Assembly: GCA_951406725.2 (NCBI GenBank)
Contig: OX597814.1
Span: 36,332,001-36,396,000, forward strand
Length of the DNA: 64,000 bases
Direction: 5' to 3'
DNA from: Octopus vulgaris
Taxonomy: Eukaryota
In this document: one piece after another, positions 1 through 64,000 of the stretch
How positions within the stretch are numbered: position 1 is the stretch's first letter
Layout: each line of letters opens with the position of its first letter
Translations under genes and position numbers: made by a program
Notes under the pieces: generated by a model
What the model was told of the DNA's origin: nothing
Database searches by the model: none
What the model saw: only the letters and a program-made list of their open reading frames with translations

Positions 1-671
1 GTTCCCTCATACTTTCTTCCTTTTTCCTCTTTTCTTTCTCTAGGTCCCCCTCTCTCACATTTCTTAGCCTTCTCTTTCTTTAATTCCTACTTTTCCTCTT
101 CTTTTATCTTCCTTGTACCTCACTTTATATCACTTTGATTTCCTCGCTTTCTCATTCTTCTCCTAATCCTTCAATCCCTCTGCTCTACCTCTCTCTTTTC
201 ATTCCACGTGACCAGTTTTCAGGTAGGCATGATCTTTCTTTCTCAGCTTGACTGTCGGCTATGAAGCATCTCATATTCCTGTCTCATGACTTTCATCTCT
301 CATGTTCATCTCCTATGAGCCTGCCTCAAAGCTTTCAATCTACACATGCCAACTCAACTTGATTTGTCCTTATTAATCAAGAGACATCTGTTGTTATTTT
401 CTTGTTGTTTGTATTTGTAATTGTGTAATATATTCTCCATTTTTTTCTTTGTTGTTGTACACACTTGCTTGTTTTCTCCCCCAAAATTTAATGATCTTAG
501 TTTAGATTTTTGGGGTGGCCAGATTTGAACAGTCTCAAGTGTAACTATCCAAAACTGTAAGGCTAATTTGGTAACTTGTCTGACGAGAAGAGGCTGAAAA
601 TGACCCATCCTTGTTTTTACTGTCCATCTTTTTATTGTTGTCAGTTGCACTCTACTTTCTTTTTTGGGGGC

Positions 672-970
672 ACATAAAAAACACCATCCGATTGTGGCCG
701 TTGCCAGCCTCGTCTGGCCCCCGTGCCGGTGGCACGTAAAAAGCACCATCCGAGCGTGGCCGTTTACCAGCCTCGTCTGTGCAGGTGGCACGTAAAAAGC
801 ACCCACTACAATCACGGAGTAGTTGGCGTTAGGAAGGGCATCCAGCTGTAGAAACACTGCTAAATCAGACTGGGCCTGGCGCAGCCTACTGGCTTCCCAG
901 ACCCCAGTTGAACCGTCCAACCCATGCTGGCATGGAAAACAGACGTTAAACGATGATGATGATGATGATG
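672..970 (+). mobile_element. 5'-truncated RTE-type LINE 3' UTR copy with internal repeat units and (GAT)n tail
   Basis: Contains GTTGGCGTTAGGAAGGGCATCCAGCTGTAGAAAC...CCAACCCATGCTGGCATGGAAA...GTTAAACGATGATGAT; the same tail follows RTE coding sequence at 30368-31450. Confidence 0.8.
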
Positions 971-1134
971 ACACACATAAAGGACACTTAGTTGAGGTCA
1001 AATGATTCAAACTTATGCTCTGATATCTTTACAAGGGATCACTTCCATGGGGTAAAGAATGGCTATAAGAGGGATCAAATTGAGCAGATACAGAGGCAAT
1101 TATTCAGATTAGCAAATCATATATAATTTGTTTA

Positions 1135-1350
1135 AGGTGGCAGAGCTGGCAGAAATGTTAGCACACTGGGCGAAATACATAGCAGTATTTCGTCTGTCTA
1201 CATTCTGAGTCCAAATTCCGCTAAGGTTGACTTTGACTTTCATTGTTTTAGGGTCGATAAATTAAGTACTAGTTGTGTACTGGGGTCAATCTAATCAACT
1301 AGCCCCCTCCCACCAAAATTTCAGGCCTTGTGCCTAATGCAGAAAGGAAT
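1135..1350 (+). mobile_element. tRNA-derived SINE family A (Deu/Nin-like core), alternative 3' tail
   Basis: Head GAGCTGGCAGAAATGTTAGCAC; diverged version of the family core GCCTTTCATCCTTTCGGGGTCGATAAATTAAGTACC; many copies in window. Confidence 0.8.
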
Positions 1351-1377
1351 ATATCTAATTTGCTTATCTGCATAACT

Positions 1378-1450
1378 GTCTCTCTCTCTCTCTCTCTCTT
1401 TCTCTACATACACACACAGGCATGCACGTGCACATGCACATACACACATA

Positions 1451-1513
<63 letters not shown>

Positions 1514-1522
1514 ACACACACA
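1378..1522. repeat. (CT)n/(CA)n compound microsatellite
   Basis: Directly visible dinucleotide tracts. Confidence 0.95.
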
Positions 1523-2149
1523 TGCAAACCACAATGTGATTGCAAAATAGATAAAATTTGATACAAACTATCACCAACTACATTACATATATATATAACA
1601 TAGAATATTTAAATATGTTTTTAATGCACAGCAAGGACCTAGAAAATTTTCATTCTCAGTATGATTGCCCAAAACTCTTGTCAATACACCATCACCAATT
1701 TCAGCTCCGAAAGCATAATAACCAACCAATTCACTCTGGCTATTTCAAAAGTCATTATCTGCTTGTGCTTTTCATTTTCAGAGAACACCTCCTCCCTTTA
1801 GACACTGTATTCATTACACATGATTCATCTGTGTAAGGAGACTCTGAGACACCAGTGTTTCAACTTCATTATGTGTCTGTGTCTCCTCAGACAAAGCTAT
1901 CCTGTGTTATTGAATTCAGAATCTACAGAAAACTTTGATGCTTGGGTTGTAACAGAAGTTACAATAAATCCTTTTGAATATAATTTGCACTCCCAAGTAT
2001 AGATTCTTTTTTAGTTTCTCATTGGGCAGAATGTCATTATCACTCATTCCACTTTATTTCTGGTATATTTTTTTATTTTTTGCCAGTTAAAAAAATATGT
2101 TTGTAATTTTGTTAGTGCTTTTTATTATGGTGTTAAATTGAACTCCTGC

Positions 2150-3000
2150 ATTTGGCCTTTACAATTGAAGTATTACAAGTTTCACAAGTTGACTAGACAC
2201 AGCCACAGCTTATCCTATTTTCCTGAAGAAATGTCTGACTTATACAAGGATTATGCAAAGTGCATGCAAAGCATGACATCTTAAAGATTCACTATTTATG
2301 TTCCAATTAATCTTTCCATTCCAATTAAACATTTAAAAAATGCTTTTCAGCACAGTCTTAAAGTGTTTGAGTGCTGTTATATCCACTTGTCTTACTCCCT
2401 TTTTAATACTGATCTTCTTGATTTCAGTGTGAAGTCTTAGATGATATTTCTAGGCTACAGGTTTTCTTAATAATCTGCAAGTATGTTTGATGCATTTCCT
2501 GATCAATAAAAGCTACAAGCGCAGCTGACTTTCAAGTTTATTGAAAGCTTTCTCATAATCAATAAAACCTACACACAATAGTTGTTTATGTTCTCTATAT
2601 TTCCGAATAACTTGGTTCATGACCTGTATGTGGTCATTTGTTGTAAACCCATTTCTGAACCCTACTTGTTCCCTTGGTTGATGGATGCCAAAGGCAATAT
2701 TGATGTGATTTGTGAGCACTTTGGCATATAATTTATATAAGTTAGGAGCTGATAGGTTTCTAGTTTCAAAGATCTGTAATGTCACCTTACTTGCATAAAA
2801 GTATGATGTTGGCATTGTTCCAGCACACTTGGAATTTCAATTGATTTGATGCATTCTGTGAAGAAATCTGCTAGTTGCCAACAAACAAAGTCCCCTCCTT
2901 CTTCGACAAAATTATTGAACACTTAATCTTCACCTTGTGCCTTTCTAATTTTCATATCTTAATTTCATCTTAATTTCATTACTTGATATTTCATCTTTAT
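2150..3000 (-). pseudogene. Decayed RTE-clade LINE reverse transcriptase fragment
   Basis: ORF 2513-2815(-) QPREQVGFRNGFTTNDHI...GFIDYEKAFNKLE matches non-LTR RT motifs (QxGFR, FIDYEKAFD); boundaries approximate. Confidence 0.8.
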
Positions 3001-3667
3001 TGCTATTTCATCTTTATGAACTGCATTAATTTCTAAGGCCCTTCATTGTTTCTTGCTTCAGCATAACACCTGATACATTTCTTCTATGCTATGCATAATC
3101 CCTTCTTATCATTTTCGATTTGCTCACCACCAGAACTTGGAGTATTACTTTACAGCTTCCCTAATACATAATTTCTTTAACTTTTATTTGTCTGTATCAT
3201 TTAAAATTCATTAAATTTTGTGCTCATTAAAATTCATTAAAAACAGTTCATCAAATTTTCATATTTCCTCTTTCATCCTGGTTTTCTGGATATTTCACCT
3301 CCTGGATATCACTATCGTTTTTCCCTTTCCTCCTCTCTTCATTCACTTGAGTGTTTTCTGAGGTGTCTTTGTGAGTACATTTCTCCCTGATATCCTGAGA
3401 CAATGTCAGCTAATGTGAGCCTCCTTTCCATTCAATGGATCTATCTTTGTCTTCCAGTTCATCATTTAACACTTCAAACCTATCTTATATTCCTATTTGA
3501 TTTTATGTTCCTATTTGAAATTCATCTGGAGACCATTTACATTTACTTGTGATTTCCTTTCTATAACTAACTTAGCTCTTTCAAACCTCATATTAAGCCT
3601 AATAGTTGTACTTACCAGACAATGGTTGCTCTGTGTACAAACAGTATTTCACTATAGCTTACTTAGT

Positions 3668-3863
3668 CTTTTACTAGTTTCAGTCATTTGACTGTGGCCA
3701 TGCTGGAGCCCTGCCTTTAGTTGAACAAACTGCCCGCAGGACTCATTCTTTGCAAGCCTAGTATTTATTCTATCGATATCTTTCTGAACTGCTAAGTTAC
3801 TGGCAAGTAAACACACCAGCATCGGTTGTCAAGCGATAGTGGGGGTACAAAGACAGGCACACA

Positions 3864-3918
<55 letters not shown>

Positions 3919-4074
3919 TGGGCTTCTTTTGGTTTCCATCTTACAAATCCACTCACAAAGCTTTGGTTGGCCCGAAGTTATAGTAGAAAACACTTGCCCA
4001 AGGTGCCATGCTGTGGGTCTGAACCCGAAATCATGGGGTAGGTAAGCAAGCTACTTACCACACAGTCATACCTG
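3668..4074 (-). mobile_element. tRNA-derived SINE family C with internal (CA)n microsatellite
   Basis: Minus strand head TGTGTGGTAAGTAGCTTGCT, core GGCACCTTGGGCAAGTG, tail CAGTCAAATGACTGAAAC; similar copies at 36085 and 39638. Confidence 0.8.
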
Positions 4075-4460
4075 TACCTATAATATACCTATAATATAGT
4101 CACACATTCATACCTGTACCTATAATATATATATTGTCAATATAAATTAATTTAATATTTTTTACTTCCCTTTCTGGACATTTCTCTGCTTATTTTCATG
4201 TTGAATGATTTTTAAAGAATCTGTACATAATTTTTAGAGTTGCTGCTTTTTACAAATTCAATCAAATTATGTTTGTCACTCATTACAAAACTTCCCTATG
4301 ATTTTCCTTGATTTATGAATATTTCGTTCCACTTTGGCATTAAAATTGTTCAAGAGCTCATTTACCTTTTCATCTGTGTAACTAGATTTCTGTGTATTTT
4401 CCTGTATTATATGTCTTATTTGCATTTTTGAAAGCTAATCTGACTTCATTTATTGCTGTG

Positions 4461-5732
4461 TCAGGTTATCCCATAAGCTCTGCCTGATTTTACCTTTTTT
4501 AAAGTTGAATGAAATTTAATAGTATTTTAGAATGTGTAATGGAAGTAAAAATTATTTTTATACATTTGTGTACATTTAAACTAATTAAGTATTATTTTAC
4601 AGAATAATAGAATTAAAATTTCTATGATTAAAACTCTTTCTAACATGGAAGTATCCAAAGAGCATTTGAGGCACATAATGCTCTATGAGTACAAAAAAGG
4701 AAACCCTGCAGCCAAAGTGACTTGAAATGTACACTCAGTTTATGAGAAAGAAAGCCTGAATGAAAGAACTTGCAGAAGATGGTTTCCAAAATTCAGAAGT
4801 GGAGATTTCAGCCTTGAAGATGAAGATCGAACAGGACATCCAGTTGAGTTTGATGGTAAGATCCTTAAGGCATTACTTGAAGAAAATCCTGCATTATCAG
4901 TTGAAGAATAGGCAATAAAGCTTAGTTCAAACCATACAACTGTTCATCCTCATCTTCAACAACTTGGAAAGTTTCCTAAACTTGGAGAATGGGTGCTTCA
5001 TGAATTGTCCGAAAGCAACTGCAAATCCCGAGTTGACATCTGCTCTTCTCTCCATTCTCGTGAACTCATTTCACCCTTTTTGGATAGACTTGTGACTGGT
5101 GACGAAAAATGGATCTTCTATTGAAATGTTAAATGTTGTAAACAGTGGCTTGGTAAAAGAAAAGAAAGTTCAACCACAACCAAGAAGAGAACTTCATGGG
5201 AAAAAGGTTCTCTCTATCTGGTGGGATTGAAAGGGAGTAATTCACTTTGAATTGTTACCACCTAATGCAACAATCAATGCTCAAGTCTACTCTCAACAAT
5301 TAGAGTGTTTGAACCAAGCTTTGCAGAAAAAAAGACCCGCTTTAGTCAATCGAAAAGGAGTGATGTTTCATCAGGACAATGCGCAAACCCACACTGCAAA
5401 GATCACATCCCAGAAGATCAAAGAGCTTGGTTGGGAAAAATTCCTCATCCACCTTATTCACCTGACCTTGTTCCTTCAGACTACCATTTGTTTCGTAGTT
5501 TACAGAATCATTTGGGGGACATAACTTTCACAAGCCAGGAGGAAGTAGAAACTGATTTGTCAGAGTTCTTCGCTTTGAAACCAAAAGAGTTTAACATTGA
5601 TGGGATTTAAAAAGCTTGTAAATAGATGGAAGAAAGTCATAGATAATCATAGATTAAATTTCAATTAAATATAACATTTGGTCAATTGTTTTCTTTATTC
5701 AAAATTCAGACAGAACTTATGGGATGACCTGA
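4461..5732 (+). mobile_element. Full-length, inactive mariner transposon (~1.27 kb)
   Basis: TIRs TCAGGTTATCCCATAAGCTCTGCCTGATTTT / AAAATTCAGACAGAACTTATGGGATGACCTGA, right end followed by TA; typical mariner length. Confidence 0.92.
4645..5650 (+). pseudogene. Mariner transposase pseudogene
   Basis: MEVSKEHLRHIMLYEYKKG...WFPKFRSGDFSLED...WVLHEL...VTGDEKW...HQDNA...HPPYSPDLVPSDYHLF; several stops and frameshifts. Confidence 0.92.
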
Positions 5733-6340
5733 TATATGAGGAACATTACATCTCACCAACTGCTGCTTTTATTTCCTTTATATAAAGTAGTTGTTCACTT
5801 TTCAGTTATTTCAACTTTTCATACCTTATTTCTTGTTTACCATGCGACCCTAGTTTGCCCAAATCATGTCTTCTTTCTCCACGCTACAGTCTTTCATTTC
5901 TAGTGACTTTGCATCAGACTTTTAATGAATTCTTGAGGCAGCTTCTTCAAACATGGGAGCATCTTACTGTTGACTAGGGAGCAGCAAGGAGCAGAAGGTT
6001 GCTACATTAGCTGTCCCACCATATTACTTGGAGACTGTGGCTAATACTCATTATAATGATTACAATTACATGTTTGTAACTTGTGGATGCCACAAATGAA
6101 TATATAGTTTTATTAGTGGTTTTAATAGAATTTCTTCTAATCAAGAGTTCCCTATATTACTTAAGCTCCCTGAGATGGCAAAAATCTACATGAGGAATAG
6201 TGATGGAGGTTACTAGTTGTACTGGCTTAACTTGCATGGAAAAGTGGATGTTATAACAAAAAGGACACACTTTCTCTCTTGCTCTCTCATACACACACAC
6301 ACACACTCACACACACACACATGTACATATGTATGCATGC

Positions 6341-6373
<33 letters not shown>

Positions 6374-6936
6374 TGTATGTATGTATGTATTTATGTATGC
6401 ATACACATTCTCACACACATGCACACACAGATATGTAGGAAAATTCTTGAATTAAAGACGAAGAAAATCAGAAATCCAATTATTAGAACATACCTGAAAA
6501 TTAAATATTCTCATTCAGAAAATGGGTTCTTTTATTATAGGGACCAGATGGCAAGCCTTCCATTTGGCAATAACATGTCAGTATGATAAGAAATTTTAAT
6601 TCAAAGAGTGAACATGTTGTTGAACCTGCATTTGGCACAGTTCAAGAACCTTTTTATATTTTTCTTAATTCTTAAATTCACTAAGTAAAGTAACCCCTTC
6701 CAAAAGCATTTCAAGATCAAGATTAGAAGCATAAGAATTTAAATGATCTCCATGTTTATTCTGACAAGACTGATAATTTGTATCGGAGAGAAATTCATAC
6801 TTGTATTTTTTATTCAACATATTCTGTTAAAATTACCATAAAATAAGTTGGAAAATAATGAATGATATCAAGAATTCCAGAGTTAAAATTTTTTTAATCA
6901 CATATCCAAAATTGAACAGAACTACTCACTCCTTAT

Positions 6937-7151
6937 AAACGTCAGCACGCCGGGCGAAATGATTAGCGGTATTTCGTCTGCCATTACGATCTGAGTCCAA
7001 ATTCCTCCGAGGTCGACTTTGCCTTTCATCCTTTCGGGGTAGATAAATTAAGTACCAGTTATGCACTGGGGTCGATGTAATCGACTTAATCCCTTTGTCT
7101 GTCCTTGTTTGTCCCCTCTATGTTTAGCCCCTTGTGGGCAATAAAGACATA
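6937..7151 (+). mobile_element. SINE family A, 5'-truncated, 16 bp TSD
   Basis: Core GCCTTTCATCCTTTCGGGGTAGATAAATTAAGTACC; TSD AGAACTACTCACTCCT at 6918-6933 and 7152-7167. Confidence 0.9.
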
Positions 7152-7570
7152 AGAACTACTCACTCCTATTTCTTCTCACTTCCCACAGAAAGTACATAAC
7201 CTAGATTTCAATAAAACATCAAACCATTTAATCCTACTAAATTAAATATTAATAAATTTAGTAAACATAGGACATTATTGGACCTCAAGGAAGTACCTCC
7301 TTTAGCTCAATGAAATAATTTCTTTTTAGTGATAGCTTGGTTTAATGATATCCTTAATAAGGGATTTATAAAATTTACTTAATTTAATTAAATAATTATT
7401 ATGTATCCATCACATTATTACAATTACTTAAGGCTGTTAATTTTTGCTAAAATCATTACTGCATTTAACAATTACAAGGTTGATACAAATATCCATGCTT
7501 GGAAAGTTGTAGTAAATTGTGATAATTCTATACAAATACAAAATTAACAAACACCATTTTGATGTGAGTG

Positions 7571-8073
7571 GAGGTGCATAACTTAGTGGTTAGGGTGTTG
7601 AACCCATGATCGTAAGGCTGTGGTTTTGATTTCTGAACCAGGTGATGTGTTGTGTTCTTGAGCAAAACACTTCATTTTCCTGTTGCTCCAGTTCACTCAG
7701 CTGGCAAAAAATGAGTAGTCCTGCAATGGACTGGTGTCCCATCCAGGTGGGGAATTTATATGTCACTGAAACTAGGACACCGGTCCTTATGAGCCTGGCA
7801 CAGCTCGAGAAGGAACATTTGTGGAGCCATGTGGCTTAGTGGTTAGGGTGTTGAACTCATGATTGTAAGATTGTGATTTCGATTCCTGGACTGGGTGACG
7901 TGTTCTGTTCTTGAGCAAAACACTTCATTTCACATTGTTCCAGTCCACTCAAGCTGGCAAAAATGAGTAATCCTGCAATGGATTGGTGTCCTGTCCAAGT
8001 GGGGAATTTCTACGCCACTGAAACCAGGAAACTGGCCCTTATGAGTCTGGCATGGCTCGAGGAGGAACATTTT
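7571..8073 (+). mobile_element. Head-to-tail dimer of tRNA-derived SINE family B within one TSD
   Basis: Two ~250 bp copies (CTTAGTGGTTAGGGTG...TTCTTGAGCAAAACACTTCATTT...GGAACATTT); flanking repeat ATTTTGATGTGAGTG at 7556-7570 and 8074-8088. Confidence 0.85.
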
Positions 8074-8589
8074 ATTTTGATGTGAGTGAGAGTGTGATGA
8101 TGTCAGCTGATGTCACTTTCCATATTTAGCTTATGTACTATGTTTCAGTTTAAGGATGAAATTCCTTATATAAAAAGGAATTTGCATAGAGATATCAATT
8201 TATTGATTATGAACAATTGCATACCCAGCTTTGAGCTATAGCTATATCCAGGAAGGAGTTGATTGGTTTCTTCAAAGGTCATAGTTTGTCTATTCTAATA
8301 GACACTAATCTATACATAGTAAATTTTATGAATGTGACCATGAATATTTTTCAAAGATTATTTTATCCATATAGAATCAGATAAGAATATTAATTATATA
8401 ACTTTTTGAACCAGCTAAACAGCATAAAAATATTTGTTAAAAACATCTCATAGAATTTATCTTAGCTGTCAGCTAATGAGTTGATTTTTTTTCTTTTTAA
8501 TTACTCAGCTTTTCACAATGAAATGGTGATTCATTCTGGTTTTAAAGATAAGCTTATTATATTAAATATGAATGTAAAATTAGGATGAA

Positions 8590-9150
8590 TATTCGACATT
8601 CAAAATGCCAAATAATATTTAGTATAACAGATCATTTAATATGGATGTGCAATACCTATAACCAGTGTATTTGATTTACTTAAAAACATAGACATTATAA
8701 AGTCTGTAACTAGAGTGCTCTTGAATTAACTTATTTCACTACTCTTAGCCTCATGCAAAATACTAGATATTTGAACGAAGCTAAATTAGCAAGTAATAGC
8801 AATGATAGTATTAATAAAGTTGATTTGTGGGTATAAGGCAATCTATACTTGTGTTTATAGGAATAATTGCTCTTTAGATGGAAATTGCTCAATTCATTAT
8901 GTAGTGCATAAATGCATGGCTAACATTTCTATTACTAGTAAATCTTTTGTAGATTTGACAACCAATAGATTTAGCTTTCTATACCACACACACTCATACA
9001 TTTTGAAACCCAGCTAGAAGAAATATGTCATCATTTTGGCATGTTTTACATGTTGAAAAGCATTTAGAATTCCATTCAAGATTGAATCCTAAGCAAAAAA
9101 AGGATCTCTATTGCTTCAGTTGTGCATAAATCATAAGGCCTTTCACTAAA
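8590..9150 (+). pseudogene. Highly decayed Penelope-like element, region around the GIY-YIG endonuclease
   Basis: ORF 8802-9017 CVYRNNCSLDGNCSIHYVVHKC...KSFVDLTTNRF..LYHTH resembles the PLE pattern CxCR..CPLxGxC...VVYK...YIG.T...FK.RY..H. Confidence 0.6.
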
Positions 9151-9188
9151 ATCTTTCACTGGCTGTCATGCTATTTTGGATCATATGC

Positions 9189-9251
<63 letters not shown>

Positions 9252-9336
9252 CATCACCACCACCACCGCTGTCATCATCATCATTTAACATCCTGTTTCC
9301 ATGCTGGCATAGACAAAATAGCAATATTGGTTTTTG

Positions 9337-9571
9337 AAGGCAGTTAGCTGGCTGAATCGTTAGCACGCCGGGCGAAATGCTTAGCGGTATTTCGTTTGCC
9401 GCTACATTCTGAGTTCAATTTCCGCCAAGGTCGACTTTGCCTTTCATCCTTTTGGTGTCGATAAAATAAGTACCAGTTACGCACTGGGTCAATATAATCG
9501 ACTTAATCCCTTTGTCTGTCCTTGTTTGTCCCTTCTGTGTTTAGCCCCACGTGGGTAGTAAAGAAATAGGT
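9337..9571 (+). mobile_element. SINE family A with 14 bp TSD
   Basis: TSD AATATTGGTTTTTG at 9323-9336 and 9572-9585; full head, core and tail. Confidence 0.9.
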
Positions 9572-9589
9572 AATATTGGTTTTTGGTGC

Positions 9590-9752
9590 TGGGCCAGCAA
9601 ATTCGGGGGTAAGTTAATTACATCAACCCTAGTGCTCAACTGGTTTTTATTTCATAGACCATGAAAGGATGAAAGGCAAAGATGACCTTGGCTCAGAACA
9701 TAAAGATGAATGAAATGCCACTAAATATTTTGCCTGGCATGCTAACTGCCTT
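9590..9752 (-). mobile_element. Older SINE family A copy, opposite orientation
   Basis: AAAGGATGAAAGGCAAAG...GGCATGCTAAC is the reverse complement of family A core and head. Confidence 0.7.
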
Positions 9753-10914
9753 AAAAAGAATTATAATATTTTATAAGGTAAGTTCTTACCCTGTTGACTA
9801 CTGTGTGAGGGATGGTGGTGGAATGAGAGTTACTGGGAAGATGAAAGACAATGTCTTTTATCTTAGAGTTCATCATCATACCCATTTACTAAAGGAGCGA
9901 AGAACTTGTCCCAAAGTGTTTGATCTTTATGGCATATTATCTCTTTACACAACTCAGTGTAGAAACTGAGTTCATTGTAAACTCTTATCAAGTAGATACT
10001 ATTATTTGTTGCTGCCAGTTGGTTACTCAAAAGTTAGTGGATTGGTAGTGGTAGTGGTGGTGTCAGATGTATTGGTTTTGGTGGTGGTGGTGGTGATGGC
10101 AGGTAATATTGTCATTGGTGGAGGTGTTCATATTTTTTTGTTAACTGTATTGTTGTTCCTGTTTAGTCTCAAATCAATTCTTATTGACCAAAGACCAAAG
10201 ACATTTCATTCAACATTTAAAGTATGCTAGGGTACCACATTTTCTCAAGCGATTGTCTTTTATTTTATAAGGAATTGCTTATCTTGTTTTTACTATTGTT
10301 ACTGTTGTAGTTTGGTCTTTAAAGAAATGGCGGGTGGGTAAGTGTGGTGGTTGCATTGATTTTGGTGTTTGGGCTATTGTGTTGGCATTTATAAGAGATA
10401 GTGGTGGTCATGAAAGTTGATTGAAATAGATAGACATGTAGGTAGGTATGTATGGGGTAAGTCGATAGAGAGTTAGATATATTGACAGACAGACAGACAG
10501 ATGAATAGATAAACAGACAGACATATAGATAGATAGATGCTCATAGTGACCCAAGAAAAATACACAAACATATGCATAACAGTAAAGAACTCCAGCTCAC
10601 ACACTTTAAGTGCTTATAGTAACACATGTTCTCTCTCTCTCTCCCTCCACCACTCACACACCTCTCCCCTCACACATACCTGCCCCCTCCCTAACTATGT
10701 ATCATGATAGTAGTTTCTCAAATTGTTACCTATACTTTGATCTTAGCTAAAATGTTGAGAAGCAACCTTTAGGCTAAGAAGAAAATGTAAATTTTAAGTT
10801 CTTAATATTTATTCAAGTTTCCAGTACTGAAATTACACACTACATTTCTGAAATTAGTAGTCATACTTTACAAAATCCCATAACCTGAGGTAGCTGTAAT
10901 GTGGGGGCTGCTCA

Positions 10915-10954
<40 letters not shown>

Positions 10955-10955
10955 C

Positions 10956-10986
<31 letters not shown>

Positions 10987-11778
10987 ATGTGTGTGTATAA
11001 ATGTGTCTAAATTGATTAGTTAGACTATAGCTTATGAGTAGCTTATTAATGTTAATTAATTTAATTGGTGATTGACAAACATTGTCAAATAAGATTTTGT
11101 ATTAATTAGAGTTTATTGCTAAGTTTTTGTATATATATATGTTGAAGCAGATTTATTCAATGATGTAATCATCATATCAGTGTTACTTATTTGTTTATTG
11201 TGGGTGGTTTTAGAGTACTAATAAGAAAAGATTAGTTTATGATCCTCGTTTATCTAATGTTAATTCTAATAATTATTTCAGTATTTATATTTGTTACCAA
11301 AAATATTTCTATCTTATTATGCATTGTGGGTGTCTGAATAATTTTACATTTTTAGCACTTTTATATTTTGGCTACAGTATAGGAAACTTTTTCTACTGAT
11401 GAGATCCTTAACTTATATATATTTTTTATAAGATAATATAACAGAGCATTGTTATACTAAAGCATGTAGTAGAGTAATACTTGTTGTCCTTTGTGGTTGT
11501 GTCCCATTTCTATCGTTAAAGTATTCCTAACAAAATTACCATCAACGAAAATATATAAGCATGTTAAAGATGGTTCTAATTTCATAAGATAATATAAAGA
11601 AAAACCTGATTTTAAGTGAGGTTTTGCTGTCCCCATTCCATTAACACACCACAGTCATGGGATTTTATATTCAATGCAATTATGATAGTATTGCTAAAAG
11701 ATTTTACATATAAATTTTAAAAATTATTGTTCTTCAGTGTGTAGGAAATATGAAATGTAGATTGGTAGAATCATTAAA

Positions 11779-12050
11779 AAGGCGGCGAGCTGGCAGAAAC
11801 GTTAGCACGCTGGACAAAAGGCGGCGTGCTGGCAGAAACTTTAGGATGCCGGGTGAAATGATTAGCTGTATTTCGTCTGCCATTATGTTCTGAGTTCAAA
11901 TTTCGCCAAGGTTGCCTATGCCTTTCATCCTTTCGGGGTCGATAAATTAAGTACCAATTATGCACTGGGGTCGATGAAATTGACTTAATCCCTTTGTCTG
12001 TCCTTGTTTGTTCCCTCTATGTCTAGCCCCTTGTGGGCAATAAAGAAATA
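11779..12050 (+). mobile_element. SINE family A with duplicated 5' head, nested in an older SINE A (~11755-12255)
   Basis: GGCGGCGAGCTGGCAGAAAC and GGCGGCGTGCTGGCAGAAAC ~40 bp apart; TSD AGAAT(C/T)ATTAAA; diverged SINE continues at 12062-12255. Confidence 0.85.
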
Positions 12051-12888
12051 AGAATTATTAAAGCGTTGAAAAAGATGCTTTCCACTATTTGTCCTGGCCC
12101 TCTATGTTCTGAGTTCAAGTCCTACCAAGGTCAACTTTGTCTTCCATCTTTTTGGAATCAGTAAAATAAAGTATCAGTCAAATACAGGGGTTGTTGGTAC
12201 TGACTTAACCTCTCCCACAATATTGCTAGCTCCGTGCCTAAATCAGAAATTTATATTAGGGACATGTGTACAGTTAAGAATTGAGATAGTTTCTAAAAGT
12301 TCCATTAAGCAATCACCTATAATGTTGATGAAAGCAATCACTGTGTATTTCATGAAGTAAAGTGTGTTTGCTTGTCTTGTGGCTAAATATCAAAGCTCTA
12401 GATTTCTTGGGTAATAACTATCAAAGATGGTACCAAGCTGGAAGCCTATTAAAACCTTCTTAGTGTGGATGTTCAATTATGTCGGAGATAAGTTTGTTTC
12501 TTAATGTAATAGGAATGCCAACTAATCAAAATGAAATAGCTACCTCTTAATCCAAAGCAAAACTTGTTTAAGCCTTTCCTTTTAAGCTATAAAAGTAATT
12601 CCATAAAACAACCTTATTAGTGGATCAATTTAATGTTCACTCACTCGATAACACTCTACTATTAATATCTTTGCAACTCTTCTACTCTAAAGACGGCTAT
12701 ATATGTTACCTCTTCACTTCTCACAAGAAACTTTTTGTATTATCTTATACCACTCAAACAAGTTATTAAAGAATAAGAATAACCAAACTTCAAAATAGTT
12801 TACAGACTTTCAAATAATTTACACTTTCAAACATCAAAAAAGTAGAAACCATTCTCTAAATGGACATATAGATATAGATATAAATGCA

Positions 12889-13360
12889 TACTCTGAACGC
12901 CTTACTTCCCTGGGCATGGGTACATTGAAACTCCGACGTCTGGCAGCTGACTTGGCACAGACACCCATAAAATTATTAACCATCTTACAAACAATAACTC
13001 TGAGCACCTTTTCAAACTCCACCTGTCTAACACCCGTGGACATATTTACAAAGCCAGAAAACAGCACAGCTCCCATGACTTTCGGAAACATTTTTTCATG
13101 CTGAGAGTTGCTGAAGCATGGAACAAACTGCCGGCATCAGTTGTTAGTTGTCGGAGCACTGCATCCTTCAAAACTTCCCTGTTTTCTGAGATTCGCCAAC
13201 ACTACACCTGATTTTCTCCCCTCCATACACACGCAAGCATGTATCTGACTCGTACACTGTTCACTTTCCAGACATTTGTACATTACTGCATATACTTTAT
13301 ACGCACTTTTGACAAGTTGTGGTGCACTTGAGCACTGTATACAATAATTTCATTATTATA
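12889..13360 (+). mobile_element. CR1-clade LINE 3' end (ORF2 C-terminus plus 3' UTR)
   Basis: YSERLTSLGMGTLKLRRLAADL...NTRGH..K....RKHFF.LRVAEAWNKLPASVV..FK with a frameshift; ends in (ATT)-rich tail. Confidence 0.85.
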
Positions 13361-14197
13361 TTTTTATAATTTTACACTAACTTTAATATATTGTTAAACA
13401 CTAGGTGGGTAGATTTCAACACAGCTTCTCACCTCTTTCAATCATCTCCTTTGTATCCTTTTGCATCCTCTTTTGTTTTTTTGGTTATCTTTCTCTTTGT
13501 GTGTGTGTGTGCATGTGTGTGTGTGTGTGTCTGTGCTGTGTGTGTGCATGTGCATGTGTGTGCATGCATGTATATAAGTGTGGATATGTATGTATATTCT
13601 CCTCTTTCTCCTCCTCCTCATCATCATCATCATTTAACATCTCCCTTTTTGTGCTGGCATGGGTTGGATGAGTCTTATGGACTAAGTCAGTTTTGATTTA
13701 GATTTACTGTCCTCCTCTGACAATACTTCTAAACAGTACTAGAAAGTTTGACTTGTTTCTGAGAAGACCAAAGAGTCCTCACTACTCTACATTGTCTCCA
13801 TTTGTATGTCCTACAGGTTCAAACAAGTTGTTATACCTCCAGCAGGATTAAAAAGAGTCCCCACTTTGTTGCATTTTCTTCATTCATTCGTTTCTTTAGA
13901 TTCCAAACTATTGAGTGATGAAAGCGGAAGAGGTCGGTGAAAATAGAAATCTGAGGGTAATAGAAAAGAGAATAATAAAACAGAACCAGAGAAATAAAGT
14001 GATATATATATATATTCAAGTAGTTGAATGAATTATTATGGATAATTCGGTTAACCGATACCCGGGTAGCAAATTCACGTCAGAAAACACGGTTGAAGCT
14101 ACATGCCAAGGGCAGAGATCACGTGCTTTCGTGTGGAAATTTGTGTTTTTTTTACTATAAATAAATGAAAGAATGGAGTCGAACGACGATTTAACAA

Positions 14198-14299
14198 AAT
14201 TCCTTATTCTCGTCATATGTTTCGAAGACTGCATATTCCTAATTCTGAAGGAATAAAGAGTGCATTATGCCGCCTTCTCATCAGGAAAGACAAGGAACT
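14198..14299 (-). ncRNA. Type I hammerhead ribozyme fold (left arm; cleavage triplet reads GAC, probably inactivated)
   Basis: Minus strand: AGUUCCUUGUCUUUC-CUGAUGA-GAAGGC...GUCUUC-GAAA-CAUAUG-AC-GAGAAUAAGGAAUU. Confidence 0.7.
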
Positions 14300-14420
14300 T
14301 ATGTCAGCATCATGACGAACAAAAACTTTTAAATGACTGCCCACACGGAGTCCATAGTAATAATGGACTCCATGTGGGCAGTCATTTAAAAGTTTTTGTT
14401 CGTCATGATGCTGACATAAC

Positions 14421-14520
14421 TTCCTTGTCTTTCCTGATGAGAAGACAGCATAATGCACCCTTTATTCCTTCGGAATTAAGAATATGCAGTCTTCGAAAAC
14501 ATGTGTCGAGAATAAAGGAA
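14421..14520 (+). ncRNA. Type I hammerhead ribozyme fold (right arm; GUC triplet at 14505-14507)
   Basis: UUCCUUGUCUUUC-CUGAUGA(14434-14440)-GAAGAC...GUCUUC-GAAA(14495-14498)-ACAUGU-GUC-GAGAAUAAAGGAA; helices I and II pair; one extra A after GAAA. Confidence 0.72.
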
Positions 14521-14707
14521 TTTTGTTAAATTGTCGTTCGACTCCATTCTTTCATTAATCTATAGTAAAAAAACACACAAATTTCCACACGAAAGCACAT
14601 CATTTCTGCCCTTGGCATGTAGCTTCAACCGTGCTTTCTGACGTAAATTTGCTGCCCAGGTATCGGTTAACCGAATTATCCATACTAGGATAATTCTTTC
14701 AACTACT

Positions 14708-14742
<35 letters not shown>

Positions 14743-15397
14743 TTATGTATGTATACTGGTGCATTGAGTTACATCCCTGTATTACAAAAATATAAAACTT
14801 AGCTAATTGATGAAATAAGTATCAGATTAAAATAAATAGTAGAACTGATGTGACCAATTAAAGCCACAAGCCAATGAATCAGCTTGGCTGAAATCTGATG
14901 ATTTAAATTATTAAATGATCAAATGAAATACTGAGATGAAAGTCCACACCTCCATACTCTAAGTAAGAAAAATGATTTGTATGGTCTCCAGGCATCTAAA
15001 AATAGCAGCCAAATTTCTCTCATATCATACCCTGCCATTTTAAAAATGGGTATGTAAGACAACATGGGATCCTCTACAAGATTCTTTAATCTGTTAGAAA
15101 TCACTTCCTACGAATCTTAAAAATGGAAGTGTTGTATAACATCAACCCGAGTTCTTGGCACACAGAAGAAAGATACGGTTACGGTTAGGTTGCCTTTAAT
15201 CATAGGTTTGCTTAATCAGGACTGACCTTGGGAAAAGACACAACAATCAAAATGAAAGCGATTGTTGAATGATATTGTATAAAAATATGAAGATGAGATA
15301 TTCATAAATGGAAAATCTTCGAAAGACCAGAAGAGATCTCTTGGGGCAAATCAAATACCAAAAAGTTTAACCAATCACAAATATCTAGAAAACTGAG

Positions 15398-15466
<69 letters not shown>

Positions 15467-15983
15467 CAAGTCAACGAGGTGCCCTAGGAAAGCCATAGTC
15501 CAACTATTAAAAAAAGATGAAGCTATGTGAGTGCATGCATGCATGTGTCTCTGTGTGTATGTATGTTAGTGTGTGTGTGAGTGTGTGTGTGTGTATGTTC
15601 AAGATTACACTTACATAAAAGCCTGATTTAAGATGAATAAAAAGTAAAAGAAAAAAAAAAGAAAAAAAAACAATAATGAGAAACAACCAAGCAACTAATT
15701 ACATTATTATCAGAGGTTCCATTGCCTGACTTTACAAATTAGATATTAATTTTTCGTGTAATTAGAGTAATGTCGTTATTTAAAAAGCTATAAATATGTG
15801 GATTTTTAAAATCCCAGCAGTCTGGTTATTAAGTAGAAATTATGCATCTGTTGTGGTTAAAAAGAATTACTCTTACTAAAAATTCCTGGGCCACATATCA
15901 CATTCTTAATTAATCTTTTCTTCATTCTTGCTGCTTTATTTCAGTGAAATGTTTTGGGTTGTGTGCCAGACATTCCCACTCAC

Positions 15984-16332
15984 ATCATCGTCATCATCAT
16001 CATCATTGTTTAACGTCCGCTTTCCATGCTAGCATGGGTTGGATGATTTAACTGAGGTCTGGCGAACCAGATCGCTGCACCAGACTCCAATCTGATCTGG
16101 CAGAGTTTCTACAGCTGGCTGCCCTTCCTAATGCCAACCACTCTGAGAGTGTAGTGGGTGCTTTTACGTGTCACCAGCACGAGGGCCAGTCAGGCAGTAC
16201 TGGCAATGGCCATGCTCAAATGCTGCTTTTTGTGTGCCACCAGCACAGGAGCCAGTCCAGTGGTACTGGCAACAACCTCGCTCAAATGTTTTTTTCACAT
16301 GCCACCAGCGCAAGTGCTAGTAAGGCGACGCA
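15984..16332 (-). mobile_element. RTE-type LINE 3' UTR fragment
   Basis: (CAT)n then TTTAACGTCCGCTTTCCATGCTAGCATGGGTTGG...CCCTTCCTAATGCCAACC. Confidence 0.85.
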
Positions 16333-16504
16333 GGTAACAATCCCATATACTAAAAACAATGTCTCCCCCTCCTTTCTCCCTTTGTTTTCTATGGCCTCTC
16401 TATCTTTAGAACACTACCTTACTTCAGCCACTCTGCTTCCTTTAGACAGCCCATGCAATAAAAGTAAATGATGCTAAGAGTAAAAAAAAATCACTTTCTG
16501 TTTT

Positions 16505-16933
16505 CTCATTGACTGGCCTCCGTGCTGTGGGCACGTAACAAACACCATTCGATCGTATCCGTTCGCCAGCCTCCGAGCATGGCCGTTCGCTAGCCTCGTC
16601 TGGCACCTGTGTCGGTGGCACATAAAAAACACCATCCGAGCGTGGCCGTTCGCCAGCCTCGTCTGGCACCTGTGTCGGTGGCACGTAAAAACACCATCCG
16701 AGCGTGGCCGTTCGCCAGCCTCGTCTGGCACCTGTATCGGTGGCACATAAAATCACCCACTACACTCTCGGAGTGGTTGGCGTTAGGAAGGGCATCCAGC
16801 TGTAGAAACACTGCCAGATCTGACTGGCCTGGTGCAGCCTTCGGGCTTCCCAGACCCCAGTTGAACCGTCCAACCCATGCTAGCATGGAAAGCAGACGTT
16901 AAACGATGATGATGATGATGATGATGATGATGA
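16505..16933 (+). mobile_element. Young RTE-type 3' UTR copy with ~62 bp tandem units and (GAT)n tail
   Basis: Repeated AAAAACACCATCCGAGCGTGGCCGTTCGCCAGCCTCGTCTGGCACCTGTGTCGGTGGCAC; CpG-rich; near-identical inverted copy at 33832-34335. Confidence 0.88.
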
Positions 16934-17680
16934 TAATTTTTACCACATTCATTTATCCAGTACTTCTCTACAGATAGACTAATGTGTTAAATGGCTCTGT
17001 TTAGTATGTTTTTGCTCTTATTTATCATATTTCCTTTCACTAGTTACTCTCAAGTAGTGCATCACTCTTTTTGATATGTTTTCTCTCTCATTCTTGCTAT
17101 ATTCTTTCACTAAGATACCCTCCTCTGGGCCATGTAATGCACATCCAGAATGCATCCATCCAATCCTGCCATAACTACCACTACTGCCAATAGCATCGCC
17201 AATACCTGAAATCTATCCTTACATTATTCCTCTGATATGTAAAAGCTTCACCCTCACAACCTCTGTAACTGTCTTCATCCTCCTTTAGAACATATGCTTC
17301 ATGTACCAGTTCCAGTTACTCTTTCCTCCTCACTGTCAGGATCTTTCAGATGACCCAGCTAATGAGAGTAATAAAATCACAGCAATCACCCATAACAACA
17401 GTAATAATAATATCATTAGGAATATTTATTGATAACAATTATGAAGAGAGCCTACAGTAGCAAAAGCAGCAAGCGATGGAGAATAAATGAATGATGGCAA
17501 ATTAAATGGAAGGACAAATATGATAATGTGTGTAAATCTTCCAATAGCTGGCAAACCACAGAACAAGCATTTGAATTCTTCACTAGTACAGATGTTGTCA
17601 AACAACAACCAGCCAGCAAACACCTTCGTCTACCACCTCTTCCTGCTACTTTCTAAACTTTAGGGTGCAATGACCAATAT

Positions 17681-17984
17681 CACGTGATCACGTGACCGAC
17701 CAGACCATCAGATGTTGTTACACATCGCTGGTCACAATGCGCTTCACATTGTTTTAGCCTTCGAATGACGCCACCCCGCTGGCTGAGCGAGCAGGCCAAC
17801 AGAAGAAAGAGTGGGAGAAAGAGTGGTGAAAGAGTACAGCAGGGATCACCACCCCCTGCCGGAGCCTCGTGGAGCTTTTAGGTGTTTTCGCTCAATAAAC
17901 ACACAGAACGCCCGGTCTGGAAATCGAAACCGCGATCCTGCGACCGCGAGTCCGCTGCCCTAACCACTAGGCCATTGCGCCTCC
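17681..17984 (-). mobile_element. Young tRNA-derived SINE family D with perfect 14 bp TSD
   Basis: Minus head GGAGGCGCAATGGCCTAGTGGTTAGGGCAGCGGACTCGCG...GGTTTCGATTTCC (A/B boxes); TSD GCAATGACCAATAT at 17667-17680 and 17985-17998. Confidence 0.9.
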
Positions 17985-19026
17985 GCAATGACCAATATAG
18001 GCACAATGAATGGTATGGTCTGGTGAGAGAGTGGTGATGATGGAGGAGAGATGAGTGGATGTATGCTGAGGCTGGAAACAGCAATACAAATTTCTCTGAG
18101 TGAATAAAGTGGCAGCAGATGTGTTGCCATTCTTAGCTGAGAAAGGAATACTCTTAGATGAGAAAGGGATAGATAAAGTAATTGAGGTAGTTAGGGCATG
18201 TCATGGGATAATTAAGATAAGATTAGTTACAGAGAATTTAGCAGTGACACTTATCTCCACATACGTCCTACTGGCAGGATTGACAGAACAGAAGGATTGC
18301 AAGCTACCTTAATGACACCTGACAGCAATTTCATTATCATGGCTAGTGGACATCAAACACGTTGGTTGACATAATGATAGCTTCTATGACATATATGAAG
18401 ACTAGAGATATGGTACAAAAAATAAGTGGGGTGTAAGGCTTCTTGTATGCAGTGATGCAACTGATCTAACAATTTGCAACACGCATTTCAGGACACCAGA
18501 AAATGACCTCATCACCTAGCAATCTGGTGAATTCTAGAGTCAGGTAGCAGTCATTCCCTTTAGGAAATGGAACAAATGGGCCATCATAAATAAGAAAATC
18601 TCACCTGGCAAAAATGTGTTACCCAGCATAAATTAGTGGTTAGTGACTTAACAATCAGAGCTGGGTAGATACAGAAACAAAAGACAATATAGAGAAAGAA
18701 GACATGGACACTAAAATATCTCACAATTGGGCACAAAGTTTAGAGAAATTCTAATTGATATATATGATTGTAGGAGGAAAGATTTTGATAACTGTAGGAT
18801 AGTCAACAACTGGAATTTTCTCTAAAATAAGCAACTTAAGATTTGACAAATGGTTGGAGCAAAGTCCCAGCAGAACCAGAGGTGCTGTGGTGATGGAATG
18901 AAACACTTGATAGGTTGGTAAAGGCCAAAAGACAGTAATGGAACACCTAGTAGTGAAAGTGATAATAGAGGGCTTTATCAAATAGTTACAAAGGAAGTTA
19001 GGCAATTGATATACTTGGCTAAGAGT

Positions 19027-19256
19027 GGTGGCGAGCTGGCAGACACATTAGCGTGCCTGGCGAAATGCTTAGCAGTATTTTGTCTGTCGTTACGTTCTGA
19101 GTTCAAATTCCGCCAAGGTCGACTTTGCCTTTCATCCTTTCAGGGTAGTTAAATGAAGTACCAGTTTTGCACTGGGGTCGATGTAATCGACTTAATCCCT
19201 TTGTCTGTCCTAATTTGTCCCCTCTGTGTTTAGCTCCTTGTGGGCAATAAAGAAAT
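19027..19256 (+). mobile_element. SINE family A with 18 bp TSD
   Basis: TSD ATATACTTGGCTAAGAGT at 19009-19026 and 19257-19274. Confidence 0.9.
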
Positions 19257-19789
19257 ATATACTTGGCTAAGAGTAAAGCAGCAAAGGAAGAGATTTGCAC
19301 ATGTTCTGCAATATGAGGATCAGTAGCCTGAAGTGTTTAGGATCGCAAGTAAGTGCATGAGAGAGTACAAAAATGTTACAAGAGAGAAGTGCATTTAGAA
19401 TAATAAAAGTGACGTACAGGTGCTTCTATGCAAATTATGACACACTACAAACTATTCATAACCTTTTGATGATATGTAAAATTCTTCTTGATCAAATGGG
19501 TTTATGTTGTTTCAGCTTTGCTAAAGAGGTAAAATTAAACTGGACCGTATCTTTAGCTGTCATTGTTCTTATCAAAAAAATATCAGATTATCTTGTAAGC
19601 AAGAGAATTGGATTTTTTTGAAATTAATTTAATTCCTAATTTATTGAAATTATCTCCTCTTTACTTTGTGAGTCACTAACGGATGCAGCTATATATTGAC
19701 TTTCTTCAACTGAGAATAGAATTTCAATTCATTAAGAATAATTTGCATATGTTTTGCAGTATGTCTATTTATACAAAATTGATGCACTC

Positions 19790-20160
19790 ACGCATTCACA
19801 CACACATATATGTGTGTGTGTGAGTATTTATGTGTGCATATATGTATTTATACATATATGTAAATTTGTGTGTGTGTGTGTATATATATATATAAGCCCA
19901 TATATGTATACATATATACATAAATATATATACATATATATATGTATATATATGTGTATATATGTGTGTGTGTGTATTTATTTACACATATATATATACA
20001 CATATATTTACATATGATATACATACACATATATACATACATATATATACATATATACATACACATATATATATACATACATATAGATACATACATATAT
20101 ATACACACACACACTCACACACACATATATGCAAACAAGCACACACATATGTATGTATAG
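19790..20160. repeat. Imperfect TA/TG/CA microsatellite
   Basis: Directly visible. Confidence 0.9.
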
Positions 20161-20599
20161 TCACACATAGAAAAGGGAAAGAAAGTGGGGTCGAGGGAGA
20201 GTGAATGCTATATATGTTCTTCAAATGAATTTATTTTATTTTATTAGAAAGACATATAGTGCAATACACACCGCTGCACACACCTCATCATGAAGAAAAT
20301 AAAAAATAAATAATAAATGGTTGAAGAATAACAGAAAAATTAATGATATATTCAAAGAAATGACTAATTGAGTCATTACTGAGTGCTATTTTATCTTAAG
20401 CCAAAATAAATGGCTCTCATAACAATCAAAGAATATGTTATAAATCAAACATTTTTAGAAATGATAATTCCAGGGAGGAAAATGTTAATTAAATTTAGGT
20501 AAAAATAAATAAAACATAAATGAAGAACTCTACACCAAAAAATTGCTTAAATTTATTTACTTATTTTGTATTTTAGGTATATTTTTGCTTCTGTTTTTG

Positions 20600-20745
20600 A
20601 TATATGTGCATATATATATATATTTATATATGTATATATATAGATAGATATATACATATATATATAAATATATATATTTATATACGTATATATATATACC
20701 GATATATATATATATATATATTTATATACATATATATATATACCG

Positions 20746-20792
<47 letters not shown>

Positions 20793-20839
20793 TACACACA
20801 CATATATATATATGTATATATATATGTATATATATATAT

Positions 20840-20883
<44 letters not shown>

Positions 20884-20989
20884 CATACACACACGTATAT
20901 ATAGATATGTGTGTATATGCATACATACAAATGCACACACACATACATACATACATACATACATACATACATACAAACATACATATATA

Positions 20990-21037
<48 letters not shown>

Positions 21038-21045
21038 CACATACT
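20600..21045. repeat. Long (TA)n/(TACA)n microsatellite
   Basis: Directly visible; explains the YIYI ORFs. Confidence 0.95.
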
Positions 21046-21574
21046 ATATCTGTGAAATGTTTTTGGCATCTTATTTTATAACAACTGAGACAAATTTCAA
21101 ACTCATACCCAGAACAATTTATAAAACGCTAAATGATGACAACAGCTCTGCCGATGATGCCTACTACAATGACGACAACTATGATGACGACCATTATAGT
21201 CATTCTTTATTCTTTCTTTTTATGTTAGCCTTCTTTCTCTTTTTTATTTTTTTTTTACCTATGTCAAACTTCATCAATTTATTTTCCTCACAAAGTAGAT
21301 GCGTCGAATAAAGTATTTCTTAAAGAAACTGAATGATGAAAATATATTTTTATATATTAATTCGAATTTATCAAAATCTTTGCAAAAAAAAAAAAAAGAA
21401 AGAAGGCAACAATATAAATAAAAATAAAATGGTAAAAAGAAATCACATTGGGCAAATTATAATCATTATATTATATTTTCAATTGTATTTCAAAGTTTAA
21501 ATGAAAGAAAACAAAATGCTAGTGAAGTATATAGAGAAATATATGTCAATCTACTCGTGAGTTGAAAACTTAGA

Positions 21575-21599
21575 TTATTATTATTATTATTATTATTAC

Positions 21600-21662
<63 letters not shown>

Positions 21663-21678
21663 CATTATTATTATTATT
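21575..21678. repeat. (TTA)n microsatellite
   Basis: Directly visible. Confidence 0.95.
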
Positions 21679-22297
21679 TCATCAATTGTAGTTGTAGTAT
21701 AGCAGTATCTCTCAGCAAAATAAAATTCAATAACGACAAAGTGAAATAAATTTTGTTGATGGAGAAATAGATATGGGAAAAGCTGTCAAAGGCAAGAATT
21801 AATGCGATCAAATTTAACATGTCATTTTCTGAAAGATGTTTAACAATCCCCTACAAAGTTTATATAAAATAGTTTAATAATATTTAACAGAAAACAAAAC
21901 AAATAATCCTTATCATTGAAATTAAAATAAAACATGTTTGCAGTCTACCACAGTATTAAGGAAGGCCTATAAATTTTTCACTGAAGATAAACAATATTTA
22001 TTTGTGCTTTTAAACCACTTATCATCATAGAAAGGTATGGATTTAATGTAAAAATGAGATATGTTTAGAGATTGGATGGATGAATGGTTCATGGTTCAGA
22101 GCCTAGTGCTGGTTCTCCTTGTTATGCTGAAAGGTATGATATTTAACTCGCATATAAAACCAGGTCCATTTATTTGCTTAACTTATACAGCCAACTTATA
22201 CAGCTAACCACTATAGATATTTCAATGTCACTGAATGATTTTTAACTTGTAGTTTACTGTGTGTATTCTGACCTTAGAACAGGCAAGTAAGTAGAGT

Positions 22298-22603
22298 TAT
22301 ATGTTTGTTCCTTCTTGAGCCATACGTGACTCATAAGGGCCGGTTTCCCGGTTTCTTTGGTGTATAGGTTCCCCACCTGGACAGGACGCCAGTCCATCAC
22401 AGGTGAACTGCAAGATGCTGGAGGAAAGAGTGAGAGAAAGTTGTGGCGAAAGAGTCAGCAGAAGTTCACCATTACCTTCTGCCGGAGCTGCGTGGAGCTT
22501 AGGTGTTTCGCCCATAAACACACACATCGCCCGGTCTGAGATTTGAACCCGCGATTCCTTGACTGCGAGTCCACTGCTCTAACAACTAGGCCATGTGCCT
22601 CCA
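22298..22603 (-). mobile_element. Chimeric-type SINE: family D head/body with family B tail
   Basis: Body GAAAGAGTGAGAGAAAGTTGTGGCGAAAGAG resembles 17681; tail CCCCACCTGGACAGGACGCCAGTCCATC resembles 7571; TSD CAAGTAAGTAG at 22284 and 22604. Confidence 0.8.
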
Positions 22604-22815
22604 CAAGTAAGTAGGGTGCTTCCCTTCATGTCATAAGAGGCAACTAAAATGTTGGCATCGGGAATGACATCTTGTCATAAAACATTGTTTCAGAAAACTC
22701 TTTAAGAAATGCCAGAGTGGCAAAGCAAGCACTTAATCATTGGTACCCCTTTAATTAGGAGAACTTACAACTAGGTAGAACATATGACCATTTACAGGAA
22801 GGTATCCTCACACAG

Positions 22816-23170
22816 TGGAGACAAGTGGCACAGTGGTTAGGGCGTTGGACTCATGATCATAAGATTGTGGTTTTGATTCCTGGACTGGGTGATGTGATAT
22901 GTTCTTGAGAAAAGCATTTCATTTCATGTTGCTCCAATCCACTCAGCTGGTGTTGTTGTTGGTGGTGGTTTTAGTGGTACCAGGGTTTATAGAGCATCAT
23001 TAAAATGCCACACCATATCCAGCTGCAGACAGTTTTGTCTCTCATCATTTCAGTAGTGGATTAAGAGGTACTAAGTAATCCTGTGATGGATTGGATCCTG
23101 TCCAGGAGTGAAATATACATGCCATGAAAACCAGAAAAGCGGGCCTATATGACTAGGGAAGGAACTTTAC
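22816..23170 (+). mobile_element. SINE family B interrupted by a 124 bp inverted copy of neighbouring DNA
   Basis: ...CCACTCAGCTGG | insert 22951-23074 | GTAATCCTGTGATGGA... Confidence 0.8.
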
Positions 23171-23519
23171 TTTTTTACTATCCTCACATAGGAGGCCTAA
23201 CCTGATTGTTTGCAACAATGTAGACTCTGCTAAAAGCACCTAAGGTGCCTAGCAGTGATGTCAAACTGGGAAATGAATGAAGTCTTCCACCCAAATAGGC
23301 CATGGCAGGATTTGAACTCAGGACACAAAGAGCAGGAACAAATATTACAAGGCATCTGAAGTAATTATAGTTCTGTCAGCCCATTGTCTAGGATTAGTAC
23401 CTCTTAATCCACTACTGAAAGGATGAGAGACAACACTGTCTGCAGCTGGATATGGTGTGGCATTTAATGATGCTCTATAAACCCTGATGCCACTAAAACC
23501 ACCACCACCACCACCACCA

Positions 23520-23860
23520 TCATCATCATCACCATTTAATGTTTACTTTCCATGCTGGTATAGGTTGGATGGTTTGACAGGAGCTGGAAAACCTGAGGGC
23601 TGCACTAGGCCCCAGTTGTCTATTTTGGCATGGCTTCTATGACTGGAAACCCTTCCTAATGCCACCCACTTTACAGAGTGTACTGGATGCTTTCTATATG
23701 GTGCTGGCATGAGTGTTTTTTTTATGTGACCCTGGTATGCAACCTAGTTATGTGACACCAGCATAGATGCCTTTTAACATGGTGCTAGCATGGGTGCTCC
23801 TTATGTGGCATGAGGATAGGTGTTTTTTACATTGTTCCTTTCTATGTGGCATGCCAGACA
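23520..23860 (-). mobile_element. Older RTE-type 3' UTR copy
   Basis: (CAT)n TTTAATGTTTACTTTCCATGCTGG...CCCTTCCTAATGCC and degenerate TTTATGTGGCA units. Confidence 0.7.
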
Positions 23861-25276
23861 GAGAGTTTATTTTTCAAACTTTTAGTCAGGAAGAAAGACA
23901 AATGCTCATGACATATTCTAGTGTTCTCAACATTAACTGTGAGAGGGAAGAAACTATCCTCAAATTGCAAGCCTATATTGAATGCTTGCAAAGTGGACTC
24001 TGTTAAAGATGCCTAAAGTGCCTTGTTATGGTGTTAAACCATGTGGCAGGTTAAGAAGCTACATGAGTATGAAATCTTCAGTTGACAATTCTAATAATTT
24101 GGTGAGTTATAGAAGTTGATTATGATGGAACATGAATGCAGGCATGGCTGTGGCTAAGAAATTTTCCTCATAATTATTATGTTCTCTGAATTATTCTCCC
24201 TCTGTGGCATTTTAAGCTAGTTTCTTCTACCAGTTACTGGTGAAACTGAGACTTGTCAATAAAGTTGCATAGTTAGGAACTGTGCAGAAAGAAAATAAAG
24301 AATTATGGTATTTTTTTTATACAAGAATTAAAAGTGGATAATATTTGAACACATATCCTCTCATTGGATTTCTAAATTTATACTGTAAACACAGCTTCCA
24401 CTGATGAGATTTCTGACCTTTTACACTTGGCTTTTCTGAAATATTTGAACACTATACAGCATGTTAACAGAACACCCATCATAACCACAAAGCTACCATT
24501 GCTGTTTGTATCAGTAAACTATACAAATCTATAAGCATCTAATGAGAACTCAATGGCTTTGGCTGTCTTGGTAATGACCAAATCATGTTAAGTTAGCATA
24601 ACATTTTATGTTCATAAGTAGTAGCATGCTACAGGCATTAAAATGTGGTTTGATTCAGCTCGGATATAGAAGTTAATAGCAAAATTAATAGATGTTAGTA
24701 ACATTTAAAAATGAAAAGCATAATATAAAACATTAATTTTACACAAACAGTTTCCTAAATGCTCATCTATTCAAGATAAATGCTGAAGCAGTTTTTCTAA
24801 AATTGTTTGGTACTTGCTTTACAGGACCAGAATTTATTCTGATGTTCTATTGTTTATTGTCTTCTTTACATTTACATAAAATTATGCTAATTGGTTGAAG
24901 CATGTCAAACAATAGATCAAAACAGCTATTATGATATGTTATGTTGCTGTTGTTGCTGCTGCTTCTGCTGCTGAGGGTGGTGGTGATGGTATTGTTGCAG
25001 TTTAGTCTAATACCACCTTTGAATGAGCAGATCTATTATCAAATGCTTCCAACCATGACCAAACTATCTTTTAATCTATCTAGAACTACACTTCCTAATC
25101 TGTCCTTGAAGTTTTAAGACGATAGGGTAATAATTGGAGGGTGATTCAGCTACTATTTTTAGTAGGTTGTTGGTTCACTATTCCTTTTTTATAACTTTGT
25201 GACTGAGGGCTACTCAGTATAGGTCACACACATATATATGCTTATGTGTATGTGCACATGCATGTGTATACATATA

Positions 25277-25492
25277 TTATTGAGTGCCGTAAAGTTACTG
25301 GTTTTAAGGACATCTTGAAAGGCCTGGTTAGAGGCCCAAACTTCCAAGTTCTTTTACATGGTTTAGAAAACTGAAGGACTGCAGCAATAGGTGTGTGAAT
25401 CTGAGAGGGGATATGTTGAATAAAATCATAATTAACTAGCCTGGTTGTATTTTCTTTTATCCAAACCAGGAACTTTTCAACACTCCGTCATA
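25277..25492 (+). mobile_element. Internally deleted mariner (MITE-like)
   Basis: Degenerate TIRs (GAGTGCCGTAAAGTTACTGGTTT / AAACCAGGAACTTTTCAACACTC); residual NRCVNLRGDMLNK/GDYVE-like transposase end. Confidence 0.6.
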
Positions 25493-26124
25493 TATCATAA
25501 ATGTTTTGCTAGCAGAGAGTGCTGATCACTGCCCAAACACACATGATAGAAAAGACCACTTTTAAATTATTTAAAAGAAAAATTCTACATCTTAATTAGT
25601 TTTATTCAACAATAGACAATGGTGTAAATATTTTATGTTGTAACTTGATGTTTCATGTTGTAACTTGATATCACTAACAGCATGAACATCAGTCAATTAA
25701 AGCTTTAAATATCAGGTGCAATGTGTTACTTAGAATATGTACTGAGTCTTTCACTTAGTGTGCGTGTATGAGTGTATTAGTGCATGTATGTGACTATCAT
25801 TATGAGTGTCAATATCTTTACAGCTACCCTTTTTTAAACTAGCATTGGTTGGGTGAAACTTACTAATGCAGTATTCTATGGCCAGGTACCTTTCCTAATT
25901 CTAACCCTCACCTTTTCAAGTAAGATATTTTATTCTCCACCTGCATGGCATTAAATTACTATTCTACAGTTTATTGTGAGCATTTTCTTTTTGGTGGGTA
26001 ATGAGGGACTGTATCACTATTCTCCAAGTATCAGCATAAAGTATCAGAATAAAGACATGGAGAGAGATACATGCACACATACATTCATGTGTACACATAG
26101 ATATATGCAACTATGTGTGCATAT

Positions 26125-26425
26125 CACAGTGACCGACCAGACTATCAGATGTTGCTACACATTGCTGGTCACAATGCACTTTGCATTGTTTTAGCCTTCA
26201 AATGATGCTGCCCTACTGGCTAAGCGTGCAGGCCAACAGAAGAAAGAGTGAGAGAAAGTTGTGGCAAAAGAGTACAGCAGGGATCGCCTCCACCTCCTGC
26301 CAGAGCCTCGTGGAGCTTTAGATGTTTTCACTCAATAAACACTCACAACACCTGGTCTGGGAATCGAAACCGTGATCCTACAACTGCGAGTCCGTTGCCC
26401 TAACAATTGGGCCATTGCGCCTCCA
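26125..26425 (-). mobile_element. SINE family D
   Basis: Aligns with 17681-17984 along its length; TSD-like ATGTGTG(C/T)ATAT. Confidence 0.85.
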
Positions 26426-26451
26426 CATGTGTGTATATATGTATATGTATA

Positions 26452-27250
26452 TACAAGGGGGTACTCAAAAGTAACTGGAAATGCTCTCTGTGGGACAAAC
26501 CCATCATAGTTCGAGTCTCCACTGCTAAAATCGACTTGATGTGACCCTCAGGCATCAGTCTGCCAACCGGCAGCATTGACTGAAGTTGTACTGCCAAGTG
26601 GTGTGTCTTTGTTTTGCAGTGCATCTCCCTTGTTCATTGATTTTTGTGATGGCTGAAATGAAGGAACCACATGCTTCTATGAAATTCTATTTTCTGCTGG
26701 GGAAAACATCATCCAAAACGGTTATCATACTTCAGACAGCTTACAAGGATGTTGTCATAAGCAAAACATAAGTTTACAAGTGTTTTTTTATGCTTTAGGA
26801 ATGGTCATTTGTCACTTGAAGACCACTCACGTTCAGGAAGACTGTTGATCTCCCAAACAAATTAAAACATCATGAAAATTCATGAACTGATCTTGGAGGA
26901 CCATCACCAAACAATTGACAAACTTGTTGATATGATTGGTGTATCCTGGAGCTCCTGCCAATGAATTTAGAGTGAGGAATTGCGAATGAAAAGAGTTGCA
27001 GCAAAAATTGTGCTGCAAAAGCAGTCACAACTGAATGCTTTGTGAACTGAAGGAACGGTTGGAGGTTGATCTGGACCTATTTTCAAAGGTCATCCCTGGT
27101 GAGGAAGGCTGGTGCTACGGAATTTGCAGATGTGGAAGAGGTGAAGGAAACAAACAATGGAAGTGTTAAATAGCATCACTTGACAAGAGTTCCAGCACTG
27201 CTTTGGATAGTGGAAAATGCACTTGGACCAATACATTGCTTCAAATTGAG

Positions 27251-27255
<5 letters not shown>
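26452..27255 (+). mobile_element. Internally deleted mariner remnant
   Basis: Starts TACAAGGGGGTACTCAAAAGTAAC; MAEMKEPHASMKFYFLLGKTSSKTVIILQTAYKD matches the mariner N-terminal HTH; C-terminal QEFQHCFG*WK-like remnant. Confidence 0.75.
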
Positions 27256-27286
<31 letters not shown>

Positions 27287-27459
27287 GATGGACTTCATTC
27301 AGTTTCTGTTTACCAAATCCATTCACATGGCTCAGAGTGAGAGAGAGAGAGGAGAAAACACTTGCTTGAGGTGCTATGCAGTGGGACTGATCTCAGAACC
27401 ATGCGGTTGGTAAGCAAGCTACTTACCACTCAGTCACTCCTGCACTTGTATGTATATAT

Positions 27460-27914
27460 GATCCACTGGATGTGTAATATCAGTCTGCACACATGACAGA
27501 GTGTAAGCACCCTGAGAGAAATGCTGGATATAAGAAGCATCGGATGTCGTGTGCAAGAGAGGCGTTTGCGCTGGTATGGTCATGTACTGTGGATGGATGA
27601 GGAGAAATGTGTGAAGAAATGTCACTCCCAAACAGTTGAAGGTATCCGGGGGAGAGGTAGACCCAGGAAGACATGGGATGAGGCAGTCAAGCATGACCTT
27701 CGAACGTTCGGCCTCACAGAGGCAATGACGAAAGACCAGGATCTCTGGAGAAATGCTGTGACTGCAAAGACCCAACAAATATTGTGACTTCATGGCTATT
27801 TCCTGCACCAGTTTCGCATAGCCCCAGACCATCCAAAGTACCTTGGATTGCAGAATGACCTGCTGTGCTTACCTTGGAAAGTAGGGAGACCTATTGAGTC
27901 AAGTACATCAACAT

Positions 27915-27915
<1 letters not shown>
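27460..27915 (+). pseudogene. RTE-clade LINE ORF C-terminal fragment
   Basis: RRLRWYGHVLWMDE...EGIRGRGRPRKTWDEAVKHDL...W is the RTE C-terminal signature. Confidence 0.88.
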
Positions 27916-27957
<42 letters not shown>

Positions 27958-28038
27958 TAACATAGGATAAAATTTTTCGAAAAAAATTCTATCAATGGCC
28001 AGCATATAAAAAAATACTTTTAAAGGTTATATTTATAA

Positions 28039-28263
28039 ACAACTTATATACAAGGGCAAAAGAAAAACTTATAATGCCAAATATGCCAAAAATACACTTA
28101 AATCGTCAATAACCATCTAATTCATCACTATAAGCACGCATCTCGAAGTAAGCTTACTTTGAGATGTGTGCTTATAGTGATGAATTAGATGGTCATTGAC
28201 GATTTAAGTCTATTTTCGGCATATTTGGCATTATAATTTTTTTTGCCCTTGTTTATAAGTTGT
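28039..28263. repeat. ~225 bp loopless palindrome next to a TA microsatellite
   Basis: Symmetric about AAGTAAG|CTTACTT (28152/28153); ends ACAACTTATATACAAGGGCAAAA / TTTTGCCCTTGTTTATAAGTTGT. Confidence 0.88.
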
Positions 28264-28576
<313 letters not shown>

Positions 28577-28903
28577 TATATTACTGTTTTGTTCTCACTG
28601 TCCTGTTCTTGTTACCACTGTCACTCTCCGCAAAAATCTCAAATATTATTTAATTTGCTATGCAGGAAGGACTGTTTCAATGAAGTCGCGTCTTGTCCTT
28701 GGCTTTGAACGTGGAGTAGATGAAACAGGGACAACTGAAGAAGGGGAATATTCTTTGTGTTGTATATCTCATTTTTCTGTTTTTTGCATTGTTTGAAAAA
28801 AAGTTTGTTTCTATGTTTCTGTTTTATGTCTTTGTTTCTCATTGTATTCAACGTTTTTCTGATGTCCTGTACCCATATATGCATATATATGTAGGTATGT
28901 ACA

Positions 28904-28953
<50 letters not shown>

Positions 28954-28983
28954 TATATTTATATATTATTTATATTATTATAA

Positions 28984-29018
<35 letters not shown>

Positions 29019-29211
29019 TATATATATATACATATATAGCCAGCAAAAATAATGCACCATAAAAGGTAGGGTTATGAATACAAAGTGAATGTACACAAAT
29101 TATGATCATTGCTAGAAATAGCAGCCAGTGAATTATTGGTGCTATGTAGAGCTTCACTAAATAATTACAGGTAGAGATGTTTGTGGACTGTGAATATAAG
29201 AAAATTCTGTA

Positions 29212-29385
29212 AGGCTGTGAGCTGGCAGAGATGTTCGCATGCTGGGCAAAATATTTAGCTATATTTTGTTGGTCTTTACGTTCTGAGCTCAAATTCTGAC
29301 GAGGTCAATTTTGCCTTTCATCCTTTCGGGGTCGATAAATTAAGTACAAGCCCCAAAATTTCAGGCCTTGTGCCTAGAAAAGAAT
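29212..29385 (+). mobile_element. SINE family A, internally deleted
   Basis: GCCTTTCATCCTTTCGGGGTCGATAAATTAAGTAC joined to CCCCAAAATTTCAGGCCTTGTGCCTA tail. Confidence 0.8.
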
Positions 29386-29717
29386 ATAGGAATATTCTGT
29401 CTTACCTCTAGAGAGACCATTAGAGGAATGACAAATAAGTCAATACTGAAGTTTCAGACTTTTCGGATCCTGAGTAGGCAGAATGACCGAAATTTTAAAA
29501 CATTCACTACATCTCCACCTGTTTCCTCAGCTGAAAGCCCCAGTTAAGATTCGAACTAAGATCAGTGAAAAGATATGTAAGAGATATAAATATTATTAAA
29601 AGAAATTGGCTGCTATTTCTATCAATGATCGTACTTCGTGTACATTCACTTTGTATTTATTTATACATACATACATACATACATATATATATATATATTA
29701 TATATATATATATATAA

Positions 29718-29925
29718 AATGTTATGGGTTGACTCTGCCCCTCTGGCGAATCCCTGATATGTCCTGTAATGTTATGGGTTGGCTCTGCCCTTCTGGTGAA
29801 TCCCTGACATGTCATGTAATGTTATGGGTTGGCTCTGCCCCTCTGGGGAATCTCCTACATGTCATGTAATGTTATGGGCTGGCCCTGCCCCTCTGGCGAA
29901 TCTCCTCCATGTCATGTAATGTTAT
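29718..29925. repeat. 50 bp minisatellite, 4 copies plus partial
   Basis: AATGTTATGGGTTGGCTCTGCCCCTCTGGCGAAT...CATGTCATGT at exact 50 bp spacing. Confidence 0.95.
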
Positions 29926-29934
29926 AAAGAATTT

Positions 29935-30367
29935 CATAAATAGCAGAGAAATTTAGAAATGATTAGTAAGTATTAAAATAAAATTCTTTTATATGGTGTG
30001 ATGTATATTAGGATTTGATTAATCAGTTTAATCTTGAATTCTTTTTTTGGTGGGACAGGTATGTCTTTCAGTGATGAATTCCATTCCAGGGGTACTATCT
30101 TTCCTGTATATGCCATACTTAATTGTTTAATTTTCAAGCTAAACAATATAGTTAAACCATTACATTAGATTATTTTATTTATTAGGGAATAAAAATTTTA
30201 GCATCACAAGGATTCAAATAAAAGGAATTATTCTCAATAGGGAAATATATGTCACTTAGAAATAGCAGTCCCCATACAAAACATCAAATCCTAATATACA
30301 TCACACCATATAAAAGAATTTTATTTTGATACTTACTAATCATTTCTAAATTTCTCTGCTATTTATG
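29935..30367. repeat. 85 bp inverted repeat (1 mismatch) with 263 bp spacer
   Basis: 29935-30019 is the reverse complement of 30283-30367. Confidence 0.9.
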
Positions 30368-31447
30368 CACTGAAAGTGTAGCTGCTAGAATAAGAATATC
30401 CTGGGCAAAGTTCAGAGAGCTCTTACCTCTGCTGGTGACAAAGGACCTCTCACTCAGAGTAAAAGGTAGACTGTATGATGCATGTGTATAAACAGCCATG
30501 CTACATGGAAGTGAAACATGGGCCATGTCTGCTGAGGACATGAGTAAGCTCACAAGGAATGAAGCTAGTATGTAAGTACCTTGAGAGAAAAGTTGGACCT
30601 AAGAAGCATCAGATATAGAGTGCAAGAGAGACAACTGCGCTGGTTTGGTCATGTGGCAAGAATGGATGAGGATAGCTGTGTGAAAAAGTGCCACATTCTA
30701 ACGGTTGAGTGAACCTGTGGAAGAGGTAGGCCCAGGAAGACCTGGGATGAAGTGGTGAAGCACAACCTTCAAACATTAGGCCTCACTGAGGCAATGACTA
30801 GTGACAGAGACTTTTCAAAATATGCTGTGCATGAGAAGACCTGGCAAGCCAAATGAGACCATAACCTCGTAGCCTATGCCAAGGGTGTAACCAGCCCACT
30901 TATACATACCTTTTCTTCATTGGACATTAAACTCTGCTTGCGAAGATCTGTTGAGGCAAGTGAAATTGAAATTGAAATCGAATTCGATGACTGGCATCTG
31001 TGCTAGTGGAGCACTAAGAGCACCATCCAAGCATGATTGTTGCCAGAGCAGCTAACTGGCTTCCATGCCAGTGACTCATAAAAAGCACCATATGAGCATG
31101 ATTGTAACCAGCGTCACCTTACTGGCACTTGTGCTGGTGCCACGTGAAAAACATTCGAGTGAGGTCATTGCCAGTGCCACTGGACTGGCTCCTGTGCAGG
31201 TGGCACGTAAAAAAACACCATTTGAGCATGGCCATTGCCAATACCGCCTGACTGGCCTCATGTTGGCAGCACATAAAAGCACCCACTACACTCTCGGAGT
31301 GGTTGGCGTTAGGAAGGGCATCCAGCTGTAGAAACTCTGCTAGATCAAGATTGGAGTCTGGTGCAGCCATTTGGTTCACCAGTCCTGAGTCAAATCATCC
31401 AACCCATGCTAGCATGGAAAGTGGACGTTAAACGATGATGATGATGA

Positions 31448-31450
<3 letters not shown>
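30368..31450 (+). mobile_element. 5'-truncated RTE-clade LINE (ORF C-terminus, 3' UTR, (GAT)n tail)
   Basis: ARIRISWAKFRELLPLL...KGRLYDACV*TAMLHGSETW...LRWFGHVARMDE...GRGRPRKTW, then the common 3' UTR. Confidence 0.9.
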
Positions 31451-31484
<34 letters not shown>

Positions 31485-32001
31485 AATGTACACACAAACA
31501 CACACACATAGATATAGATAGATAGATAAATAGATAGATAGAAAATTAGATTGATGGATGAATATTAATGTACATATACAAACACACGAAGTTATTAACA
31601 CAAACATGTATGTAAATATAGGGGTGGCAGCATCCACAGTAATTGGGAATTTTAATATTATCTGAGAAGTGGTCCTTAAGTAGATGTACATAAATGAAAC
31701 ACAAAGTGGATCTGCTTGTCTAGAATGATTAATCTACTGTTTGATAAGTTGCAGCCTGAAAATCCTGTCTTCTCATTGTATGAGTCCTTGAGCGAGGAGG
31801 TTTCAGAAAGCTTGAACATGACTTGAATCAACTTAGAGCATTGCCAAAGAACGAAGTGAAACATGAAAGAGAGAGAGATAGAGAGAGGGAGAGAGAGAGG
31901 GGGGAGAGGGAGAGAGAGAATATGTGGGTGTGTATGTGATATATCTATATCTATGTATTGATCTATCTATCTATCTATCTCTCTATCTATCTATCTATCT
32001 C

Positions 32002-32058
<57 letters not shown>

Positions 32059-32179
32059 ATATATATATATATATATATATACGGAGAGAAAGAGAGAGAG
32101 AAAATATATGGGTGTGTATGTAATATACCTATAGAGACATATATATGTGTATTTATGTGTGTGTGTGTGTGTAAGTGTG

Positions 32180-32229
<50 letters not shown>

Positions 32230-32742
32230 CATATATATGGAGAGAGTGAGAGAGAGGGGGAGAGAGAAGGAGAGAAGGGAGTGGGTGAAGTAGATGTTAC
32301 TTTCGTTACTTCTAAACTACATTTGGTAAACTATTGATATTCTCAGAAAACTCTTTCTCCAACAGACTAACGAAATATGGTTTAATTAGAATAAAATTGA
32401 CTAAACAAAAGGATAACATATGCCCATGAACATATCCCTCAAGTATCTGTAAATATCATGGCTACCTGAGTAGAATATTTCTTTAACAGGTTAAAAATAA
32501 CTTTCCTCTCAGTTTCTCTATTATGAGTAGTGGTTGTAAATAACAATGAAGAGAAGAACTTCAAGAAGTTTGAGCATGGAATCCATCAAATCCATTTAAA
32601 GATGCAGTGGGATAGGTTAACTTCTCACTTCTCCGCCCACTGAAACATTTAGTAACAAACTGTATAGCTCTTTCCATTTGGATTATCAAGTGAAGGACAA
32701 TCTTAATTTGTGTTTTACATTCTTTATTCATTTCAAGAATGG

Positions 32743-32774
<32 letters not shown>

Positions 32775-32924
32775 GTGGCTGTGTGGTAAGAAGCTTGCTT
32801 CCCAACCACATGGTTAGGGTTCAGTCCCACTGCATGATATGTTGGGCAAGCATCTTCTACTATAGCCTCGGGCCGATCAAAGACTTGAGACAGGATTTGG
32901 TAGACGGAAACTGAAAGAAACCTG

Positions 32925-32966
<42 letters not shown>

Positions 32967-33560
32967 CTTAATGTCCATTGTCCATGCTGGCATGGGGTGG
33001 ACGGTTTGACCAGAGTTGGTAAGCTGGAAGGTTGAACCAGACTCCAGTCTGATTTGGCATGGTTTTCTGTAATTGGATACCCTTTCTAATGCCAACCACT
33101 CTGAGAGTGTAATAGGTACCTTTGCGTACCACCAGCATGGGTGCCATTTACATGGCGCCAGTATCTGCCACGACTACGATTTTGCTTGGCTTGATGGGTC
33201 TTCTTCACAAGCATGACATAATGCCAAATGTCTTGATCATTGCCTCCACGAGACCCAACACTCGAAAGGAACTCAGTCACTTTGCCTCCCTGAGGCACAA
33301 TGCTTGAAAGGAACGCAGCCTCTGTGAGGTCCAATGCTTGAAGGAACTCGGCCACTTGTGTCTGTTTCGTGTCTGCGTTTGTCACCCATCAACACTTGAT
33401 AAACGAAGCTGGTGTGTTTACATCCTTGTAACTTAGCAGTTTGGCAAAAGAGAACAACAGAATAAGTCAGAATAAAAATAAATTGGGAATAAAACCCTTC
33501 AAGGCAGTGCTCTATGATGGCTGCAGTCAAATGACTGAATCAAGTAAAAGAATAAAAGAT
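32775..33560 (+). mobile_element. SINE family C split by an antisense RTE 3' fragment (32925-33356)
   Basis: Head at 32775-32924 and tail at 33357-33560; between them (CAT)n plus RTE 3' UTR on the minus strand. Confidence 0.75.
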
Positions 33561-33831
33561 TACATATATACATATATTTTTTTATTCTTTTACCTGTTTC
33601 AGACAAACACATATAAATATATATACACATACATAAACTATTATACACACACACACATTATGGGCTTCTTTTGGCTTCTTTCAGTTTTTGTCTATCAAAT
33701 CCAATCCACACATAAGAATTTGGTCGGCCTGATGTCATAGTAGAAGACAATTGCCCAAGGTGCCACACAGTGGCACTGAACCCAGAACAATGTAACTAGG
33801 AAGCAAGCATCTTATATGCATATATATATAT

Positions 33832-34335
33832 CATCATCATCATCATCATCATCATCGTTTAACGTCTGCTTTCCATGCTAGCATGGGTTGGACGGTTCAA
33901 CTGGGGTCTGGGGAGCCCGAAGGCTGCACCAGGCTAGTCAGATCTGGCAGTGTTTCTACAGCTGGATGCCCTTCCTAATGCCAACCACTCCGAGAGTGTA
34001 GTGGGTGATTTTACGTGCCACCGACACAGGTGCCAGACGAGGCTGGCGAACGGCCACGCTCGGATGGTGTTTTTTATGTGCCACCGACACAGGTGCCAGA
34101 CGAGGCTGGCAGACGGCCACGCTCGGATGGTGTTTTTTATGTGCCACCGACACAGGTGCCAGACGAGGCTGGCGAACGGCCATGATCGCATGGTGTTTGT
34201 TACGTGCCCACAGCACGGAGGCCAGTCGATGCGGTACTGGCTACGGCCACGTTCGGATGGTTTTCTTATGTGCCACCGGCACTGGTACCACAAAGATACA
34301 AATTCCATTGATGTTCATCTATTTTGATTTGGTTT
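33832..34335 (-). mobile_element. Young RTE-type 3' UTR copy with ~62 bp tandem units
   Basis: Reverse complement of 16505-16933 over most of its length. Confidence 0.88.
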
Positions 34336-34336
34336 G

Positions 34337-34369
<33 letters not shown>

Positions 34370-34624
34370 GCCCAGACCTGTAGTAGAAATGACTGACCCA
34401 AAGTGTCATGCAGGTAAAAGTGTATCTGTGTAAAAATTTCAGTATGCATCCATGTAGCTTTCAGTTCAGTTGTGCAGCAAGTCATTTCATGCAAATGTCT
34501 TTTACTATAGCTCTGGCATATGATAGGAGACAGTTTTAAGAGGAATTAGTAGATTGAAACTCTTTTGAAAGCCAATACACACACACACACATGTAGGTTT
34601 GTATATAATATTAAAGTATCATAG

Positions 34625-35178
34625 TCATCATCGTCATCATCATCATCATTTAACGTCCTCTTTCCATGCTGGCATGGGTTAGATGGTTTGACTGGAACTG
34701 GTAAGCCAGAGAGCTGCACCAGGTTCCAGTTTGATTTGGTGCAACTTCTATGGCTGGATGCCCTTCCTAATGCCAACCACTCCAAGAATGTAATGAGTGC
34801 TTCTTACATGCCACTAACATGGGTGCCATTTACAGAACACTGGCAATGACCTCAAATACTATTTTACTTGGCTTCACAGGTCTTCTCAAGCACAGCATAT
34901 CACCAAAGCTATCGGCTACTTGTCATCACCTCTGTGAGGCCCAACATTCAGAGATCGTGCTTCATGACTTCGTCCCATGTTTTCCTGGGTCCTCATCCAC
35001 AGGTTCCTTCCACAGTTAGAGACTGGCACTTCTTCACACAACTGTCCTCATCCATATGCATCCTATGACCATACCAGTGCACTCATCTCTTTTTCACACC
35101 ACATCTGATGTCCAGTTTTTCTCTCAAGACACTTATACTTCACGCATGTGCACACTGACATTCCACATCCACTGAAGC
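34625..35178 (-). mobile_element. RTE-clade LINE 3' fragment
   Basis: (CAT)n tail; minus-strand WYGH..MDEDSCVKKC...PRKTWDEV. Confidence 0.8.
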
Positions 35179-35195
35179 TATATATACGATTTAAT

Positions 35196-35417
35196 TTTTT
35201 TATTTCTTTACTGCCCACAAGGGGCTACACACAGAGGGGACAGACAAACGAATTAAGTCGATTATATCGACCCCAATACATAACTGGTACTTATTTAATC
35301 GGCCCCGAAAGGATGAAAGGCAAAGTCGACCTCGGCGGAATATGAACTCAGAATGTAGCGGCAGACAAAATACCGCTAAGCATTTTGCCCGGCATGCTAA
35401 TGTTTCTGCCAGCATCA
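35196..35417 (-). mobile_element. SINE family A with 17 bp TSD
   Basis: TSD TATATATACGATTTAAT at 35179-35195 and 35418-35434. Confidence 0.88.
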
Positions 35418-36084
35418 TATATATACGATTTAATAAACACAGTATATGTTTGTATGAGCTGCTAATAATTTTATGCAATGAAAACAACTCAGACAGCGTT
35501 TTATAACATGTCTCATGCCTTCATTCAATTTTCAGTGAAATCTTTAAACTGATAAACCTTTACCTGCATGGTACTGTGAGCCTGCGTATTGCATCAAAGC
35601 ACCAGACGTGTTATAGAATACTCTCTGTATTGTTTTCCTCATATGAAACTATCAGTACCACATAAAAATGCATAGTGTGTTTGATAGATATTATCTCTCA
35701 CCAGATGGAGTACTTATTTATTGATTTTACCATGGAATAGTAGTACACTATATATGCATTGTGCACGTGTTTTCAGTACATATTTGCAACTGCCTAATTA
35801 TTCATTAATTAGCGATCTTACTGACGATCTATAGATTCCAAATTAGTTTATTTGGCAATTGATAGGAAAACTCAAGTTCGGGATTAACTAATTCATTTTA
35901 TGCTCTGTCTGGTGTTACAACAGTGTACCTCATGAATTCTTTTTTCTGTGGTTGGGTTTTAACTGCCCTTTCTAGCATGTAAGGAGTCCTGTCAAGGGTC
36001 ACTTCTTTGTGTATATAAATATTTTATACATGTTATGTCTTATGACTCATATTTACGATATATGTATGTGTGTGTGCGCATGCA

Positions 36085-36229
36085 TGTGGTATGAAGCTTG
36101 CTTCCCAATGACATGGTTTGTGGTTCAGTCCCATTGCGTGGCACCTTGGGCAAGTGCCTTCCACTATAACCTTGGGCTGACCAAAGCCTTGTGAGTGGAT
36201 TTGGTAGACTAAAACTGAAAGAAGCCTGA

Positions 36230-36299
<70 letters not shown>

Positions 36300-36505
36300 T
36301 GTGTGTGTGTGTGTTTGTATCTGTGTTTGTCTTTCCACTATCACTTGACAACCAATGCTGGTGAATTTATGTCCCTGTAATCTTGCAGTTCGGCAAAAGA
36401 GACTAGGCTTACAAAGAAAAAGTCCAGGGGTCGATTTCTTCAACTAAAATGGTCTTGATCCAGCATGGCTACAGTCAAAATGACTGAAACAAGTAAAAGA
36501 ATAAA
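36085..36505 (+). mobile_element. SINE family C with internal TA/TG microsatellite
   Basis: GGTTCAGTCCCATTGCGTGGCACCTTGGGCAAGTG...ATGACTGAAACAAGTAAAAGAATAAAA. Confidence 0.85.
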
Positions 36506-36594
36506 AGCATATGTATATATTACACAGGCACAGATGCACAAACACACACACATATATACACACACACACCCACACCCATACACACACACATATG

Positions 36595-36629
<35 letters not shown>

Positions 36630-36908
36630 TACCACCTTTGGCTGTGCTACACCATTATTTAAAACCTCCTCTGACATGTGACATTTGGTGAGTGAAGGGG
36701 TTTGATGTTGCTGCCCTCATTAGTGTTTCCTGCTGTCAAGTAGGCTCATGTGGAACCCTTGACACACAGAGATCTAATTTTGTTTTGAAGACACCTACAT
36801 CCACACCATGCAGGTTTCTCAGGCATTTTGGAAAGTTATTAAAGAGCTGAGGACCCTTAAAATCCAAGCTGTTGCAGTATCTGGTCCGATATTTTGATGG
36901 TGATGCTG

Positions 36909-37117
36909 TTGTTGTTGTTGTTGTTAAACAACAAGATGGGTAAGGGTGATTAGGTGATGGTCTAGGGCTTAGGAGTGGGAGATCCCAGACCTTGGAGAAA
37001 AAAAAACTTTGGTCGTCTTGTTGTAGTCGAGGGCTTTCGTTGATGCCTGACACCACTGGGAGGTGGCCCTCGAAGTCGCTGGAATTGGAGATCTCCAGGT
37101 CCAAATTCTTGAAAGGC
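36909..37117 (-). mobile_element. Orphan 209 bp retroposed insert with (CAA)n tail and 14 bp TSD
   Basis: TSD TGATGGTGATGCTG at 36895-36908 and 37118-37131; (GTT)n at left end; no other copy seen in window. Confidence 0.8.
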
Positions 37118-37449
37118 TGATGGTGATGCTGGGATGTTTGGCACTATGCAATGGTGCCCCATTCTGTATTTGCATAACTTTCAATGCCAATGTTTGGTAC
37201 AAGGCCTTCCAGGATTTTCCACATATATATCACTGCATATTTTTCCCATCTTCCCTTCAGGGAGAAGAGTTTTAACTCTTTCAGCCTTTCCCAGCAGCTG
37301 ATATGTTTTGCCATAGTTGGGAGCAGTAGTCTAAGTGGCTGAAGATGTATGCTCTCCAAAGGACCATCATACTTCCCTTTTCTCTTGTTTTGAAAGTTCG
37401 GAGAATCCATCCAGCTAGCTGTCTGCATTTTGTTACCAAATTAGTAATA

Positions 37450-37671
37450 TATATCTTTACTACCCACAAGTGACTAAACACAAAGGAGACAAATGGATTA
37501 AGTCGATAACATCGACCCCAGTTCATAACTGGTACTTAATTTATCGACCTTGAAAGGATAAAAGGCAAAGTCGACCTTGGCGGGATTTGAACTCAGAACG
37601 TAACGGCAGACGAAATATGGCTACACATTTTGCCCGGCATGCTAACGTTTCTGCCAGCTCACCACCTTTTC
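37450..37671 (-). mobile_element. SINE family A nested in CR1, 16 bp TSD
   Basis: TSD TACCAAATTAGTAATA at 37434-37449 and 37672-37687. Confidence 0.88.
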
Positions 37672-38417
37672 TACCAAATTAGTAATAGGCTCCTGGGAAG
37701 ATGCAGCATTTCTCATGTCAATACCCAGGTCAAGCACTGATATAAATTCAAAGATTGCAGTTCTTTCTTGGTCAGTGTATCCTGTCTGCCTGTCATTCAG
37801 CTTTATGTGTGGGTAACACATGGCTTGGAATTTTTGTGCATTAAACTGCATATTGTTGTCCTCAGCCCACCTGTATATTGTGTCCAACTCCTGTTGCAAA
37901 TGCACAATATTTCTAGGATTTTGTATTGTCTGAGAGATTTTTGTGTCATCTGCACAGCTAGCAAGGGTGGCTATCCGAGCAGCTGAGGGTATGTCTGAGA
38001 GGGCCACTATAAATAGCACTGGTCTCTAAGACAGTACTATTTTTAGTGGAACACCACTTACTATTTGTGCTTCCTTGGAGGTGACTCCACTGGCCACCAC
38101 TGCCTGACATCTATCTTTTAGAAAGTCATGTAACTACTCTCCAAGTTTTCCAACTATGCCAAGATTATGCTCAACTTTATCAAATGCTTTTGCAAAGTCG
38201 AGCTACATCACTTCCACACTTGAGTCATTTAGCTGAATGTGCATAAACACGCATGTAAATATATCTATAAATATATTGTTATTATAAAGACTAGATTGTC
38301 AGTTAGAAAGGAGATAAAACTGAAAAAAATTGATATGTATATATATCATCATCATCAGCATCATTGTTTAACGTCCGTTTTTCATGCTAGCACGGGTTGT
38401 GTGGTTGTGTGTGTGTG

Positions 38418-38670
38418 TGGAGGTGCATGGCTTAGTGGTTAGGGTGTCACCGTCATGATCGTAAGATTGTGGTTTCGATTCCTGGACAGGGCGACGTGTT
38501 ATGTTCTTGTGCAAAACACTTCATTTCCCGTTGCTCTAGTCCACTCAGCTGGCAAAAATGAGTAATGCTGTGATGGACTGGTGTCCTATCCACCTGGGGA
38601 ACACATACGCCATAGAAACCGGGAAACTGGGCCCATGAGCCTGGCTAGGCTTTAAAAGGGCGCATTTATT
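38418..38670 (+). mobile_element. SINE family B
   Basis: GGAGGTGCATGGCTTAGTGGTTAGGGTG...GGTTTCGATTCC...CCACTCAGCTGGCAAAAATGAGTA. Confidence 0.85.
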
Positions 38671-38725
<55 letters not shown>

Positions 38726-38752
38726 ATGTCTGTGTGTGTAAGTATGTGTGTA

Positions 38753-38793
<41 letters not shown>

Positions 38794-39637
38794 ACTGACA
38801 GGTATAGGGAATAGAGAAAGTTAATCTTCACTGTATGTTTCCAAGTAAAACTGAATATGTTTCATAACTCAGAGTTGTAATATGTATTTGAAGCTTAACT
38901 TTTATTCAGATACCCTTTGTCGGTGGTTTGCAAGTTATTGTCACAAGGAGCAAAGTAAAGAATTTACTAACTTCAGCCACAGGAGAACTATGTGCGGAAA
39001 CCAAAGCTTGGTTAAGTGACCACTGAAATTCATTGTTGGCAAATAAGCTACATTAAAGCGGAAGAGATGTGTTTTAAGGATGCCAGTTTCTTTAAAAGAA
39101 AGGATATAGTCATTGAGTGAGAGAAACAGACAGAACAAAGAGGTGAAAGCCATCAATACAAAGTAATAAAGTTGAAATTCCGGCGCCAGAGTGGTATGAG
39201 TAAAGGTGAAGAATAAAACAAAGAATGCGCAATTAGGCATGGTTGTGAAGATAAATGAGCTTATAATGTCAAACTTACAAATGTTGTGATTACTAACATG
39301 TGTATAACAATGATGTATATGTAAAAATATACACAACAAGGAATGCAGAAACACATACATATATGGAAGAAATACGCAAAGACTATACTTGATATACATG
39401 TATATACATAAGCAAATAAGATGAAAATCTATACATATGTATGTGCATCAATAAACCAAAGAATACATCCTGTATAAACAAACATAGACCTGTAAATAAA
39501 CAAAACATGTACACATACAAGCATATAACAGTAACATACATATAATAATGTATATGCATGTGCATACCAATGTGGTGCTCCAGCATGACCATATTCAAAT
39601 GACTGAAACAAGTAGAAGAATAAAAGAATATATATAC

Positions 39638-39799
39638 AGGAGTGGCTGTGTGGTAAGTAGCTTGCTTACCAACCACATGGTTCTGGGTTCAGTCCCACTG
39701 AGTGGTACCTTGGGCAAGTGTCTTCTACTATAGCCACGGGCCGACCTAAGCCTTGTGAGTAGATTTGGTAGATGGAAACTGAAAGATGCCCGTCGTGTG

Positions 39800-39859
<60 letters not shown>

Positions 39860-40060
39860 TGTGTCTGTGTTTGTCCCCCCAGCATCACTTGACAACTGAT
39901 GCTGGTGTGTTTACGTCCCCGTCAATTAGCGGTTTGGTAAAAGAGACTGATAGAATAAATACTAGGCTTACAAAGAATAAGTCCTCGGGCCGATTTGCTC
40001 AACTGAAGGCGGTGCTCCAGCATGGCCACAGTCAAATGACTGAAACAAGTATAAGAGTAC
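39638..40060 (+). mobile_element. SINE family C, full length
   Basis: GGAGTGGCTGTGTGGTAAGTAGCTTGCT head, internal TA/TG tract, CAGTCAAATGACTGAAACAAG tail. Confidence 0.85.
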
Positions 40061-40479
40061 ATGCATATGTGCACACACACACAAACAATCAACAAACAAG
40101 TATGTTAAAATCGGTGAGTTTATATATGAGAACACACACATACTTATGAGTTTATATATGAGAACACACACATGCTTATGCACACATGAACACACCCACG
40201 CACACATGCACACACAAATATATGTAGTAGTGCATATGCATGCAAATGTTGACAATCCATGGGTTTGCTTGTCAACATTTGATTGAAGCAGTGATAACTT
40301 GCCTACATCTCTCATCACTGGTAACTCTGTGCCATCAAAAAGACATCCAGCCACAAAATACAATTTTATATAATAATGCTCATTAAAGAAATGAATTATG
40401 GCTTCAGCGTCTGGTTGAACCTGGTAAAAGAACATATATACATATATCTATACTCATACATACATAAAAATAAAACTAA

Positions 40480-40731
40480 AAATAAATGCACTCTTTTAAA
40501 GCCTAGCCAGTCTCATGGGCCCGGTTGCCCGGTTTCAATGGCATATGTGTTCTCCAGCTGGACGGGACGCCAGTCCATTGCAGCGTTACTCAATTTTGCC
40601 AGCTGAGTAGACTGGAGCAATGAGAACTGAAGTGTTTTGCTCAAGAACACGTGTCACCTGGTCCAGGAATCAAAGCCACAATCTTACAATCAATGATGCT
40701 GACATCCTAACCACTAAGCCACGTGACTCCA
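40480..40731 (-). mobile_element. SINE family B
   Basis: Reverse complement of 38418-38670. Confidence 0.85.
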
Positions 40732-41498
40732 CCATACATACATATGCATACATATGTATGTGTGTGTGTGTGTACATTTATCTATTTATTTATTTATATA
40801 GAATATATAGAACCAACCCCATAGTTGGACATACAGTTTAAATTTGATTTGGTACTTACATGTCTACAGTATCCTACCAGTACTAAAATTCATTGTTGTA
40901 GACTTCACTATGGATTCCATGTTAGTGTACTTATCCATTCCTGGCATCCTATATGTTGATGTGCCATGATTCTTTAGAATTCTATAACTAACACACACAC
41001 ACACACACAAACACATATGTACTTACACTTATATATAAGTGACCAAAGTGTACGTACGCCACTATATGTATATAAAAAAGAATACATAAAATGGGACAAG
41101 AACACAACAGACGACAGCAAAACATCCAGACAGATGATACAAAAAGGGACATCCCTTTTGCTGTGTGTTTGTGTTTGTTCCTAACTATTGCTTGACACCC
41201 AGTGTTGGTTTATTTGTGTCCTTATAATAAAGTTGTTTGGCTGAACAAGTAAGAGCAAGTGCCAGGCTTGAAAAATATTAGTACTGGGGTTGATTCATTT
41301 GGCAAAAAATCACAGCCATCAAGGTGGTGCCCCAGCATGGCCGCAGTCTAAAGACTAAAACAAGTCAAGATAAAAGATAACCTATGCAAACTTGGATAAG
41401 TGGATGTTGATGATGATGATGATGGTGGTGATGGTGGTATATTCATAGATTCAAATGTATGCATGATGTTGAAGTGTTGGACAGCTGAATAATATTAT

Positions 41499-41790
41499 CA
41501 TAAATTTAGATATCGGCTTCAAATTCTGGCACATAAATTTAGATATCGGCTTCAAATTCTGGCACATAAATTTAGATATTGGCTTCAAATTCTGGCCAGC
41601 AAATTTCAAGGGGTTGAGTTAGCTTATTACTTTGACCCCCAGTGCTCAACTGATTCTTATTTTATCGACTTGAAATGACAAAAGGCAAAGTCAACCATGG
41701 CAGAATTTGAACACAGAACATAAAGAAAGATGAAATGCCGCTAAGCATTTAACCTACCATGCCAGCAATTATGCCAGCTCACAGCCTTAC
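41499..41790 (-). mobile_element. Older SINE family A with triplicated 33 bp 3' junction
   Basis: CATAAATTTAGATATCGGCTTCAAATTCTGGCA x3 (41499-41597); CATAAATTTA recurs at 41791. Confidence 0.75.
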
Positions 41791-42419
41791 CATAAATTTA
41801 AATATTACAACAGTAACTGTGTTGTGCCTGTGAACAAGCAATTTTTGATTGTTTGTTCCATTTTCTCCTGACTGAACAGCAAACATGCTTCCAGCCCTCT
41901 CTCATAAGTATTTTTCCACATCCCTCTAGCTTTTAGTCTTAAAAAATTTTTACCTGTGGATCTAGTTTTAGCTCAATACATCTAAAATTCATTTATATAT
42001 AGAAAATAAGTTTAAGTTAATGTACAGTGAGAAGAAATATGAGACCAATAGCTTAGAAAATGTTGTTTATCAGTGAAGTATGGGGGTTATATTATGGATG
42101 TGCAGTCTTTAAATAGACAGTAATAAAGTGAGAGACAAAAGAGGAATGAATTGTTGGAAAAGGTAAGCAGGTTCAAGGGTGAGAGAAAAGCAGGATTGAA
42201 GGGTGTAGGTTATAAAAATAACTAGTAGCCAAGAAAGGTTAAGAGAAGAATACCTAAAATACATACGTAAGTATTATTGTTTTCAAGAGATGAAGGAGAG
42301 AATATAAAGAGATATATTGAATATACAGCTAGAATAAGAAATAATCATGAAAAAAACAAACAAAAACAACAAAAAAAAAAACAAGTAGAACAAAGACAGA
42401 ATGAGTGGGAGGTGTGTGC

Positions 42420-42486
<67 letters not shown>

Positions 42487-42629
42487 AATATATATATTTA
42501 TATATATATATGTATGTATGTATATATATATATATAAATATATATGTATGTATATATGTATATATATATGTATATATATGTATATATGTATGTATGTATG
42601 TATATATATATATATGTATATATATATAT

Positions 42630-42678
<49 letters not shown>

Positions 42679-42690
42679 CACGTATACATA
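42420..42690. repeat. (TA)n/(TATG)n microsatellite
   Basis: Directly visible. Confidence 0.95.
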
Positions 42691-43825
42691 TAGAAAGAGA
42701 GACTGTGTGAGTGGGAAGATGAATAATTGTAAAGAGAGGCTGCGAGAACAATGGTAATGCTGATAATGTTGATCATAAGAGAGCTGGTGAAAGATGGAAA
42801 TGCGAATGAAGAAGTAAGAGATAAGAAGTAAAGCAAGAAAGAGAAGGAGATGAAGACAAGAGAAAGAGGAAGAGATATGGGAGATAGAACAAAGGAGATT
42901 CTTGGTGGAGAAGAACCAGAAACAATGAAACAGGAACAGTGTCATTGCAAGAACTAGGAAATAGTACTGAATCTGTGAAACACACAGACATACACTAATA
43001 AACATGCCACAAACACACACACACACACACACACACATTTGTATGTATGCGGTAAAGAGAATGAATAATAAAAGAAAGGGAGATAGAGAGAATGAAAGAG
43101 AATGAATGGCAATGAAAACAAAGAGAGGAAAAGAGAGTGAAAGATAAAAGATAATTGTATTGGGAATATTTATTAATCTTGTCTCAAAACATAGAAAAAT
43201 CTAGAATTCCCAACAGAATGGACATTTCTAATTCAAGGAACTCATGAAATGTCAAAAGATGTCTGGAGAAATGAAATTCATTTTGGTGCCGAGGTGGGTG
43301 GTTTGACGTAAACAATACAAAGTGTTCGTATAACATACTTGCATTTAGCTTTCATTAAATACACAACTTATTGGCAGTGATAGGTTTTTACTACATTTTC
43401 TCTGTCAGACAAATTGTTGGCAAATAAGGAAATTATTTTAGAGATACTCATTAAATAACTTATAACATAGTAACATGAAAAGAAAAGATGAAAATATAAA
43501 AAAAAAAAATGTGAAGAATTAACAGACAAAATAAGAAAATCAAAATAAAATATATAAAGCATTGATTTTGAGCATCAGCGTATGACAGCAAGTTGGCAGT
43601 CATATTGAAGTGTCAAATAAAATGCTTTCTGGTATTTATGTTCTGAGTTCAACTCCTACTAAGGTCAACTTTGCCCTTTATTCTTTCTTAAGGTTAGTAA
43701 TTGAAGTGTAAAGGTAGTTAAGTGGCCATTTTGTTAGAATGTCAGATAGACAACTTTACAGTATTCATACTGACTCTCAGTAATCTGAGTTCAAATTCCA
43801 TGAAGGTTACCTTTACCTTTTCCTC

Positions 43826-44135
43826 CTCATCATCATCATTTAATGCCTGCTTTCCATGCTAGCACGGGTTGGATGGTTCGACCGGGGTCTGGGAAGCTGC
43901 ACCAGGCTCCAGTCTGATCTAGCAGTGTTTCTACAGCTGGATGCCCTTCCTAACGCCAACCACTCCATGAGTGTAGTCGGTACTTTTTACGTGCCACCGG
44001 CACAGGGAGCAGAGGAGGCTGGCAAACGGCCATGATTGCTTGGTGCTTTTACATGTCACCGACATGGATGCCAGTCAGGTGGCACTGGCATCTGCCACAT
44101 TCGGACGGTGCTTTTTACATGTCACCGGCACGGGT
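43826..44135 (-). mobile_element. RTE-type 3' UTR fragment
   Basis: (CAT)n, TTTCCATGCTAGC, CTACAGCTGGATGCCCTTCCTAACGCCAACC. Confidence 0.85.
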
Positions 44136-44683
44136 GTATTCTCTAGAATTCACAAATAATATACCTTTCATAGACTGGGGTCAATTTTTCTCTTTCACTT
44201 TGTCAGCCTGCCTGTCTATCTCTCATTTTGTGAAAGAACTCTTTGTGATCTAAAATATACCCAAGATATGCCATATGTCACAAAAACACTCCAATGATGT
44301 GATTAATAGTTGAGAGCTGAAGTTAAGGTAAATAAAATACCAGGCATATCAATGGATTACTAGAATTGTTGGAGTGTTCATTAGAAAGCAATATGGCATG
44401 TGTTGTAAAATTTTGCTTTTAAAATCACCACCACCATCGTTTTAATGATCATTTACCTATGCTTGCAAAGGTCAGATGGAGTTTCTTGAGGTGGATTTTT
44501 TTAGAGCTGGATGCCCTTCTTATTACCAACCTTCACCTGTTTATAAACAAGGAAATATTTCTTCATTATCAGACATGTTTCCACACAGGGGACAACTGTC
44601 ACACAATATCAAAACAAGGACACACACACAAATTCACACAAATATACACATGTACAGTATATATATATATATATATATATATA

Positions 44684-45949
44684 TCAGGTCATTAAAAATG
44701 AAATGTCCAATTTTCTTATGCACCAAGTTTGACAGTCATTAACTCTAATGTTTTATCCTGACAATTCTTTGTTTGAAGAATTATGTCATCACTTTTCAAA
44801 ATGCAATTCATGGTGTCTTATTATATTATGAGTTTTCTCTTGTAAATCAATTTTTGTGAACCCATGGATAGATAAAAAATTTGTGTTGTTTATGAATATG
44901 AGTTCCATCGTGGAACCAATGCATTCCAGACAGCTTGAAACATTAATGAGGTGTTCGGTGGAAGATGTGGCAAATAAGCACACTATACGTAGGTGGTTTG
45001 AGAAGTTACGGTCTAGTGACTTTACTCATGAAAATCAGCCCCATGGTAGACTTGAGACCAAAGTGGATAATGATGAGCTGGAAACTGTAGTGGAAGCAGA
45101 CACATCTCAAATTATGCATGAGTTAGCAGCAAGGTTTGATGTTTCAATTCCAACTGTATTAGAGCATCTGAAACAAATCAGCAAGGTAAAAAAAGCTGGA
45201 CAAGTGGGTACCATACGAACTGAACGAGGATCAAATGATACATCTTGAAACTTACTGTTCTTTGCTGTCATGGCATAAAAGTGAACCACTTTTGCATTGC
45301 ATTATTATGCGTGATGAAAAATGGACTCTTTTCAACAATAGTAAGCATTCTGCAAGGTGGTTGGATAGAGATGAAGTGCCAAAACGCAGGCTAAAAAGAA
45401 TATTCAACAAAAAAAGCTAATGGTGTCTGTTTGGTGGTCCAGCAATTGTGACAACCACTACAGCTTCATGAGACCTGGTAAGTCAATTACAGCAGATATA
45501 TACATCAGCTGATTGGCTGAAACGATGGGTGAACTTGCAATTAAACAACCGAGATTGGTCAATGGAGACAGGCCAATTATCTTGCAAGGCAATGCTCAAT
45601 CACATATTGCACAAAGAACACTACTCAAATTACAGGAACTGAACTTTGAAGTACTCTGCCATCCACCATATTCACCAGACCTTGCTGACTATCACATTTT
45701 CCAGGCATTGAACAACTTATTGCAAGGAAAAACTTCAAATCTGAAGAAGATGCAAAAATAGCTTTTGTGATTTCATCACCTCTTGCTCTCCAGAATTCTT
45801 CACTGCTGGCACAAATAAGCTACTGATAAAATGGCAAAATTGTGTTGATAATTTAAGTGCATACTTTGATTAACTGCATTGCTTTTTGTTGAGATAAAGT
45901 AAAATAAACTTTGAGTTCAAAATCAGACATTTCATTCTTAATGACCTGA
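44684..45949 (+). mobile_element. Full-length, inactive mariner transposon (second family) with TA TSD
   Basis: TA|TCAGGTCATTAAAAATGAAATGTCC ... GACATTTCATTCTTAATGACCTGA|TA; ~1.27 kb. Confidence 0.92.
44864..45870 (+). pseudogene. Mariner transposase pseudogene
   Basis: YEFHRGTNA...TIRRWFEKLRSSDF...WVPYEL...RDEKW...LQGNA.SH...HPPYSPDLADYHIFQAL; stops and frameshifts. Confidence 0.9.
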
Positions 45950-45979
45950 TACATATAATATATATATATATAAATATAT

Positions 45980-46026
<47 letters not shown>

Positions 46027-46539
46027 TATATATATTTATACACACACACACATATATATACATATATATCTATCTATCTATATATATATACATATATAAA
46101 TATATATATATACATACACACATACATACATACGTACATACATTCATACATACATTCATACATACATACATACATACATACAGACAGACAGACAGACATA
46201 CATACATACATACATAGCTTGAGTGAAAAAGCTAGCAATCTCAATGGCATTGGCATTCAGACTACGCCAATCGTTTGTCTGACAGAAGGATTCTTTCCAT
46301 AGCTCAATCACATACTGCTAGAAATATCAGCACAATCTTTCTCAGTATGCACGAAAATGCCTCAAAGAAAAGGATGCATTTGAACATAGGGGCTTCTAGA
46401 CATAAAATAGAAAAGAAAAGAAAGGAAATGGGATAGACTTTACTTAAGCTGCCTACTCAATCAAAGCTGATCTGTAGCAAAGCAACAATGATGACCTCTA
46501 TATACTGTATATACTATATATATAGACTATATACTGCTC

Positions 46540-46810
46540 ATCTGTTACTAATGTTAGGCAAGCGAGATAGGTTGGTCACGGTCATTAATGTTAACCAAGT
46601 TTGATAGTCACCCTGTCACTAATGAATGACCAGTCACTCTTTTACTAATGTTTGCTATGCTAAATAGCCTGGTCACTCTGATTACTTTATCTGTAATGTT
46701 TGCCTTGCTTGTTATATTGGCTCTTCTATCACTAATGTTAATCATAGAAGATGAACTGATCACCTGATCAACAATGACATGCTAGTGAGACTGGCCTGTT
46801 TATCACTAGC
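46540..46810. repeat. Ancient, degenerate ~35-40 bp minisatellite
   Basis: About 7-8 recurrences of a GGTCAC..T(G/A)TCACTAATGTT-like motif with diverged intervals. Confidence 0.55.
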
Positions 46811-47552
46811 GAGTAAAAAAATGTATAAATTCAAATGTAGACAGTAGGAAAACATGTGTTAAAAGAAGAATAGTTATTATATCATTAAGGTAATTTTTGT
46901 TTTTCTAAAAATTTTATTTAAATAAAAGTACATAATTTACATATTAAGAAAGAAAATTTTCTTCACTGACTGCTTCTAATTCAGTATTTTAGACTAAATA
47001 CTTTTGAAGTCTGTAATTTAATTTACATAGTTGAAAGTGAATAATTTTAATTAACCAATTTAAAGTATCAATTTCAATAGTCCCAGGTGTTCTATATGCA
47101 AGACAGTCTTTAAACATTAACAATGTCTCATATGATACCAAACTTATGGGACACATTGTGAAACTGACAAACCTAGGAGAATTGAATACATAATACATTG
47201 TTATTTTAACAATCATTGGTTTATATGTCATCATTAGAATAAATATTCTGTAGTCATTTCTAACACTCTTAACCTCCAAATGACCTAGATTTTATAGTTA
47301 TAAGAAGATACCAACATAAGCAGCAGGGTACTATATAATTGTCTTTTAAATAGACACAGGTACAGACATAGCTATATGGTTACAAAGTTCACTTCTCAAT
47401 TGCATGGTTTCAGCTTTGATCACACTAATTGATACCTGGGAAAGAGCCTTCTACTATAGTTCCAGGCTAGTCAATGCCCAGCGAGTGAATTTGGTTGATG
47501 GAAATGGTACAGAAGCCTGCCCTTTCTCTCTCTCCCTCCCTATATATATATA

Positions 47553-47762
47553 TAGTTAATCCAACCATGAAAACACAAAGAGAAAACACAACAACGCGAG
47601 GACGTAGAACAAATATAGTATTATTGGACGCTCAGGAAGGAAGGGAAGAAGGAGGGTTTAACGTTTCGAGTGGAGCTCTTCGTCAGAAACATAGGAAAAG
47701 GAAAGATCCAGAGAAGGGAAGACGGAGGAAAAAAAATCGCCAACGGTACACACACGGTCACA
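47553..47762 (-). mobile_element. Short Penelope-like (pLTR-type) repeat with minimal hammerhead, next to TA tract
   Basis: Contains CTGACGAAGAG...CTCGAAACGTT on the minus strand; diverged second copy at 49183-49420. Confidence 0.65.
47656..47690 (-). ncRNA. Minimal type I hammerhead ribozyme (Penelope-type)
   Basis: GUUU-CUGACGA-A-GAG-CUCCA-CUC-GAAA-C-GUU-AAAC: core boxes intact, 3 bp helix II, palindromic ACGU helix III, 4 bp helix I. Confidence 0.7.
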
Positions 47763-47829
47763 TTTTGAATCATATAATCATTATCATCATCATTATTATT
47801 TAATAACCATTTTCCATGCTGGCTCCTGA

Positions 47830-48045
47830 GCAGGAAGCACATAAAAAGCACCATTTGAGCATGGCCATTGCCGGTACTGCTGGAGTGGTTGGTGTTAGGA
47901 AGGGTATCCAGCTGTAGAAACTCTGCCAGATCAGATTGTAGTCTGGTGCAGCCATCTGGTTCGCCAGACCTCAGTCAAATCGTCCAACCCATGCTAGCAT
48001 GGAAAGCGGACATTAAACGATGATGATGATGATGACGATGATGAT
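47830..48045 (+). mobile_element. RTE-type 3' UTR fragment with (GAT)n tail
   Basis: GGAGTGGTTGGTGTTAGGAAGGGTATCCAGCTG...CATGGAAAGCGGACATTAAACGATGATG. Confidence 0.85.
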
Positions 48046-48599
48046 GGGCATTCAAAAGGTAATCAAATTTAATCGAAAACCTTGCATGCATTGCTAGCAT
48101 TTAGTTATTTGGAGATGGTGAAAAAATGTCTATTAATGTGATGTCTAAATTAATTACATCAATATGTATATAACTGTCTAGATTTTGAATTAGAATAGAC
48201 GAAGAATAATCGTTTGATTTAATAAATATCAAACAATAAATTTGAGACTTACTTGAGATCACCATTGTCGCATAAGAGCAGCTTGTGAAGTAGAAGTAGC
48301 CACTTGTACTCTTACTCGTCATGGTATGTTAAAGGTTAAATTTATCAAGGCTACTTTATTAAAGCTAATATATAAATGTAGTATGTATAAGCACAAAAAT
48401 GTATACATATATATAAATGTAAGAATGAAGTCTTTAAAGTTTAAGATTCAAATCAAGAAAGTGCAATAATAAGGTTTAGCAGTTCAAAACTCTGAGTAGT
48501 GAAATGCAGAATTAGGTCCGCTGATCATGAGAATAAAATATTGATCGCTTCGCTAAAAACTGACAAATTTAAGTGTAGGTGCTATGGGTTATTTCCCTA

Positions 48600-48828
48600 G
48601 GGTGCTTAAATAAAATATATTAGTTATATGTAGTAGATATAAGGATCCCTTCCAGGGGCCCTATGATCGACTTTTTCAGCAATTTAAGTATATCAGGAGA
48701 TTTCCAGACATGAGTTCTACTCACGTGTCAAATTTCATCAAAATTGATTAAACGATGTAGGGGGAGTTAGCTAACAACTCCACAAACAAACACACCTACA
48801 GACAGAAATACCCACATATGTAGTAGAT
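48600..48828 (-). mobile_element. Probable non-autonomous Helitron-like terminus
   Basis: AAATTTCATCAAAATTG...GGAGTTAG...ACAAACAAACAC..ACAGACAG...ATATGTAGTAGAT resembles the layout of short Helitron ends (minus strand A|TC start); ATATGTAGTAGAT occurs twice. Confidence 0.5.
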
Positions 48829-48877
48829 TACAGAGATCTACTGCAATCATGTGCTGAAACAAAAATAATTGCAGCAT

Positions 48878-49141
48878 GGAAGGTGTTTATAAGCCACTTA
48901 AAAGCACACAAAAACCGTTAGATTCACTTCAACATTTAAATTTTCGATCGCTTTGAAAACACGACCTGTTCACTGACAAAATTCCATGCTGCATCTCAAA
49001 ATTCTCTGATGAAGCATGGAATTTTGTTAGTGAACAGGTCGTGGTTTTAAAGGGATGAAAATATTTTGACAAATTAAATTTAAATGTTGAAGTGAATTTA
49101 ACAGTTTTTGCGTGTTTTTAAGTGGCTTATAAACACCTTCC
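48878..49141. mobile_element. ~265 bp hairpin (MITE-like fold-back) element
   Basis: GGAAGGTGTTTATAAGCCACTTAAAA...AAAATTCCATGC / GCATGGAATTTT...TTTTAAGTGGCTTATAAACACCTTCC with a short central loop. Confidence 0.85.
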
Positions 49142-49182
49142 TCACTGAAATTACATATATATGTATATATATATATATATAT

Positions 49183-49420
49183 ATAGTAAATCTAAAAAGA
49201 AGAACAAACACAAAAAGAAACAAGACTGTGTGAGTGGGAAGATGAATAATTGTAAAGAGATGCTGCGAGAATAATACATGTAAAATATTAGCAGACACTC
49301 AAGGAAGGAAAGAAAGATGGTTTAATGTTTTGAGCAGACACTCTTTTTCAGAAACAGAGGAAAGTCCAATAGAAGGGAAGATGGAAGAAGAAAATCGGCA
49401 ACGATTCACATGTGGTTACA
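49183..49420 (-). mobile_element. Decayed second copy of the 47553 repeat (dead hammerhead) with a 49 bp foreign insert
   Basis: Minus strand GTTTCTGAAAAAGAGTGTCTGCTCAAAACATTAAAC at 49320-49355; insert 49223-49271 matches 42700-42748. Confidence 0.65.
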
Positions 49421-49421
49421 G

Positions 49422-49458
<37 letters not shown>

Positions 49459-50629
49459 CATATATGCATACAGGACATCACAAACGGTGCAAAATATGTA
49501 AACAAATGAGGGAAGAATGACTGAAATATGTGAAAAAGTATATTAAAACTATGTAAACTGTGTGCATTTTCTTTTTTTTATATATATAAAACATCTCTTG
49601 ATACACACTCAGTGGCTACTACTAACTCCAGGCCACAACAAAGAGATAGGATGTTCTTGAAGCTGAGAATCTGAATTTATGGAGACAATATTTATATATC
49701 ACCTGAGGAAACACAACTAGATCTCATAATGCAAGAAATAGTTACATAAGCAAATCTCTGCAAGCTTGGAGAACTATCTTGCATAGAAACAATTGTAACG
49801 ATTGCAAATAAATGTCCAACCATACTCCTTCTTGTTGACTCCAACTTATTCAGTTATATATGCTAGCAAATCTACCCATCTACAATGGAGGCATAAAGTG
49901 AGGGAGATAATTCATAGCAGCAGTATGTATTGAGAAAAGGATTTGATAGATTACTGGATTAGAGAAATCAAATTATTGTTGGTGATACAGCTATCTATTG
50001 CAACTATATGATATGTGTTTGCGACTAAGTGACATGTGGTGACAATTCACTCCGGAACAGAAATAGGCTCCCAGCCTCTGTATCACGAATGGTTATGAGG
50101 ACCACTCCTAATGAAAGCCAGACTTTCCTTCAACTTCTACATAAAAAGTATTAAGAAAAAATGTTAGTTAGACATACTTTTATTTTAGTTGTTTACTTTA
50201 TTTTGTGCTTGTTTATACTCTTATACATTCAAAGTTCACAAATTTCATATTCGTTTTTGATAATATCAATATAATTACAAAAATGTCTTTGTAGACGATA
50301 TTTTCTGTTTAATCAACACTAATTTTTAAATTACTGGAACCTGTTGCTCTAATCGGAGCTACATATAACTGACTGTGTGTAAACATTAGAGTGGGTAAAA
50401 ATACACCTACTCAATCTAAAATCTGGTCCTGTGCCTTGTGTTACTGTGACTGCGTGAGTGGAATCTTTAGGAATCTGCCCATCTACAATGGAAAATAAGG
50501 GGATATGATCACAAATATAAACCCACTAAATTCATGAACAATATGGGGAGTGGGAGAAATCCAGAGTTAATCTTTGTCGCTGGAATTTTAACAGGAAAAA
50601 AAAAAGCAAATGTGATTTAATAATACAAA

Positions 50630-51035
50630 ACTCAATATCTACTAAATAATCATACTTTTTCACATTTTTTCCCTGATTACCTCCTTCGTAATCCCGGAAA
50701 ACATCATGACCTGTGTTCCAGCTGTTTGACCATGAAAAGGGAACAAACAAACAGATGGACATAACGCCCATTATAGTTGGAAGTTGACTTAATTCTTTTT
50801 GTTTCTTTAATTAGTTATCTCCACCTTAATTTTTATTTACTTTTTGTTACCCCTGTATACTGAACAATTACCCTCAATATCCACTAAATAATCATAGCTT
50901 TTCACATTTCTTTTGCTGAAAACCTTCCTGATTACCACTTTCATAATCCCCTCAAAAATATCCTGACCATTAGTCCAGCCATTTGACCATGAAGTGGGAT
51001 CAGACAGACAAACATAATACCCATCATAATACGAT
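50630..51035. repeat. Two diverged tandem copies (~150 bp) of a Helitron-like end
   Basis: TCAATATC(T/C)ACTAAATAATCATA...TTTGACCATGAA...ACA(A/G)ACA...CATAA..CCCAT at 50632-50775 and 50874-51030. Confidence 0.55.
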
Positions 51036-51377
51036 ATGTATATACACCCACAATGACACTTTCCTTTAGCTGCAGTGCAAGTTGAAGTTTTAGGAGGTGA
51101 TCCAGCCTGAGGACTATTGCATCTCTCTCTCTCATCTCTCTAATATATATGTATATATAGTATATATCGCGGGCATAGCTGTGTGGTTAGGGAGCTTGCT
51201 TCCTAGCTACATGGTTTCGGGTTCAGTCCCACTGCGTGGCACTTTGGGTAGGTGTCTTCCACTATAGCCCCGAGCCAACAGGAGCTTTGTGATTGAATTC
51301 GGTAGGTGGAAGTTACTGCCGTGTGTGTATGTGTGCGTATAGCTGCTCAGTGCCTCTCCGAAAGAGAGAGAGGGATA

Positions 51378-52630
51378 CAGGGTACAATTGGTAAATTATC
51401 GCCATTCTATACTTTTAACTTTGTGCATGCACATTGCTTGCTTTTGATTTTGTCAGCTACACAGTATAGTAGGGCAAAAACAGCACCATGTGAGAAAAAC
51501 AGCACCATGACGCAATTCACTCTGCCAGAAATTTGGAAATGACATGCCGTACTGCTTCGCATATGTGCGAGAAGCTCCATGATGAACATTTCAAAGTGTT
51601 TGGATATCAATCTGAGGATAGTGCACAGGATTCAGAAAGAGTTGGATGAGTCGAATGGTGATTATGAAGTTACAGCAGTTCAGAAAGCTCACTCTGATCA
51701 TTCTAATAAGAAAAGAACTCCTGAATTTGTTGGTGAGATCCAAGCCATGATTGACAATGATCCCGTCAAGTCAATCACGTCCATCGCTAGGGACATGAGA
51801 GTGTCTGAGTTTCTTATCAAGTAGGTAGTGCATGAAAATGTTTGGTATTCCTCATACAAGATGAGAAAAGGTCAATTTTTATCCCAAGCCATCAAGGACA
51901 AGAGGGAAGACTGAGCTATAGAGCTTTTCAACAAACTCAAGCATTCCCTCAAACCGAACATACTTGATTTTTCGTAGATGAGAAAAATTTCTGCTAGAAT
52001 TAGATGGTGAACACACAGAACAAACGTTGGCCTGTCATATCCCCAGAACATATGCTGAGAGGGATAAAAATCAAATATCTGGTCAACATCATGGTGTTTG
52101 GAGTGATCACTAGTGATGGCGACGTTATGCCCCCATTCATTTTCCCATACTCCCTCAGACTCAACACAGAAGCTTACATCAAATGCCTGGAGGAGGTAGT
52201 GTGGCCCTAGGTCAAGAGGGTAGCTGCTGGAAGAGCCTATGTCTGGTAATAGAATTCTGCACCATGCCACACAAGCAGGATAGCCCAGTCATGGCTGTCA
52301 GACAATTTCTGTGACCACACCACCCCTAACATCTGGTCACCTTACTCTTCAGACTACAACTCACATGTTTATTATGTACGGGGCACAATTGAGTGAGAGA
52401 TAACAAAACTCCTTGTAACACCAAAGATAAACTGAAGGCAAAGATTATGGTAGCCTTCACCAACTGAAACAAGGAGACCATCCAGAAATGTTGCAGGCGA
52501 TTCCGAAGTTGTCTGGAGGCCATGGTTGAAACCAATGGCAATTTTATCGAATGAATTTACTCTTTGGTATTTCAAAATATTTTTATGTAATTTTAGGAAA
52601 TATATCTTGTTAAAATGAGATGTTAGTGTT
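51378..52630 (+). mobile_element. Tc1/mariner superfamily transposon, maT (DD37D)-like, decayed; right TIR not seen
   Basis: Starts TA|CAGGGT; RTPEFVGEIQAMIDNDP.KS..SIARDM...MVFGVITSDGDVMPPFIF...YVW**NSAPCHTS...WL.DNF...IWSPYSSD; spacing consistent with D37D although the catalytic residues are mutated. Confidence 0.8.
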
Positions 52631-53007
52631 ATGAACTTTTCAACCTACTCTCATACTTTTACAGTTGACAATTATATTATCCTAGTGATATTTTGCTCCA
52701 TGAAATACTTAGCTCCAATCTCCATCAGAGTATCACTCGGAGAGGAAACTGCTCCAGTAGCCTGACATACATCAGACAACTGTGACCTAATGGCATTTAA
52801 AAACTCAGATATCTAATATGAACCATTGCAATGTTTTTAAGTCATCACAATAAAAAATACCAGCTTCAGTTTCTTAATGGCAAATGTCATTACACACTGG
52901 TAATTGGTTATCAGTCCATCCATGGGAAGTAATATCTCTTCCTTGCTATCATCATCATCATCATTATGACGAATTAATGACACATACCATCATAATGGGG
53001 ATTAATG

Positions 53008-53135
53008 ATCTTCTTCTTCTTCTTCTTCTTCTTCTTCTTCTTCTTCTTCTTCTTCTTCTCCTCATCATCATCATCATCCTCCTCCTCCTCCTCCTCCTTC
53101 TTCTTCTTTTTCTTCATTTTCTCCTTCTTCTTCAT
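53008..53135. repeat. (CTT)n/(CAT)n/(CCT)n compound trinucleotide repeat
   Basis: Directly visible. Confidence 0.95.
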
Positions 53136-54233
53136 TAATTCATGTTTTGCAAAATTAAGGACAGGATCTGTCTTCATCTGAAGCAGTGACAGAAGCAGTA
53201 ATATTCCAGATAAAATACTATTAGGCTATGCATTCACTTATGCTTCCCAACATTCCAGTTTCAAATTCCACCAAGGTCGACTTTCCATTTCATTTATCTG
53301 AGAGTCCAGTATTAGGTGATCATGTGACTCACCAATGCTTTTCATTAATGCTGACATCAAATATTGACTCAAGCCCACAGTCATAGGGTGATTTCTAATG
53401 TAACTGATTGGTATGATTTACTCATTGCACAGTTTAAAACCATCATTTGACCTTTAGGTACTCTTAGACCATTCTATCACAAGCATTTAGGCCAGATCCC
53501 TGTTCTAAGGATAGTCTCTTCTTACATGTTTCAAAGGCACTGTAAAATGTTACTGCTTTTTGCTTCCTGCATCATTACGAAAAATAGTAAATCAAATCCT
53601 TTACATTATACTGTTTTATTAGCCTTATGAATGAAAGGCAAGTTTGAATTTAGAAGAAAGAGAAATATAATTATTCTTTTTAAGAACTCTTCTACCAATT
53701 GTGCAGTCCACTTCCATAATAACTAATGTAACACATTATAATGTTATGTAGTGGATGTGATTATAGAGAGTAAATTGTTACTGAGCTTTGATGTGAACAA
53801 AAGTGTTACATTTTTTTCTATAATGAAAATCACTGAAAGTTTATTCAATAGTATAACAGGTCTACTGAGAAGTTAGTAGTCCATGGCTGGTCATTAGTCT
53901 TTTGTCTTGACCAAAGTCAAAAAATGAAGAAGCAAACCTGCTAAACCTAAACCCAGATTTTCTAGCTTTACGTTGTCTTTAATCCAAGGACAACATTGAT
54001 CCAAAGGATTTATAACAATCATTGTAACAATCTTTTTGCTGTTTTTAGAACAGAGTATCTAAGAAGACATAACCTAATATATTTTCCTCATTTTAATTGA
54101 GTAGGGCATATTTTGAAGTAGATTTGCTTGCTATTTCTAGCAAGGCATATGCACATGTAGAGGCTTCCTCACAGGACTAATTATCACCATATATCACAGA
54201 TGGTATAATACATTGTTCTATGTTGTAGTTGTG

Positions 54234-54555
54234 AAGGTGCATGGCTCAGTGGTTAGAGTGTCAAGCTTACAATCATGAAGTTGTGAGTTCGAATCCCGGA
54301 CTGGGCTGTGTGTTGTGTTCTTGAGCAAGACACTTTATTTTACATTGCTCCAGTTCACTCAGCTGTAGAAATGAGGTGCCAAGCTGTATCGGCCTATGCA
54401 TTTCCCTTGGATAACACTGGTGGCATGGAGAAGGGAGGCCGATATGCATAGGTGACTACTGGTCTTCCATAAACAACCTTGCTCGGACTTGTGCCTGGGA
54501 GGGTAACTTTCTAGGTGCAATCCCATAGTCAGTCATGATCGAAGGGGGTGTCAGC
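54234..54555 (+). mobile_element. SINE with family B head/core and a different 3' tail, 14 bp TSD
   Basis: TGGCTCAGTGG/GTTCGAATCC boxes, TTCTTGAGCAAGACACTT core; TSD ATGTTGTAGTTGTG at 54220-54233 and 54556-54569. Confidence 0.85.
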
Positions 54556-55921
54556 ATGTTGTAGTTGTGTATTATGGTATTTATTTCATATCAGCCACAG
54601 ACCAAATACTCACATACTATCCAGATAAATGTTTAACTTCACAGAAACAGAGATTGTATGCACTCTTATGGATCCCTGGATCTGGAAAGAACTAGTTTTT
54701 AACTATAACTATAGTTTAGAATTTAGTACCTATTTGTCGTTGTTTAGTTCCTTGTCTCTAGTAGAGCAAGCCTATAATCAGAGGCAATTCATCCATGACA
54801 CCTCCATTTATTTTAATCATAGTACATTTAGGTCCACTGTTTCACACATTCTGTTATTAAGAGAGTAATGTGCGACTTTGAATGAGATTTGATTGTTATT
54901 TCTAGCAGTTTAAGCTACCACATAGAATCTCTCTCATTGGCTTTACTAGTATACTACCAAGGGGCAGATAAGCTTTTTTTTACTGAGTGACATACTTGGG
55001 AGTTTCTTTTGATTGATGCCTTTAGGAAGATTTTAACTGATCACAACATCTTAAAACAGGTGTCAATTACACAATACATTCATTGCTTACAGCTGAGAGT
55101 TGTTCCTTCAAACGTTAGTTATTTACAGCTATGTTCATTAGTTAAGTTTCAGGTAAAATATCTTAGTCGTGGGAGCTAATATTAGATATAGAATTCAGGA
55201 CCGAGTCTATCGATGAAATATCAGAAACGGTAAAAGCTATTGATAGTAAGCATATATGCAGACAGTTTGTTTCTTCTTGGCTTTAGTATAAATTATTTTG
55301 TTATAAAGAAAATAAAAATAGAGTGTGGTTAATATTGTGTTGTGTTATTGCCATACTAAGTAAATTGCTAATTCCACTATATGGTTATTCAGTTTCCTAG
55401 TAATAGCAGCCAAATCTCATGGAAGGACAAATTAGACAATGTAGATCTTGAAATACAATAGTTAAAAGGATGGATTAGCACTGCTGAATTGTCTTTGATC
55501 ATCGGTCTACACAATCTAATTTGACCTGGAGCAAAACAACTACAATACCAGCAATCTCCAGACTAACTACTTTGTAGTATTTAACTATGCCCCTTTAGTT
55601 AAGACTCACTGAAGTTGATTTAGCCTTTCATCCTTGGAGACGGGTACAGGCAATACAACAAGTAATGGATCAATTTCATCGAGTAACATCTCCTTATAAT
55701 TTCAAGTCTTGTGTCTGTGTTACAAATCAATAATAGACTCTAACTGAATACACAGAATTATTAGCATAAGAACTGTAGTATGTAGAGACATCAATTTTAA
55801 TGAAATGTGGCTGAAGATGGTGAAAAATAAAATCATTAAAAAATGGAAGGGGAGAGAAAGAATTGAAAAATAGAAAAAAAACGTCAGTGAAGAGAAAAAC
55901 AAAAATAACGAAACTGAAAAG

Positions 55922-55924
<3 letters not shown>

Positions 55925-55999
<75 letters not shown>
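55925..55999. repeat. (GA)n microsatellite in a purine-rich tract
   Basis: Directly visible. Confidence 0.95.
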
Positions 56000-56002
<3 letters not shown>

Positions 56003-56629
56003 AAAGGGAGGCAATAAAAAGAAAAGAAGGAAAAACTGAAGGGAACAAAGAAGGAAAAGTTTTAAAAAGTGAAAGAAGATCATAAAGGAGAAGACAAGGA
56101 GTGAGAAAAAGACAGTGAGGGAGAATAAAGAGAAGAAGAAGCAGGAGGAGGAGGAGGAGGAATAGGAGTAGGAGAAGGAGTTGGGGGAGAGAGAAAAGAA
56201 GTGAAATATAAAAGCAAAAAAAAAAAAAGCAGCAAGTTTTAATAAAGCTATACAAGTGATATAGAAAATAATTTGTCATTGAGACAATAAAAACGTAAAA
56301 GCATAAATATTTATTTATGAGCAATCGGCTCATGAGATAAATAGTCAATTGTTTGCCTTGACAGCATAAGATGTATCTATCAAAAAGTGACAAACCTTAT
56401 TGACTTCAAAGATGAGGTCAGTGAAAGTTGTGATGTTTACTTTCACCCGAAGGTCATTAGTGATGTATGTCAAACAAGTGACTGGGAATTGAACCTACTT
56501 TGCAAATTGAGTTGCTTTCTTTACTTAAAAGAATAATTTTATAACATGGAAAAAAAAAAAGAGCTGCACCCATAATCGTTTCCAGGACCTCTGAGGCTTG
56601 TTTTTACTTGCTGGGTCTACAACACAGGA

Positions 56630-57066
56630 CAGTGCCCATTGCCTGTGCATGCAATGCTTTGCCTATGCAGTGCCCATTGTCTATGCAATGCCTATTACCT
56701 ATGCAGTGCCCATTGTCTATGCAATGCCTAGTACCTATGCAGTGTTTTTGCCTATGCAGTGCCCATTTCTATGCGGTGCCTATTATCTATGCAGTGTCTT
56801 TGTCTATGCAGCACTCATTGCCTATGAAATACCCATTGCCTATGCAGTGCCCATTGTCTGTGCAGTGCCTATTACTTATGCAGTGTCTTTGCCTATGCAG
56901 TGCTCATTGCCTATGCAGTGCCCATTGTCTGTGCAGTGCCTATTACCTATGCAGTGTCTTTGCCTATGCAGTGCTCATTGCCTATGCAGTGCTCATTGTC
57001 TGTGCAGTGCCTATTACCTATGGAGTGTCTTTGCCTATGCAGTGCTCATTGCCTATGCAGTGCCCT
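56630..57066. repeat. 17-18 bp minisatellite with ~71 bp higher-order structure
   Basis: CAGTGCCCATTGTCTGTG / CAGTGCCTATTACCTATG / CAGTGTCTTTGCCTATG / CAGTGCTCATTGCCTATG recurring in order. Confidence 0.92.
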
Positions 57067-57331
57067 TTGAAACTTCTGAACCTCTGAACTTATGGAACTG
57101 TGGAGACCAAACCTGCTGTAAATTGACATCTGCAGTAAATATTCTCAAATGCAGGGAGAATATTCTCAAATGTTTATGTTCAGTTGAGGAAGGGATGAAT
57201 GAGGGTGGGATTGAAAAGGATGGTGTGGGTACAACATGAGTAGTGGGAGGAGGAGAGGCAAATGACATACAGAGAGGCAAATGACAAACACAGACACACA
57301 AACATGTATATATATACATATACATATATAC

Positions 57332-57492
57332 GTCAGGCTTCCTTCAGTTTCCCTCTACCAAATCCACTCACAAGGCTTTGGTCAGCCCGAGGCTATAGTA
57401 GAAGACACTTAGCCAAGGTGCCACGTAGTGGGACTGAACCTGGAACCATGTGGTTGGTAAGCAAGCTACTTACCACACAGCCACTCCTGCGC
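57332..57492 (-). mobile_element. SINE family C head/core
   Basis: Reverse complement of GGCGCAGGAGTGGCTGTGTGGTAAGTAGCTTGCT...GGTTCAGTCCCAC. Confidence 0.85.
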
Positions 57493-59689
57493 CTATGACC
57501 AAGAGATGCTAGTGACTTAAGGAGTTCAGAAAGCAGTAAAAGAAGTAGATGTCTATTGAGTGGGGAAAGGAGATGTGAGTAACTAGAAGCCTTCATTGCT
57601 AACATCCAAGTGAGAGTGTTGAGTGGCAGAGAGAGACATGCATCCACATATGTGCTAATACAACATTTTGGAGGGACGTTTGAGCATAACCTGGATATCA
57701 GAGATGGATTATAAATAAAGACTGGAATATTTGGCTTGGAGAGGAATAGGATGTGTAGTTTAAGCGTATATGAGCAGTGATGTATGGGATCTAAATTAGC
57801 TTTAAATCCATAGATATCAGAAAAGAAGTGAGAGCATTATCAAGCAAGTTTTGTTTTGGAATTTGATGTCTAGAGATCTAGAAAAGATGACAGAATTATC
57901 ACATGATGATAATACTCTGCTGTTAGCTTGAGCTACGTAGTTTCAGGAGCACACTTAAAGACCAGAGAGTGGAATTAAGCCAAGCTACCTTCCAAATTTG
58001 GTCCTCATTTTTTAAGGCAGTAATACGTAATTTGTGGAAGTTTTGGCTGTTATCTCTAGCATAGTGGGTGACACATACTGGCTCTATTGGAGAGGTCCCA
58101 GATATAAGCACATTGCTTCATCAAATGCTACTGTGCAATCCATTTTATCAATGCAACAAATATAAATAAATGTGAGGCAAATGATATTTAGAGATTCGTC
58201 CAGCTGCTCTGCAATATTCATTTTGAACTCAATGTCAGATTATTTTCTGAAAAGATCAAGGTTCATCAAAACAGTTCAGCAGCATTGCACTGTTAAGGCA
58301 TTTAACTCTCACTGACAAAAGAATCACAATGATAATCTCTTATGGATGCAGTTACTTTCATATATCTATTATTCTGAAATTCAAACCGAGTTCCATTCAC
58401 CTTTCATTACCCTACACATTACTAAAAACTGTTTTCTTATTTCTATCTTTCATTATATTACATTTCCACAGATATGGCACATATCCATGAAACTCTGATA
58501 GATGAATCATAATAGTACCACGGAACTTAATTTCCTTCTATTATCTGAGTTGAAACCTTTACTGCTTTCCATTTCTATAAAGTTGATAAAATAAGTACCA
58601 GTAATACGGTAAAATGAAATTATGTTGCTTGTTCCATACCATTATAAAAAAAATGGTCACTTTCTTTTTGCCAAAAGAAACCAATGACTTTTCTCATATT
58701 TCCACAAATCTTTTATTAATTTTCTTTCTTTTTGTTTGTTTTATTTGTATTTATTATTTTTTATATATTATATGATCAATGAAATGTTGTAATAATACAG
58801 ACAAAAACGTATATTTTCAAATTAATATAATTCTTTTGATATCAGGAGAAAAATCATTTATTTTCTATAGTAATGGAAAATTTTATAAAACTCCAAAGAA
58901 AAATGAATCTATAAGAAACTTTTGTTTAATTAATTATGATTTTCTTTCTCTGTGCAAAGAAAATTTGGATAAGGCTCAAGGATGTTAAGAGCTAGTTCTA
59001 TTGTTGAGGCAAAATTTCTTGTAGGAAGAAAAGAAAAAAAAAAAGAACCACATAGTTAGAAGGGTTAATACCTTATAATTAAATTTGCATACATGTAGCT
59101 GAAGTTCAAGAGAACTTTGTTGCCAAAGAAAATGTAAAATATAATAACATTAAACCAACTGCAAGAATAATAAGCAAATAACATTTTCATCACTAGTCTA
59201 GTTGATAAGAATAAATTTTTTATGACCTAGAGCATGTTGCCAATTTTAGATGACCAAGACTAGATATATCTGCTTAAAATGTTCTAACTGCATAATATAT
59301 CATTTATTACTTTTATAAGAGAGAGAGGGGGGAGGGGGAGAGAGAGAGACAGACAGAGGGGAAGAGAGATGGGGAAGAGAGAGAGAGAGATTGTTGTTTA
59401 GCATTTTATTCAAAGCTTCATTATTCACTGTTCAAATCCTGCCACAGACTGTTGGCTTATATCTGCCTTGATGGCAGGAATACCAGCCTTGATTGTAGGT
59501 AATACTAGTAGTAATACTATGAGAGCAATTCAATAAATTTTGTCCAGTTAACTTAAATATTTTATTCCTTATATATCAATATTGTTATTGTGAAATGATC
59601 CCCAAAAATAATTGGTTGTTGTGATGCAATTGAAATAAATTCAAGCACTAATCCCCATATTTGAAATGTTCCTGGATACAAGCCTTAAG

Positions 59690-61240
59690 AATTGCATCTA
59701 TATAAATGGAGAAAATAGCTAGCTGAGATGTATACAGATGAGAGCATTCACTATATATGTGAAGAGCAGAAAGAATGGAAGGTCCAATAGCTGTAGCAAT
59801 CTTTTCTATTAGGGACAGACAGGGTTTCATTTCAGAGACCAAGTTGTTGATAGGGTAAGTCTCATTTATGTGTTATGGGCCTTATGAGAAATGAAGTTGC
59901 TGGATAAAAAAAATGTATGCAAGACGGTGTTTACTACAATGGTACCTTCTTCCTAATGAGGAAAACTACATAAGTTCTTAGCAAAGTGCAAGTCACAAAA
60001 CATATCATTTTTTGATCAAGAATAAGCCTTTGATATGGTAACCCACACTTTGCAATATGGTGGTCCCTAAGAAGAAATAGAAGAAAATGAGTGGATTTTG
60101 GGAGCTATGCAAGTCATGTGCTGAGTTACTATTATCAAAAGGAGGACTAACAATGATTTCAACAAAGAATTTATTGTGTAGTTAAGTGGCCATGAAGGCT
60201 TGGTTTTCATTCCTTGCTTGCATATTTTTGTTCTCCAAGCCATAAGACAGGAGTTTAAATTCAGATGTCCTAAGGAAGAAACTGTATGTTGCTGACCTAG
60301 TTTTCATAGCCTCAATCATTGAAGATGAAGAATTAGAGAAAAAGTTCCAAATGAAGAATTACTGAAGAAATTAAGAGATTATCAAGTAAATCTAGCAACA
60401 AGATTTTTTTTCTAATAGAAAGAAAACGTCCAAGGAAGTGACAATGTATGATATTCAGGGAAGAATTTACATATAGGAATGCCATATATTGTACACAAGT
60501 AGGGCCATCTATTGTAACCAAGTGGGCCTTGAAAGGTGTTGTGAGATCCAAGGAGACTGATAGAGAAGGCCTTCATATGTAGTAGATCTGCAGTACAACC
60601 ATAAAAGCACACAGGATATAAATTCTTTCAAATACCTGGAAGTCTTAGAAATTGCTCATAGCTTCTGTTACATAGAAGACTTAATTAACAGTGGAGGAAG
60701 GTTTTCCTAAAAGAACAGTTGCTAGAGATGATGAAAGTCTGAGGACAAGATGGAAAATGTTTAAGGATTTATTACTTTAGCTGGCAATAAAGGTAATAGA
60801 TTCCTAAACTTTTTCTATCCTGTTCCTACTCTACTTAATTATTCATTTGGAACACACTCTTCCACTGTTAGTTAAATCACCTTGGTAGGCAGACTGCATG
60901 ATGGTTGTATACAAAATGAAAGTTTACATGGTAGTAAAACATAGGTACTGAATGCAGAGAAGGAATAAAGATTAGAAGAGGTAAGGAAGTCATGGGCTGC
61001 TGGATATGCAATGATAGCATACATGACCAGAAGGTCACAAATGAGATGACACAAAAACTGCATATAGAAAAATCAGATATGATGTACAAGGGAGAGAGAG
61101 AGATGGAACCAAATGGGTGTGCAAATGTGATGTATATAAAGGAAGGATGACAACTGGGTGTAATTTGCATAAAAGAAAGACTGAAAGAGCCAAAGGACAA
61201 TCTGCCAATCTCAGGAAAATGAACCTACAATGCAAGTCAA
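59690..61240 (+). pseudogene. Very decayed RTE-clade LINE RT region
   Basis: Remnants LYVADLVF (YADDL-like), LEIAHSFCYIEDLINSGG (F.YLG motif) and GRLHDGCIQ..LHGSKT (LYGSETW-like); boundaries approximate. Confidence 0.6.
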
Positions 61241-61495
61241 CTTTAACTTGATTTTGCATCATCTCATCTTTAATGTAATCTCATCTTCATTTTTTCTCAT
61301 ACAATATCCTCTAATACTGACTAATGATGGCTTTCTTTTTGAAGAAAGTTTGCTTCAGGTGCAATAAAAGAAATGTTATGAGGTTTCGAAAATAATTGTA
61401 TAATTATTTATAGGTTTTTGTTGTTCTTAAACAAAGATATTTCAACTATTACCATCCAGTATTTTTAAAGGTATATAGGACTATATTATCTAATG

Positions 61496-61734
61496 AAGGC
61501 GGCGAGCTGGTAGAAACGTTAGCACGCCAGGCAAAATGCGTAGCCGTATATTTCATCTGTCGTTACGTTCTGAGTTCAAATTCCACCGAGGTCGACTTTG
61601 CCTTTCATCCTTTCGGGGTCGATAAATAAAGTACCAGTTTCGCACTGGGGTCGATGTAATCGACTTAATCCCTCCCTTTGTCTGTCCTTGTTTGTCCCAT
61701 CTATGTTTAGCCCCTTGTGGGCAGTAAAGAAATA
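61496..61734 (+). mobile_element. Young SINE family A with 14 bp TSD
   Basis: TSD TATATTATCTAATG at 61482-61495 and 61735-61748. Confidence 0.9.
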
Positions 61735-63074
61735 TATATTATCTAATGTGGTTTATTATATGTTAGGATAGAAGAATATGATTTTAGCTTTTGGCTGCTG
61801 TTATTTCAAGCAATTCAAGCAACCATATAGATGCTCCTTCATTGAATCATTTTGTATTATTATTTAGTTGTAGATCAATCCTAATCTAGACAACTTATGA
61901 TCAAAGACAATCCAGTCATGGTCAGTCTATCTATGAGACTACATAGCCAAATGTATTATATTCTTTTATTAATATGAGAAAGTGGAGAAAATGGAGGAGA
62001 TTTGGCTTCTATTTTAGCTAATTGAGGAACCATGTAAGGGCTCTTTATGAAGTGTGTATTTCCATACTTGGATCAATGTGTAAGAGAAAATACCTGGCAG
62101 AATTTAGTCTTCTCCATCTATATTCTGAGTTTATATCATTTTGTCTTCAATAAAGGAAGTGCCAAAGATGCACAGGATCGACTCAGGTGACTTTATCTTC
62201 TAATTTATAGTCTTCTCTACTACACTACTATATTCTTTACAATAATATTATTTCCTTCCAAACATTACTTTAACACCAGCACCTTGCAGATTAAAATGTA
62301 TTTCTTTAGTTGTTGGCAGTTTTTTTTTGTTTTTGTTCTTTCAGAATGTTTATGAAGATAGTGCAGGTGAGAGGTGTCAAAAGTCTTAACCAAATATAAA
62401 ACTTGAATAAAGAACCCCAAAAAAAACAACAAAAAAATTAAAAAAAACAGAATGAAAACAAGTCAAGTAAAAGAAAATTAGATGAAACATTTCTTAAAAG
62501 TATCTTCACGATTCTCCTTTAAATAATGTTTTACATAAAAGACTGCAAAAGGTAAAAAGATGAGAAAAATATATAAAGATATTAACAGACAGAAAAAACA
62601 TTACAGTAGCAACAACAACAACAACAACAACAAAAACTCTTAGAAAAATGACATGAATTCAGCAAATCTTCAGAAAAGCTGGGAAGGTAAAAAAAAAAAA
62701 ATACTTTTTACAAGATTTTCAGTGACTTACATAAACTTATGTTTACTTCTTGATAATTTTCTCCAAAAGGAGGTGATACAGGTACTTGCTGCAGATCTTG
62801 CCATATTCATCCATGTATACAGGCACTAAGTGAGATTCTTGCACTTGGAAACACATACTTATACACACAAGCATGCTCACGTATAACGTATATAAACATG
62901 TATGCACTTGGATACAAATGAAATTCAAATAAATATATAAATCCACGAACATATATATATATAGAGATATTTATATATCTGTTTATTTGTTTCAAAACAT
63001 ATGAAGCATTGGACATGCATTCCAAGTACTTTTTTACATTTTCATGCATGCATGCATACATACATAAAACAAAT

Positions 63075-63225
63075 CATACAAATCTGCACATATACATACC
63101 TGCAAAAATACCCTGTTGATGTTGAAATTCCAATGAAGGAGCCTTGGATCAAGTTTAGAGATCAGCTCTTTCTCTATTGGCAAGAAAACTTGAAATAAAA
63201 CGGAATAATGACACATACACATACA

Positions 63226-63259
<34 letters not shown>

Positions 63260-63400
63260 CAAATCTATATGTATACATACATACAAAATACCCCGTTCTG
63301 CTGAAATTCCAATGAAGGAGCCTTGGATCTGGTTTAGAGACAGGCTCTTTTTTCTCCATTGGCAAGAAATCTTGAGATAAACTGAATAATGACAAACATA
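63075..63400 (+). repeat. Tandem pair of ~140 bp repeat units separated by (CATA)n
   Basis: TGAAATTCCAATGAAGGAGCCTTGGATC...ATTGGCAAGAAA..TTGA..TAAA..GAATAATGAC occurs twice. Confidence 0.85.
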
Positions 63401-63659
63401 CATGCATGCACACATACATAAATGCATGCATAGATACACACATATACATACATGCATACATACATACATACATACATACATACATACATACATACATACA
63501 TACATACATACATACATACATACACACATACATACAAGCAAACATGTACAGGGTGGGCTAGAATTCATGACTCAATTGGTTATATTTCTTGATATGCTTA
63601 TTTCATTGTTGTATTTTTTTTTATTTCTTAACAGTCTTATTTCATTATTATTGTATTGT

Positions 63660-64000
63660 TTCATCATCATCTCCCAGTGTTTTAAATCTGGGTTTTGTCC
63701 CTGTTAACATGGGTGGCCAGATCTACCTCAATGCCATAGCAACCACCCTCATTCTGTCTCACCATTGTGCTTGGTTTTGGCCATCCTCCTTTTTCAAACC
63801 AACCCTGCCAATCTCCTACTCCACATGTTCCTTCCCCCTTTTTCTCTGTCTACCTTGCTTTGGCACTCATTTACCTCAAACACAATCACCCTCCTCAAAA
63901 CATGCTCTTTGTCCCTCTTCAACACATCCCCATACCACCTCATTCCATTTGCCCTTGCAAACCATTCCACCAATTCCACTAACCCCAGCATTCCCATCAA
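63660..64000 (-). pseudogene. RTE-clade LINE 3' end running off the window
   Basis: ARANGMRWYGDVLKRDKEHVLRRVIVFEV; short (CAT)n tail at 63661. Confidence 0.7.

Follow-up and report, generated by a model that had tools for sequence, protein, structure and literature searches.

Elements with head-to-head pLTRs that carry hammerhead ribozymes on opposite strands have been published among the Penelope-like elements (PLEs). Known PLE features include inverted, 5′-truncated copies and a tail at a single end (PMC8557442), and in Schistosoma paired hammerheads lie ~100–700 bp apart on opposite strands (PMC4209133). PLE hammerheads are of type I with a short palindromic helix III (Cervera and De la Pena 2014, PMC4209133), as in the octopus element analysed below. 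Retrozymes have been described as tandem derivatives of PLEs (bioRxiv 10.64898/2026.07.22.740005).

Three groups of PLEs are among its closest counterparts. The C-terminal EN+ PLEs of the Hydra clade, which include Hydra-1_Obim and Penelope-13_HM (Craig et al. 2021, PMC8557442), share with the octopus element a single ORF with RT followed by GIY-YIG, a DKT motif, CxxC and CxH around conserved E and N residues, the absence of CCHH, a canonical hammerhead near the 3′ end and insertion into (TA)n; Penelope-13_HM is listed with a 5′-truncated inverted copy bearing a second hammerhead. The octopus element differs from the clade as described in that paper by an Asn-rich insert in place of the CxCX5C linker, by RWL for RWK in copy L050, by a length of 3.5 kb where Hydra elements are generally <3 kb, by a 146-nt tail, and by a hammerhead whose sequence is not that of the listed Hydra-1_oBim motif and whose helix II is much longer. 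The Adineta vaga families of Penelope (Arkhipova et al. 2013, PMC3846280) have in common with it inverted pLTRs placed head to head, their palindromic junctions, a tail confined to one inverted pLTR, Asn-rich ORF inserts and an initiator-like TCACT in the pLTR, whereas their tail measures 31 bp rather than ~146, and target-site duplications seen there are masked by (TA)n in the octopus. PAc, a Poseidon element of Anolis (Frangieh et al. 2024, PMC11167929), shares two RT starts bounding the tail, AT-rich cleavage, a hammerhead in the pLTR and uncleaved RNA as template.

Here we analyse a hairpin in a 64,000-nt stretch of Octopus vulgaris contig OX597814.1 (the window). We conclude, with a probability of about 0.88, that it consists of two 5′-truncated pLTRs of a high-copy PLE placed head to head in (TA)n, likely laid down by priming on both strands, likely dead, and with a left outer arm that was likely overwritten. 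The hairpin itself is ordinary PLE debris.

Structure of the hairpin

Aligned to each other, the arms extend over 14015–14355 and 14363–14710 and enclose the 7-nt loop AGTAATA. Of the 359 columns in the alignment, ~10 of which are flanking TA, 329 are matches, 21 mismatches and 9 gaps. The near-perfect palindrome between TA tracts reported in the initial annotation is thus confirmed; the tracts lie at 14002–14015 on the left and 14711–14738 on the right. In family coordinates the left arm (14016–14365, minus strand, counting the loop and a CAT microhomology) is a 5′-truncated pLTR that begins at arm position −10 and reaches the long 3′ end of the family (~347). The right arm (14363–14710, plus strand) is a pLTR copy from arm position 1 to the same long end and belongs to the lineage A83/A117/G140. 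The two meet at a junction made of the 7-nt loop and a 3-nt CAT/ATG microhomology (14356–14365). Each arm ends in a tail. On the right this is the ~146 nt between the short (~14564) and long (14710) family 3′ ends (14565–14710, plus strand); on the left (14016–14155, minus strand; arm ~202–347) it corresponds to the element's 5′ leader ahead of the ORF, has a 5-nt deletion and carries the lineage bases G83/G117/A140.

The arm is the pLTR of a Hydra-like PLE

We searched the 2.8-Gb genome (227 contigs) with a one-arm query, which gave 3129 candidates, the best 40 of which were scored. The loci analysed number 127, after 7 duplicates and 30 short RT loci had been dropped; 20 of the latter were refetched at greater length. 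The arm proved to be the pLTR of a 3.5-kb Penelope-like retroelement with RT and GIY-YIG-like domains that ends in (TA)n. Several copies run upstream from the arm into a 3′ UTR and then the ORF. In three full-length copies (L097, L098 and L100) the unit measures 3528–3537 nt, with the last part of the arm before the ORF and the arm again after it. The ATG lies ~50 nt past the long end, whereas in PAc the ORF is described as starting inside the hammerhead, with a coding tail (PMC11167929). The initial annotation had proposed a self-standing, non-coding fold-back family; since the arm is the pLTR of a coding PLE, and most copies are single-armed or pair one long with one short arm, that proposal does not hold.

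Open frames of 800–833 aa carry YRDD and IY..YIG motifs, and the protein has 424 homologues at E ≤ 1e-10, the best of which is a cephalopod protein at 34%. Direct Pfam and PDB sequence and profile searches with the element's protein gave no significant RT or GIY-YIG match. Its look-alikes in the Atlas score 0.94–0.97 and include clusters with RVT_1 (16–48% of members) and GIY-YIG (11%), and GIY-YIG matches were found in 5 of 30 homologues, weak and all under the cut-off. The RT and GIY-YIG calls are accordingly predictions drawn from motifs, homologues and Atlas features. Read in this way, the element has the organisation of an EN+ PLE, a single ORF with a predicted RT and C-terminal GIY-YIG endonuclease. 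Its pLTRs likewise derive from partial tandems, direct or inverted, with 5′ truncation (L097, L098, L100), inverted 5′ copies occur in 12 of 20 extended RT-bearing loci, and the optional tail on one end is present at a length of 146 rather than 30–40.

Within the EN+ PLEs, the Hydra features found in the protein are the DKT motif, CxxC and CxH in the EN and the absence of CCHH, and (TA)n insertion and a canonical hammerhead go with them. At the position of the RWK motif, copy L050 reads RWL, while 100 of 120 homologues have RW[KR]. The CxCX5C linker, present in 108 of the 120 homologues, was missing ahead of the EN motif from all 26 loci in which that motif was found (30 examined), and also from two older-lineage copies. 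Because of this absence we file the element, placed by its motifs, as a Hydra-like PLE and not as a Hydra member. The literature connects the linker with (TA)n targeting, so its loss from an element that still targets (TA)n argues against the linker as the targeting part. In the literature searched we found no description of (TA)n targeting by a Hydra-like element that lacks the linker, and none of this PLE family, of a 146-nt tail or of a counted rule for pairs of long and short arms, although the family may carry a name in Repbase or Dfam.

The hammerhead belongs to the parent element

The sequence signature of a type I hammerhead (CUGAnGA, GAAA and UH with three predicted helices) is present at the level of the family. 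The exact core pattern has at least 883 matches genome-wide and none in a reversed control, so the motif is not a chance occurrence, and the call of a type I hammerhead with the palindromic helix III of PLEs was borne out. A search with hammerhead models, as the initial annotation had suggested, succeeded in part: a single-armed copy matched Rfam Hammerhead_1 with 20 bits (E 0.011), short of the gathering score (34), and the whole hairpin gave no hammerhead match. The only matches of the hairpin in Rfam were to miRNA-type hairpins under their gathering scores, an identity that we rejected as generic.

Across 28 arms, including lineages 70–90% identical to the reference copy, 92% of the cells in the alignment are paired, a figure to be read with the fact that 23 of the 28 were picked by patterns fixing the core and helix II. 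One helix II pair forms a series of AU (19), GU (4) and GC (5), and changes of the UA/CG and UG/UA types occur in helix I, but pairs changed on both sides were not above shuffles in this set (209/500). Among 69 arms that were not selected by core, 50 keep all 13 core positions. In genomic arms the core deviates at 2.7% against 2.0% at other non-polymorphic sites, so inserted copies give no sign of core conservation and the core decays like other sites. Lineage-level variants in the core are absent.

Neither copy in the window has an intact core. The right motif (14421–14520, plus strand) comprises CUGAUGA at 14434–14440, helix II formed by GAAGAC (14441–14446) with GUCUUC (14489–14494), and GAAA..GUC at 14495–14507, where the GAAA box carries one extra A; the predicted cut falls after 14507. 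In the left motif (14201–14298, minus strand, core 14284–14278) a GUC>GAC change (U16.1>A) at 14213 destroys the GUC site, and one A has been lost from helix I. The initial annotation was therefore right that each arm has a different core lesion. The G in the helix III loop of the right arm, by contrast, is a lineage allele (31/158 arms) and not damage, and the helix I given in that annotation is better drawn as 4 bp, a 3×3 internal loop and 6 bp.

The predicted fold of the full hairpin (−524 kcal/mol, with helix II occupancy essentially zero) agrees with the idea that a read-through transcript would be a double-stranded rod that buries its ribozyme. For the companion idea, of transcripts that begin close to the centre and are able to cleave, we found no support: each core is damaged, and in a single arm helix II has a predicted occupancy of 0.97, whereas that of helix I is 0.0004 in the right arm and 0.09 in an intact copy. 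None of 40 sampled arms had its 5′ end at the ribozyme cut (position 146), in a sample that favours intact cores; in the three full-length copies the 5′ ends are at 105, 203 and 212. The hammerhead belongs to the parent element; its role there would be the cleavage of tandem transcripts, either in dimeric form or assisted by protein.

One long and one short arm

The family has two 3′ ends, a short one at arm position ~201 and a long one at ~347, the difference being the 146-nt tail. Sequence rich in TA follows 182 of 207 long or short ends, and the proposed (TA)n targeting is upheld by this count. Among the 127 loci, 53 contain arms in a single orientation and 74 in both. A long arm is paired with a short one in 71 of these 74 (70 as scored and L137 on re-reading); the exceptions are the window locus, L008, which is compound, and L157, with 1 kb between its arms. 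When the set picked for a long arm is left aside, the pairing holds in 61 of 63 loci (p = 2e-16 against 0.5). A clean long/long pair occurs only in the window, and with the whole hairpin as query this copy alone among the 40 best-scored loci covered all 696 nt, the other 39 being ~550 nt, long and short. On the points that the initial annotation had asked to be checked genome-wide, PLE ORFs adjoin several copies, (TA)n lies at their ends, a centre pattern found the same centre in 12 loci, and the 696-nt form is seen in 1 of 40 scored loci. Loci L151–L164 come mostly from older lineages (13 of 14 at ~70–90% identity to the reference copy); they retain the hammerhead core, both 3′ ends and pairs of long and short arms.

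Origin of the palindromes

A centre pattern was found at 29 loci, 12 of which have the exact junction of the window with its 3-nt CAT/ATG microhomology. These 12 palindromes fall in different lineages, with each arm matching its own partner, so the palindrome was likely formed anew each time. In 48 arm pairs compared at 10 lineage sites chosen by eye, 36 pairs have no mismatch, nine have one, two have two, and the window alone has three, whereas 55% of between-locus pairs have at least three. Palindromes are therefore likely to arise anew, from one template type each, and not to be copied as units, although later conversion between arms could also be a source of the shared haplotypes.

Many junctions lack symmetry, and 10 of 40 sampled 5′ ends fall between −10 and +7. 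At family arm positions −36 to −1 (window 14356–14362) there is an initiator-like TCACT, with TATAA ~30 nt upstream in the family sequence, and an exact pattern search found (TA)n joined directly to TCACT at 8 loci. The region may be the pLTR promoter, which would explain the hot spot of 5′ ends; transcription starting at TCACT and RT pausing at a nearby stem-loop may each produce it.

The reading that we consider probable is priming from both strands at one (TA)n cut, with the two cDNAs joined by microhomology. The endonuclease would cut both strands of (TA)n, and one 3′-OH would prime reverse transcription of uncleaved RNA at ~347 and the other at ~201, both start sites being AU-rich. The cDNAs would often stop near −10 to +7, anneal through 3 nt (ATG/CAT) and be filled in. 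In L1 twin priming, a nick in the second strand primes a second cDNA and an inversion results. Priming of a second cDNA from the second strand would, by analogy, be common to both systems, while in the octopus both starts would lie at fixed internal positions, and the usual overlap in sequence between the arms gives palindromes. Both-strand priming fits the data reported for the PLE protein PAc, in which both strands are cut and extended, a dimer is predicted, two internal starts are used and unprocessed RNA is preferred (PMC11167929).

Two other origins were weighed. That the hairpin arose by fold-back, through self-priming of one cDNA or of an antisense template, is improbable. A fold-back is conceivable for the CAT/ATG stem with its 7-nt loop, rare variants are common to both arms in most pairs, and self-priming on an antisense template was proposed by Arkhipova et al. 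(PMC3846280). But in 6 of the 11 other loci with the same junction the loop sits on the short arm and the partner is long (in the remaining 5 it sits on the long arm), which excludes fold-back of a short cDNA as their source; many junctions are asymmetric, some arms scarcely overlap in element coordinates, and the window arms differ at seven lineage sites. Very improbable, and already largely refuted, is a non-coding palindromic retrozyme family that spreads as a unit of two ribozymes. The 29 loci centred near the same place, with 12 identical junctions, would speak for such a family, and many short copies begin near −8 by TCACT, so that short pLTR transcripts might be mobilised. Against it, palindromes with the same centre belong to different lineages and match their own partner arms, 39 of 40 best-scored loci are the ~550-nt pairs, and ORF-linked copies carry the same haplotypes. 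Published animal retrozymes are described as head-to-tail tandems (bioRxiv 10.64898/2026.07.22.740005). Non-LTR retrozymes are ORF-less tandems of non-coding head-to-tail units, each with a hammerhead, and the octopus hairpin is instead a head-to-head pair of pLTRs with an ORF-linked parent.

History of the window locus

The arms do not represent one template; they differ at seven lineage sites, 83, 117, 140, 197, 241, 271 and 282. Both nevertheless carry a rare C>T change at arm position 24 (T24; 14386, plus strand, partner base 14332), whose 23-mer occurs three times in the genome, two of them in the window arms. Of 13 loci with the right arm's lineage, 9 have the loop allele T(−3); of 38 with the lineage of the left outer arm, 1 does. 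Somewhere within positions 25–82 (putative switch zone 14274–14331, minus strand) the left arm appears to leave the right arm's lineage for another, which suggests later overwriting, a reading favoured by the T24 in both arms and by a loop allele from the right arm's lineage. We regard it as somewhat the likelier course of events that the locus began as a normal pair of long and short arms and that the part of its left arm outward of 25–82 was later exchanged for a second copy with a long end, either through break repair or through another insertion joined by homology. Private substitutions number ~4 in the left arm and ~10 in the right; the left arm thus looks younger, but the difference lacks statistical significance (p = 0.18).

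It is less likely, though a serious contender, that a single event copied two RNAs of different lineages, both from the long start, and that conversion homogenised the centre later. Two RNAs would lift the constraint of one long and one short arm, so that a long/long locus with discordant arms would be expected, and the only clean long/long locus is indeed the most discordant of the 48 pairs; a second step is needed, however, to account for T24 on both arms and for a loop allele from the right arm's lineage. We give little credence to misassembly, in which the long left arm would have been pieced together from two loci or haplotypes. No other scored locus has this form, and among contigs assembled from three DNA-like or unlabelled runs and one presumed RNA run none spans the locus and none joins an empty site; contigs from these four runs cover the arms as family fragments. 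Yet the near-private T24 stands in both arms, the centre is the usual junction of the family, and both flanks are at single-copy depth in run X1. Overwriting of the left outer arm remains our preferred account.

Other repeats were seen in the window and at family loci. An unrelated repeat at window 15983–16929 also has inverted arms (~79% over 340 nt), 62-nt internal tandems and (ATC)n/(GAT)n ends, and ~10 further pieces of it lie in the window, for example at 666–971, 31100–31450, 33830–34290 and 43821–44136. In the left arm of locus L062, helix III of the hammerhead is interrupted by a 36-nt piece resembling the end of the (ATC)n repeat. Locus L031 holds a LINE-type RT fragment (3616–4631; PF00078, E 2e-18) in opposite orientation at the 5′ truncation of a PLE copy. 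L028 has two solo arms that look identical, are separated by 1159 nt and have duplicated flank; they are likely to reflect local duplication and not a PLE tandem.

Implications for PLE integration

Craig et al. 2021 (PMC8557442) leave open how tandem and inverted PLE structures form and where the bias towards microsatellites comes from, and the statistics of the octopus family bear on both questions. Tentatively, we propose that the enzyme acts as a dimer and, at a single (TA)n cut, lets both strands prime on one RNA, at two fixed sites 146 nt apart, which would force the palindromes to be long and short; that it would find (TA)n without the zinc-finger linker, probably through pairing of the primer with RNA at UA-rich starts; and that the window copy would be a case of a second element overwriting one arm. 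Head-to-head palindromes as numerous as these could be a source of long dsRNA. The pairing of long with short arms at 71 of 74 loci, together with a long and easily scored tail, yields sharp predictions for an in vitro system. If dimeric both-strand priming is true, the family would be a natural read-out of the unsolved integration step of PLEs.
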